From the NCBI GenBank assembly GCA_963743915.1, contig CAVURN010000003.1, forward strand, positions 96,001 through 160,000: a DNA stretch of 64,000 bases, given 5' to 3'. The DNA comes from an uncultured Actinomycetota bacterium (lineage in GTDB: Bacteria; Actinomycetota; Actinomycetes; JAHEKZ01). How positions within the stretch are numbered: position 1 is the stretch's first letter; each line of letters opens with the position of its first letter. The position numbers and the translations under genes were made by a program. Positions 1-64,000 of the stretch are shown here, one piece after another. A model generated the notes under the pieces. That model saw only the letters and a program-made list of their open reading frames with translations. It was not told the origin of the DNA and made no database searches.

Positions 1-1737
1 TCACGCCTCGGGGCGACGCTGCTGCTCGGGCTGCCGCTGCTGCTGCTGCTGTTCCCCGACGGCACGCTGCCGCACCACCGCGGGTGGCGCGTCGCGTCCG
101 TGGTGAGCCTGTGCCTCACGGCGGTGCTGCCGGTCGTGCTGCTGGTGGCGCCGTCCGAGGCGCTCATCGAGTTCGCCGGAGTCACCCCGCCACCGGAGGT
201 CATGGCACTCAACCTCGACCCGATGTCGATCACCCTGACCTACGACATCTGGGCGACGCTGTTGCGCATCGGGTACGCGTCAGCGGCGGCAAGTCTGCTC
301 GTGCCGTTCGGCGTCGTCGTGCACCGGTATCGCGCATCCACCGGAGACCGACGCCTGCAGATGCGCTGGCTGGTCTGGGCAGCGCTCGTCGACCTCTTCG
401 CGGTGGTGCTGCCCTTGACCTTCCCCGACCCGTTCGCCGGGCTGTCGCTGTCCATCGCGGTCGCGGTGACCGCGGCGGCGATCGTCGTCGCGGTGACGCG
501 CTACCGGCTCTACGACATCGACCGCCTGCTGTCGGCCACGGTCGTGTACGGGCTGCTCGCCGTCTCGGTGGTCGTCGTCGACCTCGCCGTGTTCGCCATG
601 GCCGGCTCGCTCATCGGGGAGCGGGACGCCGCTCTGGTGGCGATCGCCGTCGTCGCCGTGGTCTACACGCCCCTGCGGGCCCGACTGTGGTCCGTGGTCC
701 GACGGGCGGTGCGCGGCTCGCGCGAGGACCCGTACGCAGCCGTGTCGACACTGGCCCACCGGCTCGAGCAGGCCACCGACCAGCGCGGGCAGCTCGCCGC
801 CACGGCCACGGCGCTGGCGGAGGCCTTCCGGCTGCCCTATGTGCGGATCGAGCTGCTCGGCGCGTCCGGTGACACCGTCGAGGTGTCGCACGGGACGCCG
901 AGCGGCGTCGAGGTGGTGCTGCCGGTGACTTACCAGGGCGAACCGGCAGGACGCCTCGTGCTCTGCTCGGCCGGCGAGGCCTCCCTCTCGGACCGCGACC
1001 AGCAGCTGCTCGGTGACCTGGTGCGGCAGGCCGTGGTGGCTGCTCGCGCCAGCGAGCTGAATGCCGCACTGCAGCGGCACCGGGAACAGCTGGTGCTCGC
1101 GCGCGAGGAGGAGCGCCGACGCATTCGACGCGACCTGCACGACAGCCTGGGTCCCACCCTCGGGGCGGTGACGCTGCGGATCGAGACGGCGCGCAATCTC
1201 GCGGTGTCCGACCCCGTACGGGCGGATGTGGTGCTGCGCGAGACAACCGACCAGGTGCGGGACGTGCTCGCCGAGGTGCGCCGGCTCGCCCACGGCTTGC
1301 GTCCGCCGGTGCTCGACGAGCTCGGGCTGGTGCGCGCTCTGGAGCAGCAGGCTGAGGCGCTCGACAGTGACGCACTGCGGGTCCGGGTGCACGCCGAAGG
1401 AGTGGCGGAGCTGCCGGCTGCCGTCGAGGTGGCGGCGTACCGGATCGCGTCAGAGGCGCTCACCAACGTGCAGCGTCACGCACGCGCGTCACGGTGCCAG
1501 GTGCTGCTGGCGGTGGAGAAGGGTGCAGACAAGCACGCCGCCCAGCTGGTGGTCACGGTGACCGACGACGGCGTGGGCATCGACCCGGCCGGGGCATCCG
1601 GTGTCGGGATGCTCTCGATCCGCGAACGGGCCACCGAGCTCGGCGGGGAGGCGACTGCGATCGCCGCGGAGGAGGGTGGCACGGTGGTCACTGCCCGGTT
1701 GCCGTTCACTCCGCTCGAGGTGCCCACCGATGTCTGA
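1..1737 (+). CDS. Membrane sensor histidine kinase, NarX/HisKA_3 type (5' truncated by window edge)
   Basis: TM helices, then EERRRIRRDLHDSLG H-box, EALTNVQRHA N-box, DDGVG and GVGMLSIRERA. Frame is open from base 1. Confidence 0.93.
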   Translation, partial: SRLGATLLLGLPLLLLLFPDGTLPHHRGWRVASVVSLCLTAVLPVVLLVAPSEALIEFAGVTPPPEVMALNLDPMSITLTYDIWATLLRIGYASAAASLLVPFGVVVHRYRASTGDRRLQMRWLVWAALVDLFAVVLPLTFPDPFAGLSLSIAVAVTAAAIVVAVTRYRLYDIDRLLSATVVYGLLAVSVVVVDLAVFAMAGSLIGERDAALVAIAVVAVVYTPLRARLWSVVRRAVRGSREDPYAAVSTLAHRLEQATDQRGQLAATATALAEAFRLPYVRIELLGASGDTVEVSHGTPSGVEVVLPVTYQGEPAGRLVLCSAGEASLSDRDQQLLGDLVRQAVVAARASELNAALQRHREQLVLAREEERRRIRRDLHDSLGPTLGAVTLRIETARNLAVSDPVRADVVLRETTDQVRDVLAEVRRLAHGLRPPVLDELGLVRALEQQAEALDSDALRVRVHAEGVAELPAAVEVAAYRIASEALTNVQRHARASRCQVLLAVEKGADKHAAQLVVTVTDDGVGIDPAGASGVGMLSIRERATELGGEATAIAAEEGGTVVTARLPFTPLEVPTDV

Positions 1738-2383
1738 CGAGCCGATCCGCGTCCTGCTCGCCGACGACCACCCCGTCTACCGGGACGGTCTGGCGGCGCT
1801 GCTCTCGTCCGTGGACGGCATCGACGTGGTGGGCACCGCCGGCACGGGACGCGAGGCGGTGGCGCAGGCGTCCGAGCTGCAGCCGGACGTCGTGGTGATG
1901 GACGTGCAGATGCCCGAGCTCGACGGCGTCGAGGCGACGCGGCAGGTGACCACGGAGAACCCGCACATCGGGGTCGTCATGGTGACGATGGCCGAGGACG
2001 ACGCAACCGTCTTCGCAGCCATGCGGGCGGGCGCTCGGGGGTACCTGCTCAAGGGCGCGAGCCAGGTGGAGATCGTCCGCGCCATCAGGGCGGTGGCGGG
2101 CGGTGAGGCGATCTTCGGACCCGCCCTGGCGTCCCGGATCGCCGACTTCTTCTCCGGCGGCGGGGAAGTCAAGACGGACGCCTTCCCGCAGCTCACGGCG
2201 CGGGAGCGGGAGATCCTCGACCTCGTGGCCGCGGGCCGGTCGAACCAGCAGATCGCGCAGACCCTCTTCCTGTCGCCGAAGACGGTGCGCAACAACGTGT
2301 CGAACGTCTTCGCCAAGCTGCACGTGGCCGACCGAGCGGAGGCGATCATCCGGGCCCGGGACGCCGGGCTCGGCGCCGGCTGA
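1730..2383 (+). CDS. NarL/LuxR-family response regulator
   Basis: IRVLLADDHP, DVVVMDVQMP, GYLLK, LTAREREIL...LFLSPKTVRNNVS. ATG overlaps the kinase 3' end. Confidence 0.96.
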   Translation: MSDEPIRVLLADDHPVYRDGLAALLSSVDGIDVVGTAGTGREAVAQASELQPDVVVMDVQMPELDGVEATRQVTTENPHIGVVMVTMAEDDATVFAAMRAGARGYLLKGASQVEIVRAIRAVAGGEAIFGPALASRIADFFSGGGEVKTDAFPQLTAREREILDLVAAGRSNQQIAQTLFLSPKTVRNNVSNVFAKLHVADRAEAIIRARDAGLGAG

Positions 2384-2396
2384 CCGCACGTCCCCC

Positions 2397-2456
2397 TCCG
2401 ACGCCAGGGCGCCACAGTCGCGCCGCAGGACGGGGAATCATGGCGCCCCGCCGTAG
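2397..2456 (+). repeat. 60-bp REP-like intergenic element, copy 1
   Basis: 53/60 identical by manual alignment to the reverse complement of 55255-55314. Imperfect inverted arms. Confidence 0.8.
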
Positions 2457-2463
2457 AAAGCGG

Positions 2464-3728
2464 TCAGGTGGCACGGCGCAGGATGCGCGCGATCTCGTCG
2501 AAGCCCTTCTCCTCGGCGTGCTGCAGCGCGGTGACCCCGTCGCCGTCGGCGATCGCCGGGTCGGCGCCGGCGTCCAGCAGGATGCGCACGATCTGCTGGT
2601 AGGGCTTCGATCCGTCGCCGAGGATGACCGCCTCGAGCAGGGCGGTCCAGCCGAGGTCGTTGACGTGGTTGACGTCGATGTCGGTCTCGACGACCCGTCG
2701 TACATAGTCCACGTGTCCACGCTCACTGGCCGGAATCACCGAGATGCCGCCGTAGCGGTTGCGGATGGTCATGTCGGGCCGCGAAGGAAGCAGGGTCTCG
2801 AGCATCCTGACGCTTCCCGTCACTCCCGTCACGAGCCAGGGGGTGTCGTGCTGGTCATCCAGGGCATCCGGGTCGGCGCCGAGGTCGACCAGCAGGCGAG
2901 CGACATCGACGTGGTCCTCGGTGACGGCCAGCAGCAGCGCCGTCCTACGGCGCGCATCTCGGGCCTCGATGTCTGCGCCCCCTCGTAGCGCGACGGCGAC
3001 CCCGTCAGCGTCACCCTCTGCTGCCGCCTGGAGGAGGGCCTTGTCGGCTTCCCGTGGGGCGATGCTCTCGGTCAAGGCTGCCTCCAAGGTTCTGGCGATC
3101 TCGCGGTGTCCGGCGGACACGGCGTGCTGCAGGGGCCGCACCCCGTCCCGCTGCGACGGGATCTGGAGGTCGGCGCCCGCCGCCACCAGCACCCGGACGG
3201 TGTCGACGTAGTCCCGCGAGCCGTCACCCAGGATGATCGCCTCGTGCAAGGCAACCCAGCCCAGGTTGTTGACGTGGTCGACGTCGATGGGAGTACGTAC
3301 CAACCGTCCGACGATGTCATGGTGGCCGCGCTCGGCGGCACGGATCAGTCCGGTGCCGTCATAGCTGTCGAGCGACGTGACGTCCGCGCCGTTGCTCAAG
3401 GTCAGGTCGAGGAGCCTCAGGTACCCCTCACTCGTCGCGATCAGGTAAGCGCTCTGCTCCGTCGAGTCCTTCGCGTTCACGTCGGCTCCCGCGACGATCA
3501 GCCGGCGGGCACGGGTCACGTCGTTGTCCCAGGCAGCGGCGATGAGACGGTCGTCGAGCTCGGCCTGTGCGAGGCCGGCGAGGGGCTTGGACGAGCTCGC
3601 CTGGGGGCGGGCCTGGTCGAGGTGGCCTCAGGGTCCGGAGCTGGATCAGACGCAGCTTCAGGCGTGGACGTGCAGGCTGCCAGCAGCAGGACGATGCCGG
3701 CCGCGACTCCCAGCACGCCACGCCCCAT
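2464..3728 (-). CDS. Ankyrin-repeat lipoprotein with two YahD-like modules (frameshift near 3600-3625)
   Basis: Lipobox LLLAAC in ORF 3516-3728. The block HVNxLGWxALxEAxILGDGS occurs twice in ORF 2464-3519. Confidence 0.85.
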
Positions 3729-3775
3729 CGACTCAGTCTCGCATCAGTCTCCGGGCTCGAGCTCGACTGGACGCC

Positions 3776-3811
3776 GAACGTGGGCCTCGCCAGGAGGCGA
3801 GACCCACGTTC
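3776..3811 (-). terminator. Hairpin terminator
   Basis: GAACGTGGGCCTCGCC-agga-GGCGAGACCCACGTTC, downstream of the 3856 stop. Confidence 0.65.
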
Positions 3812-3855
3812 AGGTCAGTCGACCGAAGCGGCCGGATGGTGTTCCGTGTGGTGGC

Positions 3856-4246
3856 TTAGTAGGGGCCGTAGTCCAGGCACATGTCTGGGGTGACGGTCTC
3901 ACCGGGACCCCACTGGCCGAACCAGTTCTTGCCGTCGTCGTTGAAGCCCGCGACCGGCGGGATCACGTCGCCGATCGGGACCGTTGCCCACCTGGTCGTG
4001 GTGGTCGTGGTCCGACGCCTCGTCGCCATTGATCGCGGCCACATCGACCGTGATGACGACGTACGGGTTGGACGCGGAGCCGGTCCGGTGGCAGATCGTC
4101 ACCTTGTGGCCGTCTTCGACGTAGTTGGTGCCGTCGAGATTGGTGCCGTCAAAGCTGTCGGGCTGGGTGGCCATGGCTGCGCCAGCCGCCATGACCGACG
4201 CGGCGAGCATGGTCGCTGCCGCGGCGGCGCCGAGAATCTTCCGCAT
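3856..4246 (-). CDS. Secreted protein with KVTICH motif (frameshift near 3980)
   Basis: Signal peptide MRKILGAAAA..., then KVTICHRTGSASNPY, DHDHHD; continues GDVIPP...MCLDYGPY in an adjacent frame. Confidence 0.7.
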
Positions 4247-4418
4247 GATGCCTCGTTTCTGTGAGTTCGATACGCCCCGAGCGCTGTTGTGCTCCGCCAC
4301 GGTAGGCAAGGAGCCTCACAGTCCGTGGACGGATCCCCACCCCTTCACCCGTTTGCCATACACCGGCGAGCACGGACAGTGACCGCGACAGTCCTCGGCC
4401 ATCGGATCGGGCAAGGGG

Positions 4419-5423
4419 TCAGCCGCGGACGAGGGGCCGGAAGGTCAGCACGACGTCGTTGTCGTACTCGGTGACGCTGAAGCGGCCCGCGTCGTCCAGA
4501 GCCAGCCCGCTCGGGAACTGCAGGCGGGTCGCGTCTCCCTGCAGGACGGCCAGCGGACGCCGGTTGCCGTCGACGCGCGGCTGGTACACCGTCACCGTCC
4601 GGTTCCGATTGACGACGTACAGGTGGCGGGCCTCGTCACGGTCGATGTCGATGGGGTGGTTGAGCCAGGTGCGCGACCCGCGCACGACGCGGATCGGACG
4701 TACGTCGCCGTCGGCCCGCCTACCGAACACAGTGATCGAGTCAGCGCCGTAGTTCGTGACGTAGTACCTGCCTCGGCGATCGACAACCACTCCCGATGGC
4801 GAGTCGAGTCGGGTGGACGGCCCCTTGATCTGGCGTATCGGCGCGACGTCACCTTGCGCCTGGACTCCGTACACCTGGATCGCTGGACGGTGGCCAAGAC
4901 GACGAGCCAGGTCAGTGACCACGATGCGTCCCTGTCGGGTGACCGAGATTCCCGATGGTCCGGTCAGACGTGTCGCATCACCGGCAATGGTGCGGACGGG
5001 TGCGACGTCACCGCCCGCACCCGGGGCGAAGACCAGGATCGCGTCGGGTTCCCCATTGCAGACGTAGAGGCGCCCCGCGCGATCGACAAAGAGGTCGTGA
5101 GGGTCACCGAGGCTGGTGGCCGGTCCGCCTATCGTGCGGAGGGGCGCCACATCACCCCGTGCGCCGGCTGGGTACACGGTGACGGTGTCGGTCGAGACGT
5201 TGGCCACATACAGGTTGCCGTCACCGTCATAGGCCAGACCCGCCGGTTCGCCCAACCCGGTGCTCGGACCCTCCAACGCCCTGGCCGGAGGCCGCTCCAC
5301 CGGCGCGGACAACGCAGCTGCCGGTGGCGCCGCGAGAGCCGCGAGCCCCACTGCCACCGCCCCCGCGAGACCAAGCCCTCTCCACGCCTTCACCGTACGT
5401 CTCCCTCGGCTCGGTTCCTCCAC
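4419..5423 (-). CDS. Secreted NHL-repeat beta-propeller protein
   Basis: Signal peptide; about six repeats of PxGxxxDxxGxLYVxN...GDVAPxRTIxGxxTxL. Confidence 0.85.
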   Translation of the reverse strand: MEEPSRGRRTVKAWRGLGLAGAVAVGLAALAAPPAAALSAPVERPPARALEGPSTGLGEPAGLAYDGDGNLYVANVSTDTVTVYPAGARGDVAPLRTIGGPATSLGDPHDLFVDRAGRLYVCNGEPDAILVFAPGAGGDVAPVRTIAGDATRLTGPSGISVTRQGRIVVTDLARRLGHRPAIQVYGVQAQGDVAPIRQIKGPSTRLDSPSGVVVDRRGRYYVTNYGADSITVFGRRADGDVRPIRVVRGSRTWLNHPIDIDRDEARHLYVVNRNRTVTVYQPRVDGNRRPLAVLQGDATRLQFPSGLALDDAGRFSVTEYDNDVVLTFRPLVRG

Positions 5424-5530
5424 GTCGACCGTACCCCGGCGGTTGGCGCGCGAAACCGGAGCAGATGCCCGACGAACGGTTCCGCCGTGGGCACCTGCTC
5501 CGGATTCAGTGGAGCGTCAGCGGGGAGCCC

Positions 5531-6007
5531 TCAGCAGGGCGCCACCTTCGGGTTGAAGTCGGCGTGCATCCCGTCGGAGTTGGGACGCCAGATCCAGGCG
5601 TGCAGCGCCCAGATGCCGAGCGTGTCGTTCCGGTGGAAGTGCTCGCCGAAGAGCTCCGGCGGCTCAGAGCCGGTCCAGGCCGTCTGCGGGACGACGTACT
5701 CCACCGCCACCAGCTGCATGCGGTCGCCCGTCGGCTCGTACACGAGCACCTCCGGATGCGTCGCCTCGATCGTTCCGTCGATCGACGCCAGGTCGGCGTA
5801 GTGCTGCCCCATGCCGCCCCCGGGCGAGTCGAAGCAGGGGAGGAACTTCTCGTAGCCGGCAGCCTCAGCCTTGGACACCTTGTGGAGGGAAGCCGTGGCT
5901 TGCCGGACGCCGGAGAACTGCGCCTCCGAACCGGACGCGGGAGAAGCGATCAGTGTGGTGGCCAGGGCCGCCGCCATCAGACCCGCGGCGACGCCCGCCC
6001 GCCTCAC
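5531..6007 (-). CDS. Secreted hypothetical protein (MGQHY/VEY/LHAW motifs)
   Basis: Signal peptide; GGMGQHY, PEVLVYEP, LVAVEY, LHAWIW. GTGA overlap with the DUF4242 gene. Confidence 0.8.
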   Translation of the reverse strand: MRRAGVAAGLMAAALATTLIASPASGSEAQFSGVRQATASLHKVSKAEAAGYEKFLPCFDSPGGGMGQHYADLASIDGTIEATHPEVLVYEPTGDRMQLVAVEYVVPQTAWTGSEPPELFGEHFHRNDTLGIWALHAWIWRPNSDGMHADFNPKVAPC

Positions 6008-6255
6008 GACCCCTCCTTGACCAGGAACACGTCCTGGGCCACCAGCCCGTGCGCCTCGCGGTGCACCGTGGACGCGGCTTCCGGCGAGGGCGCCTCGACC
6101 AGGCAGAACACCTTGCCCTCGGCCTCGGACACCCAGTAGCGCAGGTAGCGGACGTCGTGCTTGCTCTGCTCCTGCAGGTCGGCCATGTGGGCCTGGGCGA
6201 CGTCGTCGAGCGCGACCCCGCCGTCGATCGAGTGAACATCCATGAAGAGCGGCAT
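6004..6255 (-). CDS. DUF4242 / SCO4226-like nickel-binding protein
   Basis: MPLFMDVH...AHMADL...YLRYWV...VFCLVEAP...VHREAHGL. GGAGG RBS. Confidence 0.9.
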   Translation of the reverse strand: MPLFMDVHSIDGGVALDDVAQAHMADLQEQSKHDVRYLRYWVSEAEGKVFCLVEAPSPEAASTVHREAHGLVAQDVFLVKEGS

Positions 6256-6294
6256 GGCTTCCTCCGGTCTGATGCGATTGTGCGGACGTCCGGG

Positions 6295-6365
6295 ACGCTA
6301 CGGACGCCGAGCAACCGGAGGCAGGGGATCAGACCCCCATGTTGGGGCGCGGGCTCCCTATGTTG
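6295..6365 (-). promoter_or_regulatory. Promoter of the DUF4242 operon with a direct-repeat regulator site
   Basis: Minus strand CAACATAGGGAG (6365-6354) and CAACATGGGGGT (6344-6333), period 21 bp. -10 TAGCGT at 6300-6295. Confidence 0.5.
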
Positions 6366-6741
6366 AGCCGGCGTCAGGTGAGGCGCGTGCGGCCCGACGC
6401 GGCTTCGCCGCCTTGGGCGGCTTCGGTGGCTCCGCCAGCGCGAACGCGACCGCCTCCTCGACCCAGGCCGACAGCGGGTCGTCGTCGAGCCCGTCGCCGG
6501 GTACGATCACCAGGCCGCGCATCGGGCGTCCGGTGAAGTCCATCTCCCGCACGCCGCGGGCGAGCGCAGCGTCGTGGCGTTCCTTGCCGACACGCACCAT
6601 CAGGTCGTCGCCGATGATGCCGCACGCCATGTGGGTGTTCACCATGAACGCCAGTCCGCCGAACATCTTGCGCTCGTCGAAGTCCGCGCGCGGTTCGAGC
6701 TCCGCACGTACCCGCTCGGCGAGGGCCTCGTCGTACGCCAC
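6358..6741 (-). CDS. TfoX/Sxy N-terminal domain protein
   Basis: MAYDEALAERVR...ERKMFGGLAFMVN...LMVRVG...MDFTGRPMRG. Confidence 0.9.
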   Translation of the reverse strand: MAYDEALAERVRAELEPRADFDERKMFGGLAFMVNTHMACGIIGDDLMVRVGKERHDAALARGVREMDFTGRPMRGLVIVPGDGLDDDPLSAWVEEAVAFALAEPPKPPKAAKPRRAARASPDAGST

Positions 6742-6755
6742 GTCGACAGCGCTGC

Positions 6756-9338
6756 CTACGTCGCGGACGCCGCGAGCGCCCTCTCGGCCGCCTCACCCCG
6801 GGTGGCCACGCCGAGCTTGCCCAGGATGGAGGACACATGGTGGTCCACGGTCTTGGCCGAGATCACCAGTCGGTCCGCGATCTGGGCGTTGGACGCGCCG
6901 TCGCAGACGAGGGTCAGCACCTCACGTTCGCGGGAGGTCAGCCCCAGCGGGTCGTCCCGGGTGGACGCGCGTGAGCCACGCGGGATGGCAGCGACACCTT
7001 GCCGGCGCATCAGCTGACGTGCCCGCGCAGACACCGCGGTGGCGCCGAGGGCGTCCAGCCTGACGACTGCCTCGCGCATGGCCTCCGGCTCCCCGCTGTC
7101 CAGCAGCACCATGATTGCCATGTAGGGCAGGTTCAGGCCGTCGAGCTGCGCGGCGGCCATCCGATGCTCACCCGCGATCGCGAGGGAGTACGGAGCGGGT
7201 ACCTCCAGGTGTGCGGTGCTGACACCGAGCCGCGCAAGCCAGAGGGCCTCTTCACCGGCGAAGTCGGGGTCGATCCCCGCGCTCAACCCGGCGACCTCTT
7301 GCGCATACCTGAGCGCGGTGGCCTCGTCACCCTGCAACCAGGCCAGCTCGAGGGACCCGAGGAGCGAGTCCGTCAGCCAGTCGCTGGACTCCAGCGGACG
7401 CGCCAGAGTGAGGGATTCCGTGAGCATCTCGGCGCCCTCAGGATCGCCGCGCCGGGCCAGGACACGTCCGACACCCTGGAGGGGGTTCAGGCGGTTGACC
7501 GGCGACAGGTGCTCCCGTGCGCGGGTGACGATCTCGCGTCCCAGCAGCAGGGTCTCGTCCCAGCGCCCCTGCATCTCGAGCGCCCGGATGTGGCCACCCT
7601 TCAGGCAGGCCTCGTAGGTGGAGTAGTCGGTCAGCTCCCAGTAGGCGAGCCCCTCGGCGAACACGTCCTCGGCTTCGGCCCAGCGGTAGCGGCTGCACAG
7701 GAAGCTGTGCAGGTTGCTGAAGGCTCGCCCGACCTGCGACTCGTGCCCCCCCTCGACCGCCAGGTCGAGCGCCCGACGCAACATCTCCCCGGCCTCTCCG
7801 CCGAGGTACCAGTGGGCACACGCCTCGGTGTTGAGAGCCTCGGAGAGCAACTCGGTGTCACCGAACTGCTCCGCCAGGGCGACGGCCTGCTGCGCGAGGA
7901 CGTGGGCGTCCCGCGGCTGCTCGGACGTCAAGAAGCTCGCCTTGGCGTTGATCGCCCACCCTCGCTCGGGACACGGCGGCTCGTCCTCGAGCGCCGCAAG
8001 TGCCTCGTCGGTCAGACGCGTGTACGCCTCGCCGTCGCACAGCCGCCACCGGGCGTGGGCGAGCTTGCGAAGTGCCGTGCTCTCACGCCGAGGGTTCCCG
8101 ATCTTCCGCCAGCACTGCACTGCCCGTTCCCGCAGCTCCGCGGAGCGTTCCCACTGGTCCAGCAACCCGTATTCGTCCGCGATCCGGTCGCGCAGCGACG
8201 CCACCACAGTGGGTTCGGATTCGCCGGCCCAGCGCAGCGCCCGCTCGAACTGCACCGCCGACTCGCGATGTGCACCTAGGTGGGACGCCTGCTCGCCCGC
8301 GCGCGGCGCGTAGAACAGCACCGCAGCCGGGTCCTCAGCAAGTTCGGCGTGGTGGGCCAGCCGGGCATCGTCCACGTCGCCACGCTCTGCGAGCACGCCC
8401 AGCACCGCGCTGTTCATCGTCCTCACACGATGGGCCGGCACAGCCGACTCGATGGCCGCACGCGCCAGCTCGTGGCGGAAGCGCAGCGAGTCGCCGGAGG
8501 CGACCAGTGCACCCGAACCGACGCACTCGTCCAGCACGTCAGGTGTGACGGTGGTCAGCCGTTCCAGGTCGGAGACCGTCGCGGACGACCCCAGGACGGC
8601 AACCCAGTCGACGAGCTCGCGACCTTCAGGTGACAGCCGGCAGATGCGGGCCTGCACGGCGTCGTGAACGGAGGTCAACAGCTGGTCTCCGGCGGACGCC
8701 AGCGCCTCACGGACATAGAACGGGTTGCCCCCCGTGAGCTCGTACACGGGCCTGCCGTCCACACCCTGTGCCTGCGCCAGGATGGCGACCGCCTCCGGCG
8801 ACAGCGGCGGCAGCGAGAGCCGCCGCGCCCATCGGTGCGTGCCGACCTCGCCGAGCAACGTGCGCAGTGGGTGGTCGCGCACGAGCGCGTCGTCCCGGTA
8901 GGTGGTGAGGATCAGCAGGCGGCAGTCGCGCACCCGCCGGCTGAGGAACTGGATCAGATCAAGGCTGGCCTCGTCGGCCCAGTGCACGTCCTCGAAGACC
9001 AGCACGGTGAGCCCGTCGGACGCGGTGAGCTCGTCGCGCAGGAGCCGGAACACGGTGCCTCGGGGCGGCTCCTCCGATCGGCACAGCGCAGCCAGCTCGC
9101 CCCCGATCTGGTCCGCCACGTCCAGCAGCGGGGCGAGCGGCTGCGGCGTGAAGGAGCCGTCGCAGGCGCCCCACAGCCAACGGTCGTCGGGCCTGCGGTG
9201 CTGGAGCTCCTCGACGAGGGCGGTCTTGCCGACACCGGCCTCACCCGCGATCAGGACGACTCGGCTGTCTCCAGCCGCGGCGTCGCTGGCGTACTCGTCA
9301 AGCAGCGCGAGAAAGTTGTCCCGCTCCAGGAGCTTCAC
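6756..9338 (-). CDS. Large ATP-binding LuxR-family transcriptional regulator (AAA ATPase, TPR-like region, LuxR HTH)
   Basis: GEAGVGKT, EDVHWAD, TGGNPFYV, C-terminal LTSREREVL...ISAKTVDHHVS. Confidence 0.93.
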   Translation of the reverse strand: MKLLERDNFLALLDEYASDAAAGDSRVVLIAGEAGVGKTALVEELQHRRPDDRWLWGACDGSFTPQPLAPLLDVADQIGGELAALCRSEEPPRGTVFRLLRDELTASDGLTVLVFEDVHWADEASLDLIQFLSRRVRDCRLLILTTYRDDALVRDHPLRTLLGEVGTHRWARRLSLPPLSPEAVAILAQAQGVDGRPVYELTGGNPFYVREALASAGDQLLTSVHDAVQARICRLSPEGRELVDWVAVLGSSATVSDLERLTTVTPDVLDECVGSGALVASGDSLRFRHELARAAIESAVPAHRVRTMNSAVLGVLAERGDVDDARLAHHAELAEDPAAVLFYAPRAGEQASHLGAHRESAVQFERALRWAGESEPTVVASLRDRIADEYGLLDQWERSAELRERAVQCWRKIGNPRRESTALRKLAHARWRLCDGEAYTRLTDEALAALEDEPPCPERGWAINAKASFLTSEQPRDAHVLAQQAVALAEQFGDTELLSEALNTEACAHWYLGGEAGEMLRRALDLAVEGGHESQVGRAFSNLHSFLCSRYRWAEAEDVFAEGLAYWELTDYSTYEACLKGGHIRALEMQGRWDETLLLGREIVTRAREHLSPVNRLNPLQGVGRVLARRGDPEGAEMLTESLTLARPLESSDWLTDSLLGSLELAWLQGDEATALRYAQEVAGLSAGIDPDFAGEEALWLARLGVSTAHLEVPAPYSLAIAGEHRMAAAQLDGLNLPYMAIMVLLDSGEPEAMREAVVRLDALGATAVSARARQLMRRQGVAAIPRGSRASTRDDPLGLTSREREVLTLVCDGASNAQIADRLVISAKTVDHHVSSILGKLGVATRGEAAERALAASAT

Positions 9339-9386
9339 CTGTCGATGATGCTCCCGCTTCTCGCGGGCGTCCAGGGATTGGCCGAC

Positions 9387-10310
9387 TCAGTAGTTCTGGA
9401 CGACGTCGCGCCAGGCGTCCTGGCTGGGCGCGTCGAGCAGCCGGTAGTCGGTGCCCTTCGGGCCTACCACGTCGAAGTAGATGCCGAAGATCGCGTTGAT
9501 CCCCGGCTTCTCGGTGTGCCTGGCCGCGAGCCATGCACCGACCGAACGCAGCCACGCCGCCCGAGCCGTCCCGGTCGGGTCCGAGCTCACCTTGACGCTA
9601 CCGACCTCGGAGACGCCCCACGGGATGGTGGGGTTGGCCGCAGACCAGTTAGTGATCGGCTTGAACATGTTGGCCGGGTTGCCGTAGGCGTTGCGCCGCC
9701 ACGCGTGGTTGTAGCAGTCGAAGGCGAGCATCGACTGAGCGGTCGGGACGTAGTAGTTGAGCCAGTTGCGGTTCGACGCCGGGTTCATCGTGTAGCACAT
9801 CAGAATCAGCGTGCTGTGCAGGTTGGCCGTCGCCGGTGCCGCCTCGTTCGCGATGTCGGAGACGCGCTGCCAGGCGGCCCGGTAGTCAGCGGCCGAGTAC
9901 TCGCCGCGCGCGATGTTGTCCTCGGGCTCGTGGATGTACGACCAGTAGACGTCGTACGACGGAACGGTCGCGAACCAGTTGCGCAGGGCAGTGTCGTAGC
10001 GACCCGCCAGGACGTCCCGGGGGTGGTACCGGAACGAGACGACGACCGGTCGACCGCTGAGACCGGCGTTGCCGGGCCACGCCTGTGGGGCACCGGAGTA
10101 GAAGACGCGGCTGATCGGCAACGGTGTGGGCGTGCCGAAGACGGCGTCCTGGCGGGCCACCGCCTGGGCGAAGTTCTCACCGCTTCGCACCGCGACGAGC
10201 GAACCGAACTGGACGCCCGACGTTCCGGCCGAGCTGTTCGGTGCGTTGACCACGGCGAGCGTGCCGCCGAGCACCAGAGCGGTCAGAAGAGCCGTGATCC
10301 GGGTACGCAT
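9387..10310 (-). CDS. Secreted GH26-like glycoside hydrolase
   Basis: Signal peptide; YIHEPED (acid/base), AADYRAAWQRV, AFDCYN, WGVSEVG (nucleophile). Confidence 0.7.
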   Translation of the reverse strand: MRTRITALLTALVLGGTLAVVNAPNSSAGTSGVQFGSLVAVRSGENFAQAVARQDAVFGTPTPLPISRVFYSGAPQAWPGNAGLSGRPVVVSFRYHPRDVLAGRYDTALRNWFATVPSYDVYWSYIHEPEDNIARGEYSAADYRAAWQRVSDIANEAAPATANLHSTLILMCYTMNPASNRNWLNYYVPTAQSMLAFDCYNHAWRRNAYGNPANMFKPITNWSAANPTIPWGVSEVGSVKVSSDPTGTARAAWLRSVGAWLAARHTEKPGINAIFGIYFDVVGPKGTDYRLLDAPSQDAWRDVVQNY

Positions 10311-10503
10311 GTGATCCCCCAGCGAAGCGTGACATCCAGCCGAACGGACCGGACGTTCCGGGCAGCATAGTGCGATCCGCGTCGCGGGAAGCCCTCTTCC
10401 GGCAACGATTGCGTCGCTCATCTTACTTTGTGTGCGCTGTGCTGACCACGAGTGACTCTCGGTCACGAATGCCGCCTGCCGGCGCCCGTGAGACGATCGC
10501 CCG

Positions 10504-11064
10504 ATGGGCTTTCACATGGCGAACGACGCGGACGCCGACCGCGTCCTGGACGAGCACCCGTTCGCGCTGGTCATGGGGATGATGCTCGACCAGCGCTACC
10601 CGATGGAGCACGCCTTCCGGGGCGGGTACAAGGTGCTCAGCCGCTTCGGCTCCCTCGAGCCCGCGGCCATCGCTGCCGCCGATCCCGAGAAGTTCAAGGA
10701 GCTGTGCAGCGTGCCGCCGGCGATCCACCGGTTCCCCGGCTCGATGGCCGGACGCCTGCAGGAGCTCGCGGCCCACGTCGAGGACCAGTACGACGGCGAC
10801 GTCACCCGGCTCTGGACCGAGCCGAAGTCCGGCGCAGCGCTCTACAAGCGGGTCCAGGCGCTGCCAGGGTTCGGCAAGCAGAAGTCGCAGATCTTCGTGG
10901 CGCTGCTCGCCAAGCAGCTCGACGTCAAGCCGAAGGGCTGGACGACTGTCGCCGGCGACTACGCGAAGAAGGGCTACCGCTCCGTCGCCGACGTGGTCGA
11001 CGCCGATTCGCTGCAGAAGGTGCGCGACTTCAAGAAGGCCCAGAAGGCGTCCGCCGCGGGCTGA
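10504..11064 (+). CDS. HhH-GPD-type base excision repair protein
   Basis: PFALVMGMMLDQ, AIHRFPGSMA, LPGFGKQKSQIF, RSVADV. Confidence 0.9.
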   Translation: MGFHMANDADADRVLDEHPFALVMGMMLDQRYPMEHAFRGGYKVLSRFGSLEPAAIAAADPEKFKELCSVPPAIHRFPGSMAGRLQELAAHVEDQYDGDVTRLWTEPKSGAALYKRVQALPGFGKQKSQIFVALLAKQLDVKPKGWTTVAGDYAKKGYRSVADVVDADSLQKVRDFKKAQKASAAG

Positions 11065-12256
11065 CCGCCAGCATCGCGGTGGCCGTGAGCAAGCGGATGC
11101 CGGTCGGGATGGCGCCCTCGTCGACGTCGAAGTCGCCTCGGTGCAGGTCGCGTACGACCTGCGCGCCCGGGGATCGCACGCCGAGCCGAGCGAGTGCGCC
11201 GGGAATCACCTCGAGGAACGAGGCGAAGTCCTCGCCACCCAGACTCTGCTCAGCCTCGTGCACGTGGTCAGCGCCGAGCATCGCTGCCGCAGCCTGACGG
11301 AGCAGGTCGACGCCGGCGACATCGTTGACGACCGGTGGCACTCCCCGCGCATAGTCCACGTCCACGGTCACGCCGTACGGTGCGGCGACGGCGGCGACAG
11401 CCTCGGCGACCAGCCTCGGTGCGTCGTTCCAGGCGGCGACGTCCAGCGAGCGGACGGTGCCCTCGGCCAGCCCGCGCTGGGGGATCACATCGGCCACTTC
11501 TCCTGCGTCGATGTGCCCCCACACCAAGGAGACGCCGGCCCTCGGGTCCACCCGGCGAGACAGGACGGACGGGACGTCGGTCACCACCTTCGCCAGCGCA
11601 TAGACGAGGTCCTGGGTCAGGTGCGGACGCGCCGTGTGTCCGCCCGGTCCGAGCAGCCGGACCCGGACATGGTCGCTCGACCCGGTAATGGCCCCGGCAC
11701 GCAGACCGACGTCGCCGACATCCAGTCGCGGGTCGCAGTGCAGGGCGAAGATCTGCGCCACGCCGTCGATCGCGCCTGCGGCGATCACGTCGAGCGCGCC
11801 CCCGGGGTTTGCCTCCTCGGCTGGCTCGAAGATCAGCCGGACCCGTCCCGGCAGCGGGTGTTCCCGTTGCAGCTCCGCGAGTGCGAGGCCGACCCCGAGC
11901 ACGATGGTCGCGTGCACGTCGTGGCCGCAGGCGTGGCACACCCCGGGAACAGTGGACCGGTAGACGACGTCCTTCTCGTCGCCGAGGGGCAGGGCGTCGA
12001 TGTCGGCGCGCAGCGCGACCGCGGGGTCGCCCTCACCGATGTCGCACCACAACCCCGTCCCACCGGGGAGCACCTTCGGCACGAGGCCGGCCAGCTCCAG
12101 CCGGGACACCAGCGCGGCGGTCGTGCGCGTCTCCAGCCTCGCCAGCTCAGGGTGGGCGTGCAGGTCGCGACGGAACGACGTCAGCTCATCGAGGTGGCGG
12201 GACAGGAACCCGTCCAGCCGAGCGGCCAGCACCGCAAGGTCGACGTCAGCGGTCAC
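11030..12256 (-). CDS. M20D-family amidohydrolase
   Basis: RRDLHAHPEL, LRADIDAL, HACGHD, PAEE, GGHTARPH, GGEDF. GTG overlaps the mycoredoxin stop. Confidence 0.92.
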   Translation of the reverse strand: MTADVDLAVLAARLDGFLSRHLDELTSFRRDLHAHPELARLETRTTAALVSRLELAGLVPKVLPGGTGLWCDIGEGDPAVALRADIDALPLGDEKDVVYRSTVPGVCHACGHDVHATIVLGVGLALAELQREHPLPGRVRLIFEPAEEANPGGALDVIAAGAIDGVAQIFALHCDPRLDVGDVGLRAGAITGSSDHVRVRLLGPGGHTARPHLTQDLVYALAKVVTDVPSVLSRRVDPRAGVSLVWGHIDAGEVADVIPQRGLAEGTVRSLDVAAWNDAPRLVAEAVAAVAAPYGVTVDVDYARGVPPVVNDVAGVDLLRQAAAAMLGADHVHEAEQSLGGEDFASFLEVIPGALARLGVRSPGAQVVRDLHRGDFDVDEGAIPTGIRLLTATAMLAVSPRRTPSGPS

Positions 12257-12504
12257 GGGCCTTCCTGCAGCTTGGCGGCAACGGCCGCCACCGAGGGGTT
12301 GACCAGCGCGGTGCCGTCGGCGAACTCGACGGTCGGGATCACCCACTCGCCCTCGCTCAGCTGCACCAGCCGCTCCAGAAAGGCGGGGTCGGCATCGACG
12401 TCGACCTCCTCGTACGCGATGCCCGCGTGCTCCAGCTGCGCCTTCAGGCGGTGACAGTGTCCGCACCATTCGGCCGAGAACACGACCGGCGACCGAGGCT
12501 TCAT
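12253..12504 (-). CDS. Mycoredoxin / glutaredoxin-like protein
   Basis: WCGHCHRLK and IPTVEFADGTALVNPS. Confidence 0.88.
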   Translation of the reverse strand: MKPRSPVVFSAEWCGHCHRLKAQLEHAGIAYEEVDVDADPAFLERLVQLSEGEWVIPTVEFADGTALVNPSVAAVAAKLQEGP

Positions 12505-12566
12505 GGACACGTCCTTCGTGAGGGGTGGACTCGGACAAGCGTATAGCAAATGATCCCAATCGGTAC

Positions 12567-14523
12567 CTATCCAGTAGACGCTCGCTCGTCGTCCGGGACC
12601 GGGAGCAGCCAGCGCGACATCCAGGCGACGAGGGCCTCGTCGTGCGCGAGGCGGGCCGAGATCGGTCCGTACGTGCTGCCTTCGTGAGTCGAGCCCGGCA
12701 GCACCAGCACCTGGCTCGGGGTGCCGACCTCGCAGAGGACGCGGTGCATGGCCCACGCCTGGCCCGGCGGGCAGCGGCGATCGAGCTCACCGATGACGAA
12801 CAGTGCCGGGGTGCGGCATCGATGCGCGTGCAGCAGCGGCGACTGCGACAGGTACACGTCGGCCTTCTCGTGCGGCGGACCGCCGAGCTGGGCCGGGAAG
12901 AAACGTCGACCGATGTCGCTGGTGCCGTACATGCCGAGCAGGTCGATGACGGGGTTCTCGATGACTGCGGCCGGAAGCGGTCGTGGTGGACGCCAGCCAG
13001 GCCGACAGGTAGCCGCCGTAGGAGTTGCCGGTGACGCCGAGGCGGCCGGCGTCGGCCCAGCCGTGCGCGACGGCGTGGTCGACGACGGCGAGCACGTCGC
13101 GACTGGGGCCGTCGGCCCAGTCGCCGTGCACCGCGTGGGCGAAGGCGTCGCCGTACCCGGTCGATCCGCGAGGGTTGGTGTACAGCACGCCGAATCCCGC
13201 GTCGCAGAGCGCCTGGGCGTCCAGGGAGAACGCCTCGCCGTAGGTGAAGTGCGGGCCGCCGTGGATGACGACGACGGTGGAAGTGGGCCGGCGGGTCCGT
13301 GCGGTGACAGGAACCAGCCGTCGAGCTGGCCGCCGTTCGGCGAGACTGACGACGAACCGCTCGGCATGCGCGAACGGGCCGAGCTGACTCGGCGAAGCCG
13401 AGGAGCCGACGCCTCGGGCTGGTCAGGAGGCGAGGTCGATCGTCGCGAGCTCGGGGAACAGCTCGGCCGCCTGACGGGTGAAGACGAGCAGGTCACCGGC
13501 CAGGCCGACCGGTGAACAGGAGCGTTGCCCGTCAACGAGCGTCGTCGTACGCCCGCTGTCGACGTCGACCAGCGCGATCCCCATCCGGCCCCTGGCGCCG
13601 ACGCGGACCACCACCGACCGCCCGCGCGGCGAGCAGGACCTGCTCGTAGGTGTCGGCGAGCTCGGCCGGGCAGTCGCCGAACACATCGCCGAGCAGGTTC
13701 TCGGTGCGCCAGCTCGCGAACCGTTCCGTCCGTCAACGACGAACAGGGCGGCGGCACTCCCTCCGGGCGACCGTGCGGCTCGGCGACCAGCACGACCAGC
13801 GGCCGTCGCGCAGCCAGGCCGGCACGACCGCCCGTCCGCCGGGATCGCCAGGTCCTCGACGCGTGCCGTCGAGGTGCACCAAGCCGCAGGCACTGCCCAC
13901 CCACGGAGTCGGTCGGGTCGGCGGACGCCAGTGCGGCGACGCGGTCGCCCTGCGGGGACCACCGGGGCGTCGACCAGCGCCAGTCGTCGTCGGTGAGCCA
14001 CGCGCCCGTCCCGTCGTCGACATCGACCAGTCGCAGCTGCGGCGGGTCCTCCAGCGGCCCGGGCCGTCGGCTGCCGGGAACGGACGCGTCCAGCGGTACG
14101 GGCGGTCCGGTCGATCACCGTCCCCCGCCGGCACGGGACGACGATCTGGGCGCCATCGGGCGACCACGCCGGGCCCCGTCGACGGGCGTCGGCCCCGGCG
14201 AGGATGTGCAGTGCGCCGATCGCCGGATCGGCGACGGCCAGAACCGTGCGTCCGTCGCGCTCGGCCAGCAGCGCGAGGCGCCGCCGGCCGGGTGCCCAGA
14301 CGGCGACTCGGTCGCCGGGCTCGGCACCCGGCAGGGTCCGCTCGTCTCCGGTGCGACGTCGACGAGCGACAGCTCGACGAGCTCGTCCTCGGTGCCTTCT
14401 GGGACTCGAGCGGTGGTGAGGGCCAGCACACCGTGCGTCGGGGACGCTGGCGTGGAACGGGGCGCGAGCGGAGAACGGCGGGTAGAAGGCGTCCGCGCTC
14501 GACAGCTGCACGGGGTCAGTCAT
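12567..14523 (-). CDS. S9-family peptidase (multiple frameshifts)
   Basis: IHGGPH, NPRGSTGYG, GNSYGG nucleophile, DRRCP, HEG, spread over several frames. Confidence 0.82.
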
Positions 14524-15096
14524 CGGCGTAGGCGACGACGGTGAGGATGCGGCTGGCGTCCGAGCGAGCGGTAGAGGTGGGGTGACGCGCAGAGAACTGC
14601 ACCGCGTCGCCGGTCTGCAGGGCAGCACGTCGCGACCGACAGGCGAGCTCGACGGCGCCGGCGACGACGTAGCCGTACTCGATGGAGCCGCGCCCGTGGT
14701 CGCTCGGAACACCCCTGCTCGCCGGATGCAGATCACCCTCGGAAACGTCGAACCGATGCCGCTCCATCATGCTGAACAGCAGCCGGGCGCCGGTCGTCGT
14801 TGCTGTCGATCGGCTGCTCGGATCACGACGAGGCTCGATCTGCGGAGAGCGGGTGAGCTCGGAGAAGCCGATGTCGAGCGCCGCGATCCGGCGTCAAGGT
14901 CGACACCGTCGGGTTGGCGACCTCGCGTTCGATCTGTGACAGCAACGCCTTGCTGAGGCCGGTCTGTGGCGCCAGCTCTCGCAGGCTCAGGCCTCGAGCG
15001 AGCCGGACGCGTCGCATGTTGTCGGCGACTGCGGTACGGATGACCCACGTCCGTTGTCGTCGCGTTCGTGTCGCGTTCCGGTCGTCGCTCAGGCAT
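14516..15096 (-). CDS. XRE-family regulator with cupin domain (frameshifted)
   Basis: RLARGLSLRELA...LSKALLSQIEREVANPT; C-terminal HGRGSIEYGYVVAG...GDAVQF. Confidence 0.82.
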
Positions 15097-16839
15097 CGTG
15101 TGGCTCCTGAACCGAGGGGTACCTGATCTCGGCTGCCGGGTACCGAAGCCAACAGCGACTGAGTGTAGGAGTGGCTGGGGTTGGCGAGGATCGACTCGGT
15201 GTCTCCGGAGTCGACCACCTGCCCGTCTCGCATGATGTAGAGGCGGGTCGCCACCTGGCGAACGACGGCGAGGTCGTGGGTGATGAAGAGCAACGCGAGC
15301 CCGCAGCCGGTCGAGCAGTTCGCCGAGCAGGTTGAGGATCTGCGCCTGCACCGAGACGTCGAGCGCTGAGACGGCCTCGTCGCAGATGAGCAGTTGCGGT
15401 GCGCGGGGCCAGGGCTCTGGCGATAGCGACCCGCTGCTGCTCACCGCCGGACAGGCCCTTCGGCTTGCGCCGGCGTACGACGGCAGGCAGCCCGATCATG
15501 TCGAGCAGCTCGGGAACATCGCTGCGTCGGGCGTCCGCCGGCTCGAAGCGCCTCGGCAGTGCGGCTCCGATCGTCATGGCGGGGTTCAGCGCTGAGGTCG
15601 GGTCCTGAAAGACGATCTGGGCGCGGCGCGCCTGCGGCAGGTCGCTCGACCAGTCGATCGCTCCGCTGTCGTGCGTCTCCAGCCCGACCAGGCACCGGGC
15701 CAGTGTCGTCTTTCCTGACCCGGACTCGCCGACGATCCCGACGGCCTCACCGGCGCCGATACTGATGGAGACGTCGTCGAGTGCTGGGGGAGCGGACTCG
15801 AGAACCGCTTGCTGACACTGCTCACCGCGACCAGAGGCTCCGGGCATGACCGGGTCGCCCGAACCGCCGGGACCGACAGAGGCGCTCGATCGACCGGCGC
15901 CGAGCGGATGCCAGCAGGCGACCTGCGTCGACATCACCTTCCGAGCTGGTGGTTCGTCGGTGCGGCACTGATCATCGGCGCGGGGGCAGCGCGCTGCGAA
16001 AGAGCATCCGGCAGGGACTTCCCACGGACGCGGAACCGAGCCGGGACCGCGGGCAGCTGCTCGACGCGGTGACCTCGAGGGTGGCTCACTGTCGCGCAGT
16101 ACCGCGGTGTACGGGTGTCGCGGGTGAGTCGAACAGGTCGACGCCCGTCCCGCGACTCCATCAGCCGGCCCGGCGTACATGACCAGGATCCGTCCTGCGC
16201 GTTCGCGAGCGAGCGCCAGGTCGTGGGTGATCAGCAGCAGCGCCATCGCCGCGCTCGCTGCTGGATGCGGTGCAAGCAGGTCGAGCACCTCGCGCTGGGT
16301 GGTGACGTCGAGCGCGGTGGTTGGTTCGTCTCCGATCAGCACCTCGGGATCGCTGGCGAGGCTGGCGGCGAGCGCCACCCGTTGGCGCATGCCACCGGAC
16401 AGCTCGAACGGGTACTGCTGGGCTACCCGGTCGGGCAGGTCGACCTCGTCGAGCCGGCGCGCGATCTCGGCGTCGGCGCGCCGCGACGGAGGCAGGGCGG
16501 CGGCAATCTGCGGGCCGCACCGGTGCACCGGGCTGAGGCTGGTGAACGGGTTCTGCAGCAGCAGGCTGATCCGACGTCCACGCAGGCCGTTCATCGCCGA
16601 CGGGCCATGCCGCGAGGTCGACTGACGGTCGTCGCCAAGGCGCACCGTGCCGGTCGCGGTCACGCCCGGCGGGCAGCAGTCCGATGAGCGGCCTTGGCCG
16701 TCATCGACTTACCGCACCCGGACTCGCCGACGAGCGCGACCGTCTCGTCCGAGGCGAACCGACAGCTCCATGCGACGACGATCGTCGCCGGCCGGCCCGG
16801 TGACCCGCAGGTTCGAGCAGCTCGAGGGCGGTGCATCAT
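15089..16839 (-). CDS. Peptide ABC transporter ATP-binding protein, fused double ATPase (frameshifted)
   Basis: GESGCGKS, LSGGMRQR, DEPTTALD, CSFAARC; second domain GESGSGKT, LSGGEQQR, DEAVSALD. Confidence 0.88.
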
Positions 16840-17655
16840 GCGCACGCCGGCCTCGGCGTTGAAGCGCTCCTGGAGCCAGTCACCGAGCAGGTTGATCGTC
16901 GCTGCGGTGATGATGATGAGCACCCCGGGCACGATCGCCGCGGCGGCGTTCTGGCTGAGCAGGTCGCGCCCGTCGGCTCAGCTGGCGACCCCAGTCGGGC
17001 TCGCCCGGCCCGACGCCGAGCCCGAGAAAGGAGAGCGCGGACATCGCGACCAGTGCGAAGGCGACGTTCAGCAGCATGGTGGCGAACGCGATGGGAAGCA
17101 CGTTCGGCAGGACGTGCCGGAACATGATGCGCCACCGACTGAGCCCAAGGACGCGAGCCGACTCGATGTACGGGCGCGTTGCCTGCGTCATGACCGCACT
17201 TCGCATCAGCGGATGTCGGTGGGGGAGAACAGCACGACCAGGACGAGGACCGTGACCCAGTAGCCACCGTCGATGAGCCCGGCGACGACGAGCGCGATGA
17301 GCGTGACCGGCAGTGCGAGCAGGAGGTCGGCGTACTTGGTCAGAAGGAGGTCGATCCATCCACCGATGTACCCCGAGGCGGTGCCGAGCACCATGCCCGA
17401 GCAGCATCGATCCGAGCGCGATGACGATCGGCCCGATCACCGCGGAGCGGGTGCCCGCGATGCTCAGGTCGAGGATGTCGCGCCCGAGCAGGTCGGTACC
17501 GAACAGGTGACCGTCGGTGCCGGCGGGGAACCGTGCCGAGCAACGGGTTCTGCGGGGTCGGGCTGGGCACCAGCCATGACGCCGGCGACGGCGAACACGA
17601 CGATCGCCACCAGCGGGATCGCGCACAGCACGGGCGTGAGCGGAAGGCGTTTCAC
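16836..17655 (-). CDS. Peptide ABC permease, DppC-like (frameshifted)
   Basis: HLFGTDLLGRD, YIESARVLG, RHVLPN, LSFLGLG. Confidence 0.88.
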
Positions 17656-18614
17656 GCAGCAGCCCGCCTTGCGCACCCGCGGGTCGGCGGCGAAGGAGAA
17701 CAGGTCGACGGCGAGGGCGGTCAGGGCGATGACGGCGGCCGTGATCAGCGTGATGGCCTGCACCACCGGAACGTCCTTGAAGGTGACCGAGCCCGCCAGG
17801 AGCGAGCCGATGCCCTGCAGGGCGAAGGTGACCTCGACCAGGATCGTGCCCCGAAGAGAAAGGCGAACACCAGGCCGAGGCTGGTGACGACGGGGAGCAT
17901 CGCGTTGCGCAGCACCAGCGGCCGGATCCGGTGCGTCCGACAACCCGCGGCTGCGCGCGAACGTCACGTAGTCCTGGTCGAGCTCACGCAGCACTGCGGT
18001 ACGCGTGAGCTTCAGCACCAGGGCGCCGAGGCCGATCGCCAGGGTGACCGCAGGCAGCGACAGGTGCCACAGGCGTTCCAGTCCCCCGTCGCCGCTCCCG
18101 TACACGGGAAGATGTCGAGCCGGACGCCGAACACGTACAGCAGCACCAGGCCGACGGCGTAGGACGGTGCGCCGACGCCGACGATGGCGCTCGTCGTCGC
18201 GCCGCGGTCGACGAAGCCGCCCGCCCGCCAGGCGCTGACGATCCCGAGCGGAACGGCGACCAGCACCGTCAGCACGAACGCGTAGACCGCGAGCTGCATG
18301 GTGAGCAGAACCCGGCTGGCGAGCACGGACGTGACCGGCTCACCGCTACGGATGGACTCGCCGAAGTCACCCTGCAGGACACCACCGAGCCACAGCGGGT
18401 ACTGGTTCAGAAAGGGGTCGTCGAGGTTGTACTGCGCACGGATCTCTGCCAGGGCCTCGGGCGTCGCTGCGCGCACGCCGAGCAGGTTCCGCGCCGGGTC
18501 ACCCGGCGTCAGCTGCAGCAACGTGAAGACGATGAACGACAGTGCCAGCAGCAGGGCAATCGTCGCGAGCAGCCGACCGACCGTGAACCGAAGAACAGAA
18601 CCTCGAGACCGCAT
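17652..18614 (-). CDS. Peptide ABC permease, DppB-like (frameshifted)
   Basis: TPGDPA, LQGDFGES, DYVTFARSRGL, KDVPVVQ. Confidence 0.88.
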
Positions 18615-20262
18615 CAGCTCACGGTCAGGATGCGGGGCGTCCAGGGCGAGACGAACGTGTAGGAGCCGAAGTCCTCGATGGTGTACTCGTCGGCGAGCGC
18701 CGTCGCGGCGACTCCCCACCACAGGGGGATGTAGGGGATGTCCTCGAGGGCGACCCGCTGAGCCTCGATCAGCAGGTTGGCCCGCTCCTCGGGGTCGGTC
18801 TCCTTCCTGACCTGGTCCATGAGGGCGGTGACCTCGTCGTTGGAGTAGCCGGCGGGTTACCGGACCCGAGGAACCAGCTGGACATCTCGGCTGGATCACC
18901 GGTGGTGCTCGAGTAGTCCATGTAGGCGAGCGGCCACTCCTCCGAGCCGATGGTGCCGTACCACTGCTCGACCGGCATCTCGTTGATCTCGATGATGATG
19001 CCGAGCGGCTCGACGGCCTGCTTCAGCACCTGGAAGGCAGCGCTCACCTGAGGCGCGCTGTTGGAGATGCCGACGGTCGTGGTGAAGCCGTTCGGAACCT
19101 TCGACTGCGCCAGCTCGGCCGCCGCCGCGTCGAGGTCGTAGGGGAGGTCGAAGACCGCGGCGAGTGCCTCGCGAGCGCCTCGGGGCCGAACGACACCCTC
19201 GATCTGCTCGGGGGTCGTGAGAGCGGTTGCCACCTCACCGTGACCGTCGAGGAGCTCGTCGACGAACGCCTCGCGGTCGAGCGCGTGCGCGATGGCGCGG
19301 CGAACGTGGATGTCGTCGAAGGGTGCGGCGTGGACGTAGAAGTCGATGCCGACGTAGCTGCGGTTCGGCGCGAAGTACGTGGACGTGTTCTCGATGTCGT
19401 CCCACGCCTTCGCCTGGTCGAGCGAGATGTTGATCGCCATGCTGATGTCGTCCGACTGGCGGGCGAGCAGACGCGTCGCCTCTTCAGGGATGAAGTCGAT
19501 GCGCACGGTCTTGACCGGAACCGAACCACCCCACCAGGTGTCGACCCGCTCGAGCTCGACGCTGGAGTCGGGCACGAAGCTGGTGACCTTGTAGGGGCCC
19601 GTTGCCGTAGAAGAGCGAGTCGGGTGTGCCGATGTCTCCGTTGTTGGCGTCGACGAACTCCTCGGAGGTGACCCACAGCGCGTTGGCCGCGCACGGCGTC
19701 CACTCGAAGGCGACGTCGGCCGACTTCAGCGTGATGGTGACCTCGTTGTCACCCGTCTGCTCGACTGCCTTGGTGTTGCCCCAGGCCCAGGCGGTGTTCG
19801 GTGAGCGCTTCTGGTCGCGCGCCATGTCGATCGAGAAGATGACGTCGTCGACCGACACCGGCACACCGTCGGTGTACAGGGCGTCACTGCGGAGCGTGTA
19901 GACGTACGTCGTTGGTGACGTCTGCTCCCAGCTCTGGGCCAGCGCGGGCTGCAGCACACCGACGCCGTCGGGTGCGACCAGCCCCTCACCGACGAGCGAA
20001 GCGACGTAGTAGTTGACGATCCCGGCCTCTTTGCCCGGGTAGAGGGTGGTCATCGATGCGGGGAATCCGACCGCGAGCAGGTCGATCTCCTGGGAGGTCG
20101 CATCGCCGTCGCACTGCCGTCACCGGAGGTGGAGGAGCTGTCGCTGCAGGCGCTGAGCAGGGCTGCGAGGGCGGTGACTCCGGTGCCCTGCAGGACCCGG
20201 CGTCGACTGACGGCGGTTCCGAGCATGGGGAGCGAAGCGACGATGAGGGGCGAGTCCGGCAT
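18614..20262 (-). CDS. Peptide ABC substrate-binding protein, family 5, Tat lipoprotein (frameshifted)
   Basis: SRRRVL...LLSAC, PALAQSWE, GNGP, PFDDIHVRRAIAHA. Confidence 0.86.
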
Positions 20263-20337
20263 GCGGCGTTCTCCTCGGGGGACTGCGCGGAGGACCGGCC
20301 CGGTCGGCCGACCCGTTCAGTGGTTCTTACCATCTGT

Positions 20338-20844
20338 CTAGGCACAGTAGACGCACGCGAGGTGGTGGGCAAGGGTTCTCGCAGGCCGATTTCGCGCCGT
20401 GTCCCGGGGAGGACGCCGGCCTCGCGACGCCGTCAGCCCGGCCACGCCCAGCTGCTGCATCATCGACGCACTGTCCATGACGCCCCAGTGCTCGGCGATC
20501 TTGCCGTCGCGGATGCGCGCGACGTCGATGAGGGGGACGTCGATCCGGCGTCCGGTCGCCGGGATCCCCATGAACTCGCCCTGGTGCGTTCCCGTCGCCC
20601 GAATTCGGGTGACGACCTTGTCACCCTCGGCGATGGTGTCCTCGATCGTCATCTCGAAGTCGGGGAACGCGTCGAACATGCTCTGGAACAGGGCGCGAAC
20701 CCCCGCCTTGCCTTCGGGCGCCTCGGGGAAGGGCAGGTCCTCGTGCTCGACCATGTCGTCGGCCACCAGGTCCATGAACCCGTCGAGGTCGTGCTTGCTG
20801 ATCAGGCTGTAGATGTCGTGCGCCAGGCTGTGAAGGTCGGCCAT
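20338..20844 (-). CDS. SnoaL-like ester cyclase (true stop probably near 20433, masked by an indel)
   Basis: AFPDF...IAEGDKV...GTHQGEFMGIPATGR...DGKIAEHW. Confidence 0.9.
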   Translation of the reverse strand: MADLHSLAHDIYSLISKHDLDGFMDLVADDMVEHEDLPFPEAPEGKAGVRALFQSMFDAFPDFEMTIEDTIAEGDKVVTRIRATGTHQGEFMGIPATGRRIDVPLIDVARIRDGKIAEHWGVMDSASMMQQLGVAGLTASRGRRPPRDTARNRPARTLAHHLACVYCA

Positions 20845-20962
20845 GGGTGTCTCCTCTCGGGCGAGCACCGCCCGCCCCGTGGGGGCCGAATGCGGTGAAC
20901 GTACGCCTGTCGCCGTGGACGCGACAATGACCAGTAGTGCCCATCCGGGGCATACTCGGCCC

Positions 20963-21334
20963 ATGCCTGGAATCGCACGCCTCAACTGCTTCGCACTCGA
21001 CTGCCCCGACCCCCGCGAGCTGGCCGAGTTCTACTCGGCCATCACCGGCTGGCCCCTCGAGGACGACTACGACGACGAATGGGTGTCCCTCGTCAGCGAC
21101 GCCGGGGCGCACCTCAGCTTCCAGCGGGTTGACGACTACCGTCCGCCGCAGTGGCCCGGCCAGGAGCATCCACAACAGGCACACCTCGACTTCGCGGTCG
21201 ACGACCTGGATGCCGGCGAGGCTGCGCTGCTCGCCATCGGAGCGCGCAAGCACGAGTTCCAGCCGGGCACCGACTTCCGCGTGTACCTCGACCCGGTCGA
21301 CCATCCGTTCTGCTTGGTGCTCAGCAGCGACTGA
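20963..21334 (+). CDS. VOC/glyoxalase-family protein
   Basis: LDCPDPRELAEFY, PPQWP...QQAHLD, DPVDHPFC. Leaderless -10 CATACT. Confidence 0.9.
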   Translation: MPGIARLNCFALDCPDPRELAEFYSAITGWPLEDDYDDEWVSLVSDAGAHLSFQRVDDYRPPQWPGQEHPQQAHLDFAVDDLDAGEAALLAIGARKHEFQPGTDFRVYLDPVDHPFCLVLSSD

Positions 21335-21353
21335 CCAGCTCTGACGCGCGGAA

Positions 21354-21390
21354 CGGACGCCGGGGTGTCCGAGCGGCACCCCGGCGTCCG
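21354..21390. terminator. Bidirectional hairpin terminator
   Basis: CGGACGCCGGGGTG ... CACCCCGGCGTCCG between convergent genes. Confidence 0.75.
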
Positions 21391-21402
21391 TGGTCCTGCG
21401 TC

Positions 21403-22334
21403 CTACCCCGAAGCCCGCTGGCTGACGTAGATGTCGCCGCTGCGTCCGAAGTAGAGCCGTTCGCCGTCCGCGGACAACGACGGCCGGGACTCGCCTGCCG
21501 CAGTGTTCACCGACGGACCGAGGTTCGTCGGCGCGCACCACTTGGCCCCGACCCACCCACGCGTCGCGGTGTAGATGTCCGTCGCACCCAAACCGCCGGA
21601 CGCGACGACGCGAACACGATCTCGCGACCGTTCGGGCTGACGTTCGGCATGAAGTCGTCATAGCCGGCGACGTTCAGCTCGGTCACCGCAGTGGGCGCGC
21701 GGAAGCGGCCGTCGTAACCCCGCTTCGAGACGTAGATGTCCTGCGTCCCAGCGCCGATCGGGTCCCCACTGGAGAAGTAGAGGAAGGTTCCGACCTTGGT
21801 CTTGATCAAGGACGGCCCGTACTCCATGCCCACGCCGTTCGGCCCGTTGGGGGCGCAACCCAGGTTGCGCGGCTCGGTCCACGTCCCGTCACGCCAGTTC
21901 CGGTGGGTGAGGTAGATGTCGCCTTGTCCGCAGGACGCCGTGCCGTAGGCATCCGTACCGCCCCTGGTGGAGACGAAGAGCAGCCCACCGCCCCGCAGTG
22001 GTGTCGGGCAGAAGTCCTGCGCGTCGCTGTTGACCGGCGCCGGCAGCATGACCGGTGCACCGAAGTCGGCGCCGATGCTCGGCCGTCGAGCCATCCAGAT
22101 GTCGTTGTCGCCACCGGCCCCTCGCACTGACGCGAAGTACAGAGCCTTGCCATTGGGGGCCTCGATCGGGCACCCGTCGGCCGCGACCGGGTCATTGACC
22201 GCGGTCACCGGTGCTGCGACGTCCCACCCCAGTGGAACTTCCGACGCCGAGGCGCCACCGACGCCCACCCCGAGGCTCGTCACCATCGCCAATCCCGCGG
22301 CCAAGGCCAGCGGTCTGCTTCGAACTGTGCTCAT
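21403..22334 (-). CDS. Secreted PD40/TolB-like beta-propeller protein (frameshift near 21590)
   Basis: Signal peptide; repeats of VN..D..P.....LYF.S.R.G...DI. Confidence 0.82.
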
Positions 22335-22533
22335 CGCTCATCTCCATTCCCTCGTGCATGGGCGACGGACGAGCGCCTGCCGAGCAGGATTCGCTAGCGA
22401 CGGTGGACGACCCGGCCCATCGGGGAAGGCTCCTCCGTCGTTTGGCGCCGCCGTCACTACCTAAAGTCGCTTTGGGGTGCTGGGAGGTTGACACGGGGCA
22501 GCCACGAATCGCTTCCGATCCTCGGCGACCGCC

Positions 22534-24010
22534 TCAGAGGTCGTTGCCGGCGTACGACTGGTTGAAGCTCTTGTTGGCCAACGGAAAGTCCGGGACGATC
22601 GTGTCGGCCAGGGCCACGGGCAACGCCGGCCAGTTGAAGAACGACGGATCGACCACCTTGACCCGCGTGAGCCGACCGTCGGGCCCGAGCTCCACCCGAT
22701 GCACGAGCCGGCCACGCCATGCCTCGACCACCCCGAGACCGGTGCCGGGGCCGTCCGGCTCGTTGCGGCGTCCAGACCCCAGGTCACCGGCACCGGCAGC
22801 CAGTGAGCGCACCAGCGCTGCCGAGGCCTCGATCTCCCGCGCACGAAGCTGGAACCGCGCCAGGACGTCGCCCGTCGACTCGGTCACGACCGTGAGCGCA
22901 TCGCCGAGCTCGACGAACGGGTGGTCGCGCCGGGCATCTGCATCGACGCCGGATGCGCGTGCGACGAACCCCACGGTGTGCAGCGCCGTCGCCTCGGCGT
23001 ACGGGAGTACGGCGGTGCCTGTCAGCCGGTCCCGCACCACCGACTGGCCCAGCACGATGTCGACCAGCTCTGCGACTTCGCCGACGACCCGGTCGAGCAC
23101 TGTCAGGTCGGGAAGCGACTGCACACAGGTACCACCCACCGTGATCGCACCGCGCAGCAGTCGGTGACCGGTCACAGATTCGTTGACACGCAGCAAGGTC
23201 TCACGCAGTCGCTGGGCGTGCGCGTGGGCGATCCCGAAGCCGACGTCGTTGGCGATCGCGCCGAGGTCACCGACATGGTTGTAGAGGCGCTCCAGCTCGA
23301 GCAGCAGGGCACGCAGCCGCTGGTCCTGCTCACTCACCACCGCCCCTGAGGCCTCCTCGACCGCCAGCGCGAACGCGAGGGAGTGGCCCACCGCTGTGTC
23401 ACCGCTGATCCGCTCGCTCAGCTCGAACGCGTCCGCCGGACGCCGGCCCTCGAACAGCTTCTCCACCCCGCGGTGCACGAACCAGAGTCGCGCCTTCATC
23501 TTCAGGATGGTCTCCCCGACGACCGAGAAGCGGAAGTGCCCCGGCTCGATCATCCCGGCGTGCACGGGTCCGACGGGTATCTCGTAGACGCCGGTGCCGC
23601 CGACCTCGCCGAACGGGATGGACCCGGTGTCCGGGCCGAATGCCGGCATCGGGTCAGCGTCGCTGCAGCATCGGGTACCACCCCTGCGGCCAGTGCGCGT
23701 GGCGCACGAGACGCTGCGGCAGAGGGTGCGCGTCCGGCCGGACGCCGTACAGGTCCCGTACCTCACGCTCGAACCTGCCGACGGCGAAGTCGAGGTCGGC
23801 CAGGCTCGGCACCCAGGCGTCGTCACGAGCGACGGTGACCTCGACATCGGTGCGTCGTTCGGGGACCGTCGCGAGCCAGCTGTAGACGATGCGGAGCCGG
23901 TCGCCGTCGTCGTGGCACGCCACCAGGGCGGCCTGGAATCCGTCGGCCAGCAGCGCACGCGTGACCTCGGGCAGCTCGTCCCGCGACACCTTGCGGATCG
24001 TCCGCATCAC
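22534..24010 (-). CDS. hycE: Ehr/hydrogenase-4-like large subunit, NuoC+NuoD fusion, lacking NiFe cysteines (frameshift near 23660)
   Basis: FEREVRDLYG, GPVHAGMIEPGHFRF, HRGVEKLF, ERISGDTAVGH, EAWRG, PSFFNW, NKSFNQSYAGNDL. Confidence 0.88.
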
Positions 24011-25459
24011 GCGCCCCCTGTCAGCACGCGGGCGGCGTCACCGACGAACGTCCCGAGAGGGCAGGACCAGCGCAGCCATCAGCACCGGCGGCGGTCAGGG
24101 CGAGCACCACCGGCGCACGCGGCCCGTGCCACGAGCGGTCGACCGGGGCGGCGTCCTCGGCCGTCGCACTCGCCTCCCAGCGTCATCGCCGCCGTCAGCC
24201 TGCCCAGCGCCGTGAACGCGACAAGGAGCAGCAGCAGGACGAGCGCGGCGACCACCGGCATCCCGGCGGTCCACAGCGCCACGACGATGGCGACCTCGGT
24301 GAAGAAGAGCACGAACGGCGGGAACCCCAGCAGCGCCGCCATGCCCACGACGAACGGGCGCGCCGAGACCGGGACGCCGGACGAGCAGGTCGCGTACGTC
24401 GTCGATGGCCGTGGTGCCCTCGACCGCGAGCACCCGGCCTGCGACCACGAAGAGGCTGGACTTGACCAGGCCGTGACCGAGCATGTGCACCAGCACTGCG
24501 GTCATGCCGAGCGGCCCACCTGCAGCGGCACCGACGGCCATGATCCCCATGTGCTCGATGCTCGAGTACGCCAGCATGCGCTTGTAGTCACGCTGACGCA
24601 GCAGCAGCAGGGAAGCGACGAGCAAGGACGCCACACCGCCGACGGCCAGCATCCAGCGGATCAGTCCTGCTCCGATCGCGAGGTCGGCGACGACCTGCAG
24701 CCGGAGGATCACGTACAGCGCCACCGACAGCAGCACACCCGACATCAGGCCGGAGACGGGCGCGGGTGCCTGGCTGTGCGCGTCGGGCAGCCAGCTGTGC
24801 ATCGGCGCCAGCCCTGCCTTGGTGGCGAAGCCGAGCACGCCGAGGGCCACGGCGACCTCGGTCACCCGGGTGTCCATCTGCGGAGCGAGCTCGACCAGCT
24901 CGACCCAGGACAGTGTCGGGTTGCCCGCGTCCAGGCTGGCGGCGTAGAGAAGCACGATGCCCAGGAAGGCGATGGCGACGCCGACCGAGCCGAGCACGAC
25001 GTACTTCCACGCCGCCTCCAGGGAAAGGCGGGTGCGGTGGTGGCCGACGAGGAACGCCGTGGCGATCGTGGTGGCCTCGATGGCGACCCACACGACACCC
25101 AGGTTGTCGGCGAGCACGGCCAGGGACATCGCTCCGAGGAACAGCGCAACCAGCGCCGCGTACCGCGGCTCGTGTCCGCCACCACCGCGGCGCGCCACAC
25201 CACCCCACGTCGCGGTGAGTGCGACGCAGCCGACCACCACGAGCATGTACGCCGAGAGAGCGTCGGCACGCAGCATCCCACCGGCAGTGGTCGGCACCTG
25301 TCCGTCCGCGGTGGCCACCGCCAGCGTCGCTGCCGCAGCCAGGATCACCGCGCTCAGCAACACCCCCGACCAGTCGACGAGCAGCTGCCGGGGCCACAGC
25401 AGCACGAGGACGGCGGTGCCTGCGGCAAGCAGCAACGGGACCCACAGCAGGACGCCCAT
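24007..25459 (-). CDS. hyfF: HyfF-like proton-translocating membrane subunit (frameshifted)
   Basis: WVAIEATT, EAAWKY, KAGLAPMHSWLPDAHSQAP, KRMLAYSSIEH. Confidence 0.87.
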
Positions 25460-26116
25460 CAGTCGCGCAGCTCCTTCAGGTCGTCCAGGTCGACCGACCC
25501 GACGTCGTCGCGCAGCCGGTTGGTCAGGACGACCAGGATCAGCACGACCAGCAGCACGTCGAGGGAGACCCCGAGCTCGACGACCAGCGGCACCCCTCCC
25601 GCGGTGAGGAACGCGACCGCGGCGATGCCGTTGTCCAGCATCAGGAAGCCCACCAGCTGCGACAGGGCCCGACCCCTGGTGACCAGCTGCAGGAAGCCGA
25701 TCAGCACGAGCGCGACGCCGACGGGAACAGCCTTGGTGGCCGCATCATCGCTCTGCTCCAGCAGCGGTGACGCGATCACGAAGGCCAGCGCGGTGAGGAG
25801 CACGACGAACAGCAGCGCCGCAGTGGGGTTGAGCCGCGAGGCGTCCCGCTGCTCTCGTGACACCGACGCGCCGTACCAGAGGACCGACGGCAGCACCCCG
25901 CCCTTGAGCACCAGGACCAGTGCCGCCACCACCAGCAGCTCGAGCTCTTGCTCGTGCAGCCCGATCACGGCGACCAGCGACGCCAGTGCCACCCCCTGCA
26001 GCGCCAGCAGCTGGATGGACGCGGTGAGCGAGTGCCGCCACACGATCAGCGCGGCGGTCAGCAGCAGCGCGCCGGCTGAGAGCGCTCAGCAGCTCGGAGA
26101 ACAACGTGGTCGACAT
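25459..26116 (-). CDS. hyfE: HyfE-like membrane subunit (frameshift near 26070)
   Basis: QLVGFLMLDNGI, PLVVELGVSLD, LKELRD. Confidence 0.85.
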
Positions 26117-26126
26117 CGCGTCCCCC

Positions 26127-27076
26127 TCAAGCGACCAGGTAGGAGGCGGTGACGGCGAGGAAGGCGAGCGCGAACGAGCCGGCGAGCAGCTCGGGCACCC
26201 GGAACAGCCGCAGCTTGGCAAGGAACACCTCGCCGGCCCCGAGCAGCACCCCGACGATGCTCAGCTTGACCACGATGGCGACCACGCCGACGAGCAGACG
26301 GCCCCGACGCTGACCTCGGTGGCCACTCCCCAGGGCACCACCAGGTTCACCACGAGCCCGAGCAGCGCCGTCAGCCGCAGCCAGGAACCCCACTCGAGCC
26401 ACGCGAGATCGCGTCCGCTGCTCTCCAGCACCATCGCCTCGTGCACCATCGTCAGCTCGAGGTGCGTCGAAGGGTTGTCGACGGGCAGCCGTCCGGTCTC
26501 GGCCACGACGGCGATGCTCAGTGCGACCACGGCCAGCAGGCTCACGGGGGACGCCACGACGGCCGGGTCCTCGACCCTGGCGCCGACGATCAGGGAGAGC
26601 GCCGAGCTGCCGACCGGGATGGACAGCGCCAGGATCGACACCAGCACCGTCGGCTCGACCAGCGCCGCGATCATCATGTGCCGGCTCGAGCCCATTCCGC
26701 CGAACGCACTTCCCGCATCGAGCCCGAGCAGCGCCAGTGCGACGGTTCCGACCAGCAGCACCGAGACCACGACGAACAGGTCGTCGGGGATCGAGGGGAA
26801 CGTCACCGTGCCGACCAGTGGCACCAGCACCACGACGACCAGGCTCGACACCAGCACCACGAGGGGCGCCGCCACGAACAACCAGCTCGTCCCGTCCGCC
26901 CGCATCGGCTCTTTGCGGAGCAGCTTGACCAGGTCGCGCCAGGGCTGCAGGACGCCGGCACCGGCCCGTCCCTCCATCGTGGCCCGCGCCTGCCGGGTGA
27001 TCCCCACGAGCACCGGCGCCATCAGCAGCACGACGGTGACCTGGACGACGGCGAGGACGACAGCTGACCCGCTCAC
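26127..27076 (-). CDS. hyfC: HyfC/HycD (NuoH-like) membrane subunit (frameshifted)
   Basis: GVLQPWRDLVKLLRK, FGGMGSSR, ETGRLPVDNPSTHLELTMVHEAM, AKLRLFRVPE. Confidence 0.88.
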
Positions 27077-29072
27077 AGCGCCACCACCACCAGCACGACC
27101 AGCAGCGCGGCGAACGAGTAGCCGAGGTAGCGGTGGAGACTGCCGTTCTGCAGCCCCCGAGCCCGTTCACCCACGCTCGCGGCACCGCGCAGCACCGGGC
27201 GGTAGACCCCCACCTCGACGGCGTCGACCACCCGCTGCCGGTACTCGATCCGCTCGACCAGGTAGCGCGACTCGTCCGCGTGCGTGACCTCGACGTCCCG
27301 GCTCGGACTGAGCATGTCGTCGAAGACCCGCACCAACGGCTCGGCGTACGACGTCGCGTTGTACTGCATGCGGGGGCTGGTGCGAGCGCCTCCACAGCCC
27401 CAGGCGAGAGCGGTACGTCGCCGTGGCACTGCGCGTCGGACGACGAGGACCGCGACGGCCACGGGCACAGCCACCGCCGCTGCCAGCAGGGTGAGCGCGA
27501 CGGGGTTGATCGAGGCGCCCAGGGCCGTGAGGTCGATGCCGCCGGCGGCACTGCCCTCGACACCATCTGCGCCGACGGCGTCGGCGAGCGCGCCGACGTA
27601 CGCGCCGGGGACCAGACCCAGTGCCACGACCGCTACGGCACCGACGAGCATGGACGCCCGCATCGTCGGCCCCGACTCGTGCGCGTGCTCAGCCGCTTCG
27701 CTGCGTGGCAGCGCCAGGAACGCGATCCCGTAGCTCTTGGCGAACGTCAGGAGCGCCAGACCCGCGGTGAGCGCCACGGCGGTCACCGCCAGCGGCAGGG
27801 CCACCGCCACCAGCCGGTCGTCCGGCTCGACACCGGCGATCAGCGACTGCAGCAGCACCCATTCGGCCACGAAGCCCCCGGTGACCGGCAGTGCGGCGGC
27901 TCCGAGCGCGGCCACTCCGAAGAGGGCGGCCGTCCACGGCATCCGCGCGCGCAGGCCCCCCAGGCTGTCGAGGTCTCGCTCGCCGGTCGCGTGCAGGATC
28001 GAGCCGGCGCCGAGGAACAGCACCGACTTGAAGGCCGCATGCGCGACGACGAGCAGCAGGCAGGCGACCAGCGCGACGTCGGCCGTGGACGCGGTGGCCG
28101 GTGCGCTCAGGATCTGAGCGACGCCGATCGCGAGCACCATCAGCCCGACGTTCTCGGTGGTGGAGTAGGCCAGCAACCGCTTGAGGTCGCTCGAGACCGA
28201 CGCCTGCAGGATCCCGTACACGGCAGACGCGGCACCAGCCAGGAGCAGCAGCAGCTCCCCACCACGCCGGCCCGTCCGGCAACAGCCGCAGCGTGGTCAG
28301 CAGGAGCCCGTAGATGCCCATCTTCACCATGGCGGCGCTCATCGCCGCGGACACGTGGCTCGGGGCCTCCGGGTGCGCACGCGGCAGCCAGACGTGCAGC
28401 GGGACGACCCCCGCCTTGGTCGCGAAGCCGAGAGCGAGCAGCACGAAGACGATGGAAGCTGCGGTGGTGGAGAGGCCGGCTGCGGACATGTCGTCGAACG
28501 CGGTGCTCCCGGTGGCGTCCACCAGCACGCCCGAACCCCGCCAGCAGCAACAGGAAGGACAGCTGCGTCATGCCGGCGTACCAGAGTGCCGCGGACCGTA
28601 CCTGCGGACGTGTCGCGTGGTCGGTGAGCACGAGCACGGTCGAGCAGACGGCCATCACCTCCCACGCGAGCAGGAACGTGAGGACGTCCCCCGCGGCGGG
28701 CACCATCTGCATGCCGAGCAGGAAGAACGTGAAGGCAGCCCAGGACGTGCGTGAGCCGGCCGCGCCCCGCGCGTAGCCGATGCCGTACACGGCAGCCAGC
28801 AGTCCCACCCCACCGACGACGGCGATGAAGAGGCCCCCGAGCCGGTCGGGCGCCAGGGTGAGGACGCCCCACGGCTCGGCCAGGTCGACGCGGAGCTCGC
28901 CCTCGGCGCCCGTCAGCGCGAGCAGTCCGGCAACGACGCCCGCGGCCGCGACGAGGGCGGAGCCGACACCGCCGACGAGCGCGCGCCGTTGGTCGCCGGC
29001 CAGCAGCACCGCACCCACCGCTGCTCCGGCCAGAAGCAGCTGGGCAACCAGGGCGAGCTCGAGCGAGGTCAT
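27073..29072 (-). CDS. hyfB: HyfB/HycC-like proton-translocating membrane subunit (frameshifted)
   Basis: LAWEVM, KAGVVPLHVWLPRAHPEAPSH, KRLLAYSTTEN, WGCG...RMQY. Confidence 0.87.
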
Positions 29073-29554
29073 CGACCGGTGACCTGCCGCAGCGCCTCGA
29101 CGACCTGCTCCGGACGGGGTGGACACCCCGGAATCTCGACGTCGACCTCGACGACGTCGTCGACGGCTCCCGCCACTCCGTACCCGTCGGCGAAGACACC
29201 GCAGTTGCGGGCACAGTCGCCCATCGCGATCACCCGCCGCGGCCGCGGCGTCGCCTCGACGGTGCGCACGAGCGGCTGGAGCATGTTGCGGGTGACGACG
29301 CCGGTGACCAGGACGACGTCGGCGTGACGTGGTGAGGCGACGAGTCGGGCCCCGTACCGCTCTGCGTCGTACACCGGTCCGAAGGCGGCGCCCAGCTCGA
29401 TCTCGCACCCGTTGCACGAGCCGGCGTCGACGTGCCGGATCTGGACGCTGCCGGCGGCAAGCGGCAGTCGTGCCGTGGGCTCCGGCGCCGGCGGCGCGGC
29501 TTCGGCGACCCGCCCTGTCCGACCGATGAGTCGCGCGAGACGGAGCAGGCTCAT
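29069..29554 (-). CDS. HycG/HyfI (NuoB-like) Fe-S small subunit
   Basis: GSCNGCEIE, SPRHAD, GDCA, PGCPP. Confidence 0.92.
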   Translation of the reverse strand: MSLLRLARLIGRTGRVAEAAPPAPEPTARLPLAAGSVQIRHVDAGSCNGCEIELGAAFGPVYDAERYGARLVASPRHADVVLVTGVVTRNMLQPLVRTVEATPRPRRVIAMGDCARNCGVFADGYGVAGAVDDVVEVDVEIPGCPPRPEQVVEALRQVTGR

Positions 29555-29895
29555 GAGCGCCGCCTCCGCGTCCGTGGCCCGAGCTCGCTGCGCAGCGCGT
29601 CCCTGTCGGTGTAGATCTGGTGGAGCAGCGTGCGGGCGGCCGTCAGCAGGTCGTCGACCCCCGGGACGCTGAGCGAGTAGCGGACCTCACCCGCCTCGCG
29701 GTACTGCTGCACGAGCCCGGCCCGTCGCAGGACGGCGAGCTGCTGCGAGAGGTTGCTCGCCTCGACGTCGATCGCCTCGAGCAGCTCGTGGACGGCGTGA
29801 TCACGCTGCACGAGCAGCTCGAGCACCCGGATCCGGGCTGGGTGCCCCAGAGTGCGGAAGAGCTCGGCCTTGACGGCGTAAAGAGGTTCGGGCAC
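29551..29895 (-). CDS. ArsR/SmtB regulator, Rv0081-like
   Basis: PLYAVKAELFRTLGHPARIRVLELL...SNLSQQLAVLRR. Confidence 0.92.
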   Translation of the reverse strand: MPEPLYAVKAELFRTLGHPARIRVLELLVQRDHAVHELLEAIDVEASNLSQQLAVLRRAGLVQQYREAGEVRYSLSVPGVDDLLTAARTLLHQIYTDRDALRSELGPRTRRRRS

Positions 29896-29931
29896 GCGGC
29901 GCTCCAAGGTCGGTAACTGACGCCATCCTCA

Positions 29932-29954
29932 CTTGACGAAGTCTTCATGTCAAG
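29932..29954 (-). promoter_or_regulatory. Palindromic operator overlapping the -35 of the Ehr operon
   Basis: CTTGAC-gaagtcttcat-GTCAAG. The minus strand reads TTGACA-N17-GAGGAT. Confidence 0.6.
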
Positions 29955-30001
29955 AAGGGATCATCCATCCAGTGGTGACTCAGGTCACCGGCCGACTGCA
30001 C

Positions 30002-31471
30002 TCACCCAGGCGGGACGCCGTGGTGCTTCTCCGGCGTGTGACGCACCTTGTTGTCCAGCGCCGCGTACCGACGCACCAGCTCGCCCCGCAGGTCCTCCGG
30101 CTGCACAATCCCGTCGATCACCAGGTCGGACGCCAGCCGCATCAGGTCGACGTCCTCCTCGTACTCGGCGCGCTTGGCCGCGACGTACGCCGCCCGCTCA
30201 CCCTCATCGGAGATCGCCGCGATCTTCTTGGCGTACACCGCGTTCACCGCGGCGTCCGGGCCCATCACCGCGATGTGCGCGGTCGGCAGCGCCAGGCACG
30301 CGTCCGGGCTGAACCCCGGGCCGCCCATCGCGTAGAGCCCGGCCCCGTACGCCTTGCGCACGATCACCGAGATCTGCGGCACGGTCGCCTCGGCGACGGC
30401 CGTGATCATCTTCGCCCCGTGCCGGATGATGCCGGCCCGCTCCACCGACGCGCCGATCATGAAGCCCGGCACGTCCGCCAGGTACAGCAGCGGGAGGTTG
30501 AACGCGTCGCAGAACCAGATGAACCGCGCCGCCTTGTCGGCCGAGTCGTTGAACAGCACGCCGCCGCGCACCGCGGAGTTGTTCGCCACCACGCCCACCG
30601 GACGCCCGTCGATGCGTCCCAGCCCGGTCACCAGCTCGGCGGCGTACTCCGGCTTCAGCTCGAAGAACGAGTCGGCGTCCACCAGCGCCTCGATCACCAG
30701 ATGGATGTCGAACGGCTGCGACTCCGACTCCGGCACCACCGACGCGTCCAGCTCAGCCGAGGGCGCAGCACCCGAGTACGACGGCGGACGGTCCCGCCAC
30801 GACCCCGGCAGGTAGCTGAAGTAGACCTTCGCCTCCTCGATCGCCTCGCGGTCGTCGACCACCAGGTTGTCGCCGCACCCTGAGACGGTGGCGTGCATGC
30901 GTGCGCCGCCCATCTCCTCCAGCGTCACGGTCTCGCCGATGACCACCTCGGCCATCCGCGGAGATCCGAGGTACATGGATGCGTTGCCCTCGACCATGAA
31001 CACCGCGTCGCAGAACGCCGGGATGTACGCGCCACCGGCAGCGGACGGTCCGAACAGGCAGCAGATCTGCGGCACCCGCCCCGAGAGCGCCACCTGGTTG
31101 GCGAAGATTCGCCCGGCACCGCGGCGTCCGGGGAACAGGTCGACCTGGTCGGTGATCCGCGCCCCCGCAGAGTCGATGAACCAGAAAATCGGCAGCTCGG
31201 CGGCGAGCGCCCGCTCGGTGACCCGCACGATTTTCTCCACCGTGCGCGCGCCCCACGACCCGGCCTTCACCGTCCAGTCGTTGGCCACCACCAGCGCCGG
31301 ACGCCCATGCACCAGCCCCTGTCCGGTCACGACGCCGTCGGCGGGTAGCCCCTCGGCCAGCGCGTTGGCGAGCGCGCCGTCCTCGACGAAAGTGCCCGCG
31401 TCGAACAGCAGGTCGACCCGCTCGCGGGCGTGCAGCCGCTCCGGTGCAGGCGATTCAGCGGCGGCGGTCAT
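30002..31471 (-). CDS. Acyl-CoA carboxylase carboxyltransferase (beta) subunit
   Basis: ARERV, DSAGARI, GPSAAGGAY, EEMGGA, DVPGFMIG, RKAYGAG, KHHGVPP. Confidence 0.94.
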   Translation of the reverse strand: MTAAAESPAPERLHARERVDLLFDAGTFVEDGALANALAEGLPADGVVTGQGLVHGRPALVVANDWTVKAGSWGARTVEKIVRVTERALAAELPIFWFIDSAGARITDQVDLFPGRRGAGRIFANQVALSGRVPQICCLFGPSAAGGAYIPAFCDAVFMVEGNASMYLGSPRMAEVVIGETVTLEEMGGARMHATVSGCGDNLVVDDREAIEEAKVYFSYLPGSWRDRPPSYSGAAPSAELDASVVPESESQPFDIHLVIEALVDADSFFELKPEYAAELVTGLGRIDGRPVGVVANNSAVRGGVLFNDSADKAARFIWFCDAFNLPLLYLADVPGFMIGASVERAGIIRHGAKMITAVAEATVPQISVIVRKAYGAGLYAMGGPGFSPDACLALPTAHIAVMGPDAAVNAVYAKKIAAISDEGERAAYVAAKRAEYEEDVDLMRLASDLVIDGIVQPEDLRGELVRRYAALDNKVRHTPEKHHGVPPG

Positions 31472-32658
31472 CCGCCCGCTCCGGTGCTGATCGGCAGACC
31501 GAGGCTGCGCGCAATGATGAGCCGCTGCACCTCGGACGTGCCCTCGCCGATCTCGAGGATCTTCGCGTCGCGGTAGAGCCGTGCCACCGGCGACTCCTCC
31601 ATGAACCCGTAGCCGCCGAACACCTGCGTCGCCGTTCGCGTCGCGCGCACGGCCGCCTCGGTGGCGAACAGCTTCGCGGTGGACGCCGCGCGCGCCACCT
31701 CGGCGCCGGGGCGTCCGGCGTCCTTCATCGCAGCAGCCGAGTAGGTGAGCAGCCGCGCCGCCTCGAGGTCGACGGCGAGGTCGCTGATCGGGAACGCGAC
31801 CCCCTGCCGCGAGCCGATCGCTGCGCCGAACGTAGTGCGCGTGCCCGCGTAGGCGACGCACTCGTCCAGGCACCGCTGCAGCAGCCCGACCGCGAGCGCC
31901 GCGATGGCGATGCGACCGTCGACCAGGATGCCGAGCATCTGCCGGAGGCCGGCTCCGCGCTCGCCGAGCAGCGCGTCCTCGGGTACGCGGCAGTCGTCGA
32001 AGGTGAGGCCATGCGTGTCGGACGCGTGCCAGCCGAGCTTGTCGTAGGCGGGCTCGACGACCAGGCCGGGCGTGCCGGCGGGGACGATGATCGTGGAGAT
32101 CTCGGGGCGGCCGTCGTCGCGGACGCCGGTGCGCGCGGTGACCGTGATGCACGACGTCAGCGGTGTGCCGCTGTTGGTGATGAACGCCTTGGCTCCGTTG
32201 ATCACCCAGTCGCCGTCGTGCAGCTCGGCGTGGGTGCGGGTGGCGCCGGCGTCCGACCCGGCGTCCGGCTCGGTGAGTCCGAACGCGGCGAGCGCGCGCC
32301 CGGCGACCAGGTCGGGCAACCAGCGGCGGCGTTGCGCTTCGGTGCCGAAGGTGAGGATCGGGTTGATACCGAGGCCCACGCCGGCCGACAGGGTGATCCC
32401 GATCGACTGGTCGGCGCGGCCGAGCTCTTCGATCGCGATGCACAGCGAGGTGAAGTCGGCGCCCGCGCCGCCGTACTGCTCGGGGGCGGTGAGGCCGAAG
32501 AGCCCGAGGTCGCCGAGCTTGGGCACGAGGTGGGCGGGGAAGGTGTGGGTGCGGTCCCACTCGGCGGCATGCGGCTCGATCTCGGACGCCGCGAAGTCGC
32601 GCACCAGGTGGCGCAGCGCGTCGTGCTCGGTGGACTGCTCGACTGTCGGTGCCGTCAT
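31468..32658 (-). CDS. Acyl-CoA dehydrogenase
   Basis: FGLTEPDAGSD, NGAKAFITN, KLGWHASDT, QVFGGYG, EIGEGTSEVQR. Confidence 0.95.
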   Translation of the reverse strand: MTAPTVEQSTEHDALRHLVRDFAASEIEPHAAEWDRTHTFPAHLVPKLGDLGLFGLTAPEQYGGAGADFTSLCIAIEELGRADQSIGITLSAGVGLGINPILTFGTEAQRRRWLPDLVAGRALAAFGLTEPDAGSDAGATRTHAELHDGDWVINGAKAFITNSGTPLTSCITVTARTGVRDDGRPEISTIIVPAGTPGLVVEPAYDKLGWHASDTHGLTFDDCRVPEDALLGERGAGLRQMLGILVDGRIAIAALAVGLLQRCLDECVAYAGTRTTFGAAIGSRQGVAFPISDLAVDLEAARLLTYSAAAMKDAGRPGAEVARAASTAKLFATEAAVRATRTATQVFGGYGFMEESPVARLYRDAKILEIGEGTSEVQRLIIARSLGLPISTGAGG

Positions 32659-32717
32659 GTCCTCACCTCCGCCCGCCGGGAGCCTTGTGGACTCCGTCGG
32701 CCGATCGGGTCACGTGC

Positions 32718-32739
32718 TTGACGTTTACGTCAACGTCAA
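32718..32739. promoter_or_regulatory. LiuR-like palindromic operator
   Basis: TTGACGTTTACGTCAACGTCAA, a near-perfect palindrome between the divergent acyl-CoA dehydrogenase and MerR genes. Confidence 0.75.
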
Positions 32740-32752
32740 CCAGGCTAGCCCC

Positions 32753-33187
32753 ATGACCCCATCCGCTGGCAAGACCCTGGAGAGGGAATCTTCAGCGCAG
32801 CACCAGTGGACGATCGGGGACCTGGCCGCTGAGCTCCAGGTGACGCCGCGCACGCTGCGGTTCTACGAAGCAGAGGGACTCATCGAGCCGATCCGCGGAC
32901 CTGGCGGCTCTCGTAGATACACGAGGCGCGATCGTGCGCGAATGCAGCTGATCCTGCGCGGCAAGCGTTTCGGCATGACCCTGACCGAGATCGCCGAGAT
33001 CATCGACATGTACGACGACGCGGAGTCGAGCAGAATCCGCCAGCTCGAACGGGTGGTCGAGCGCGTGGACGAGATCAGCGTCGAACTGGCCCAGAAGCAG
33101 CGCGACATCGCGCGCACACTGGACGAGCTGGCGGACGTCTCGAAACAGTGCAAGGCCAAGCTGCGGCAGCTGCGGGCGAGCGGCTGA
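32753..33187 (+). CDS. MerR-family regulator, LiuR-like
   Basis: WTIGDLA...TPRTLRFYE...RDRARMQLILRGKRFGMTLTEIAEIIDMYD. Confidence 0.9.
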   Translation: MTPSAGKTLERESSAQHQWTIGDLAAELQVTPRTLRFYEAEGLIEPIRGPGGSRRYTRRDRARMQLILRGKRFGMTLTEIAEIIDMYDDAESSRIRQLERVVERVDEISVELAQKQRDIARTLDELADVSKQCKAKLRQLRASG

Positions 33188-33223
33188 CCGGACGCGGAAC
33201 GGATCGACAGGGCGGAGGTCGTC

Positions 33224-33706
33224 ATGACTGACGGGGCCGAGCGGGTCGTCGTCCAACGAGGCCTTTGGTACGAAGAACTCGAGGTGGGAGCGCGGTATCG
33301 CCACTCCCCTGGGCGCACGATCAGCGAGGCCGACAACGCATGGTTCAGCGCTCTGACCATGAATCAGCAGGCACTTCACGTGGACGCCGTGTTCTCGTCC
33401 GAGCAGGAATTCGGCAAGCCACTGGTGAACAGCCTGATGACGCTGGCGATGGTCGTGGGGCTCTCGGTGAACCAGCTGACCCAGGGGACGCTGGTAGCGA
33501 ACCTCGGTTTCGAGTCGGTGCGCTTCCCGGCTCCGCTGTTTCACGGAGACACCTTGCGTGCCGAAACCATCGTCATGTCGAAGCGCGAGTCGAAGAGTCG
33601 TACCGGTCAGGGCGTTGTCGCGCTTGAGCACACCGGCTTCAACCAGCACGGTGATGTCGTGGTCGAGGCGACTCGCAACGCCCTCTGGTTGATGGAGCCA
33701 CGATGA
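33224..33706 (+). CDS. MaoC-family dehydratase
   Basis: QRGLWYEE, GRTISEADN, TMNQQALHVD, ANLGF, PLFHGDTL. Confidence 0.92.
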   Translation: MTDGAERVVVQRGLWYEELEVGARYRHSPGRTISEADNAWFSALTMNQQALHVDAVFSSEQEFGKPLVNSLMTLAMVVGLSVNQLTQGTLVANLGFESVRFPAPLFHGDTLRAETIVMSKRESKSRTGQGVVALEHTGFNQHGDVVVEATRNALWLMEPR

Positions 33707-34529
33707 AGCCGATCGCACCCGAGTCAGGGCCGGCCTACCTCTTCTGCCCCGCATCGCGTCCAGACCGGTACCAGAAGGCTTTGGACGCCGCCGACTTCGC
33801 CATCCTCGACCTCGAGGACGCCGTCGCCCCGGCCGACAAGGCAGCCGCGCGACAAGCACTGATCGACAACCCCGTCGACCCGGACGCCGTGATCGTGCGG
33901 GTCAATGCGATCGGGACGCCGGACCACGCGCTGGACCTGGAGGCGCTGGAGCAGACCCAGTACGGCCGGATCATGGTGCCGAAGGCCGAGGACCCCGAGG
34001 CCATCGCGAAGTTGGACCGGTTCGAGGTGATCGCGCTCTGCGAGACGGCACGAGGGGTGCTTAGAGCCCCGCAGATCGCCGAGGTGCCATGCGTGGTTGC
34101 GTTTGATGTGGGGCGCCGAGGACCTCATCGTCTCCGTTGGGTGGGCGATCCAGCCGCCGGACCGACGATTCCTATCGGGAGATCGCACTCCACGCGCGAT
34201 CGTCGGCTCTCCTCGCAGCCGGGGCGGCAACAAAACCTTGTATCGATGCCGTCCATCTTGACCTGCAGGACGACGATGGGCTTGAAGCCGAGGCTCGCGA
34301 TGCGGCGGCGTCTGGCTTCGTAGCCAAAGCGTGTGTGCACCCCCGCCAAGTTGATCGGGTCAGGTCGGCGTTCAGGCCCTCAACGGATGAGCTTGATTGG
34401 GCGCGACATGTGATTGCGGAAGCCGCGACTGCCGCCGTAACACAGATCGCCGGGGTCATGGTCGATGAGCCCGCACTACAAATGGCTCGCTCCATCATCC
34501 GTGCTGCCTCGGATGAGCGCGCCAGTTAG
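33703..34529 (+). CDS. citE: CitE-like CoA ester lyase (frameshift near 34105-34140)
   Basis: LFCPASRPDRY, LDLEDAV, ETARG; KACVHPRQV and MVDEP in the next frame. Confidence 0.85.
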
Positions 34530-34666
34530 GGCCTCCGACCGAAGGTCTGAGCGGCAACAAGATCGAGCTCACATCACGTCGGCGATCAACCTCTGGATCG
34601 AAGGACTGTGTGTTGAAAGGCCTTCGAGGCAGTGCTTGCTACCAGCTCGGTGACCCGGCGTCGCCT

Positions 34667-35530
34667 TCACCGGACCCAGATCTCGCCACGCCTGGCCTGC
34701 TCGTAGACAGCTGCGACCGTGCCCGCATCCAAGACCTGTGGTCGCTTCTTCAGCCAGCGACGTAGCTCACCGGCAGCGAGGACGGTGACGTCCTGAGGTT
34801 GTTCCTTGCGGTGGAGGTCGCCAGCGAAGATCACCAGCACGCCACTGACCATGACCGGGAATCCACAGGCGTCGCTGAGCAGACGTGACGCGCGAGTCGC
34901 CTCGTGCTCTGAGTTGCGCAGGTAGTGCTGTCGGTGGCCGCTCAGCCACACGCCCCGCGACGAGACGCTCACCCGCTTGCCTCGATGGTTCTTGGTGTTG
35001 ATGGTGAAGACACCGCCAGGACCGATGACGACGTGGTCGATGTCAGAGCCACGCTTGCCCACCGGGACCGAGTGGAGCGCGAACCAGCCACGTGAGACGA
35101 GCTTGGCGAGCGCAGCCCCCACTTCCTCCTCACCATCCGCGCCGCGGCGCCAGGCGCGCTCGTCGGTGTGCACGTCGAGGATTCGGCCGGCATAGGCCAG
35201 AAGGCGGGACTGCTGCTTACGCGCCTCCCACTCCCGTTCAGCTTGGACGCGCAGACCCTCGCCGGGTCGGCGTCCGGCCAAGTCGATGGGCGCCGCCGGT
35301 GTCGGATCTCCTTCCGGCGGCAGTGCTGGAAGTCCTGGAGGCGGGGGGACAGGCTGGTTCGCGACGAATGGCCTCAGCGCGGCCACGAAGGCTTCAGCGA
35401 GTTCTGCTCGCTCGATCGTGCTGACGCCGGTCTGCAGGTCATGCCATCCGACCCGACTGCCATCGGCGTCATTCACATACAGACGGTCCTTGCCGTAGCG
35501 CTTCCACGGCTGCACGGTGAGCTCCCCCAT
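34667..35530 (-). CDS. NERD nuclease-related domain protein
   Basis: WKRYGKDRLYV N-terminal domain; AWRRGADGE, DIDHVVIGPGGVFTINTKNH. Confidence 0.88.
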   Translation of the reverse strand: MGELTVQPWKRYGKDRLYVNDADGSRVGWHDLQTGVSTIERAELAEAFVAALRPFVANQPVPPPPGLPALPPEGDPTPAAPIDLAGRRPGEGLRVQAEREWEARKQQSRLLAYAGRILDVHTDERAWRRGADGEEEVGAALAKLVSRGWFALHSVPVGKRGSDIDHVVIGPGGVFTINTKNHRGKRVSVSSRGVWLSGHRQHYLRNSEHEATRASRLLSDACGFPVMVSGVLVIFAGDLHRKEQPQDVTVLAAGELRRWLKKRPQVLDAGTVAAVYEQARRGEIWVR

Positions 35531-35678
35531 ACATGGAGCTTCGGCCGCTGCGGGTCAGCGACTTGAGGCTTCCGCGTTGTCGGTGACTACGGCGGCGGCG
35601 GGTCTTTGGGCCCTGGTCGCAGACAGCGAGTCCTGGCTGAATGTTCCCGGGCCCCCACGCTGAACAAGGGAGTCCTCT

Positions 35679-36720
35679 ATGTCCACGATGACCACCGGAT
35701 CCTCCACCGCGCACCACTCGGCGCCCGGAACTAGACAGGGTCCGTCCACGATTCGCAAAGTGGCGTCGCTGCTGGCCATCGCTGCCGGCGTCGTCCTGCT
35801 GGCGAGCACGTTCATCAACAACCTGTTCGCGGTCGGACCGGCGTTCGAAGACCTGATCGACGACTTCCGACCGGTCCTGTCTCAGGAGTCGATCGACACC
35901 GCCAAGGCCGATGTGGCCTCGCTCGGAGCAGTGTCCGACGAGTTCTCGGGCTCGATGGCACCGGCGGTGGCCGAGCAGCTCGGCATGACCCCCGAGGAAT
36001 TCTCCGCGATGGTCTCGGACCAGTTCCCGGCCGTCGGTGAGGGAATGGCCACCATCCCCGACGTCGCGACCACCTTCGACGGGCTGCTCACCACGCTCGA
36101 GACCCAGCAGCCGCTGTTCGAGTCGGCCGACGCGATCCCGACCGCAGGATCTGCCGGCGACGACCGTGCCGTGGATGATGCTGATCGCCGGGCTGCTGTC
36201 GATCGGCGTCGGCATCCTCATCTGGTTCTCGGCCAAGACCGGAGCGATCCTCGCGATCGTGCTGGGTGCGGCGCTCGTCGTCGTGCCGCTGCTGCTCAGC
36301 CTGCCGCAGAAAGCGGCCGACGCCGACCAGCTGAACGAGAACCTCAAGCCCGTCTACACCCAAGAGCTGGTCGACCAGGCCAGCGGTGCACTGGCGACCA
36401 TGGGTGCCATGGGTGAGGAGATGCAGTCGACGATGATGCCGGCGCTGGCCGAGCAGCTGGGCATGACGCCCGAGGAGCTGCAGGCCTTCCTCGGCGACAA
36501 CTTCCCGGCCGTCGCGGGTGCGCTGCAGAACCTGCCGGACGTCATGGCGCGCTTCCAGGGGCTGGTGACGGTGTTCGACGAGAACCTCGACAACTACCAG
36601 ACGATCACCGAGGTGTCGTTCGTCCCGATCATCTGGACGCTCATCGGCGCGGGAGGCGTCGTCCTTCTGGCCGGGCTGCTGGCGCTCGGCGGCAGGCGCC
36701 GCGAGGTGGCGGCAGCCTGA
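35679..36720 (+). CDS. Membrane protein with internal tandem duplication (frameshift near 36148)
   Basis: Two modules sharing LKPV/FRPV...MxPAxAEQLGMTPEE...FPAV...PDV...F.GL, separated by TM helices. Confidence 0.75.
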
Positions 36721-36725
36721 CCGAC

Positions 36726-36766
36726 CATCGGACGCCCGGACCACAGTGAGGTCCGGGCGTCCGATG
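36726..36766 (+). terminator. Perfect 17-bp hairpin terminator
   Basis: CATCGGACGCCCGGACC / GGTCCGGGCGTCCGATG directly after the stop codon. Confidence 0.8.
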
Positions 36767-36922
36767 TTGCCCGATTGTTCGCGATCGCCCCGCGGCACGC
36801 TCAACCCGGCTGGCGGTCGCCTGCGGGCTGATGGGTGCTGGCGGGGGCGACGGCGTCCCCGACCGTGCCCTGCCGTCGAGCGATCGCCTGTGATTCGGAG
36901 CCACTGGCGCCAGAATGGCGCT

Positions 36923-37264
36923 ATACCAAGCATCCAGGTCAAGGACGCGCCGGGACGCCACCCACGCGGTGCTGCGCCGCCGGGCGGCTGCGGCCAATCA
37001 ATCGCTGCAGGAAGTACCTGCGCAGCTGGCTGATCCAGCAAGCAAGCTGGCCGACGCTGGATGAGGTGCTCGAGCGGGCCGGTGGGCGTGCGGGCGGTGC
37101 CCCGGGTGTGGGAGCTGCGCGCCAACCTCGGTGCGTCCGACGCCGCGGATGTCGCCCTTGCCGAGCTGCTCGACGCACCCCTCTACACGGCCGACCTGCG
37201 TCTCAGCCACGCCACCGCGGCGCGCTGCACCTTCGAGGTGCTGACCGAGCCGACGAGCGGCTGA
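36923..37264 (+). pseudogene. Decayed VapBC (FitA-like RHH antitoxin joined to the 3' fragment of a PIN toxin)
   Basis: ATA-PSIQVKD...HAVLRRRAAAANQSLQ-YLR...TLDEVLERA joined to PRVWELRANL..DAADVALAELLDAPLYTADLRL. Confidence 0.75.
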
Positions 37265-38073
37265 GCAGGAGGTACTTGGGTGCAGTAAGTGGTGTCATGG
37301 CACCGCTTACTGCACCCAAACTCCGTGAGCGTGGCTAGCTGAACCGTCGCCGGGCGGAAGCCGCGCGCGATCATCCAGACCGCCAGCACCATCTCCTGCA
37401 GCGCCAGCGGCAGGTAGAGCAGGGTCTGCGTCGTCGAGTCCATCTCGACCACACCGAAAGCGGCCAGCAAGTAGGCGGCCACGTAGAGCGGAATGCCGAT
37501 GAGACCCCAGCCGGAGAGCCAGCGTGGGGCGATCCTCGACCAGAAGAGCGCGATGTAGAACAGGGCGGCACCGAGGCAGAACACGAGTGGCGTGATGATG
37601 GCCATCGCCTCGGAGTCGATCAGCACCCGGCCGATCCCGCGCAAGGTCTCGTCCGTACTGTCGAGCCCTCCGAGAGCTACCAGGGACAGCGCCGCAGCAG
37701 CGGCGACCACGTAGCAGGCGCTCTCCACCGCTCCCCGGATGACGAGGTAGCCGTAGGCCAGCACGTCGCTCACGGGACGAAGCACGGGCATCAGCACGAC
37801 AGGAATGAGTGCCAGCGACAGACCCATCGTCAGGATCAGGATCGCGCCGATGACCACCGCCGTCTCGTTCGCGGACGTCCATGCGACCGGGTCAGCAGCG
37901 TCGCTCACCGACGACAGGAACACCTTGCTGAGAATGCCCGCAGCGGTGCCGGCGATGAAGAGACAGCCCGCGGCGATCCCCGCGCCCCGGTGCTCTCGCG
38001 TACCGGTCTGTGCCGGGACGGTCGGCGTCACCTGCACCTCGAGCCTCCCATTGACCGTCAGTTGCTCAGTCAT
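37183..38073 (-). CDS. DUF4386-family membrane protein (true stop probably near 37335)
   Basis: AGCLFIAGTAAGILS, PRWLSGWGLIG, PLALQEMVLAVWMIARGF. Confidence 0.82.
   Translation of the reverse strand: MTEQLTVNGRLEVQVTPTVPAQTGTREHRGAGIAAGCLFIAGTAAGILSKVFLSSVSDAADPVAWTSANETAVVIGAILILTMGLSLALIPVVLMPVLRPVSDVLAYGYLVIRGAVESACYVVAAAAALSLVALGGLDSTDETLRGIGRVLIDSEAMAIITPLVFCLGAALFYIALFWSRIAPRWLSGWGLIGIPLYVAAYLLAAFGVVEMDSTTQTLLYLPLALQEMVLAVWMIARGFRPATVQLATLTEFGCSKRCHDTTYCTQVPPAQPLVGSVSTSKVQRAAVAWLRRRSAV
37276..37319. repeat. 44-bp near-perfect palindrome (REP-like or bidirectional terminator)
   Basis: TTGGGTGCAGTAAGTGGTGTCATGGCACCGCTTACTGCACCCAA. Confidence 0.75.
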
Positions 38074-38092
38074 GACGCACTCTCCTTTCGGC

Positions 38093-38852
38093 TCAGCTGC
38101 GCACTGCCGGCTCTCGCCCGCCTCGGCGTCCACGACCACCGGCATCCGACTCCGCCAGCGCAGCCACGTCGCGTCGTCTGTGACCAGCTCGCACATCAGG
38201 TGCGCGACGTTGGCCATCCGGGTGTGGTCCGGACGGAAGAGGCTGCTCACGATCGCCTCGTGGACGACGTACTCGCCGACATCGCCGTCCTCGAGGGTGT
38301 CGGGGCGCACCACGACCCATTGCAGGTGTGGATCGTTGGGCCCGACCTCGTGAGCGAGGAAGTCCGCCGCACGTTGGTTGTCACGGGACGGCGGAAGCAC
38401 GAGCCGCAGAGCCCCGAGGAAGGCGCGCTGCCCTGCACCGCGCTGCGCGTCCACGCTGCCCGGGCTGGTTCACCGAGACGCTGCCCATCAGGACCAGCCG
38501 CACCGGCGTTGGCGGCGGGCTCACCTCGATGGCTTCGCGTACCTGACGTACGGCGTGGCCGACCAGGTCATACGGAGGCCCGAGCACACCGCGGACGCTG
38601 ATGGAGTGGCCCAGGCACGAGATCACGGCGCCGCAGCCGTCGAGGTGTCCGACCAGGATCGGCAGTCGGCAGCGTGAGCAGGTCGGCCTCCACCACCTCC
38701 AGCAGCGGGTGACCGACGACTTCCGCGGGCAGCCGGTCGGCGGATCGCACGATCGCGCGGACGGCGACCCCACGATCGAGCAGCTGTGCGGTGACGCGTC
38801 CGCCGGTCCGACCGGTGGCGCCGAGGACCAGAACGTGACGTGTGGCGTCCAT
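38093..38852 (-). CDS. NAD(P)-binding Rossmann-fold oxidoreductase (frameshifted)
   Basis: VLVLGATGRTG, AVISCLGH, WVVVRPD, RMANVAH. Confidence 0.8.
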
Positions 38853-38874
38853 GATGTGCTCCCTTACGAGTGGG

Positions 38875-39579
38875 TCAGCGGCTGGCGACCAGTGGCACGT
38901 CCGACGCGACCTCGCGCGGAGCCACGTGCTCGCGCAGCAGGCAGATGCCGAGGCCGGTGAACCAGACGATGACCAGCAGGCCGAACACGACTGCGACGGC
39001 AGCCAGACCCGGGACCGTCGAGATGATCCCCGCGGCGCCGGCGATGATGCCCGACCCAGCGTCAGCCACGTCGGCAGCGCGTGCCCGCGCAGCGCGACCA
39101 GGCTCACCAGCAGCACCCACGTGCCACCGAGAACCTCGCCGCCGGCTCCGCCGAGGCCCAGCGTCACGGGGTAGATGGCCTGCCAGGCACCGACAGCGGT
39201 CGCCGGATCGGTCTCGTGCAGGTCGATCACCGAGTTCATGCCGACGATGAAGACCATCCCGCTGGCCACGAGCACGCCGGCCCAGATCACGCCGATGGCG
39301 GCGGCGACCCGTGATGTCGCTGGTGCGATGCCGACCAGTCGCTCGTGCATTCCCAGCGCCAGGACGGCCAGCACCACGCCGAACGCCACATAGGCGATCA
39401 GGTACATGACGTGAAGGCCGAGCTGGTGGTCGATCAGCAGCTGAACCTGTTCGCCGGGATCGGTGACCGTCGGCATGTTGGTGCCGACCAGGAAGTAGAA
39501 CATCGCAGCGACCAAGGCCACTGCGAGGTAGAGAGCGGCGAAGCCTGAGGCTCGTCGCGCTGGAGTTCATGGTGGTCAT
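38875..39579 (-). CDS. DUF4386-like membrane protein (frameshifted)
   Basis: Multi-TM; IWAGVLVASGM, GLGGAGGEVLGGTW, FGLLVIVWF. Confidence 0.75.
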   Translation of the reverse strand: MTTMNSSATSLRLRRSLPRSGLGRCDVLLPGRHQHADGHRSRRTGSAADRPPARPSRHVPDRLCGVRRGAGRPGAGNARATGRHRTSDITGRRRHRRDLGRRARGQRDGLHRRHELGDRPARDRSGDRCRCLAGHLPRDAGPRRSRRRGSRWHVGAAGEPGRAARARAADVADAGSGIIAGAAGIISTVPGLAAVAVVFGLLVIVWFTGLGICLLREHVAPREVASDVPLVASR

Positions 39580-39725
39580 GGGAAACCTCCTTGGCGCGTC
39601 GTTGACGGCGCTCGTCCATGTCCTACCTGCAGTTTTGCGCGTTTCGAGGGCCGGCCAGAAGTGTCGAACGTCCCCGTTTTCGCGCAGCAGCTACGGCCTG
39701 TCGGTGGGGAGTGCCATGCTTCCGG

Positions 39726-39836
39726 CGGATCACGAAGACCGGTCAGCCCCTGGACATGACCGGCTGGCAACCTCGCGTCCGCGCAAGGTGCCCTCCAGGG
39801 AAGATCCGGCCACCCGATCCCGGGTGGCAAGGGCGG
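39726..39836 (+). ncRNA. SAM-IV (SAM-I clan) riboswitch
   Basis: P1 CGGAUC/GAUCCG; J1/2 ACGA; P2 CCGGUCA/UGACCGG; PK1 CCCUGG/CCAGGG; P3 GGCAACC...GGUGCC; P5 GCCACCCG/CGGGUGGC; PK2 CCGC/GCGG. -10 CATGCT at 39715-39720. Confidence 0.85.
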
Positions 39837-39867
39837 CTCTCCTCGGAGCCTGACGAAGGGACCCACC

Positions 39868-40132
39868 ATGCCCACCAGCGACCCGCGTGACTGGCATCCG
39901 GAGCTTGCCGGACCTCGTGATTCACAGCTCGCCGCTCAGTTCGCGGCCCTCATCGTCGGTGCGGACGGCGTCGGCGACGAGCCTGCGCCGGGCACCCGGT
40001 TGGAACGGGCGAACCGGGTGTGGGACGCACAGGAGTCCGGACAGATCACGGAAGCCGAGGCTTACCTGCAGATCCGCGAGCTGATGCTCGAGGCCATTGC
40101 AGAGGCCGAGGCGGGAAGAGGACGCGGGCTGA
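39868..40132 (+). CDS. Small acidic hypothetical protein downstream of the SAM riboswitch (about 87 aa if one extra G is removed; as sequenced the ORF runs to 40302)
   Basis: GAAGGGA RBS; MPTSDPRDWHPEL...GQITEAEAYLQIRELMLEAIAEAE. Removing one G near 40114 gives ...EEDAG-TGA. Confidence 0.65.
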
Positions 40133-40210
40133 TCGAACGCCGATTCCGGAGCACGTGGCTACCCGAGGCCGCTCAGGTGCGCATCAGCGCCGGATTGACG
40201 GCCGGGCCAA

Positions 40211-40408
40211 TCAGTCCTCCATCAGGCGGGCGAACTGCTCCCACGACTTGCGGACGATGTTCTTACCTCGACCGGGACGCCAGTCGACCGTCCCCTTGCT
40301 GATGCGCAGCTCGCCCAGCTTCACGTCGTCGGAGTACACGAAGAACGTGAAGTCGCTGTTGATGACCTGCTTCGGAGGCTGAACGATCTCGACGCGGTGC
40401 TCCGGCAC
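40211..40408 (-). CDS. Small hypothetical protein (65 aa)
   Basis: GGAGG RBS then GTG; NSDFTFFVYSDDVKLGELRISKGTVDWRP...SWEQFARLME. Confidence 0.75.
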   Translation of the reverse strand: MPEHRVEIVQPPKQVINSDFTFFVYSDDVKLGELRISKGTVDWRPGRGKNIVRKSWEQFARLMED

Positions 40409-40513
40409 GGTGACCTCCCTGGTGTGCGGACCCATTGTGACGGAGTAGGCAGGTTTGTGACCTCGATGTGCGGGGTAGGTGTCGCGTCGCCACCACCACC
40501 AACGGAGGTCGTT

Positions 40514-40843
40514 GTGACACTGGATCCCGGACAAGTGAAGTCCGCTCTTGCAGGCTTGCAGGGCTGGCAGTACGAGGACGGCGCACTGGTCCGCGGGGTA
40601 CCGGTCGTGGAGGACAGCCGTCAGGGGCTGGTCGAAGCGGTGGCGCGGATCGCCGAGGAGTCCGTGGGGAGGCCCGAGGTTCACCTGCAGCCCGATCTTG
40701 TGGTGCTCCGGGTAGGAGACCCCGCCCTCGGTGGAGTCACCCCGGATGACGTCGAGCTCGCGGCACGCATAGACCAAGCGCTCGTGGGGTCGATACCGGA
40801 TCGCGGCGATTCTTCCGAGGGTCCAACTCCAGGCCGAGCGTGA
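40514..40843 (+). CDS. Pterin-4a-carbinolamine dehydratase-like protein
   Basis: LQGWQY...VARIAEE...GGVTPDDVELAARID. GGAGG RBS. Confidence 0.7.
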   Translation: MTLDPGQVKSALAGLQGWQYEDGALVRGVPVVEDSRQGLVEAVARIAEESVGRPEVHLQPDLVVLRVGDPALGGVTPDDVELAARIDQALVGSIPDRGDSSEGPTPGRA

Positions 40844-40855
40844 AGGGAGGCCATC

Positions 40856-41710
40856 GTGGCTCAGGGTGAACGCCCTCCCCAGCAGCAGGATCCACCCGGT
40901 CGGACCAGCGCCATGCGGCCCAGACCCCTGGACTCGATGAGCGACTACGTAGGTTCCGGTCTACTCGTGGGACGCAAAGCCCTGATTACCGGCGGGGACT
41001 CCGGGATCGGTCGAGCCGTGGCGGTGGCGTTCGCGAAGGAAGGTGCCGATGTCGCGATCGGCTACCTGTCTGAGCACGACGATGCACATGAGACCGAGCG
41101 ACTCGTGAAGGAGTCGGGTCGCCGCTGTGTGCTGCTGCCGGGCGACTTGTCGGATGAAGGGCACTGTCGTGCCATGGCGTCACTCGCGCTGTCGGACCTT
41201 GGCGGGATCGACCTCCTGGTGAACAACCTGGCAACCCAGCAGCCACAGGAGAGGTTCGAGGACATCACCACCGAGCAGTGGATGCGTACGTTCGACGTCA
41301 ACATCCACACGTACTTCTTCATGACCCGCGCCGTGCTCCCGCACCTGGAGCGCGGCGCCTCCATCATCAACACCGCGTCGATCAATGGTCTGCGGGGTAA
41401 CGGGCACCTCATTGACTACAGCGCGACGAAGGGGGCGATTCTCGCGTTCACGTACTCGCTGGCACAGGCGCTGATCGACCGCGGTATCCGGGTCAACAGC
41501 GTCGCGCCAGGACCGGTGTGGACGCCCCTGATTCCTTCCACCATGGATCCCGAACAGGTGGCGTCCTTCGGTCAGCAGGCGCCGCTGGGTCGAGCGGCGC
41601 AACCAGATGAGATCGCGCCGTCCTACGTCTTCTTCGCGTCGGGTCGCCTGTCCAGCTACTACAGCGGTGAGGTACTCGCGCCGATCGGCGGCGAGACGCT
41701 GCCCGGCTAG
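40856..41710 (+). CDS. SDR oxidoreductase, general-stress YhdF/YghA-like
   Basis: TGGDSGIGRA, YSATKGA, VAPGPVWTPL, RAAQPDEIAP. Confidence 0.94.
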   Translation: MAQGERPPQQQDPPGRTSAMRPRPLDSMSDYVGSGLLVGRKALITGGDSGIGRAVAVAFAKEGADVAIGYLSEHDDAHETERLVKESGRRCVLLPGDLSDEGHCRAMASLALSDLGGIDLLVNNLATQQPQERFEDITTEQWMRTFDVNIHTYFFMTRAVLPHLERGASIINTASINGLRGNGHLIDYSATKGAILAFTYSLAQALIDRGIRVNSVAPGPVWTPLIPSTMDPEQVASFGQQAPLGRAAQPDEIAPSYVFFASGRLSSYYSGEVLAPIGGETLPG

Positions 41711-41723
41711 CCGACCGGCGCGG

Positions 41724-44211
41724 TCAGACGCCGACGCGCGCCGGCTCGTCCGGCTCGATGTCCTCGATCTCGGACGCGCCGGCCTCGATGTCCTCGTCGG
41801 ACTCGACGGAGACGTGCGGCAGCACCCGGTCCAGCCAGCCCGGCAGCCACCAGTTCGCCTTGCCCAGGATGGCCATCAGCGACGGCACCAGCACGAGACG
41901 CACGACGAACGCGTCCAGCAGCACCGCCGTCGACAGCGCGACTCCGAACAGCTTGATGATCGGGTCGTTGCCCAGGACGAACGCACCGAAGACGCTGGTC
42001 ATGATGGCGGCGGCGATCGCGACGACGCGTCCGGAGCCGGCCAGACCACGGCGGACCGCCTTGCGGTTGTCGCCGGTGTGCAGCCACTCCTCGTGCATCC
42101 GGCTGACCAGGAACACCTGGTAGTCGCAGGACAGCCCGAAGAGGATCGCGAACACCATGATCGGCAGGAACGGGAAGATCGGGCCGGTCGCCTGCAGGTT
42201 GATCAGGTCGCCGAACCAGCCCCACTGGAAGACCGCGACGGTGATGCCCATCGCCGCCGCCAGCGACAGCAGGCTCGACAGCGCCCCGGTCGCCGCCACC
42301 GTCACCGAGCGGAACAGCACCACGAGGGCCAGGAAGCCCAGGCCGACGACGATCAGCAGGAACCACGGCAGTGCGTCGGTCAGCACCTTGGTGAAGTCCA
42401 CCGTCACCGCCTGGAAGCCACCGACGTACGCCTGCGCACCGGTGTCGGCCTCGACGCGCCGGGATGATGTCGTCGCGGACGTGGAAGAGCAGATCCGTGG
42501 TCGCCTCGTCCTGCGGCGCGGTCGTCGGGTACAGCTGGATCGGCACGACGGTGGCGTCCTCGGCCACCGGCGGTGCCGCCGCGAGCGCCACACCCGGGTC
42601 GGCCATCAGCGCGTCGGTGAGCTGAGTCGACCGCGTCCTGGTTGCCTGCTTCGGGCAGCTCCACGGCGATGTAGAACGGTCCGTTGACGCCGGGGCCGAA
42701 TCCCTCGGCGGTCAGGTCGTAGGCGATGCGCGGCGGCGTGCCCGGCGCCGTGCCGCCGTCGTCGGAGAAGCCCAGGCGCAGCGACAGCATCGGGATGGCG
42801 ATCACCAGCATCACGATCAGCGCGATGCTGCCCAGCAGCCACGGACGCCCCTGCAGCCAGTTGCCGTAGCGCGCGAAGGCGCTCGGGTGGTGCAGCTCCG
42901 GAGCCTTGCCGCCCTTCACGAACCGGCGGTACAGCCAGCCGACGATGGTCACCGGCAGGACGAGCACCCAGCCGAGGTAGCGGAAGACGCGCCCGATCAC
43001 GTGCGGGACGCCGCTCAGGCGCTGACGCGGCACCGCCTCGCCGTCGGTGATCCACGCCATGCGTCCGGCGAAGGCCCAGGTGCCGAGCAGCGAGAGCACG
43101 GCCGGCAGGAGCAGCAGCGCGCCCGACCATCACCATGAACACGGTGGCTGCGGACGCGACCGCGATGCCGTTGAAGAAGTTGATCCGCATCACGAACAGG
43201 CCGAGCAGCGCGATGATCACCGTGGCTGCGGCGAACTGCACCGCGCGTCCGGACGTGCGGACGGACTCCAGCGCCGCCGCGCGCGGCTCGCGTCCGTGGA
43301 TGATCGCTTCGCGATAGCGGTTGATGACGAACAGCGAGTAGTCGATGCCGACACCGAGACCGATCATCGACGCCAGGATCGGCGCGAACAGGGCGACGTC
43401 GAGCTGGGCGGCGACCAGCGGCAGGACGAAACCGGTGCTGATCGCGACGGACACGGCCGCGGAGACGATCGGCAGCAGGGCCCCGGCCAGCGCACCGAAG
43501 GCGAAGAGCAGGATGACGAGCGCGACCGCGACACCGATGCTCTCCGACGACGGCTCCTCGCCCGAGACGAACGCGAAGACGCCGTTGGCGCCGACCTGCA
43601 GGCCGTCCTGACCGTTCTGCGCCTCGATGTGCTCGAGCGAGTCGAGAATGAGCTCGCTGTCGAGGTCGTCGAAGGTCTCGCCCTCGAAGGTGACCGTCGC
43701 GTAGGCGACATGGCCGTCGGGACTGACGCCGGCGGGGCCGAAGTGCGCCATGGCGCCCTGCGCGGCCTCCGACGGCTCCTCGGCGGGCTGCTCCTCCGCG
43801 GGAGGCTGTCCTCCCTGGTCGCCCTCGCCTGCGGTCGGCTGCTGCTCGGGGCAGTCGGTGCCGAGCGGGTCGCCGTAGGGACGCCACCACGCACAGGACG
43901 CCCTCGGACTTGGAGACCTCCGTCATCACCGCCGTCATCGGCTGCTGCACCGCGTCGTCGGTGACGGGGACGCTCTCGTCGTCCGGGCTCCAGACGATCT
44001 GGCCCTCCAGACCCGAGCCGGTGCCGGCCGAGCCGGACAGCTCGCTCAGCAGCTCCTGCGCGGTGGTCGACTCGGTGTCAGGCAGCTCGAAGTCGTCGTT
44101 GTACTCGCCGCCGAACTGGATGCTGAGGACGATGATCGCCGCCATCAGCGCGATCCAGGTGACCAGGGCCCACCATGGCTGGCGGACGGCCCATTGCGAG
44201 ATTCGGCCCAT
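41724..44211 (-). CDS. MMPL-family transporter (multiple frameshifts)
   Basis: GLGVGIDYSLF, GFGPGVNGP, FAILFGLSCDYQVFLVSR, LLDAFVVRLVLVP, NWWLPGWLDR. Confidence 0.9.
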
Positions 44212-44380
44212 GGAAGTGGCACTCCCCGAGGTGGTGGTGGTGGTGCGAACTGGCAGGTCGCGGTGACCAGTAGACCAGAAGTGCCGCTGAGCCCACCAGG
44301 GGTTTTTGATCTAGGTCGCGAGGAGCCCGGCTCCTGAGGCAGGCCGCCGCGAGATTCGGCCGATCCGCTAGGTTCGCGGG

Positions 44381-44473
44381 GTGGTCTACTACATCGGCGG
44401 CATCGCCATCGGCCTGGTTCTTCTCGTCGTGCTGATCATGGTCGGGGTCAAGGGGATGAAAGGCCGCCGTTAG
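44381..44473 (+). CDS. Leaderless 30-aa single-TM small protein
   Basis: TAGGTT -10 six bp before GTG; MVYYIGGIAIGLVLLVVLIMVGVKGMKGRR*. Confidence 0.6.
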   Translation: MVYYIGGIAIGLVLLVVLIMVGVKGMKGRR

Positions 44474-44516
44474 GCGGCCAGACGCGTCGACAACCGAACC
44501 CCGCGGGGAGGGCTCC

Positions 44517-44723
44517 ATGCACCGGACTCGTTGGATCCTGGGCGCTGTCCTGCTCGCCGCCACCGCCGCAGCCGTGGCGCTGGCGCTGTCAGAGCTCCGC
44601 GAGAAGAAGCGTCAGGCCGACGTGGCCGTCCACGACATCGAGGCGCAGCTGGACGCCCTGGACCCGGTGACGCGGGCCGCCGTCATGGCCAGAGTGGGAG
44701 CGGACGCCGCACGCCGCCAGTGA
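44517..44723 (+). CDS. Small membrane-anchored hypothetical protein
   Basis: GGAGG RBS; N-terminal TM, then IEAQLDALDPVTRAAV. Confidence 0.7.
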   Translation: MHRTRWILGAVLLAATAAAVALALSELREKKRQADVAVHDIEAQLDALDPVTRAAVMARVGADAARRQ

Positions 44724-44758
44724 CGATCGGCGCCGCCCACGGGCCAGGTTCGGCGCCC

Positions 44759-45259
44759 TCAGCCGTTCTGCGCCTTGATCTCCTTCTCGATCTCCTTGAA
44801 GGACGCGTCGACCTCACGCTTGGTCTCGCGGAGTGCGTGAAGCTCAGCCTTTTCGATGGCCTCGGAGATGGTCAGGTCACCGATCACCACGAGGGCGGCC
44901 TCGCCGGAGTCGATCAGCTCGCCGAGCTCCTTGACGTCGCTGCGCGACATGCCCTTCCAGAGGTGCCCACCGATGCCTCCGACCGCGCCACCGACGACGG
45001 CGGCACCGAGGATCGACGGCGGGAAGAGGATCCCGAGAACCGCGCCCACGCCCGCGCCGGCCCAGCCACCGGTGCGCGTGGCTGTCTCGTCCTTGGCCAC
45101 GTGCACCTTGCCCTTGTCGTCCTTGGTGACGACCGCGGCGTCGAAGCTGCCGACGGCGTCGACCATGTGCAGCGCCTTCACCACGTCGTAGTCAGCCTGC
45201 GCGGACGCCTCGTCGGCGTACACCGCGAGGTACAGGAACGTGCCGTCCTTCTCACTCAT
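44759..45259 (-). CDS. DUF1269-family protein
   Basis: DAAVVTKDDKGKVHV, glycine zipper, DVKELGELIDSGEAALVV. Confidence 0.85.
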   Translation of the reverse strand: MSEKDGTFLYLAVYADEASAQADYDVVKALHMVDAVGSFDAAVVTKDDKGKVHVAKDETATRTGGWAGAGVGAVLGILFPPSILGAAVVGGAVGGIGGHLWKGMSRSDVKELGELIDSGEAALVVIGDLTISEAIEKAELHALRETKREVDASFKEIEKEIKAQNG

Positions 45260-45315
45260 CTGACTTCCTCTCACCCAGGGATGTATGTCCTATGACCAGC
45301 AATCTTGGCACTGAT

Positions 45316-46663
45316 TCAGTTCGAGGCGTCCCGCGGGTCGACCCGGGCCGGGTTGCGAGCGCGTCGTTCCCGGATCCAGCTCCAGAGGTACTCCAAGGCC
45401 GCGGCGAGGGCTAGGACACCCACCATGGCGACGAAGGTCTGCGGCTCCTCGCGCAGGGTCTGGATGGAGAACGCGATCAGAACCACGCTGGTGGCCAGGA
45501 TCGCGCTCCAGATCACCGACGTGCGCGATGAGGTCTCCTCACGTAGACGAAGCCCAGCCACTGCGACGACCAGGAAGATCGTGAGGGCCACGACACTGCC
45601 CAACGAGGCGATAGCGGAGAGGTCGACCAGGTTCGCCAGCAGCAACACCACGACGACCGAGATGGTCAGTCCCTTGGTGCTGCCAACCCGACCTGGTCGA
45701 GCGAAGACCGGAGGAAAGCTGCCGGCATCTGCGAGCGCTTGCGTCGAACCCACTGCGCCGTAGATGTTGGCGTTCACCGAAGAGGACGTCGCCAGCAGCG
45801 CGGCGACGCGCCATCATCGCGAAGCCCGCATGCCCCAAGCACGGGACGTGCCGCTTCGGCGAGAGCAGTCTCGCCGTTCGCGATGACTTCGTCGACCGAG
45901 AGGGTGCCGAAGACACCGATCGCCACCAGCACGTACAGAAGGGTGGTGATGCCAAGCGCCAGGTACATCGCCCCGGGCAGGTCGCGGGCCGGTCTCGGGA
46001 GGTCCCCCCCGGTGTAGCTGATCACCGCGAAACCAAGGAAAGCGAAGAAGGTCAGTGCGATGCTGGACAGGATGTCGGGTGCCGGCGGATACGTCGAACG
46101 AGCCAGCAGCTCCGGCTCGACCTGGGTCATCGTGGCGACCACGAAGACCGCGAACACGGCCAGCAGGACGATGACGATGACCGACTGGACGCGATCGATG
46201 AACGAGCTGCCCAGGATGTTCACCGCCGCCACCAGCAGCACGACCGTGGTGGTCATGACCGCGCGGCCACACCGTCCGAGGTGGAGTTCTCGAAGAAGAG
46301 CGCCGTTGCGTAGCTGCCGAAGGAGACGGCCACCATCGAGGTCACGATGATGGCGGCGAAGTACAGCAGCCAGGACACGATGCCAGTGAGCCGCCCGTTC
46401 CCGAAGCCCTGGAGCAAGAAGGTGACGATACCGCCCGACGAGGGGTAGCGAGCACCCAGCTTGGCCACGACGTACCCGAGCAATGCAGCCACCACGCCAC
46501 CGAGCAGGAAGGACAGCCAGACCGCAGATCCGGCGACCGCACCCGCTTCGCCGAGCAGCGCGAAGATACCGGCACCGACCATGGCACCCACGCCCATGAA
46601 GGCGGCACCACGAACGGTCATGCCACCACGCGGCCCCTCAGAGGCAGCGTCAGACGTCAGCAC
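45316..46663 (-). CDS. APC-family amino acid permease (frameshifted)
   Basis: GAMVGAGIFAL, YPSSGG, FFAFLGF, ETALAEAA. Confidence 0.87.
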
Positions 46664-48004
46664 CTGGACGGAGACCCTCGAGCAGCAGCACCTGGGCGAC
46701 CGTCATCCGCTCGATCTCGGTGGGATCGACCGACTCGTCGGACGCGTGGATGCGCGACTTGGCCACGTCCTCCGGTCCCCAGAGGATGAACTCCGCCCCC
46801 GGCGCGACATTCCTGCAGGGTCTTGAGCAGCGGGATGGACCCCCCAGAGCCCGCTTCGACCAGGAGCCTGTCCGTAGGCGGCCTCCAAGGCGGTCCGGGC
46901 GGCTGCATATGCAGGTCCGGTGGTGTCGCACCTGAAGGGCGGTGCCTCCTTGATGCGCTCGACGGTGACCTTCGCCCCCCATGGCGCATGCGACTCGACG
47001 TGCCTGACAAGCGCATCCAGCTCTCGCGTCGGTTCAGACCCAGGCACGATGCGCATCGAGATCTTCGCCTTCACCTCGGGGATCAGGACATTGGAGGATC
47101 CGGCGATGGACGTCATGTCGAGCCCGATGGCCGACACGGAGGGCTGCGACCACAGCATGCTGCCCACCGAGCCGCTTCCCGTGCTCTCGACTCCCGGCAG
47201 CATGTCGGCCGCCGCGGCGAGATCTGCCTTCGACATGTCGAGCCCGTCCCACTCGTAACGCGAGACACCCTCGACCGCGACGTTCCCCATCTCATCGTGC
47301 AACGTGGCCAGCAGGCGCGCCATGGCCACCATGGCGTCCGGAACCGGGCCACCAAAGACGCCCGAGTGCAGTGGGTGCTCGAGCGTGCTCACGGTCACGG
47401 TGCAGGCCACGTCACCTCGCAAGCTCGTGGTGAGCGTGGGCTCCCCGACTCGCAGGTTCCCCATATCGCAGACCACGAAGAGGTCGCACCGGAAGAGATC
47501 GGGGTTGGCCTCGACGAACGCCTCCAGGTTGCTGTTCGTCTCCTCCATTCCTTCGATGATCACCTTGATGGTGCATGGAGGCGAAGAGAGCGCCCGCAGC
47601 GTCCCCAGGTGGATCGCCAGCCCGCCCTTGTCGTCGGCCGCGCCGCGTCCGTAGATGCGACCGTCTTCCTTGGTCGTCGGAACCCAGGGGTCGCTCGTCC
47701 ACCCTTGCTCGGGGGGAGCCGGTTGGACGTCGTAGTGCGCATACAGCATCACCGTCGGCGAACCTTCTGGGCCCACGATCTCGCCGTAGATGGGCGGGTA
47801 GCCCGAGGGGACCTCCATGAGCCGAGCGTTGTCCACGCCGGCCGCACGCAGCAGATCGAGAGTGGTCTGCGCCATTTGGTGCACCGGCTCGGCCGGGTAG
47901 CCCGGGAACGCGATGGATGGGATCGCGACCAAGGCGCCCAGATCGTCCAGCACCTGTGGCATCAGCTCTGCAACTCGTTGCTGTACCTGGTCCAGCTCGC
48001 TCAT
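46650..48004 (-). CDS. M20 dipeptidase (frameshift near 46860)
   Basis: YAHYDVQP, GRGAADDKG, EGMEE, HSGVFGG, GGSIP, IHASDES. Confidence 0.9.
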
Positions 48005-48026
48005 CGCAGCTCCTCCCTCGGTGGGA

Positions 48027-49365
48027 TCAGTAGAAGATCCCGGCGATCAGTGCACCGGTGATGATCGTCACTGCCGACATGATCAGCATCGGTACGAAGA
48101 ATGAGTGGTCGAGCATCTTCGTACCCAGCTTCGTGGTGCCGCTCTGGTCGAACTGCGCAGCGGCGATCTGGGTTCCGTTCGTCGGCAGAGCGTAGACACC
48201 GCCTAGGCCGCCGGCCCACAGGCCCGTGGCCATGGCCGGCGACAGCCCCGCGGCCAGACCGATCGGCACGATCGTTCTCGTCGCCGTCGATTGACTCGTC
48301 GTCAGGGCGGCCACCAGGAAGACGGCGAGAGCGAAGACGATTGTGTACTCGTTCACCCATCCGCCCACGGTCTCAACGATGTACTCCTCATGCGCCGCGA
48401 TGAAGGTCGCTGTCAACCAGGCGATTCCGAACAGGGCGATGGCTGCCACCATGCCTCCGGTGAAGACGGATGCACCGGGCACGTCGGACACCTTGGGCTT
48501 GCCGACAAGCAGGATGAGGACAGCCGCGGTGAACATGACCAGACCGATCGTCACGGTCATGTCGATCGGCACGACTTCGCCCTCCACCTTGAACGAGGGG
48601 CGGAGGTCTGGGAACAGGCCAAGCACGACGATCGCGAACACGCCGGCAAGGAACACGAGTGCCGAGTTGCGCCCCTCCTTGGTGCTGGTGAGCTCGATCT
48701 CCTCGCCCGCAGCACTCGGTGGCAGCAGCTCCCCGGAGGCGATCCGCGCCCGCACCTCGGATCGTCGTCCAGCTCCGGACCCATGCGTCCCACGATGAGC
48801 CCCGTGACGATGATTCCCACGACCACCGCCGGGATGGTGATTGACAGGATCTCGATGAGGTCGAAGTTGTACGGTGCCACCTCGGTGAGCGTCAACATTG
48901 CCGCCATCGCCGCAGAGACCGGCGATGCCGCCAACGCCATTCCCGACTGAACCACGGTGACGGTGAGGGGGCGCGAGGGGCGCACGTTGTTGCGGTAGGA
49001 CACGTCATAGATCACCGGTAGCAGTGGATACAGGATGTTGCCCGTTCCCGATCCGATGGTGAAGGCGAAAGCCGTGAGCGGGGCGATGGTCGTGATCTGT
49101 TTGGGGTGACGACGTATCACCGAGGCGGCAATCTTCACCATCCAGTCGATGCCGCCGGCCACTTGCATGAGTGCCGCCGCCGTGACCACCGTCAAGATGA
49201 TCAGCGGTGCGAGATGGGCGGCTCTCCCGGAGCCTCTCCGAAGACGAAGACCAGTACTGCGACCCCGAGGCCGCCCCAGACACCGATACCCACGCCACCG
49301 GCTCGGGTACCCATGACGATGCATCCGACGACGACAAGTGCCTCTAGAACGAATACGACGTCCAC
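48027..49365 (-). CDS. Anaerobic C4-dicarboxylate transporter, DcuA/DcuB family (frameshifted)
   Basis: MGTRAGGVGIG, GTGNILYPLLPVI, ASPVSAA, FDQSGTTK...HSFFVP. Confidence 0.88.
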
Positions 49366-49400
49366 CTACGCTCCTCCGCTCCGGTATGGGCTACTGGTGC

Positions 49401-49817
49401 TCATCCGAGGTCGCACCCCGTCTGTAGGCGCTGCTCGAGGTTGGCGTAGGCAGTAGTCACGTCCGACCAGGTGTCCTCGATGAGCGGTCGAGCCGTCGCA
49501 AGATCTCCTTCATCGAGCTCGCTGAGCGAACGGCGGAGATCGTCCAATGCGGCCTGAAGGTCGGCAGCGGCTGTCTGCAGCGTCCCGTCGGCGGCGGCGC
49601 GCAACTGCTGGGTCTCGAGAATCACCGTCTCGACCCCATCGCGAATCTCGTCGGCAGTCGCCGTTGCCGGATCGAGATCACGCAGCTGGTCGACAGAAGC
49701 CTGCAGGTCGGCTGCTTGGTCGCACAGGGACTGGTCACGCGTGTCCGCGCAACCGGTCAGGGCGGCGGCGACGAGACATGCACCAGCGGCCCGGAGAACC
49801 AGTCTGCTGCTCGGCAT
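49401..49817 (-). CDS. Helical lipoprotein, hypothetical
   Basis: Lipobox LTGC; two further Cys (SLC, TGC). Confidence 0.7.
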   Translation of the reverse strand: MPSSRLVLRAAGACLVAAALTGCADTRDQSLCDQAADLQASVDQLRDLDPATATADEIRDGVETVILETQQLRAAADGTLQTAAADLQAALDDLRRSLSELDEGDLATARPLIEDTWSDVTTAYANLEQRLQTGCDLG

Positions 49818-49921
49818 TGCTCCTCACGTCTCCTGTGTCGTGCTCACCGAGCGAATCTAGTCGGTCCCAGGCGAGCCAGTGCCACGATCGAAGGTCCCTG
49901 GCGGCACGTGTCGGATCCAGG

Positions 49922-50782
49922 TCAAGCCGTCGTGCCGTCGGTGGCTCGGCGTACCGATGCCCTGGCCGCCTCGACGGCCACTGTCCGCTGACGCTGCACA
50001 TCGGCTCCCACCTCAGCCCGTGCCGCCTCGACCAGCCCTAGCAGCGCGACGCGGAGCCCGTCCAGCGCGCCGCGGACGGTGTCCAGCCGCTGCTGTGCCG
50101 TCACGTTGGGAGCGGTGTCGCGAAGTAGGTACAGCTGTCGGTCCACGCTGCTGATCGTCGTCGACACTTGACTCCAGGCCTCGCTCATCTGGGCACTGGT
50201 CGGTGCCTCAAGGACGGAGCTGACCGGTTGTTCCACCAGCCACCGAGCCTCGGAGGTCGTGGCGTCGAAGTCGGACTGCCATGCGGCGACGCGACGACGC
50301 CTACCCAGCACCCACCAGATGACTCCACCCGCGATCGCCAGGACCAGGAGCAGCAACCACGGCCACCAGGGCGTCGACTCGGAGGGTTGGGCGGTCGGCT
50401 CTGTGGACCCGGACGGAGATGGCGCTGTCGACGGTTCGGTCGTCGTCGGCTCTGCCGTGGATTTGGTCGGCTCTGCCGTGGACTTGGTCGGCTCTGCCGT
50501 GGACTTGGTCGGCTCTGCCGTGGACTTGGTCGGCTCTGCCGTGGACTTGGTCGGCTCTGCCGTGGACTTGGTCGGCTCTGCCGTGGACTTGGTCGGCTCT
50601 GCCGTGCGCGAGGGCTCGATAGACGCGGAGGCACCCGGTCGCGAGGGGAGCTCGCTCGGTATCAGGCTGCGCGTCGGGGACCCGCTGGGTAGGTCGCCGA
50701 GATCTGGCGATTCTCCGTCGCCGCACCCGGTCAAGACGACAGCTGCCCCGATCAGGGCGATCGCGATCCGACGCACTGCCAC
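49922..50782 (-). CDS. Lipoprotein with Pro/Thr/Ser linker, TM segment and cytoplasmic helical tail
   Basis: VLTGC lipobox, (TAEPTKS)7, PWWPWLLLLV TM followed by RRRR. Confidence 0.75.
   Translation of the reverse strand: MAVRRIAIALIGAAVVLTGCGDGESPDLGDLPSGSPTRSLIPSELPSRPGASASIEPSRTAEPTKSTAEPTKSTAEPTKSTAEPTKSTAEPTKSTAEPTKSTAEPTKSTAEPTTTEPSTAPSPSGSTEPTAQPSESTPWWPWLLLLVLAIAGGVIWWVLGRRRRVAAWQSDFDATTSEARWLVEQPVSSVLEAPTSAQMSEAWSQVSTTISSVDRQLYLLRDTAPNVTAQQRLDTVRGALDGLRVALLGLVEAARAEVGADVQRQRTVAVEAARASVRRATDGTTA
50445..50606. repeat. 21-bp coding tandem repeat, 7.7 copies
   Basis: Unit GTCGGCTCTGCCGTGGACTTG, near-identical copies, no spacers. Confidence 0.95.
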
Positions 50783-50880
50783 AGGATAGCCCCGCGCCGC
50801 CGCTTCCCACTGGAGGCAGCGTCTCGCCACTAGCGTGGCATCGAGACCATGCACTGGGCCGGACAGAGAGTGGGTGGAGC

Positions 50881-52005
50881 GTGGCCGAAACGGTCGTCAC
50901 GGCCGACCCGAGCAGCGAGCGCACCCGCTCCACACGCGTGACGGGCTGGCTGCCGAGAGCGGGCGTGCTCGCTTGGAGCTTCATCGGCATCATCGTGGCT
51001 GCAGTGATCGTCACCTCTGCGTTGGCTGCGGTAAGCGAGATCGCTCTGCCCTTGACATTCGCTGCCGTATTGGCGGTCCTCTTCGAGCCGGCGGTCCGAA
51101 GACTGGTGCATCGTGGACTCCGACCGACCATTGCTTCTGGAACGGTCGTGCTGGCGCTGATCGCACTGATGGCGGGCGTGACCGTCGCCGTCGTCAACGG
51201 CGTGACTGCTCAAGCGGATCAGATCGGTGAGTCGGTGCAGGCGGCCATCGTGCGGGCGTCGGAGACCTTCAGTCTCGACACGTCCGCGCTCGAGTCGGCG
51301 CGAGCACAGTTCGAGAGTGCTGCCGCGGCCATGGGCGGCGGGTTCCTGACCCGGCTGGTCTCCGGCGTGAGCGGCGTCATCGGGTTCGCCAGCGGATGCA
51401 TCCTCGGTGCTCTGATCATGTACTACATGCTCAAGGACGGATCACGACTTCGGGGTGCACTAGTCCGCCTGTTCGACCCGGCTGCGCAACAGGATGTTGA
51501 CGACTTCGTCGGGGACGGGTGCCAGATCCTCCGCAGCTACGGGCGCGGCCGCACAGTGATGTCTGCCATCGTCTCCTTAGTCATCACGGCGATGAGTCTG
51601 ATCTTGGGACTCCCCTTGGTCTTCACTATCGCCGTCGTGAACTTCATCGGGGGGTACATCCCCTATATCGGTGCCTTCATCGGTGGTGGCTTGGCTGTGG
51701 TGATCGCCTTCGGCGAGGGTGGCTTGGCGGCGGCGGTCATCATGCTCGTCGTGGTCCTGACCGCCAATCTCCTGCTGGAGAACTTCGTCGAGCCGAAGGT
51801 CATGGGACGAACCCTCGACATCCACCCACTCGTCGTGCTGATCGTCACCGCGCTCGGCGGCCTGCTGGGCGGAATCGTCGGCCTGATCTTGGCCGTCCCG
51901 TTCACCCTGATCGCCGCCAACGCGGTCACGTATCTGCGCAGGAGCGGCGTCTTCGCACAGGTCGCGACTCGCGCAGAACCCGCCCTGGAGAAGATGCTCG
52001 ACTGA
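50881..52005 (+). CDS. AI-2E family transporter
   Basis: YYMLKDG, GGYIPYIGA, LENFVEPKVMGRTLDIHPLVVL. Confidence 0.9.
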   Translation: MAETVVTADPSSERTRSTRVTGWLPRAGVLAWSFIGIIVAAVIVTSALAAVSEIALPLTFAAVLAVLFEPAVRRLVHRGLRPTIASGTVVLALIALMAGVTVAVVNGVTAQADQIGESVQAAIVRASETFSLDTSALESARAQFESAAAAMGGGFLTRLVSGVSGVIGFASGCILGALIMYYMLKDGSRLRGALVRLFDPAAQQDVDDFVGDGCQILRSYGRGRTVMSAIVSLVITAMSLILGLPLVFTIAVVNFIGGYIPYIGAFIGGGLAVVIAFGEGGLAAAVIMLVVVLTANLLLENFVEPKVMGRTLDIHPLVVLIVTALGGLLGGIVGLILAVPFTLIAANAVTYLRRSGVFAQVATRAEPALEKMLD

Positions 52006-52055
52006 CGGAACGGGCGTTCCGTGGGATGGACCCGGCGCATACGCGGGGCCGTTTC

Positions 52056-52481
52056 TCAGCCGCGTTCGGCGAGCGCCTGCTCGAGCAGATGGCGGTCCTC
52101 TGCGCCGAGCCACAGCTCGTCGAGCGGACGCCCGCCAGCACGGCCGATGGCGTCCACCAGCCCCTGCGCCCAGAGGTGCTCGAGCAGCACGACCACCGCC
52201 ACTCCGCCTTCCGGCACCGCATCGGCCAGCGACCACGAGTCCAGTGAGTCTGCCGTCGGCGTCGTGGTGCCGTCCGCACCCAGGAGCCGCCGAGCGACGG
52301 CGCCCTTCGGCAGGCCCTCGACCTCGAGGACGTCCAGGTCGCCGGAGGGGCCCCGCTTGACCACCAGCGCGTCGACGAGCCTCGCGATCCCGGCGTCCTC
52401 GAGCCGTCGGGCCTCAGCCAGTGCGTCGCCGGAGAACCGCGGCTCGTCGTACCCCAGGACGAGCACCTGCACCGGGCCCAT
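52056..52481 (-). CDS. DUF6325/DUF1269-like protein
   Basis: MGPVQVLVLGY...FSG...LVDALVVKR...LLEHLWA. Confidence 0.78.
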   Translation of the reverse strand: MGPVQVLVLGYDEPRFSGDALAEARRLEDAGIARLVDALVVKRGPSGDLDVLEVEGLPKGAVARRLLGADGTTTPTADSLDSWSLADAVPEGGVAVVVLLEHLWAQGLVDAIGRAGGRPLDELWLGAEDRHLLEQALAERG

Positions 52482-52715
52482 CACTGTGCGATCCGGGCGC
52501 GAAGGGCCTCGTACTCGTCGTCGGTGACGGTGCCCTCGGCGTGCAGCGCATCGAGCATGGCGAGCCGCTCCTCCGCCGAGCGGAGCGGGCGCTTGCGCTG
52601 CCGGCCGCGCCGCGTGCTGCGCCGCGTACGCCTGACCGGGGGTGAGCCGACCGCCGTAGTAGGGCACGTCGCCGGTCATTCCCGACCGCATCAGCTGTCG
52701 TGGGACCAGGAGCAC
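52481..52715 (-). CDS. Small SHOCT-domain protein (frameshifted)
   Basis: ERLAMLDALHAEGTVTDDEYEAL read across frames. Confidence 0.6.
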
Positions 52716-52742
52716 TGCGCACCTCCGTCCAGGTTCGTTCCT

Positions 52743-55190
52743 CTAGCTGCGGATCCTCGCAGACGTCGGGTCGTACATCGGGCGCAGTGACGCCGTCACG
52801 GTGTGCCGCTGGTCGGCGACCTCGATCTCGTAGCGTGCCGCTCTCGACCCACTCGCGGTCGACGATGTGGTCGGCAGCCGACGTACCCCAGCACCACGGA
52901 CGCCCCGAGCGTCCAGCCGTAGCTCGCGGACGCCACCTTGCCCACCTTCACGCCGTCGCGGTAGATCGGCTCGTCGTGGTACGCGAGCACCTCCGGGTCG
53001 TCGAAGCGCGAGCTGCACGAGCAGGCGGTCGACGCCCGCGTCGCGCTGACGCAGCAGCGCGTCCCGACCGATGAACCCGTCGGGCTTGTCCCACGCCACG
53101 GCGAAGCCGAGCCCTGCCTGCAGCGGCGTGTCCGCCCACCCGATGTCGTGGCCCCAGCTGCGGTACGCCTTCTCCATCCGCAGCGAGTTGAGCGCGTGGT
53201 ACCCGGCGTGCCGCAGCCCCACGGGGTGCACCGGCCTCGGCCAGCGTGCGGTAGACGTGCACGGCCTGGTCGGCCGGGACCAGCAGCTCCCAGCCGAGCT
53301 CACCGACGTAGGTCAGCCGGGTGGCGCGCACGAACGTCGCGCCCAGGTCGATCATCCGCGAGGCGCCGAAGCCGAACGACTCGTGCGAAAGGTCGGCGTC
53401 GGTCAGCCCCTGCAGCAGCTCGCGGGACCGCGGCCCCATCACCGACAGCATCGCCAGGCCCGCGCTGACGTCGGACACGGTGACGAAGGAGTCACCGATG
53501 TGCTTGCGCAACCGATCCATCTCGCGTCCGACGGTGGCGGCAGCGGTGAGCACCAGCCACTCCTGCTCCGCGACCCGCGTGACCGTGACGTCCGCCTCGA
53601 TGCCGCCCCGGTCGTTGAGCCACTGGGTGTAGACGGTGCGCCCTGGCTCGACGTCGACGTCGTTCGCCGACAGATGCTGCAGCAGCGTGCCGGCGTCCCG
53701 GCCCTGCACGGAGATCTTGCCGAAGGAGCTGAGGTCGAACAGCCCGACCTGCTCACGCACTGCGCGGTGTTCCGCCGCCCAGTGCTCGAACCACTTGGCC
53801 TTGCCGTAGGAGTGGTCGTAGCGCGGGTCGCACCGGCCGGCGCGAACCAGTTGGCGCGCTCCCACCCGGCCACTTCGCCGAACACCGCACCCGCGGCCGC
53901 CATCTCCTCGTGCAGCGGTGAGCGGCGGATGCCGCGCATCGTCTCGCGCTGCTGGTACGGCCAGTGCATCGCGTACGCGAGGTCGAGCGTCTCGACCACG
54001 CGCTCCTCGAGGTACCGCCGGTTCACCTGGAACGGCACCACGCGTCGCGGGTCGACCTCGGGAAGGTCCATCGGGGGGCGGCCGTCGACGATCCAGTCGG
54101 CCAGCACCTTGCCCGCACCCGGGCCGCTGAGGAACCCGACCGAGTTGAAGCCGCAGGCGGCGTAGTAGTTGGTGAGCTCGGGAACCTCACCCAGGTAGTA
54201 CAGGCCGTCCGGCGTGAAGCTCTCCGGACCGCAGAAGAAGAGTCGGATGCCCGCGTCGGCGAGCAGCGGGATGCGCTCGACCATCTGCTCGTAGAACGGG
54301 CCGAGGTGCTCCCAGTTCTCCGGAAGCGTCGCGAACTCGGCGTCCGCAGGGATGCCGCGCGACATCCAGGGCGTGCTGCCCGCCTCGAAGAAGCCGACCA
54401 TCAGCTTGCCCGCGTCGTCCTTGACGTAGGACGAGTCGTCCGAGCTCTTGATGGTCGGCATGTCGGACGGCAGGTCGGGGATGTCCTCGGTGACGACGTA
54501 GTAGTGCGCGAGCGCTTGCAAGGGCAAGGCAACCCCGGCCTTGCTGCCGAACTCGCGGCCCCACATGCCGGTGCAGTTGACGACGTACTCCGCCTCGATG
54601 TCACCGGCGTCGGTGCTCACCCCGATGACGCGGTCGCCACGAACGTTCACGTCGGTCACGAGCGTCTGCTCGAAGATCTGTGCGCCGCCGTCGCGGGCAC
54701 CCTTGGCGAGCGCCATGGTGGTGTCGGTCGCATTGCCGCGACCGTCCGCCGGGTAGTGCAGCGCTCCCGCGAGACCCTCCGGGCTCAGCAGCGGGAAGAG
54801 CTCGACCGCGCGTGCGGCGTCCACCACCTCGACCTCGACGTCGCTGGAGCGGTGCGCGGACGCCTGGCGCAGCAGCTCCTCCCACCGCACGTCGTTCATT
54901 GCCAGGTGAAGCGTCCCGGTGCGGCGGAACCCGGTGCCCAGTCCGGTCTCGGCCTCCAGCGACTGGAAGACCTCGAGGCTCTGCTGCACGATCGCGCGGG
55001 TGCCATGTGTGGGGCGCGCGAGCGTGATGAGGCCAGCGGCGTGCCACGTGGTGCCGGACGTCAGGGACTTGCGCTCGAGCAGCACCACGTCCTTCCACCC
55101 GCGCTTGGTCAGGTGGTACGCGACGCTCGCGCCGACGACACCTCCGCCGACCACGACGACCTGCGCGCGCGAAGGGAGTTCCCGTGCCAT
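52743..55190 (-). CDS. GcvT-family FAD-dependent oxidoreductase (dimethylglycine/sarcosine dehydrogenase-like; frameshifted)
   Basis: VVVGGGVVG, SGTTWHAAG, GPESFTPD, GWERANWF, TYVGELGWEL, LRMEKAYRSWG. Confidence 0.92.
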
Positions 55191-55254
55191 GCGTCCACTC
55201 CGTTCGTCGTCGCGGGGCCGATGGGTCGAACGGCAGCGTACGCCCGCCCATTTC

Positions 55255-55314
55255 CTACGGCAGGGCGCCACGATTACCCGTCCTGCGGCGTGACCGTGGC
55301 GCTCTGGCGTTGGA
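55255..55314 (-). repeat. 60-bp REP-like intergenic element, copy 2
   Basis: Reverse complement matches 2397-2456 at 53/60. Confidence 0.8.
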
Positions 55315-55320
55315 AAGCTG

Positions 55321-55948
55321 CTACCGCACGCCGGGCGGGCGGAACTGGATCGAGATCCGGGGGCCACACGGCTTGGCGGTCTTGGGGATCGCGTGCTCCC
55401 ACTCGCGCTGGCAGGCGCCCCCCATGACGAGCAGGTCGCCGTGGCCGAGCATGAAGCGCGCGGACGCCCCACCACCTCGTGGACGAAGCAGCAGCGCCCG
55501 GGGGGCACCGATCGAGAGGATCGCGACCAGCGTGTCCTCAGTGCGGCCGCGCCCGATCGTGTCGCCGTGCCACGCGACGCTGTCGCGTCCGTCCCGGTAC
55601 AGGCACATGCCTGCGGTGGCGAAGCCCTCGGGCAGCACGTCGCGGTAGTGCGCAGACAACCGGAAGCGGGCCTCGGACAGCACCGGGTGCGGCAGCTCGG
55701 CGTCGGCGTCGTACCAGCTGACCAGCCGCGGGACGTCGACGACGGTGTCGTACATCTGTCGCTTCTCGGCGCGCCACGGTGCGTGCGCGGCGACGGCGTC
55801 GAAGAGGGCGTCCGACCCCTGCACCCAGCCGAGCCGGTGGTCGACCCAGCTGCGGGCGTCCAGCTGCGTGCGAGTGAGTCCGAGCGGACAGCTGCTCGAG
55901 GGCGGGCTCGGTCGCTGTGTCGAACAGCGACGTCTGCAGCACAGCCAT
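55321..55948 (-). CDS. alkB: AlkB-family 2OG-Fe(II) dioxygenase (frameshift near 55885)
   Basis: YRDGRDSVAWHGD, GDLLVMGG, WEHAIPK, RISIQFR. Confidence 0.9.
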
Positions 55949-55968
55949 GGAGCGACGCTAGCACTGGT

Positions 55969-55984
55969 TCGAACAGGTGTACGA
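55969..55984. promoter_or_regulatory. LexA (SOS) box upstream of alkB
   Basis: TCGAAC-AGGT-GTACGA, one mismatch to the actinobacterial consensus TCGAAC-N4-GTTCGA. Next to the leaderless -10 TAGCGT. Confidence 0.75.
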
Positions 55985-55995
55985 GAGATTGGTCG

Positions 55996-56012
55996 TGTCA
56001 ACGCTGTTGACA
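55996..56012. promoter_or_regulatory. Probable TetR operator
   Basis: TGTCAAC-gct-GTTGACA just upstream of the tetR gene. Confidence 0.65.
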
Positions 56013-56043
56013 ACGTCGTGGACGCCGCGCCAGACTCCAGCCC

Positions 56044-56763
56044 GTGCCCACCGACACCGTCCGCCGCGCGGTCACTCCCGAGGGCGGTGAGGCCCTCCGC
56101 GCCGAGCTGTCGCGCGAGCGGATCCTGGACGCCGCCGAGACGCTGATCGACCGCGAGGGCGACGGTGCCCTCACCTTCCGGCGGCTCGGCGCCGAGCTCG
56201 GCGCCGACCCCACCGCCGCCTACCGCTACTTCCGCAACAAGGACGACCTGCTGCTCGCGCTCGGCGACCGCCTGCTCGGCGAGGCCATCACCGCCGGCAC
56301 CGACGGCCTCACGGCGGACGCTGACTGGCGCACCGCCTTCGGCACGATGGCTCGGGCACTGCGCAACACGCTGGTCCGTCACCCGCGCCTGGCCACGCTG
56401 GTGAGCGTGCGCATCACCCAGGGCGAGCACGAGGCGTACGGCATCGAGCGGGGGATGGCGGTCCTGGCCGGAACCGGTCTGTCGACACGCGACGTCGTCG
56501 GCATCCAGCGCGCCTTCGCCGACACCGTCCTCGCCTGGTGCGCGTACTCGGCGTCGTTTCTCGCCCTTCCGGACGGAGGCGAAGGCGCGGGACGAGGCCG
56601 CGTGGGCCACCACGTACGCACGACTGCCCGAGGACGAGTATCCCGCACATCCACGCCGCGCAGCCCGTACTTCGACGAGTTCGACGACGCCTTCGACCTC
56701 GCCCTCGAGCTGCTGCTCGACGGCATCGCTGCCCGTATCACTCGATCACAGGAGACCGCATGA
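56044..56763 (+). CDS. TetR-family regulator
   Basis: LSRERILDAA...LTFRRLGAELG...YRYFRNKDDLL; TetR_C-like tail. Probable compensating indels. Confidence 0.9.
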   Translation: MPTDTVRRAVTPEGGEALRAELSRERILDAAETLIDREGDGALTFRRLGAELGADPTAAYRYFRNKDDLLLALGDRLLGEAITAGTDGLTADADWRTAFGTMARALRNTLVRHPRLATLVSVRITQGEHEAYGIERGMAVLAGTGLSTRDVVGIQRAFADTVLAWCAYSASFLALPDGGEGAGRGRVGHHVRTTARGRVSRTSTPRSPYFDEFDDAFDLALELLLDGIAARITRSQETA

Positions 56764-58662
56764 CCAACCTCAGCCGCCGTCACTTCCTCGGCGCATCGGC
56801 AGCTGCAGGCGCCGGTGCCGCAGCGGTCACCGTGCCCGCCTTCGCACAGAGTGCGGCCGCGTCCGGCACCAAGGCCGCGACGATCGTCCGCAACGCCCGC
56901 GTGTTCGTAGGAGACGACGCCAACACCATGGCCGACGCGGTGGCCATCGGCACCGACGGGCGGATCCTCGCGGTCGGCACGAACCGGCAGGTGGCCGCGT
57001 ACTCCGGGTACGGCACCGAGGTCGTCGACGCCAAGGGCGGCACGGTCATGTCGGGCATCCACGACGGCCACGTCCACCCCATGTACGCGGGACTGCGGGC
57101 CCTCAACCCGTCACTCGAGGACGCCGAGCTCACCGCCGTCGAGGTGCAGGACCTGGTCGCCACGTTCCTGGCTGACCCTGCGTTCGGCTCGGAGCCGGAC
57201 GCATGGCTCACCGTCGAGGCGTGGAACCCCGCCGGTACCCCGAGCGACACCCTGCCGCACAAGGACATCCTCGACTCGCTGGCCACGTCTCGCCCCATTG
57301 CCCTCAGCGGATCGGACGGGCACAACACGTGGGTCAACAGCAAGGCGCTCCAGATCGCGGGCATCGACCAGAACACCCCGGACCCGACCGGTGGTGAGAT
57401 CGTCCGCGACAACAACGGCGAGGCCACCGGCGTCCTCAAGGACGCCGCGCAGGGGCTGGTGACCCAGTACATCCCGGAGCCGACTCCTGAGGTGATGTAC
57501 GACGCCTTCGTCAGCGCGTTCGCGCAGATGGCCGCAGGCGGCATCACCACCGTCCTGGACGCGTACGTGGACCCGTGGCAGCTCGACTTCTACGCGGCGA
57601 TGGCCGAGAACGGCCACCTCACCACGCGGACCTTCCCCGCGCTGCTCGCTGCCGACCGGAACGTCAACCACCCGCACCGTTACCTGGCCAAGGTCAAGGA
57701 GCTCGCCGCCACATACGGCTCAGTACCCCGACTGCACTTCGGCAACATCAAGATCTTCATGGACGGCGTCATCGAGTACCCGGCGCAGACCGCCGCCCTG
57801 CTCAAGCCGTACCTGGACGCCAACGGCAACCCGACCAACAACTCCGGCGACCTGTACTTCGACGCCGAGGCGCTCGGTCGGTTCACCCGCGTCTTCGACG
57901 CCGCCGGGCTGGCAGGTGCACACCCACGCGATCGGCGACGGCGCCGTCCGCGCCGCCCTCGACGGGTTCGAGATCGCGCGGAAGGCCAACGGCAACCGGC
58001 GCAAGCGTCACACCATCGCGCACCTGCAGCTCGTCCACCCTGCCGACTACGGCCGGTTCGCCGAGCTGAACGTCGTGCCGACCATGCAGCTGCAGTGGGC
58101 CACCCGCAACGTCTGGACCATGGAGGCGCTGCTCCCGTTCATCGGCGAGAAGCGTCACGCCCGGATGTACCCGGCGAAGAGCATGCTCGACGCCGGCGCG
58201 CCGCTCGCCGGTGGATCCGACTGGCCGGTCGACCCGTTGTACCCCTGGAACCAGGTGCAGACCGCGATCGACCGCATGGGCCTCTACGGCGAGGAGTCAC
58301 CGCTCGGGATCCACGAGGCGATCTCGCGCCGCGCGTCGCTGCGGATGCACACCCGCGGCACGGCGTACCAGCTGCACCAGGACAAGAAGACCGGAACCGT
58401 GGAGGTGGGCAAGCTCGCCGACCTCGTCGTGCTCGACCGCGACGTGAGCACGTGCCCGGTGTCCGAGATCAAGGACTCGGTGCCGCAGCTCACTCTCGTC
58501 GGCGGGAAGGCCACGTTCGACATCACCACCGCCTCCGGACGCTCCGCCCGCCGCGCCCTCGACGCCGCCATGGCGACCAAGGGAGCGGTCGGACGCGTCC
58601 GTCACGACAAGCTCGGCGGACGTCACAACGGCTGTCCCTGCACCACGTCTCAGCCCAAGTAG
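56760..58662 (+). CDS. Tat-exported amidohydrolase, Amidohydro_3/YtcJ-like (frameshift near 57905)
   Basis: SRRHFLG, GIHDGHVH, KIFMDG, HAIGD, IAHLQ, GSDWPV, GKLADLVVLD. Confidence 0.9.
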
Positions 58663-58673
58663 GCCGAGGAGCG

Positions 58674-59096
58674 TCAGCCCATCGGGCCGCGCTGCGTCAG
58701 CCTGGCGTTGTTGCCCGACGGGTCGCGGAACGCGCAGTCGATCCCGTAGGGCTGCTGCGTGGGCTTCTCGGTGAACTCGACGCCGCGCGAGGAGAGCTCT
58801 TCGTAGGTCTTCATCACGTCGTCAGTGGTGAGGAAGACCGTGCCCGAGAAGCCCATCGCGGTGAGCTCGGCCACCTTGGTGCGTGTCTCCTCGTCCATCA
58901 CCGGCGGGCCGGGGATGGCCATGAGCACGATGGCGATGTCGTCCTGGTCACGCGGACTCACGGTGAGCCAACGGAAGTTGCCCATCTCCGGCACGGTGAC
59001 GTCCTCACGGACCTCCATCCCGACCTTGTCGCGCCAGAACGCCAGCGCCTCGTCCTGGTCATGCACCCAGAGCTGCGTCGTGCTGATCCGCATCAC
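58674..59096 (-). CDS. VOC-family protein
   Basis: VHDQDEALAF, FRWLTV, PYGIDCAFRDPSGN. Confidence 0.92.
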   Translation of the reverse strand: MMRISTTQLWVHDQDEALAFWRDKVGMEVREDVTVPEMGNFRWLTVSPRDQDDIAIVLMAIPGPPVMDEETRTKVAELTAMGFSGTVFLTTDDVMKTYEELSSRGVEFTEKPTQQPYGIDCAFRDPSGNNARLTQRGPMG

Positions 59097-59148
59097 GGTG
59101 AGTCCTTCCGTCGTGGGGTCGTCGGTTCCTCGAACCTACGGAAGCGAC

Positions 59149-59583
59149 TCAACCGACGTCTTCTCCATTCGTGCTCTTCACCGGACGACCGTAGGCCTTC
59201 AGGACGCAGAGCGGGATCACCGCCAGGCTGGCCGCCGAGGGGAACGACTGCCGGTACTCGATCGGGGTCTGGCCGAAGACGCGACGGAAGCTCGATGTGA
59301 AGGAACCGACACTGGTCAGGCCGACCTGCATGCAGATGTCGGCCACCGAGTAGTCGGTGCCGCGCAGCAGGGTCGCCCCACGTTCAAGACGACGCGTCAA
59401 GAGATAGGCATGTGGCGTCTCGCCGAAGGCTCGACGAAACTCGCGGCTGAAATGCGCGCGTGACATGCACGCCGCGGCTGCAAGGTCGTCGACGGTGAGC
59501 GGCTCGGTGTACCGCGCGTCCGCGAGGTCGCGGGCACGGATGAGGTGCCGCACCGCCGGCACCATCGTCTGGAGAGCCGACAT
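59149..59583 (-). CDS. AraC-family regulator
   Basis: RARDLADARY...SRAHFSREF...TPHAYLLTRRLERG...SVGSFTSSF. Confidence 0.92.
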   Translation of the reverse strand: MSALQTMVPAVRHLIRARDLADARYTEPLTVDDLAAAACMSRAHFSREFRRAFGETPHAYLLTRRLERGATLLRGTDYSVADICMQVGLTSVGSFTSSFRRVFGQTPIEYRQSFPSAASLAVIPLCVLKAYGRPVKSTNGEDVG

Positions 59584-59623
59584 CCGGCCAGGGTAGACGG
59601 CTGATCGTCGCGGAGGGTAGGCC

Positions 59624-60130
59624 TCAGCCTCGCAGCAGCTCCGCGGCCTGCAGTGCGCCCACCCGCTCGGCCTCCTCCAGGGGTGTGGCGTCGTCATCGA
59701 CACCGGTGCGCGTCGCTCGACTTGCCCCCAGCTCCAGCAGGACGCGCACCAGGTCTGCGTCGTTCTGGCTGGCCGCCGCGTGCAACGCCGTCCAGCCGTT
59801 GATGCCCCGGCGTTCGAGATCCGCTCCGGCATCGACCAGGACGCGGACGAGCCCGACCCGGTCCTCGCGACCTGACATCACCGCTCCCAACAGCGCGGGG
59901 AAGCCGTCGGCTGCCTCGAAGTTCACGTCCCCGCCCTCATCGACGAGGTCTGCGACGACCACTGCGGGGGCCCATGAGATCGCCAGTGCCATGAGCGGAG
60001 TACCGGTGTAGGGCTCGTCCACGTTCGGGAAGCCCGGTTGCGTGAGCAGCGCCTCGGGCAGCTCGTCGAGGCGTCCGGAGCGCAAGGCACGCTCGGTCTG
60101 CAGGTGGCGGCGCATGGCGTCGTCGATCAC
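59624..60130 (-). CDS. Ankyrin-repeat protein
   Basis: DGFPAL, GADLERRGINGWTALHAAA, TPLEEA. Confidence 0.85.
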   Translation of the reverse strand: MIDDAMRRHLQTERALRSGRLDELPEALLTQPGFPNVDEPYTGTPLMALAISWAPAVVVADLVDEGGDVNFEAADGFPALLGAVMSGREDRVGLVRVLVDAGADLERRGINGWTALHAAASQNDADLVRVLLELGASRATRTGVDDDATPLEEAERVGALQAAELLRG

Positions 60131-60177
60131 CGGGCCAGGCTAACCCCGCCTGTGGGGGGCCATTAGGCTCACCGGCC

Positions 60178-60480
60178 ATGGCCGAGTACCAGATCACCTC
60201 GTGGCGGGACCTGCCCTCGATGGTGGTCGCCCGTGAGGGCGACGCCGTGACCAAGGTGCAGCTCGCCGCGCGGTTCCAGGAGGCGATCGACGAGGCCGCC
60301 ATGCGCCTCGGCGAGACCGGCAGCGACGAGTACCTGGCGGGTTGGACGCGCTCGGAGTGGACGGCGATGGACGGAGACAACTCCCAGGTCGCGGCCGCAG
60401 TCTCGGCCCAGCTCGAGGAGTCATGGACGGCGGAGCGGCTGGCCGCGTACCTCGACGGATTGGGCCCTGCCTCCGCCTGA
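60178..60480 (+). CDS. 'Virulence factor' domain (PF13769-like) protein
   Basis: WRDLPSMV...KVQLAARFQEAIDEAAM...DEYLAGW. Confidence 0.78.
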   Translation: MAEYQITSWRDLPSMVVAREGDAVTKVQLAARFQEAIDEAAMRLGETGSDEYLAGWTRSEWTAMDGDNSQVAAAVSAQLEESWTAERLAAYLDGLGPASA

Positions 60481-60541
60481 GGAGCGTCCTGAGGCCTCGT
60501 AAGGGTGTTCGGCGGTGGGCTCGGTCCGGTAGAACACCGTC

Positions 60542-62188
60542 ATGGCCCCGCGCTTGCTGCCTGAGTCGCCGACGTTCCAGTCGGCGGCTGAGGAGGCGGT
60601 CTGGACGGTGCTGCGCGACCAGCTGCCGGACGACGCGGTGCTCATCGCGAACCTGGGGTTGATGGATCGACGCGGCGACTGCGAGGCCGACCTCGCCGTC
60701 CTCTGGCCGGAGTTCGGGATCGTCGTCATCGAGGTCAAGGGCGGTCACATCGCCCGCAAGCCGGACGGCTCGTGGATCCAGGTGGGCACCAACGGCTACC
60801 GCGGCAAGGTCGATCCGATCCGTCAGGCGCATCGAGGTCGCTACGCACTCAGCGGCTTCATCCGCGAGCGCACGCATCTGCGCAACCTGCGGATCACCCA
60901 CATGGTGGCCTTCCCGTACACCAAGGTCGCTGACGACTTCGCCGCGTCCGACTGCCCACGGTGGCGCATCCTCGACCAGCTGGACGTCGAGCTGTACGCC
61001 GCCGAGAAGGTGGCGCGCACCCTGCGCGACCTCGACGGCCCGGCCGCCCCGGATGCGTCCGAGATCGACCTCATCGTCGACGCGCTCACCGCTCGTCCCG
61101 GAACCCAGCGCGAGCAGATCAGCCTCTTGGCCGAGAAGGAGAACGCGGTCGAGCGGCTGACGCAGAAGCAGGCCGGCGTCCTTCACATGCTGCGGGACGT
61201 GCCGCGTCTGCTGGTGCGCGGGGGTGCCGGCACCGGCAAGTCGTACCTTGCACTCGAGCAGGCACGGCGCCTCACGCGTGAGGGCCAGCGCGTCGGACTG
61301 GTCTGCTACAGCCGCGGCCTGGCGTCCTTCGTCGCCCGTCGCGTCGCGACGTTGCCCGAGGCCGAGCGCCCCGAGTACGTCGGCACGTTCCACAACCTCG
61401 GCGTGCGCTGGGGGGCGCGACCACTCGAGGGCGCCTCGCAGGAGTACTGGGACGACGAGCTGCCCGTCGAGATGCTGGGGCTGGCGGCGTACCTGACGGC
61501 GTCGGAGAAGTTCGACGCGTTCGTCGTGGACGAGGCCCAGGACTTCGCAGACTCGTGGTGGCCGGCGCTGCTGGCAGGGCTGCGTGATCCGGACGCCGGT
61601 GGGCTCGCGATCTTCCTGGACGAAGGGCAGCGCGTGTTCGGACGCCAGGGCGTCCCACCGGCCGACCTCACGCCGATCACGCTTGACGAGAACCTGCGGA
61701 ACACCCGTCAGATCGCGCAGACCTTCGGCTCGCTGGCGCCGCAGCAGATGAAGTACGGCGGACTGGACGGGCTTCCGGTGCAGTTCGTCCCCTGCAACGT
61801 GCACGACGCCATCGGCGTCGCCGACGACGTGGTGACGATGCTGATGGAGTCCGGATGGCCGGCCGAGTCGCTGGCGTTGCTGACCACCGGTCGACGCCAC
61901 CCGGTGCAGCTCGAGCGGGTGGCGGCACGCGGGACGGGGGGCTACTGGGACAGCTTCTGGGACACCGATGACGCGTTCTACGGCCACGTCCTGGGCTTCA
62001 AGGGGCTCGAACGGCCTGTCGTGGTGCTCGCCGTCAACGGCTTCCGTGAGGTGGAGCGGGCACGCGAGATGCTCTACGTCGGCATGTCACGGGCCCGCGA
62101 CCTGCTGGTGGTGTGCGGCGACCCGACGCTGCTGCGCGAGCACGCCGGCGAGGGCGTGATGCGACGCCTCGGCGTCCCGGCGTCCTGA
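60542..62188 (+). CDS. NERD nuclease fused to an SF1 helicase
   Basis: AEEAVW, EADL...VIEVKGG; GGAGTGKS, VDEAQD, NLRNT, FKGLE, LYVGMSRA. Confidence 0.9.
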   Translation: MAPRLLPESPTFQSAAEEAVWTVLRDQLPDDAVLIANLGLMDRRGDCEADLAVLWPEFGIVVIEVKGGHIARKPDGSWIQVGTNGYRGKVDPIRQAHRGRYALSGFIRERTHLRNLRITHMVAFPYTKVADDFAASDCPRWRILDQLDVELYAAEKVARTLRDLDGPAAPDASEIDLIVDALTARPGTQREQISLLAEKENAVERLTQKQAGVLHMLRDVPRLLVRGGAGTGKSYLALEQARRLTREGQRVGLVCYSRGLASFVARRVATLPEAERPEYVGTFHNLGVRWGARPLEGASQEYWDDELPVEMLGLAAYLTASEKFDAFVVDEAQDFADSWWPALLAGLRDPDAGGLAIFLDEGQRVFGRQGVPPADLTPITLDENLRNTRQIAQTFGSLAPQQMKYGGLDGLPVQFVPCNVHDAIGVADDVVTMLMESGWPAESLALLTTGRRHPVQLERVAARGTGGYWDSFWDTDDAFYGHVLGFKGLERPVVVLAVNGFREVERAREMLYVGMSRARDLLVVCGDPTLLREHAGEGVMRRLGVPAS

Positions 62189-62192
62189 GCGG

Positions 62193-62452
62193 TCAGCCGT
62201 TGCCCGGCTCCACCCCGAGACCAGCCAGCCACCGGCGATAGGTGCGCACCACGAGGTACAGGAGACGACGATCACGGCATAGGTGATCTGCCCCTTGAGG
62301 TAGGTCAGCCACACCGCCTCCGACGAGGACAGGCCACCGCGGCTCTCGGCGTCCGCGTACGTGAGCTGGAACACCAGGGGTGCCGTGAGCACCCAGAACC
62401 AGATCCACGGGTGGCGGCGCGGGTGCAGGTGGCTCCGTTCGGTCGCGGTCAT
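62193..62452 (-). CDS. Small two-TM membrane protein (frameshifted)
   Basis: PWIWFWVLTAPLVF and ITYAVIVV/LLYLVVRTYRRW. Confidence 0.5.
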
Positions 62453-62468
62453 GTCGCACAGTATCCAC

Positions 62469-62628
62469 ATCCGACGGGCGGCCCGTCGGATCTCGACGAC
62501 GCCGAGTGCGGAGCTGGATGATGGCGGAGCCAGTCGAGGGTGCGCCAGCACACTCGATGCAGCGGAGCGTCATCCGACGCCGCACTCGGCAGGCCTTTAC
62601 GTCATCCGGCGCCGCACTCGGCAGGCCT
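62469..62628. repeat. REP/BIME-like cluster
   Basis: Two direct copies of CGTCATCCGRCGCCGCACTCGGCAGGCCT (32-bp period), one inverted degenerate copy at 62501-62521, and a hairpin at 62469-62491. Confidence 0.75.
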
Positions 62629-62632
62629 CGGC

Positions 62633-63918
62633 TCAGACCGCGGAGCGGTAGACGTCCAGCACCCGGCGCACCGCCGCACGGAGCACACCGTCAGCGGTCA
62701 GACCGTCAGCGATGCGGGCACCGGGGACCTCGTCGGGCGGCGAGCCACGGAAGGTACTGGCTGACCAGCTCGTCGGGGAGGCCGGTCGACCCCAGGTTGG
62801 TCAGCAGCTCCTCGACGCGCGTCCTGCACCGCCGCGACCGGCCAGTAGTAGCGCGACCGGTCACTGCGCGAGTACTTGCGCGCGTGCGCCGCACGATCCG
62901 GATCGTCGGGGTAGAAGGGCTGCCAGTGGCCGGGATCCTCACGCATCGCGCGGTCGAGCACGTCGCGGACGCCGGACGCGCGCGTCCCCGAGCAGCTCGT
63001 CCTCGACGAACGTCAGGGCGAACAGTGCCTCGCGGTACGCGAAGGTCAGGCCGGGGCCCACCTTGAGGATCGCGAAGTGGTCCTCGACCAGCGCCCGCAG
63101 GGCGGCGCGTGACTGGTAGTCGGTGCTGTGCGCCTCGAAGACCATCGACACATCCGGCGGCAGACAGCTGCGCAGGTGCGCGGCCTGACCGGGCACGTAC
63201 TCGTAGAGCTCGGCGTCGGAGAACTCGACGCCCGGCTGCGCCACCACCGCGCGCACCCGCTGCCATGCGTCCGCCACACCCGGCGGCGCTGAACGCCAGG
63301 CGCGTCACCTCGATCGTCTCCTCGACGTCGTCGACCTTGCTCACGTGGATGCCGTGCTCCCCCGCCGACTCGCCGCCCGGCACCGGGACCTCGGTGCCGA
63401 TGACGTAGCGCGGCTCTGCGCCGCTGTCGGACGCCACCCGCTCGGCCACCACCGCCAGCCGCGCCGCCCGCTCGGCCACCAGCGCCGGTGCCAGCGGCCC
63501 TGGTCGGTCGTCGGCACAGCGCATCGAGGTGTCAAGGTGGATCTTGCGTGAACCCGGTCCGCACGTAGGCCTCGACCAGGTCCTCCGACTTGGCCATCGC
63601 CGTCTCGGCCGACAGGTGCTTCCAGGGGTTCGGGCCGAGGTGGTCACCTCCGAGCACGAGCCGTTCCGCGGGCAGCGCGTACTGCTCGGCCAGCTGCTCG
63701 ACCTCCCTCCGGAAGTCGACCGGCCGCATGCCGGTGTACCCACCGTCCTGGTTCACCTGGTTGCACGTCGCCTCGATCAGCACGACGTGGTCACCGGACG
63801 CGCCGTGCCGCACGGTCTCGTCGAGCACCAGCGGGTGGGCCGAGCACACCGAGGCGACCCCGGGCGTCCCGCCCGTGCGGTGCGCCGTCGCCAGCGCGTC
63901 GAGCACGTGCTCGCTCAC
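62633..63918 (-). CDS. gatZ: GatZ/KbaZ-family tagatose-6-phosphate pathway protein (frameshifted)
   Basis: SVCSAHP, IEATCNQVNQDGGYTGM, GGDHLGPN, KIHLDTSM, GTEVPVPGG, EAHSTDYQ, LKVGPGLTF, YSRSDR. Confidence 0.9.
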
Positions 63919-64000
63919 TCGTCCTCCTCGTCCACCGGCACCGAACGCAGCCAGCCCTCCACCTCGTCCAGCGCGGGCTGCCCGTCGGTGCCGCCCGACC
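63915..64000 (-). CDS. 3' end of a probable PfkB-family sugar kinase (partial)
   Basis: SGGTDGQPALDEVEGWL...*; GTGA overlap with gatZ. Confidence 0.55.
   Translation of the reverse strand, partial: SGGTDGQPALDEVEGWLRSVPVDEEDE

What the first reader, a model, noticed from the sequence alone, without database searches (positions are those of the whole stretch)
39715..40132. SAM-IV riboswitch controlling a small acidic protein of unknown function
Seen: a complete SAM-IV architecture (P1, P2, P3, P5 and both pseudoknots). It keeps the SAM-contacting elements of the SAM-I clan: AUC/GAU in P1, the J1/2 G, and GCAACC...GGUGC in P3. A -10 box lies about 6 bp upstream and an RBS+ATG about 30 bp downstream. 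Known: SAM-IV switches usually precede sulfur or methionine genes such as metX/metY, cysteine desulfurases and transporters. Here the only downstream gene is a roughly 87-aa Asp/Glu-rich helical protein with no motif I recognise, followed by a convergent gene, so it looks monocistronic. Inference: it may be an undescribed SAM-responsive small protein, for example a regulator or adaptor of sulfur or methyl metabolism.
Basis: partly seen in the sequence, partly recalled or inferred. Interest (0 to 1): 0.8.

Follow-up and report, generated by a model that had tools for sequence, protein, structure and literature searches.

The report
SAM-IV riboswitch before phage-related small protein
A genuine SAM-sensing RNA switch sits in front of a tiny, very acidic protein of unknown function that is distantly related to the first gene of some Streptomyces phages, so it may link SAM levels to something other than sulfur metabolism.

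Summary
Rfam's SAM-IV model matches window 39728-39839 (+) over its full length: 65.5 bits against a cut-off of 38, E 2.4e-9. It is the only SAM-IV hit in this genome.

A ribosome-binding site and ATG (39868) follow 28 nt later. The window reads a 144-aa frame. All full-length homologues (16 protein clusters, all metagenomic) are 75-100 aa, and the closest ones end in an acidic tail. The window encodes that tail (EEDAG, then a stop at 40130-40132) in the +1 frame. A related strain's contig lacks one base at about 40112.

It is probably an assembly indel, because neighbouring genes are broken in the same way. The gene is monocistronic and faces a convergent gene.

New here: the family is a remote relative of PHROG 4207 (hhalign 96.6%, E 6.7e-10). 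PHROG 4207 is gene 1 of Arquatrovirinae Streptomyces phages. No Pfam, NCBIfam, PADLOC, PDB or fold match was found.

Constrained folding suggests a translational OFF switch. This is inferred, not shown.

Riboswitch linkage is shown only for close strains. It could not be tested for the 44-54%-identical homologues and is absent from 5 of 5 PHROG-type copies. The genome's SAM-I riboswitch controls the methionine-type genes.

The parts
39728..39839 (+). SAM-IV aptamer (P1, P2, P3, P5, PK-1, PK-2)
   Evidence: RF00634 full-length hit, 65.5 bits against cut-off 38, E 2.4e-9. 27 of 28 consensus pairs are standard.
39748..39801 (+). PK-1: CCCUGG (39748-53) pairs with CCAGGG (39796-801)
   Evidence: Read directly from the sequence. 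The same pairing appears as a long-range helix in the unconstrained MFE fold.
39779..39836 (+). PK-2: P3 loop CCGC (39779-82) pairs with 3' tail GCGG (39833-36)
   Evidence: Read directly from the sequence, at the positions of the consensus PK-2 strands in the cmscan alignment. PK-2 architecture as described in passages of PMC6890682.
39835..39850 (+). Local hairpin (6 pairs, CCUC loop) that shares G39835-G39836 with the PK-2 strand; proposed anti-anti-SD element
   Evidence: Present in the unconstrained MFE and ensemble. Its role is inferred.
39838..39845 (+). Pyrimidine tract, proposed anti-SD
   Evidence: With the aptamer and PK-2 enforced, the MFE fold pairs it with 39854-39861. Inferred.
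39855..39861 (+). Shine-Dalgarno-like GAAGGGA, 6 nt before the ATG
   Evidence: Sequence. Unpaired probability of G39855/A39856 falls from 0.86/0.91 (free) to 0.19/0.45 (aptamer and PK-2 enforced).
39868..40132 (+). Small acidic protein gene: 87 aa if one base of the run at about 40112-40115 is skipped. As assembled, the frame runs on to 40302 (144 aa).
   Evidence: Homologues of 86-89 aa at 72-91% identity. The +1 frame reads EEDAG then a stop. GC by codon position is 0.78/0.50/0.78 for codons 1-82 and 0.63/0.76/0.61 after 40114 in the assembled frame.
40111..40115 (+). Site of the one extra base (GCGGG) that breaks the frame
   Evidence: The X5 contig has 1 base left out at 40112. An X1 contig whose loose end lies before 40118 reads in frame to the TGA at 40130.
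40211..40435 (-). Convergent 74-aa gene (context only): ends 78 nt after the corrected stop of the small gene
   Evidence: ORF list. GC3 0.89. Homologues in 2 of 19 genomes of the order. No Pfam, NCBIfam, PHROG or PADLOC hit.

Best explanation
A functional SAM-IV riboswitch heads a one-gene mRNA. The mRNA encodes an 87-aa, strongly acidic, all-helical protein from a rare family that is remotely related to gene 1 of Arquatrovirinae Streptomyces phages (PHROG 4207).

Proposed mechanism (inferred). When SAM is bound, the 3' tail is held in pseudoknot PK-2. This breaks the small hairpin at 39835-39850. The freed pyrimidine tract (39838-45) then pairs with the ribosome-binding site (39854-61). On this model the protein is made when SAM is low and shut off when SAM is high.

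With no catalytic motif and a simple helical fold, the protein most likely acts by binding another macromolecule, as many small acidic phage early proteins do.

The riboswitch-plus-gene module looks like an accessory, horizontally moving cassette, not part of the core methionine regulon. The single extra G that breaks the frame in this assembly is most likely an assembly indel.
For: Shown:
- Full-length SAM-IV hit, 65.5 bits, the only one in the genome.
- Helices and both pseudoknots are present.
- The pocket positions named in PMC6890682 (SAM-IV numbering 2-4, 7-8, 63-65, 77; passages) are kept in the cmscan alignment. Position 2 is A instead of G, and its P1 partner is U.
- Against the G007 copy, P2 shows two pairs changed on both sides, and P5 is a different sequence that still pairs (my reading).
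- The ORF is real: 16 protein clusters of 57-100 aa at E <= 3e-5 with a profile, and a conserved start and core.
- The changes I could read between the window and the X5 contig reproduce protein P0002 exactly: 7 synonymous changes and 9 changes giving 7 replacements (the table is truncated).
- The frameshift is corrected in relatives.
- Other genes nearby are split by indels. The DUF4386 gene is split, with a base missing at 39562 in three X1 contigs and one X5 contig. The MMPL gene is in three ORFs.
- Kinship with PHROG 4207: P0007 5e-9, P0006 4e-6; hhalign 96.6%, E 6.7e-10 over 51 columns.
- PHROG 4207 is gene 1 in 114 Streptomyces phage records.
- pI is 4.0-4.9 across the family.
- AlphaFold2 gives pLDDT 81, all helices.
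- Cassette behaviour: SAM-IV was found in G000 and in 1 of 13 other genomes of the genus. Synteny with G006 stops at about 39700. G007 and an X1 contig have different sequence upstream of the aptamer.
- Methionine-type genes (a PALP enzyme and a ThiS-family protein) lie behind a SAM-I riboswitch elsewhere in the genome.

Inferred: the OFF-switch model from constrained folding. No terminator-like site was found.
Against: - No DNA was obtainable for homologues P0003-P0017, so conserved riboswitch linkage is shown only for near-identical loci (about 95% DNA identity, runs X5 and X1).
- The PHROG-type relatives carry no riboswitch, 0 of 5 loci.
- The window's own protein does not hit phrog_4207 directly, with 0 families at E <= 1. 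The link rests on intermediate sequences and a profile comparison.
- In the folding model, G39858-G39859 of the SD are paired in both states.
- The cryo-EM paper reports the same aptamer fold with and without SAM (passages), so the PK-2 toggle is an assumption.
- There is no expression evidence. The one RNA-library contig laid covers only 40259-40411.
- No same-strain read covers 40112, so a real frameshift is not excluded.
- SAM binding itself is untested.
Confidence: 0.6

Rival explanations
1. The frameshift is real. In this strain the small gene is decaying or has a new 144-aa C-terminus, and the riboswitch now controls a pseudogene.
For: The assembled sequence reads 144 aa. The only contigs identical to the window (run X4, 0 differences) do not cover 40112, so the extra base is not contradicted for this strain. 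The module is patchy and so dispensable.
Against: At least two neighbouring genes are broken by similar single-base events, which fits assembly indels. After 40114 the assembled frame loses coding-like GC periodicity (0.63/0.76/0.61) and overlaps the convergent gene by about 90 nt. The aptamer and the first 82 codons are intact.
Confidence: 0.15
2. The regulated output is the transcript, not the protein. SAM-controlled read-through from the riboswitch runs antisense into the convergent 74-aa gene (40435-40211), and the small ORF is incidental.
For: No terminator-like structure lies between the two genes. The scan found 0 sites, and the fold of 40120-40225 has z = -1.33, with 21 of 200 shuffles folding as well. 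Riboswitch-controlled antisense RNAs are known in Clostridium and Listeria (recalled, not checked here).
Against: The ORF is conserved as a protein down to 44% identity, with a conserved start and length. No transcription terminator follows the aptamer, so a transcriptional switch is unsupported. The 74-aa gene occurs without the module in G012 and G017, and with a different neighbour in an X1 contig.
Confidence: 0.08
3. The aptamer is a diverged SAM-IV look-alike that senses a ligand other than SAM, for example SAH or another adenosyl compound. That would fit its unusual cargo.
For: Its score (65.5 bits) is well below the 94-118 bits of the seven SAM-IV hits in relatives that precede known-family genes. 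All six hits under 70 bits precede unknown ORFs or a contig end.
Against: All pocket positions listed for SAM-IV are kept, and the one change is compensated in P1. The lower score is explained by a divergent P2 loop and P5, and perhaps by assembly indels.
Confidence: 0.05

Closest known systems
SAM-IV riboswitches (Rfam RF00634) of Actinomycetes upstream of methionine/cysteine genes, e.g. the one before O-acetylhomoserine sulfhydrylase MAV_4315 in Mycobacterium avium (PMC3774663, passages)
   Same: Same aptamer architecture and the same pocket letters. Located in a 5' leader about 30 nt before a start codon. No intrinsic terminator, so translational control is likely.
   Different: The cargo is a small non-enzymatic protein of unknown function with phage kinship, not a sulfur or methionine gene. 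The score is lower than for the canonical copies in relatives (65 against 94-118 bits). The module is accessory and sits in different upstream contexts.
PHROG 4207: gene 1 (about 64-68 aa, hypothetical) at the left end of Arquatrovirinae (Camvirus, Likavirus) Streptomyces phage genomes
   Same: Shared core: an amphipathic F-A-A...G helix, a proline-rich loop (P-x-P), then L-x-R and a helix. hhalign 96.6%, E 6.7e-10. Small, acidic, no known function.
   Different: The window family has an extra N-terminal segment and a long acidic C-terminal helix. It lies in an ordinary chromosomal neighbourhood, not a prophage. It has a riboswitch, and the PHROG-type copies do not (0 of 5). The window protein itself does not reach the PHROG model.
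The SAM-I riboswitch (RF00162) of the same genome, G000:C5:540448-540579 (-)
   Same: Same ligand clan and the same cell, so both leaders should read the same SAM pool.
   Different: SAM-I precedes a PALP enzyme and a ThiS-family protein, i.e. sulfur-amino-acid-type genes. SAM-IV precedes only the small protein.

Membership tests
SAM-IV riboswitch (RF00634) | Covariance-model score above the curated gathering score, over the full model | tested here: met
   65.5 bits against 38, model positions 1-116 of 116, E 2.4e-9; 2.6e-11 per genome.
SAM-IV riboswitch (RF00634) | Helices P1, P2, P3 and P5 (no P4), plus two pseudoknots PK-1 and PK-2 | tested here: met
   27 of 28 consensus pairs are standard. 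PK-1 (6 pairs) and PK-2 (4 pairs) were read from the sequence. Architecture as in passages of PMC6890682.
SAM-IV riboswitch (RF00634) | SAM-I-like ligand pocket letters (SAM-IV numbering 2-4, 7-8, 63-65, 77) | tested here: met
   The cmscan alignment gives AUC, GA, UGC and A at these positions. Position 2 is A, paired to U. The position list comes from PMC6890682.
SAM-IV riboswitch (RF00634) | Binds SAM and changes gene expression | not testable with these tools
   Needs in-line probing or ITC and a reporter. Only a folding model is available.
SAM-IV riboswitch (RF00634) | Usual association with sulfur or methionine metabolism genes | tested here: not met
   The downstream gene has no Pfam or NCBIfam family. 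In relatives, five of the seven hits scoring 94 bits or more precede sulfur/methionine-type genes: Cys_Met_Meta_PP twice (one in the unpublished genome G025), Aminotran_5 twice, and an alpha/beta hydrolase. The other two precede an ABC permease and DUF1737.
PHROG 4207 (phage gene 1 family) | Significant match of the protein itself to the family model | tested here: not met
   Window protein: 0 PHROG families at E <= 1. Relatives: P0007 5.2e-9, P0006 4e-6, P0008 2e-3, P0003 0.036.
PHROG 4207 (phage gene 1 family) | Profile-level homology of the window's family to the phage family | tested here: met
   hhalign of A2 against A6: probability 96.6%, E 6.7e-10, 51 aligned columns.
PHROG 4207 (phage gene 1 family) | Location in a phage or prophage genome | tested here: not met
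   The neighbours are acyl-CoA dehydrogenase, an aldolase, DUF4386, an SDR, MMPL and an M20 peptidase. There is no tRNA in the window. No relatives were found in IMG/VR with two alignments.

The most novel reading that the evidence does not exclude
A domesticated phage early protein has been placed under a SAM sensor, so that it is made only when SAM runs low. One concrete version: the very acidic helical protein (net charge about -13 to -16 in 87 aa) is a DNA-mimic or inhibitor that restrains a SAM-dependent enzyme system, such as restriction-modification, when methyl-donor shortage would leave the chromosome under-methylated. That would be riboswitch-driven restriction alleviation. More broadly, SAM-IV leaders with lower scores may mark a hidden set of non-metabolic, SAM-responsive small proteins in Actinomycetes.
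Probability: 0.07. Interest if true: 0.85.

Novelty: new variant of a known kind. Interest (0 to 1): 0.45.

Why it matters
Genes behind riboswitches have repeatedly pointed to unknown biology of the sensed metabolite. This is a textbook SAM sensor wired to a protein that has no enzyme fold and no link to sulfur metabolism. Its only detectable relatives are the first gene of a group of Streptomyces phages.

If the pairing is functional, it gives a handle on two unknowns at once: what this phage early-gene family does, and which non-metabolic process an actinomycete adjusts when SAM is scarce.

It is also a practical caution. The gene would be mis-annotated from this assembly (144 aa instead of 87) because of a single-base indel.

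Tried and rejected
Searches for the protein's identity that found nothing:
- Pfam and NCBIfam on the small protein: only sub-threshold noise (DUF7146, E 0.018-0.064).
- PADLOC: none.
- PDB sequence profile: nothing significant (best E 0.82).
- Foldseek against PDB and BFVD: no match with E below 1.5.
- ESM Atlas: no usable hit.
- Longer, fused forms: none found; weak evidence by the tool's own note.

Attempts to get DNA of distant homologues, all empty:
- A1 and A3 in metagenome contigs.
- A3 in genome contigs.
- A3 and A1 in viral contigs.
- Profile searches of genomes found only G000 as a true member, plus PHROG-type or weak hits: 20 genomes of the order, 401 of the class, 401 of the phylum.

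Other checks:
- Read laying: parts of the stretch without cover in X1, X4 and X16 say nothing. X16 (an RNA library) covered only 40259-40411.
- Prophage context: rejected.
- Homology among the unknown ORFs behind other low-scoring SAM-IV hits: none by BLASTP, and no PHROG hits.
- SAM-I/IV (RF01725) in the own genome: no hit, but the control genomes were silent too, so this is uninformative.

Literature:
- Weinberg 2008 (PMC2327355) is not held.
- The supplements of Weinberg 2007, which list genes near SAM-IV, are closed. They might already show hypothetical small ORFs behind SAM-IV.
- Searches (listings; passages read) turned up no report of this pairing.

Full report
1. THE OBSERVATION

A gathering-threshold cmscan of the whole 64-kb window returns one hit: Rfam RF00634 (SAM-IV) at 39728-39839 on the + strand. 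It covers model positions 1-116 of 116, at 65.5 bits against a curated cut-off of 38, E 2.4e-9. A search of the whole assembly (2.92 Mb, 5 contigs, 90% complete) gives the same place as the only SAM-IV hit.

Projecting the consensus structure onto the sequence gives 27 standard pairs of 28:
- P1 39728-31/39803-06
- P2 39736-43/39759-65
- P3 39766-76/39783-92
- P5 39809-16/39821-28

The single A-C mismatch in P2 disappears if the strand is shifted by one base. Both pseudoknots can be read off the sequence: CCCUGG (39748-53) with CCAGGG (39796-801), and the P3 loop CCGC (39779-82) with the 3' tail GCGG (39833-36).

The cryo-EM paper on SAM-IV (PMC6890682; I read passages) lists the pocket positions as 2-4, 7-8, 63-65 and 77 in SAM-IV numbering. 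In the cmscan alignment these are AUC, GA, UGC and A. Only position 2 differs from the consensus (A for G), and its P1 partner is U.

One other genome of the genus carries a copy (G007, 61.3 bits, at the end of a contig). It shares the core nearly letter for letter. It has two P2 pairs changed on both sides, and a P5 of different sequence that still pairs (my reading). The aptamer is real.

2. THE GENE BEHIND IT

GAAGGGA (39855-61) and ATG (39868) follow the aptamer by 28 nt. As assembled, the frame runs 144 aa to 40302 and overlaps a convergent gene. Three lines of evidence show the true product is about 87 aa.

- Homologue length. A search of 5.8 billion proteins found three homologues of 86-89 aa at 72-91% identity. 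All end in an acidic tail just after the point matching window residue 82.
- The +1 frame. From 40115 the +1 frame of the window reads EEDAG and then a stop at 40130-40132.
- Related strains. I laid the contigs of four public runs on 39200-40900. A 1017-nt contig of run X5 covers 39370-40387 and has one base left out at 40112. An X1 contig with a loose end before 40118 reads in frame into the same stop.

The substitutions listed for the X5 contig, placed on the reading frame, reproduce protein P0002 exactly: R7H, A26G, V30I, G36S, D37E, G42S and Q59E. They comprise 7 synonymous changes against 9 changes giving 7 replacements. The table was truncated (32 of that contig's 46 differences were visible), so this is only a rough sign of purifying selection.

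GC by codon position is 0.78/0.50/0.78 for codons 1-82. In the assembled frame beyond 40114 it is 0.63/0.76/0.61, which is not coding-like.

Is the extra base real or an assembly error? The contigs identical to the window (run X4) do not cover the site, so this cannot be settled. Neighbouring genes are broken in the same way, though:
- The DUF4386 membrane-protein gene upstream is split. Three X1 contigs and the X5 contig all lack a base at 39562. The intact 250-aa version is seen in G006.
- The MMPL gene at 41724-43751 is in three ORFs.

I put the odds at roughly 85:15 for an assembly indel.

3. WHAT THE PROTEIN IS

No Pfam, NCBIfam or PADLOC family matches. No PDB sequence relative is significant (best E 0.82). 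An AlphaFold2 model built on eight sequences is confident (mean pLDDT 81) and all-helical, with helices at 19-30, 44-56 and 62-81. It has no Foldseek match better than E 1.5 in PDB or BFVD. The ESM Atlas gave nothing.

An exhaustive phmmer search of 1.84 billion representatives found 5 proteins. A profile search found 16 clusters of 57-100 aa. All are metagenomic and none is named. They fall into subgroups of about 87, 91-94 and 100 aa, plus a 75-aa outlier. They share the core helix F-A-A...G, a P-x-P loop, L-x-R and two more helices. All are acidic, with pI 4.0-4.9.

The one informative link came from PHROGs. phrog_4207 is hit by P0007 (5.2e-9), P0006 (4e-6), P0008 (2e-3) and P0003 (0.036), though not by the window protein itself.

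Two roughly 64-aa chromosomal ORFs turned up in the class-wide genome search (G306, G369). They hit that PHROG at 4e-21 and 4e-26.

By tblastn the PHROG corresponds to a hypothetical protein in 114 Streptomyces phage records. It is annotated as gene 1 at the far left end, on the reverse strand, in the cos-ended records (Arquatrovirinae: Camvirus, Likavirus). In a permuted record it lies at the head of a run of same-strand hypothetical genes, divergent from the structural genes.

A profile-profile comparison of the window's family (A2) with phage and chromosomal PHROG-type sequences (A6) gives 96.6% probability, E 6.7e-10, over 51 columns. I therefore treat the window protein as a remote relative of this phage family, not a member of it.

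4. CONTEXT AND DISTRIBUTION

The neighbours are ordinary chromosomal genes: acyl-CoA dehydrogenase, an HpcH-type aldolase, DUF4386, a pterin-4a-dehydratase-like gene, an SDR, MMPL and an M20 peptidase. The window holds no tRNA. This is not a prophage.

The organism is an uncultured member of the class Actinomycetes. The best named relative of a housekeeping-type protein is an "Actinomycetes bacterium" MAG at 83%. Its order holds only 20 species genomes in the collection.

The module is accessory:
- The protein query hits only G000 among 41 genomes.
- SAM-IV was found in G000 and in 1 of 13 other genomes of the genus. That search used stricter filters.
- The family profile finds only G000 as a true member among 20 genomes of the order, 401 of the class and 401 of the phylum.
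- DNA synteny with G006 runs through the two upstream genes at 78% identity and stops at about window 39700. There G006 has an unrelated gene and no riboswitch.
- G007 and one X1 contig have different sequence immediately upstream of the aptamer.

So the aptamer's 5' edge behaves like a cassette boundary.

The same genome has a SAM-I riboswitch (RF00162, 77.7 bits) in front of a PALP enzyme and a ThiS-family protein. Calling these a threonine-synthase-like and sulfur-carrier pair is my reading. The core sulfur-amino-acid genes thus have their own SAM sensor, and the SAM-IV module is an add-on.

5. IS THE PAIRING CONSERVED?

Only partly testable.
- Close relatives keep it. The X5 contig spans aptamer and ORF. 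None of its 32 visible substitutions falls in the 112-nt aptamer, though there is one single-base gap in P5. X1 contigs bridge 39594-39819 and 39790-40004. These are the same locus at about 95% identity, so they are not independent.
- For P0003-P0017 no DNA could be obtained.
- PHROG-type copies have no Rfam hit of any riboswitch class at E <= 1. This holds for 0 of 2 chromosomal loci and 0 of 3 phage loci.

Among the 13 SAM-IV hits in 10 of 41 related genomes, the pattern is as follows.
- The seven hits scoring 94-118 bits precede Cys_Met_Meta_PP (twice, one in the unpublished genome G025), Aminotran_5 (twice), an alpha/beta hydrolase, an ABC permease and DUF1737.
- The six hits under 70 bits, including this one, precede ORFs with no family or a contig end.
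- Those unknown ORFs are unrelated to one another and to PHROGs.

6. HOW IT PROBABLY WORKS (INFERRED)

No terminator-like element follows the aptamer or the gene, so translational control is the likely mode. It is also the mode usually assumed for SAM-IV (recalled).

In the unconstrained ensemble, the 3' tail forms a 6-pair hairpin (39835-39850), which uses G39835-G39836. The ribosome-binding site is then largely open.

When the aptamer helices are enforced and the PK-2 strand (39833-36) is withheld, the MFE fold pairs the pyrimidine tract 39838-45 with 39854-61. Unpaired probabilities change as follows:

| Position | Free | Aptamer + PK-2 enforced |
|---|---|---|
| C39854 | 0.88 | 0.29 |
| G39855 | 0.86 | 0.19 |
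| A39856 | 0.91 | 0.45 |
| G39860 | 0.57 | 0.11 |
| A39861 | 0.90 | 0.51 |
| A of AUG | 0.71 | 0.30 |
| U of AUG | 0.58 | 0.13 |
| G of AUG | 0.15 | 0.06 |

This supports an OFF switch: protein is made at low SAM.

Caveats:
- G39858-59 are paired in both states.
- The "free" ensemble is not a true apo aptamer.
- The cryo-EM study saw the same fold with and without ligand.

For the protein, the best I can commit to is a binding or modulating role rather than catalysis, by analogy with small acidic phage early proteins. My confidence in that part is about 0.3.

7. VERDICT

The riboswitch is an ordinary member of a known class. The cargo is unusual: it belongs to a rare family with no assigned function, and its only detectable kinship is to a phage gene.

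I found no report of such a pairing in the literature searches I ran. The founding SAM-IV paper was not available, and the supplementary gene lists of the 2007 survey are closed. Either may already list hypothetical ORFs behind SAM-IV.

The finding is a sound lead of moderate interest. Its weak points are the untested linkage in distant homologues, the lack of expression data, and an uncultured host.

Noticed in passing
window 39562; 38568-39579 (-); 41724-43751 (-): The assembly seems to carry frequent single-base indels. Three X1 contigs and one X5 contig lack a base at 39562. The DUF4386 membrane-protein gene is split across two frames (it is intact, 250 aa, in G006). The MMPL transporter gene is in three overlapping ORFs. 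Gene calls from this assembly need frameshift-aware handling.
   Followed up: partly
G000:C5:540448-540579 (-), locus L115: The same genome has a SAM-I riboswitch (RF00162, 77.7 bits) upstream of a PALP-family enzyme followed by a ThiS-family protein. So two different SAM riboswitch classes coexist, with the sulfur-amino-acid-type genes under SAM-I.
   Followed up: partly
L008 (G028), L009 (G024), L011 (G027), L013 (G028), L014 (G022): In related Actinomycetes, the SAM-IV hits scoring 48-65 bits precede ORFs of 51 aa (cut by a contig end) to 168 aa with no Pfam or PHROG family, unrelated to one another. One 94-bit hit precedes a DUF1737 protein. SAM-IV may control more uncharacterised genes than the textbook list suggests.
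   Followed up: partly
window 40211-40435 (-): A 74-aa gene convergent to the small ORF has strong coding signal (GC3 0.89) and no family in Pfam, NCBIfam, PHROGs or PADLOC. Homologues occur in 2 of 19 other genomes of the order (78% and 65% identity). The only contig of an RNA library laid here (X16) covers 40259-40411.
   Followed up: partly
L010 (G007:C26) about 440-490 and 584-1351 (-): Upstream of G007's copy of the aptamer lies a stretch that looks to me like the 3' half of a tRNA, although ARAGORN calls no tRNA there. There is also a 255-aa ORF unrelated to the window's upstream gene. This may be an integration scar; it was not tested.
   Followed up: no
L017 (G306) 1444-1641 (-), L018 (G369) 1429-1623 (-): Two genomes of another family of the class carry chromosomal roughly 64-aa ORFs that match phage family phrog_4207 at 4e-21 and 4e-26. 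Whether they lie in prophages was not examined.
   Followed up: no
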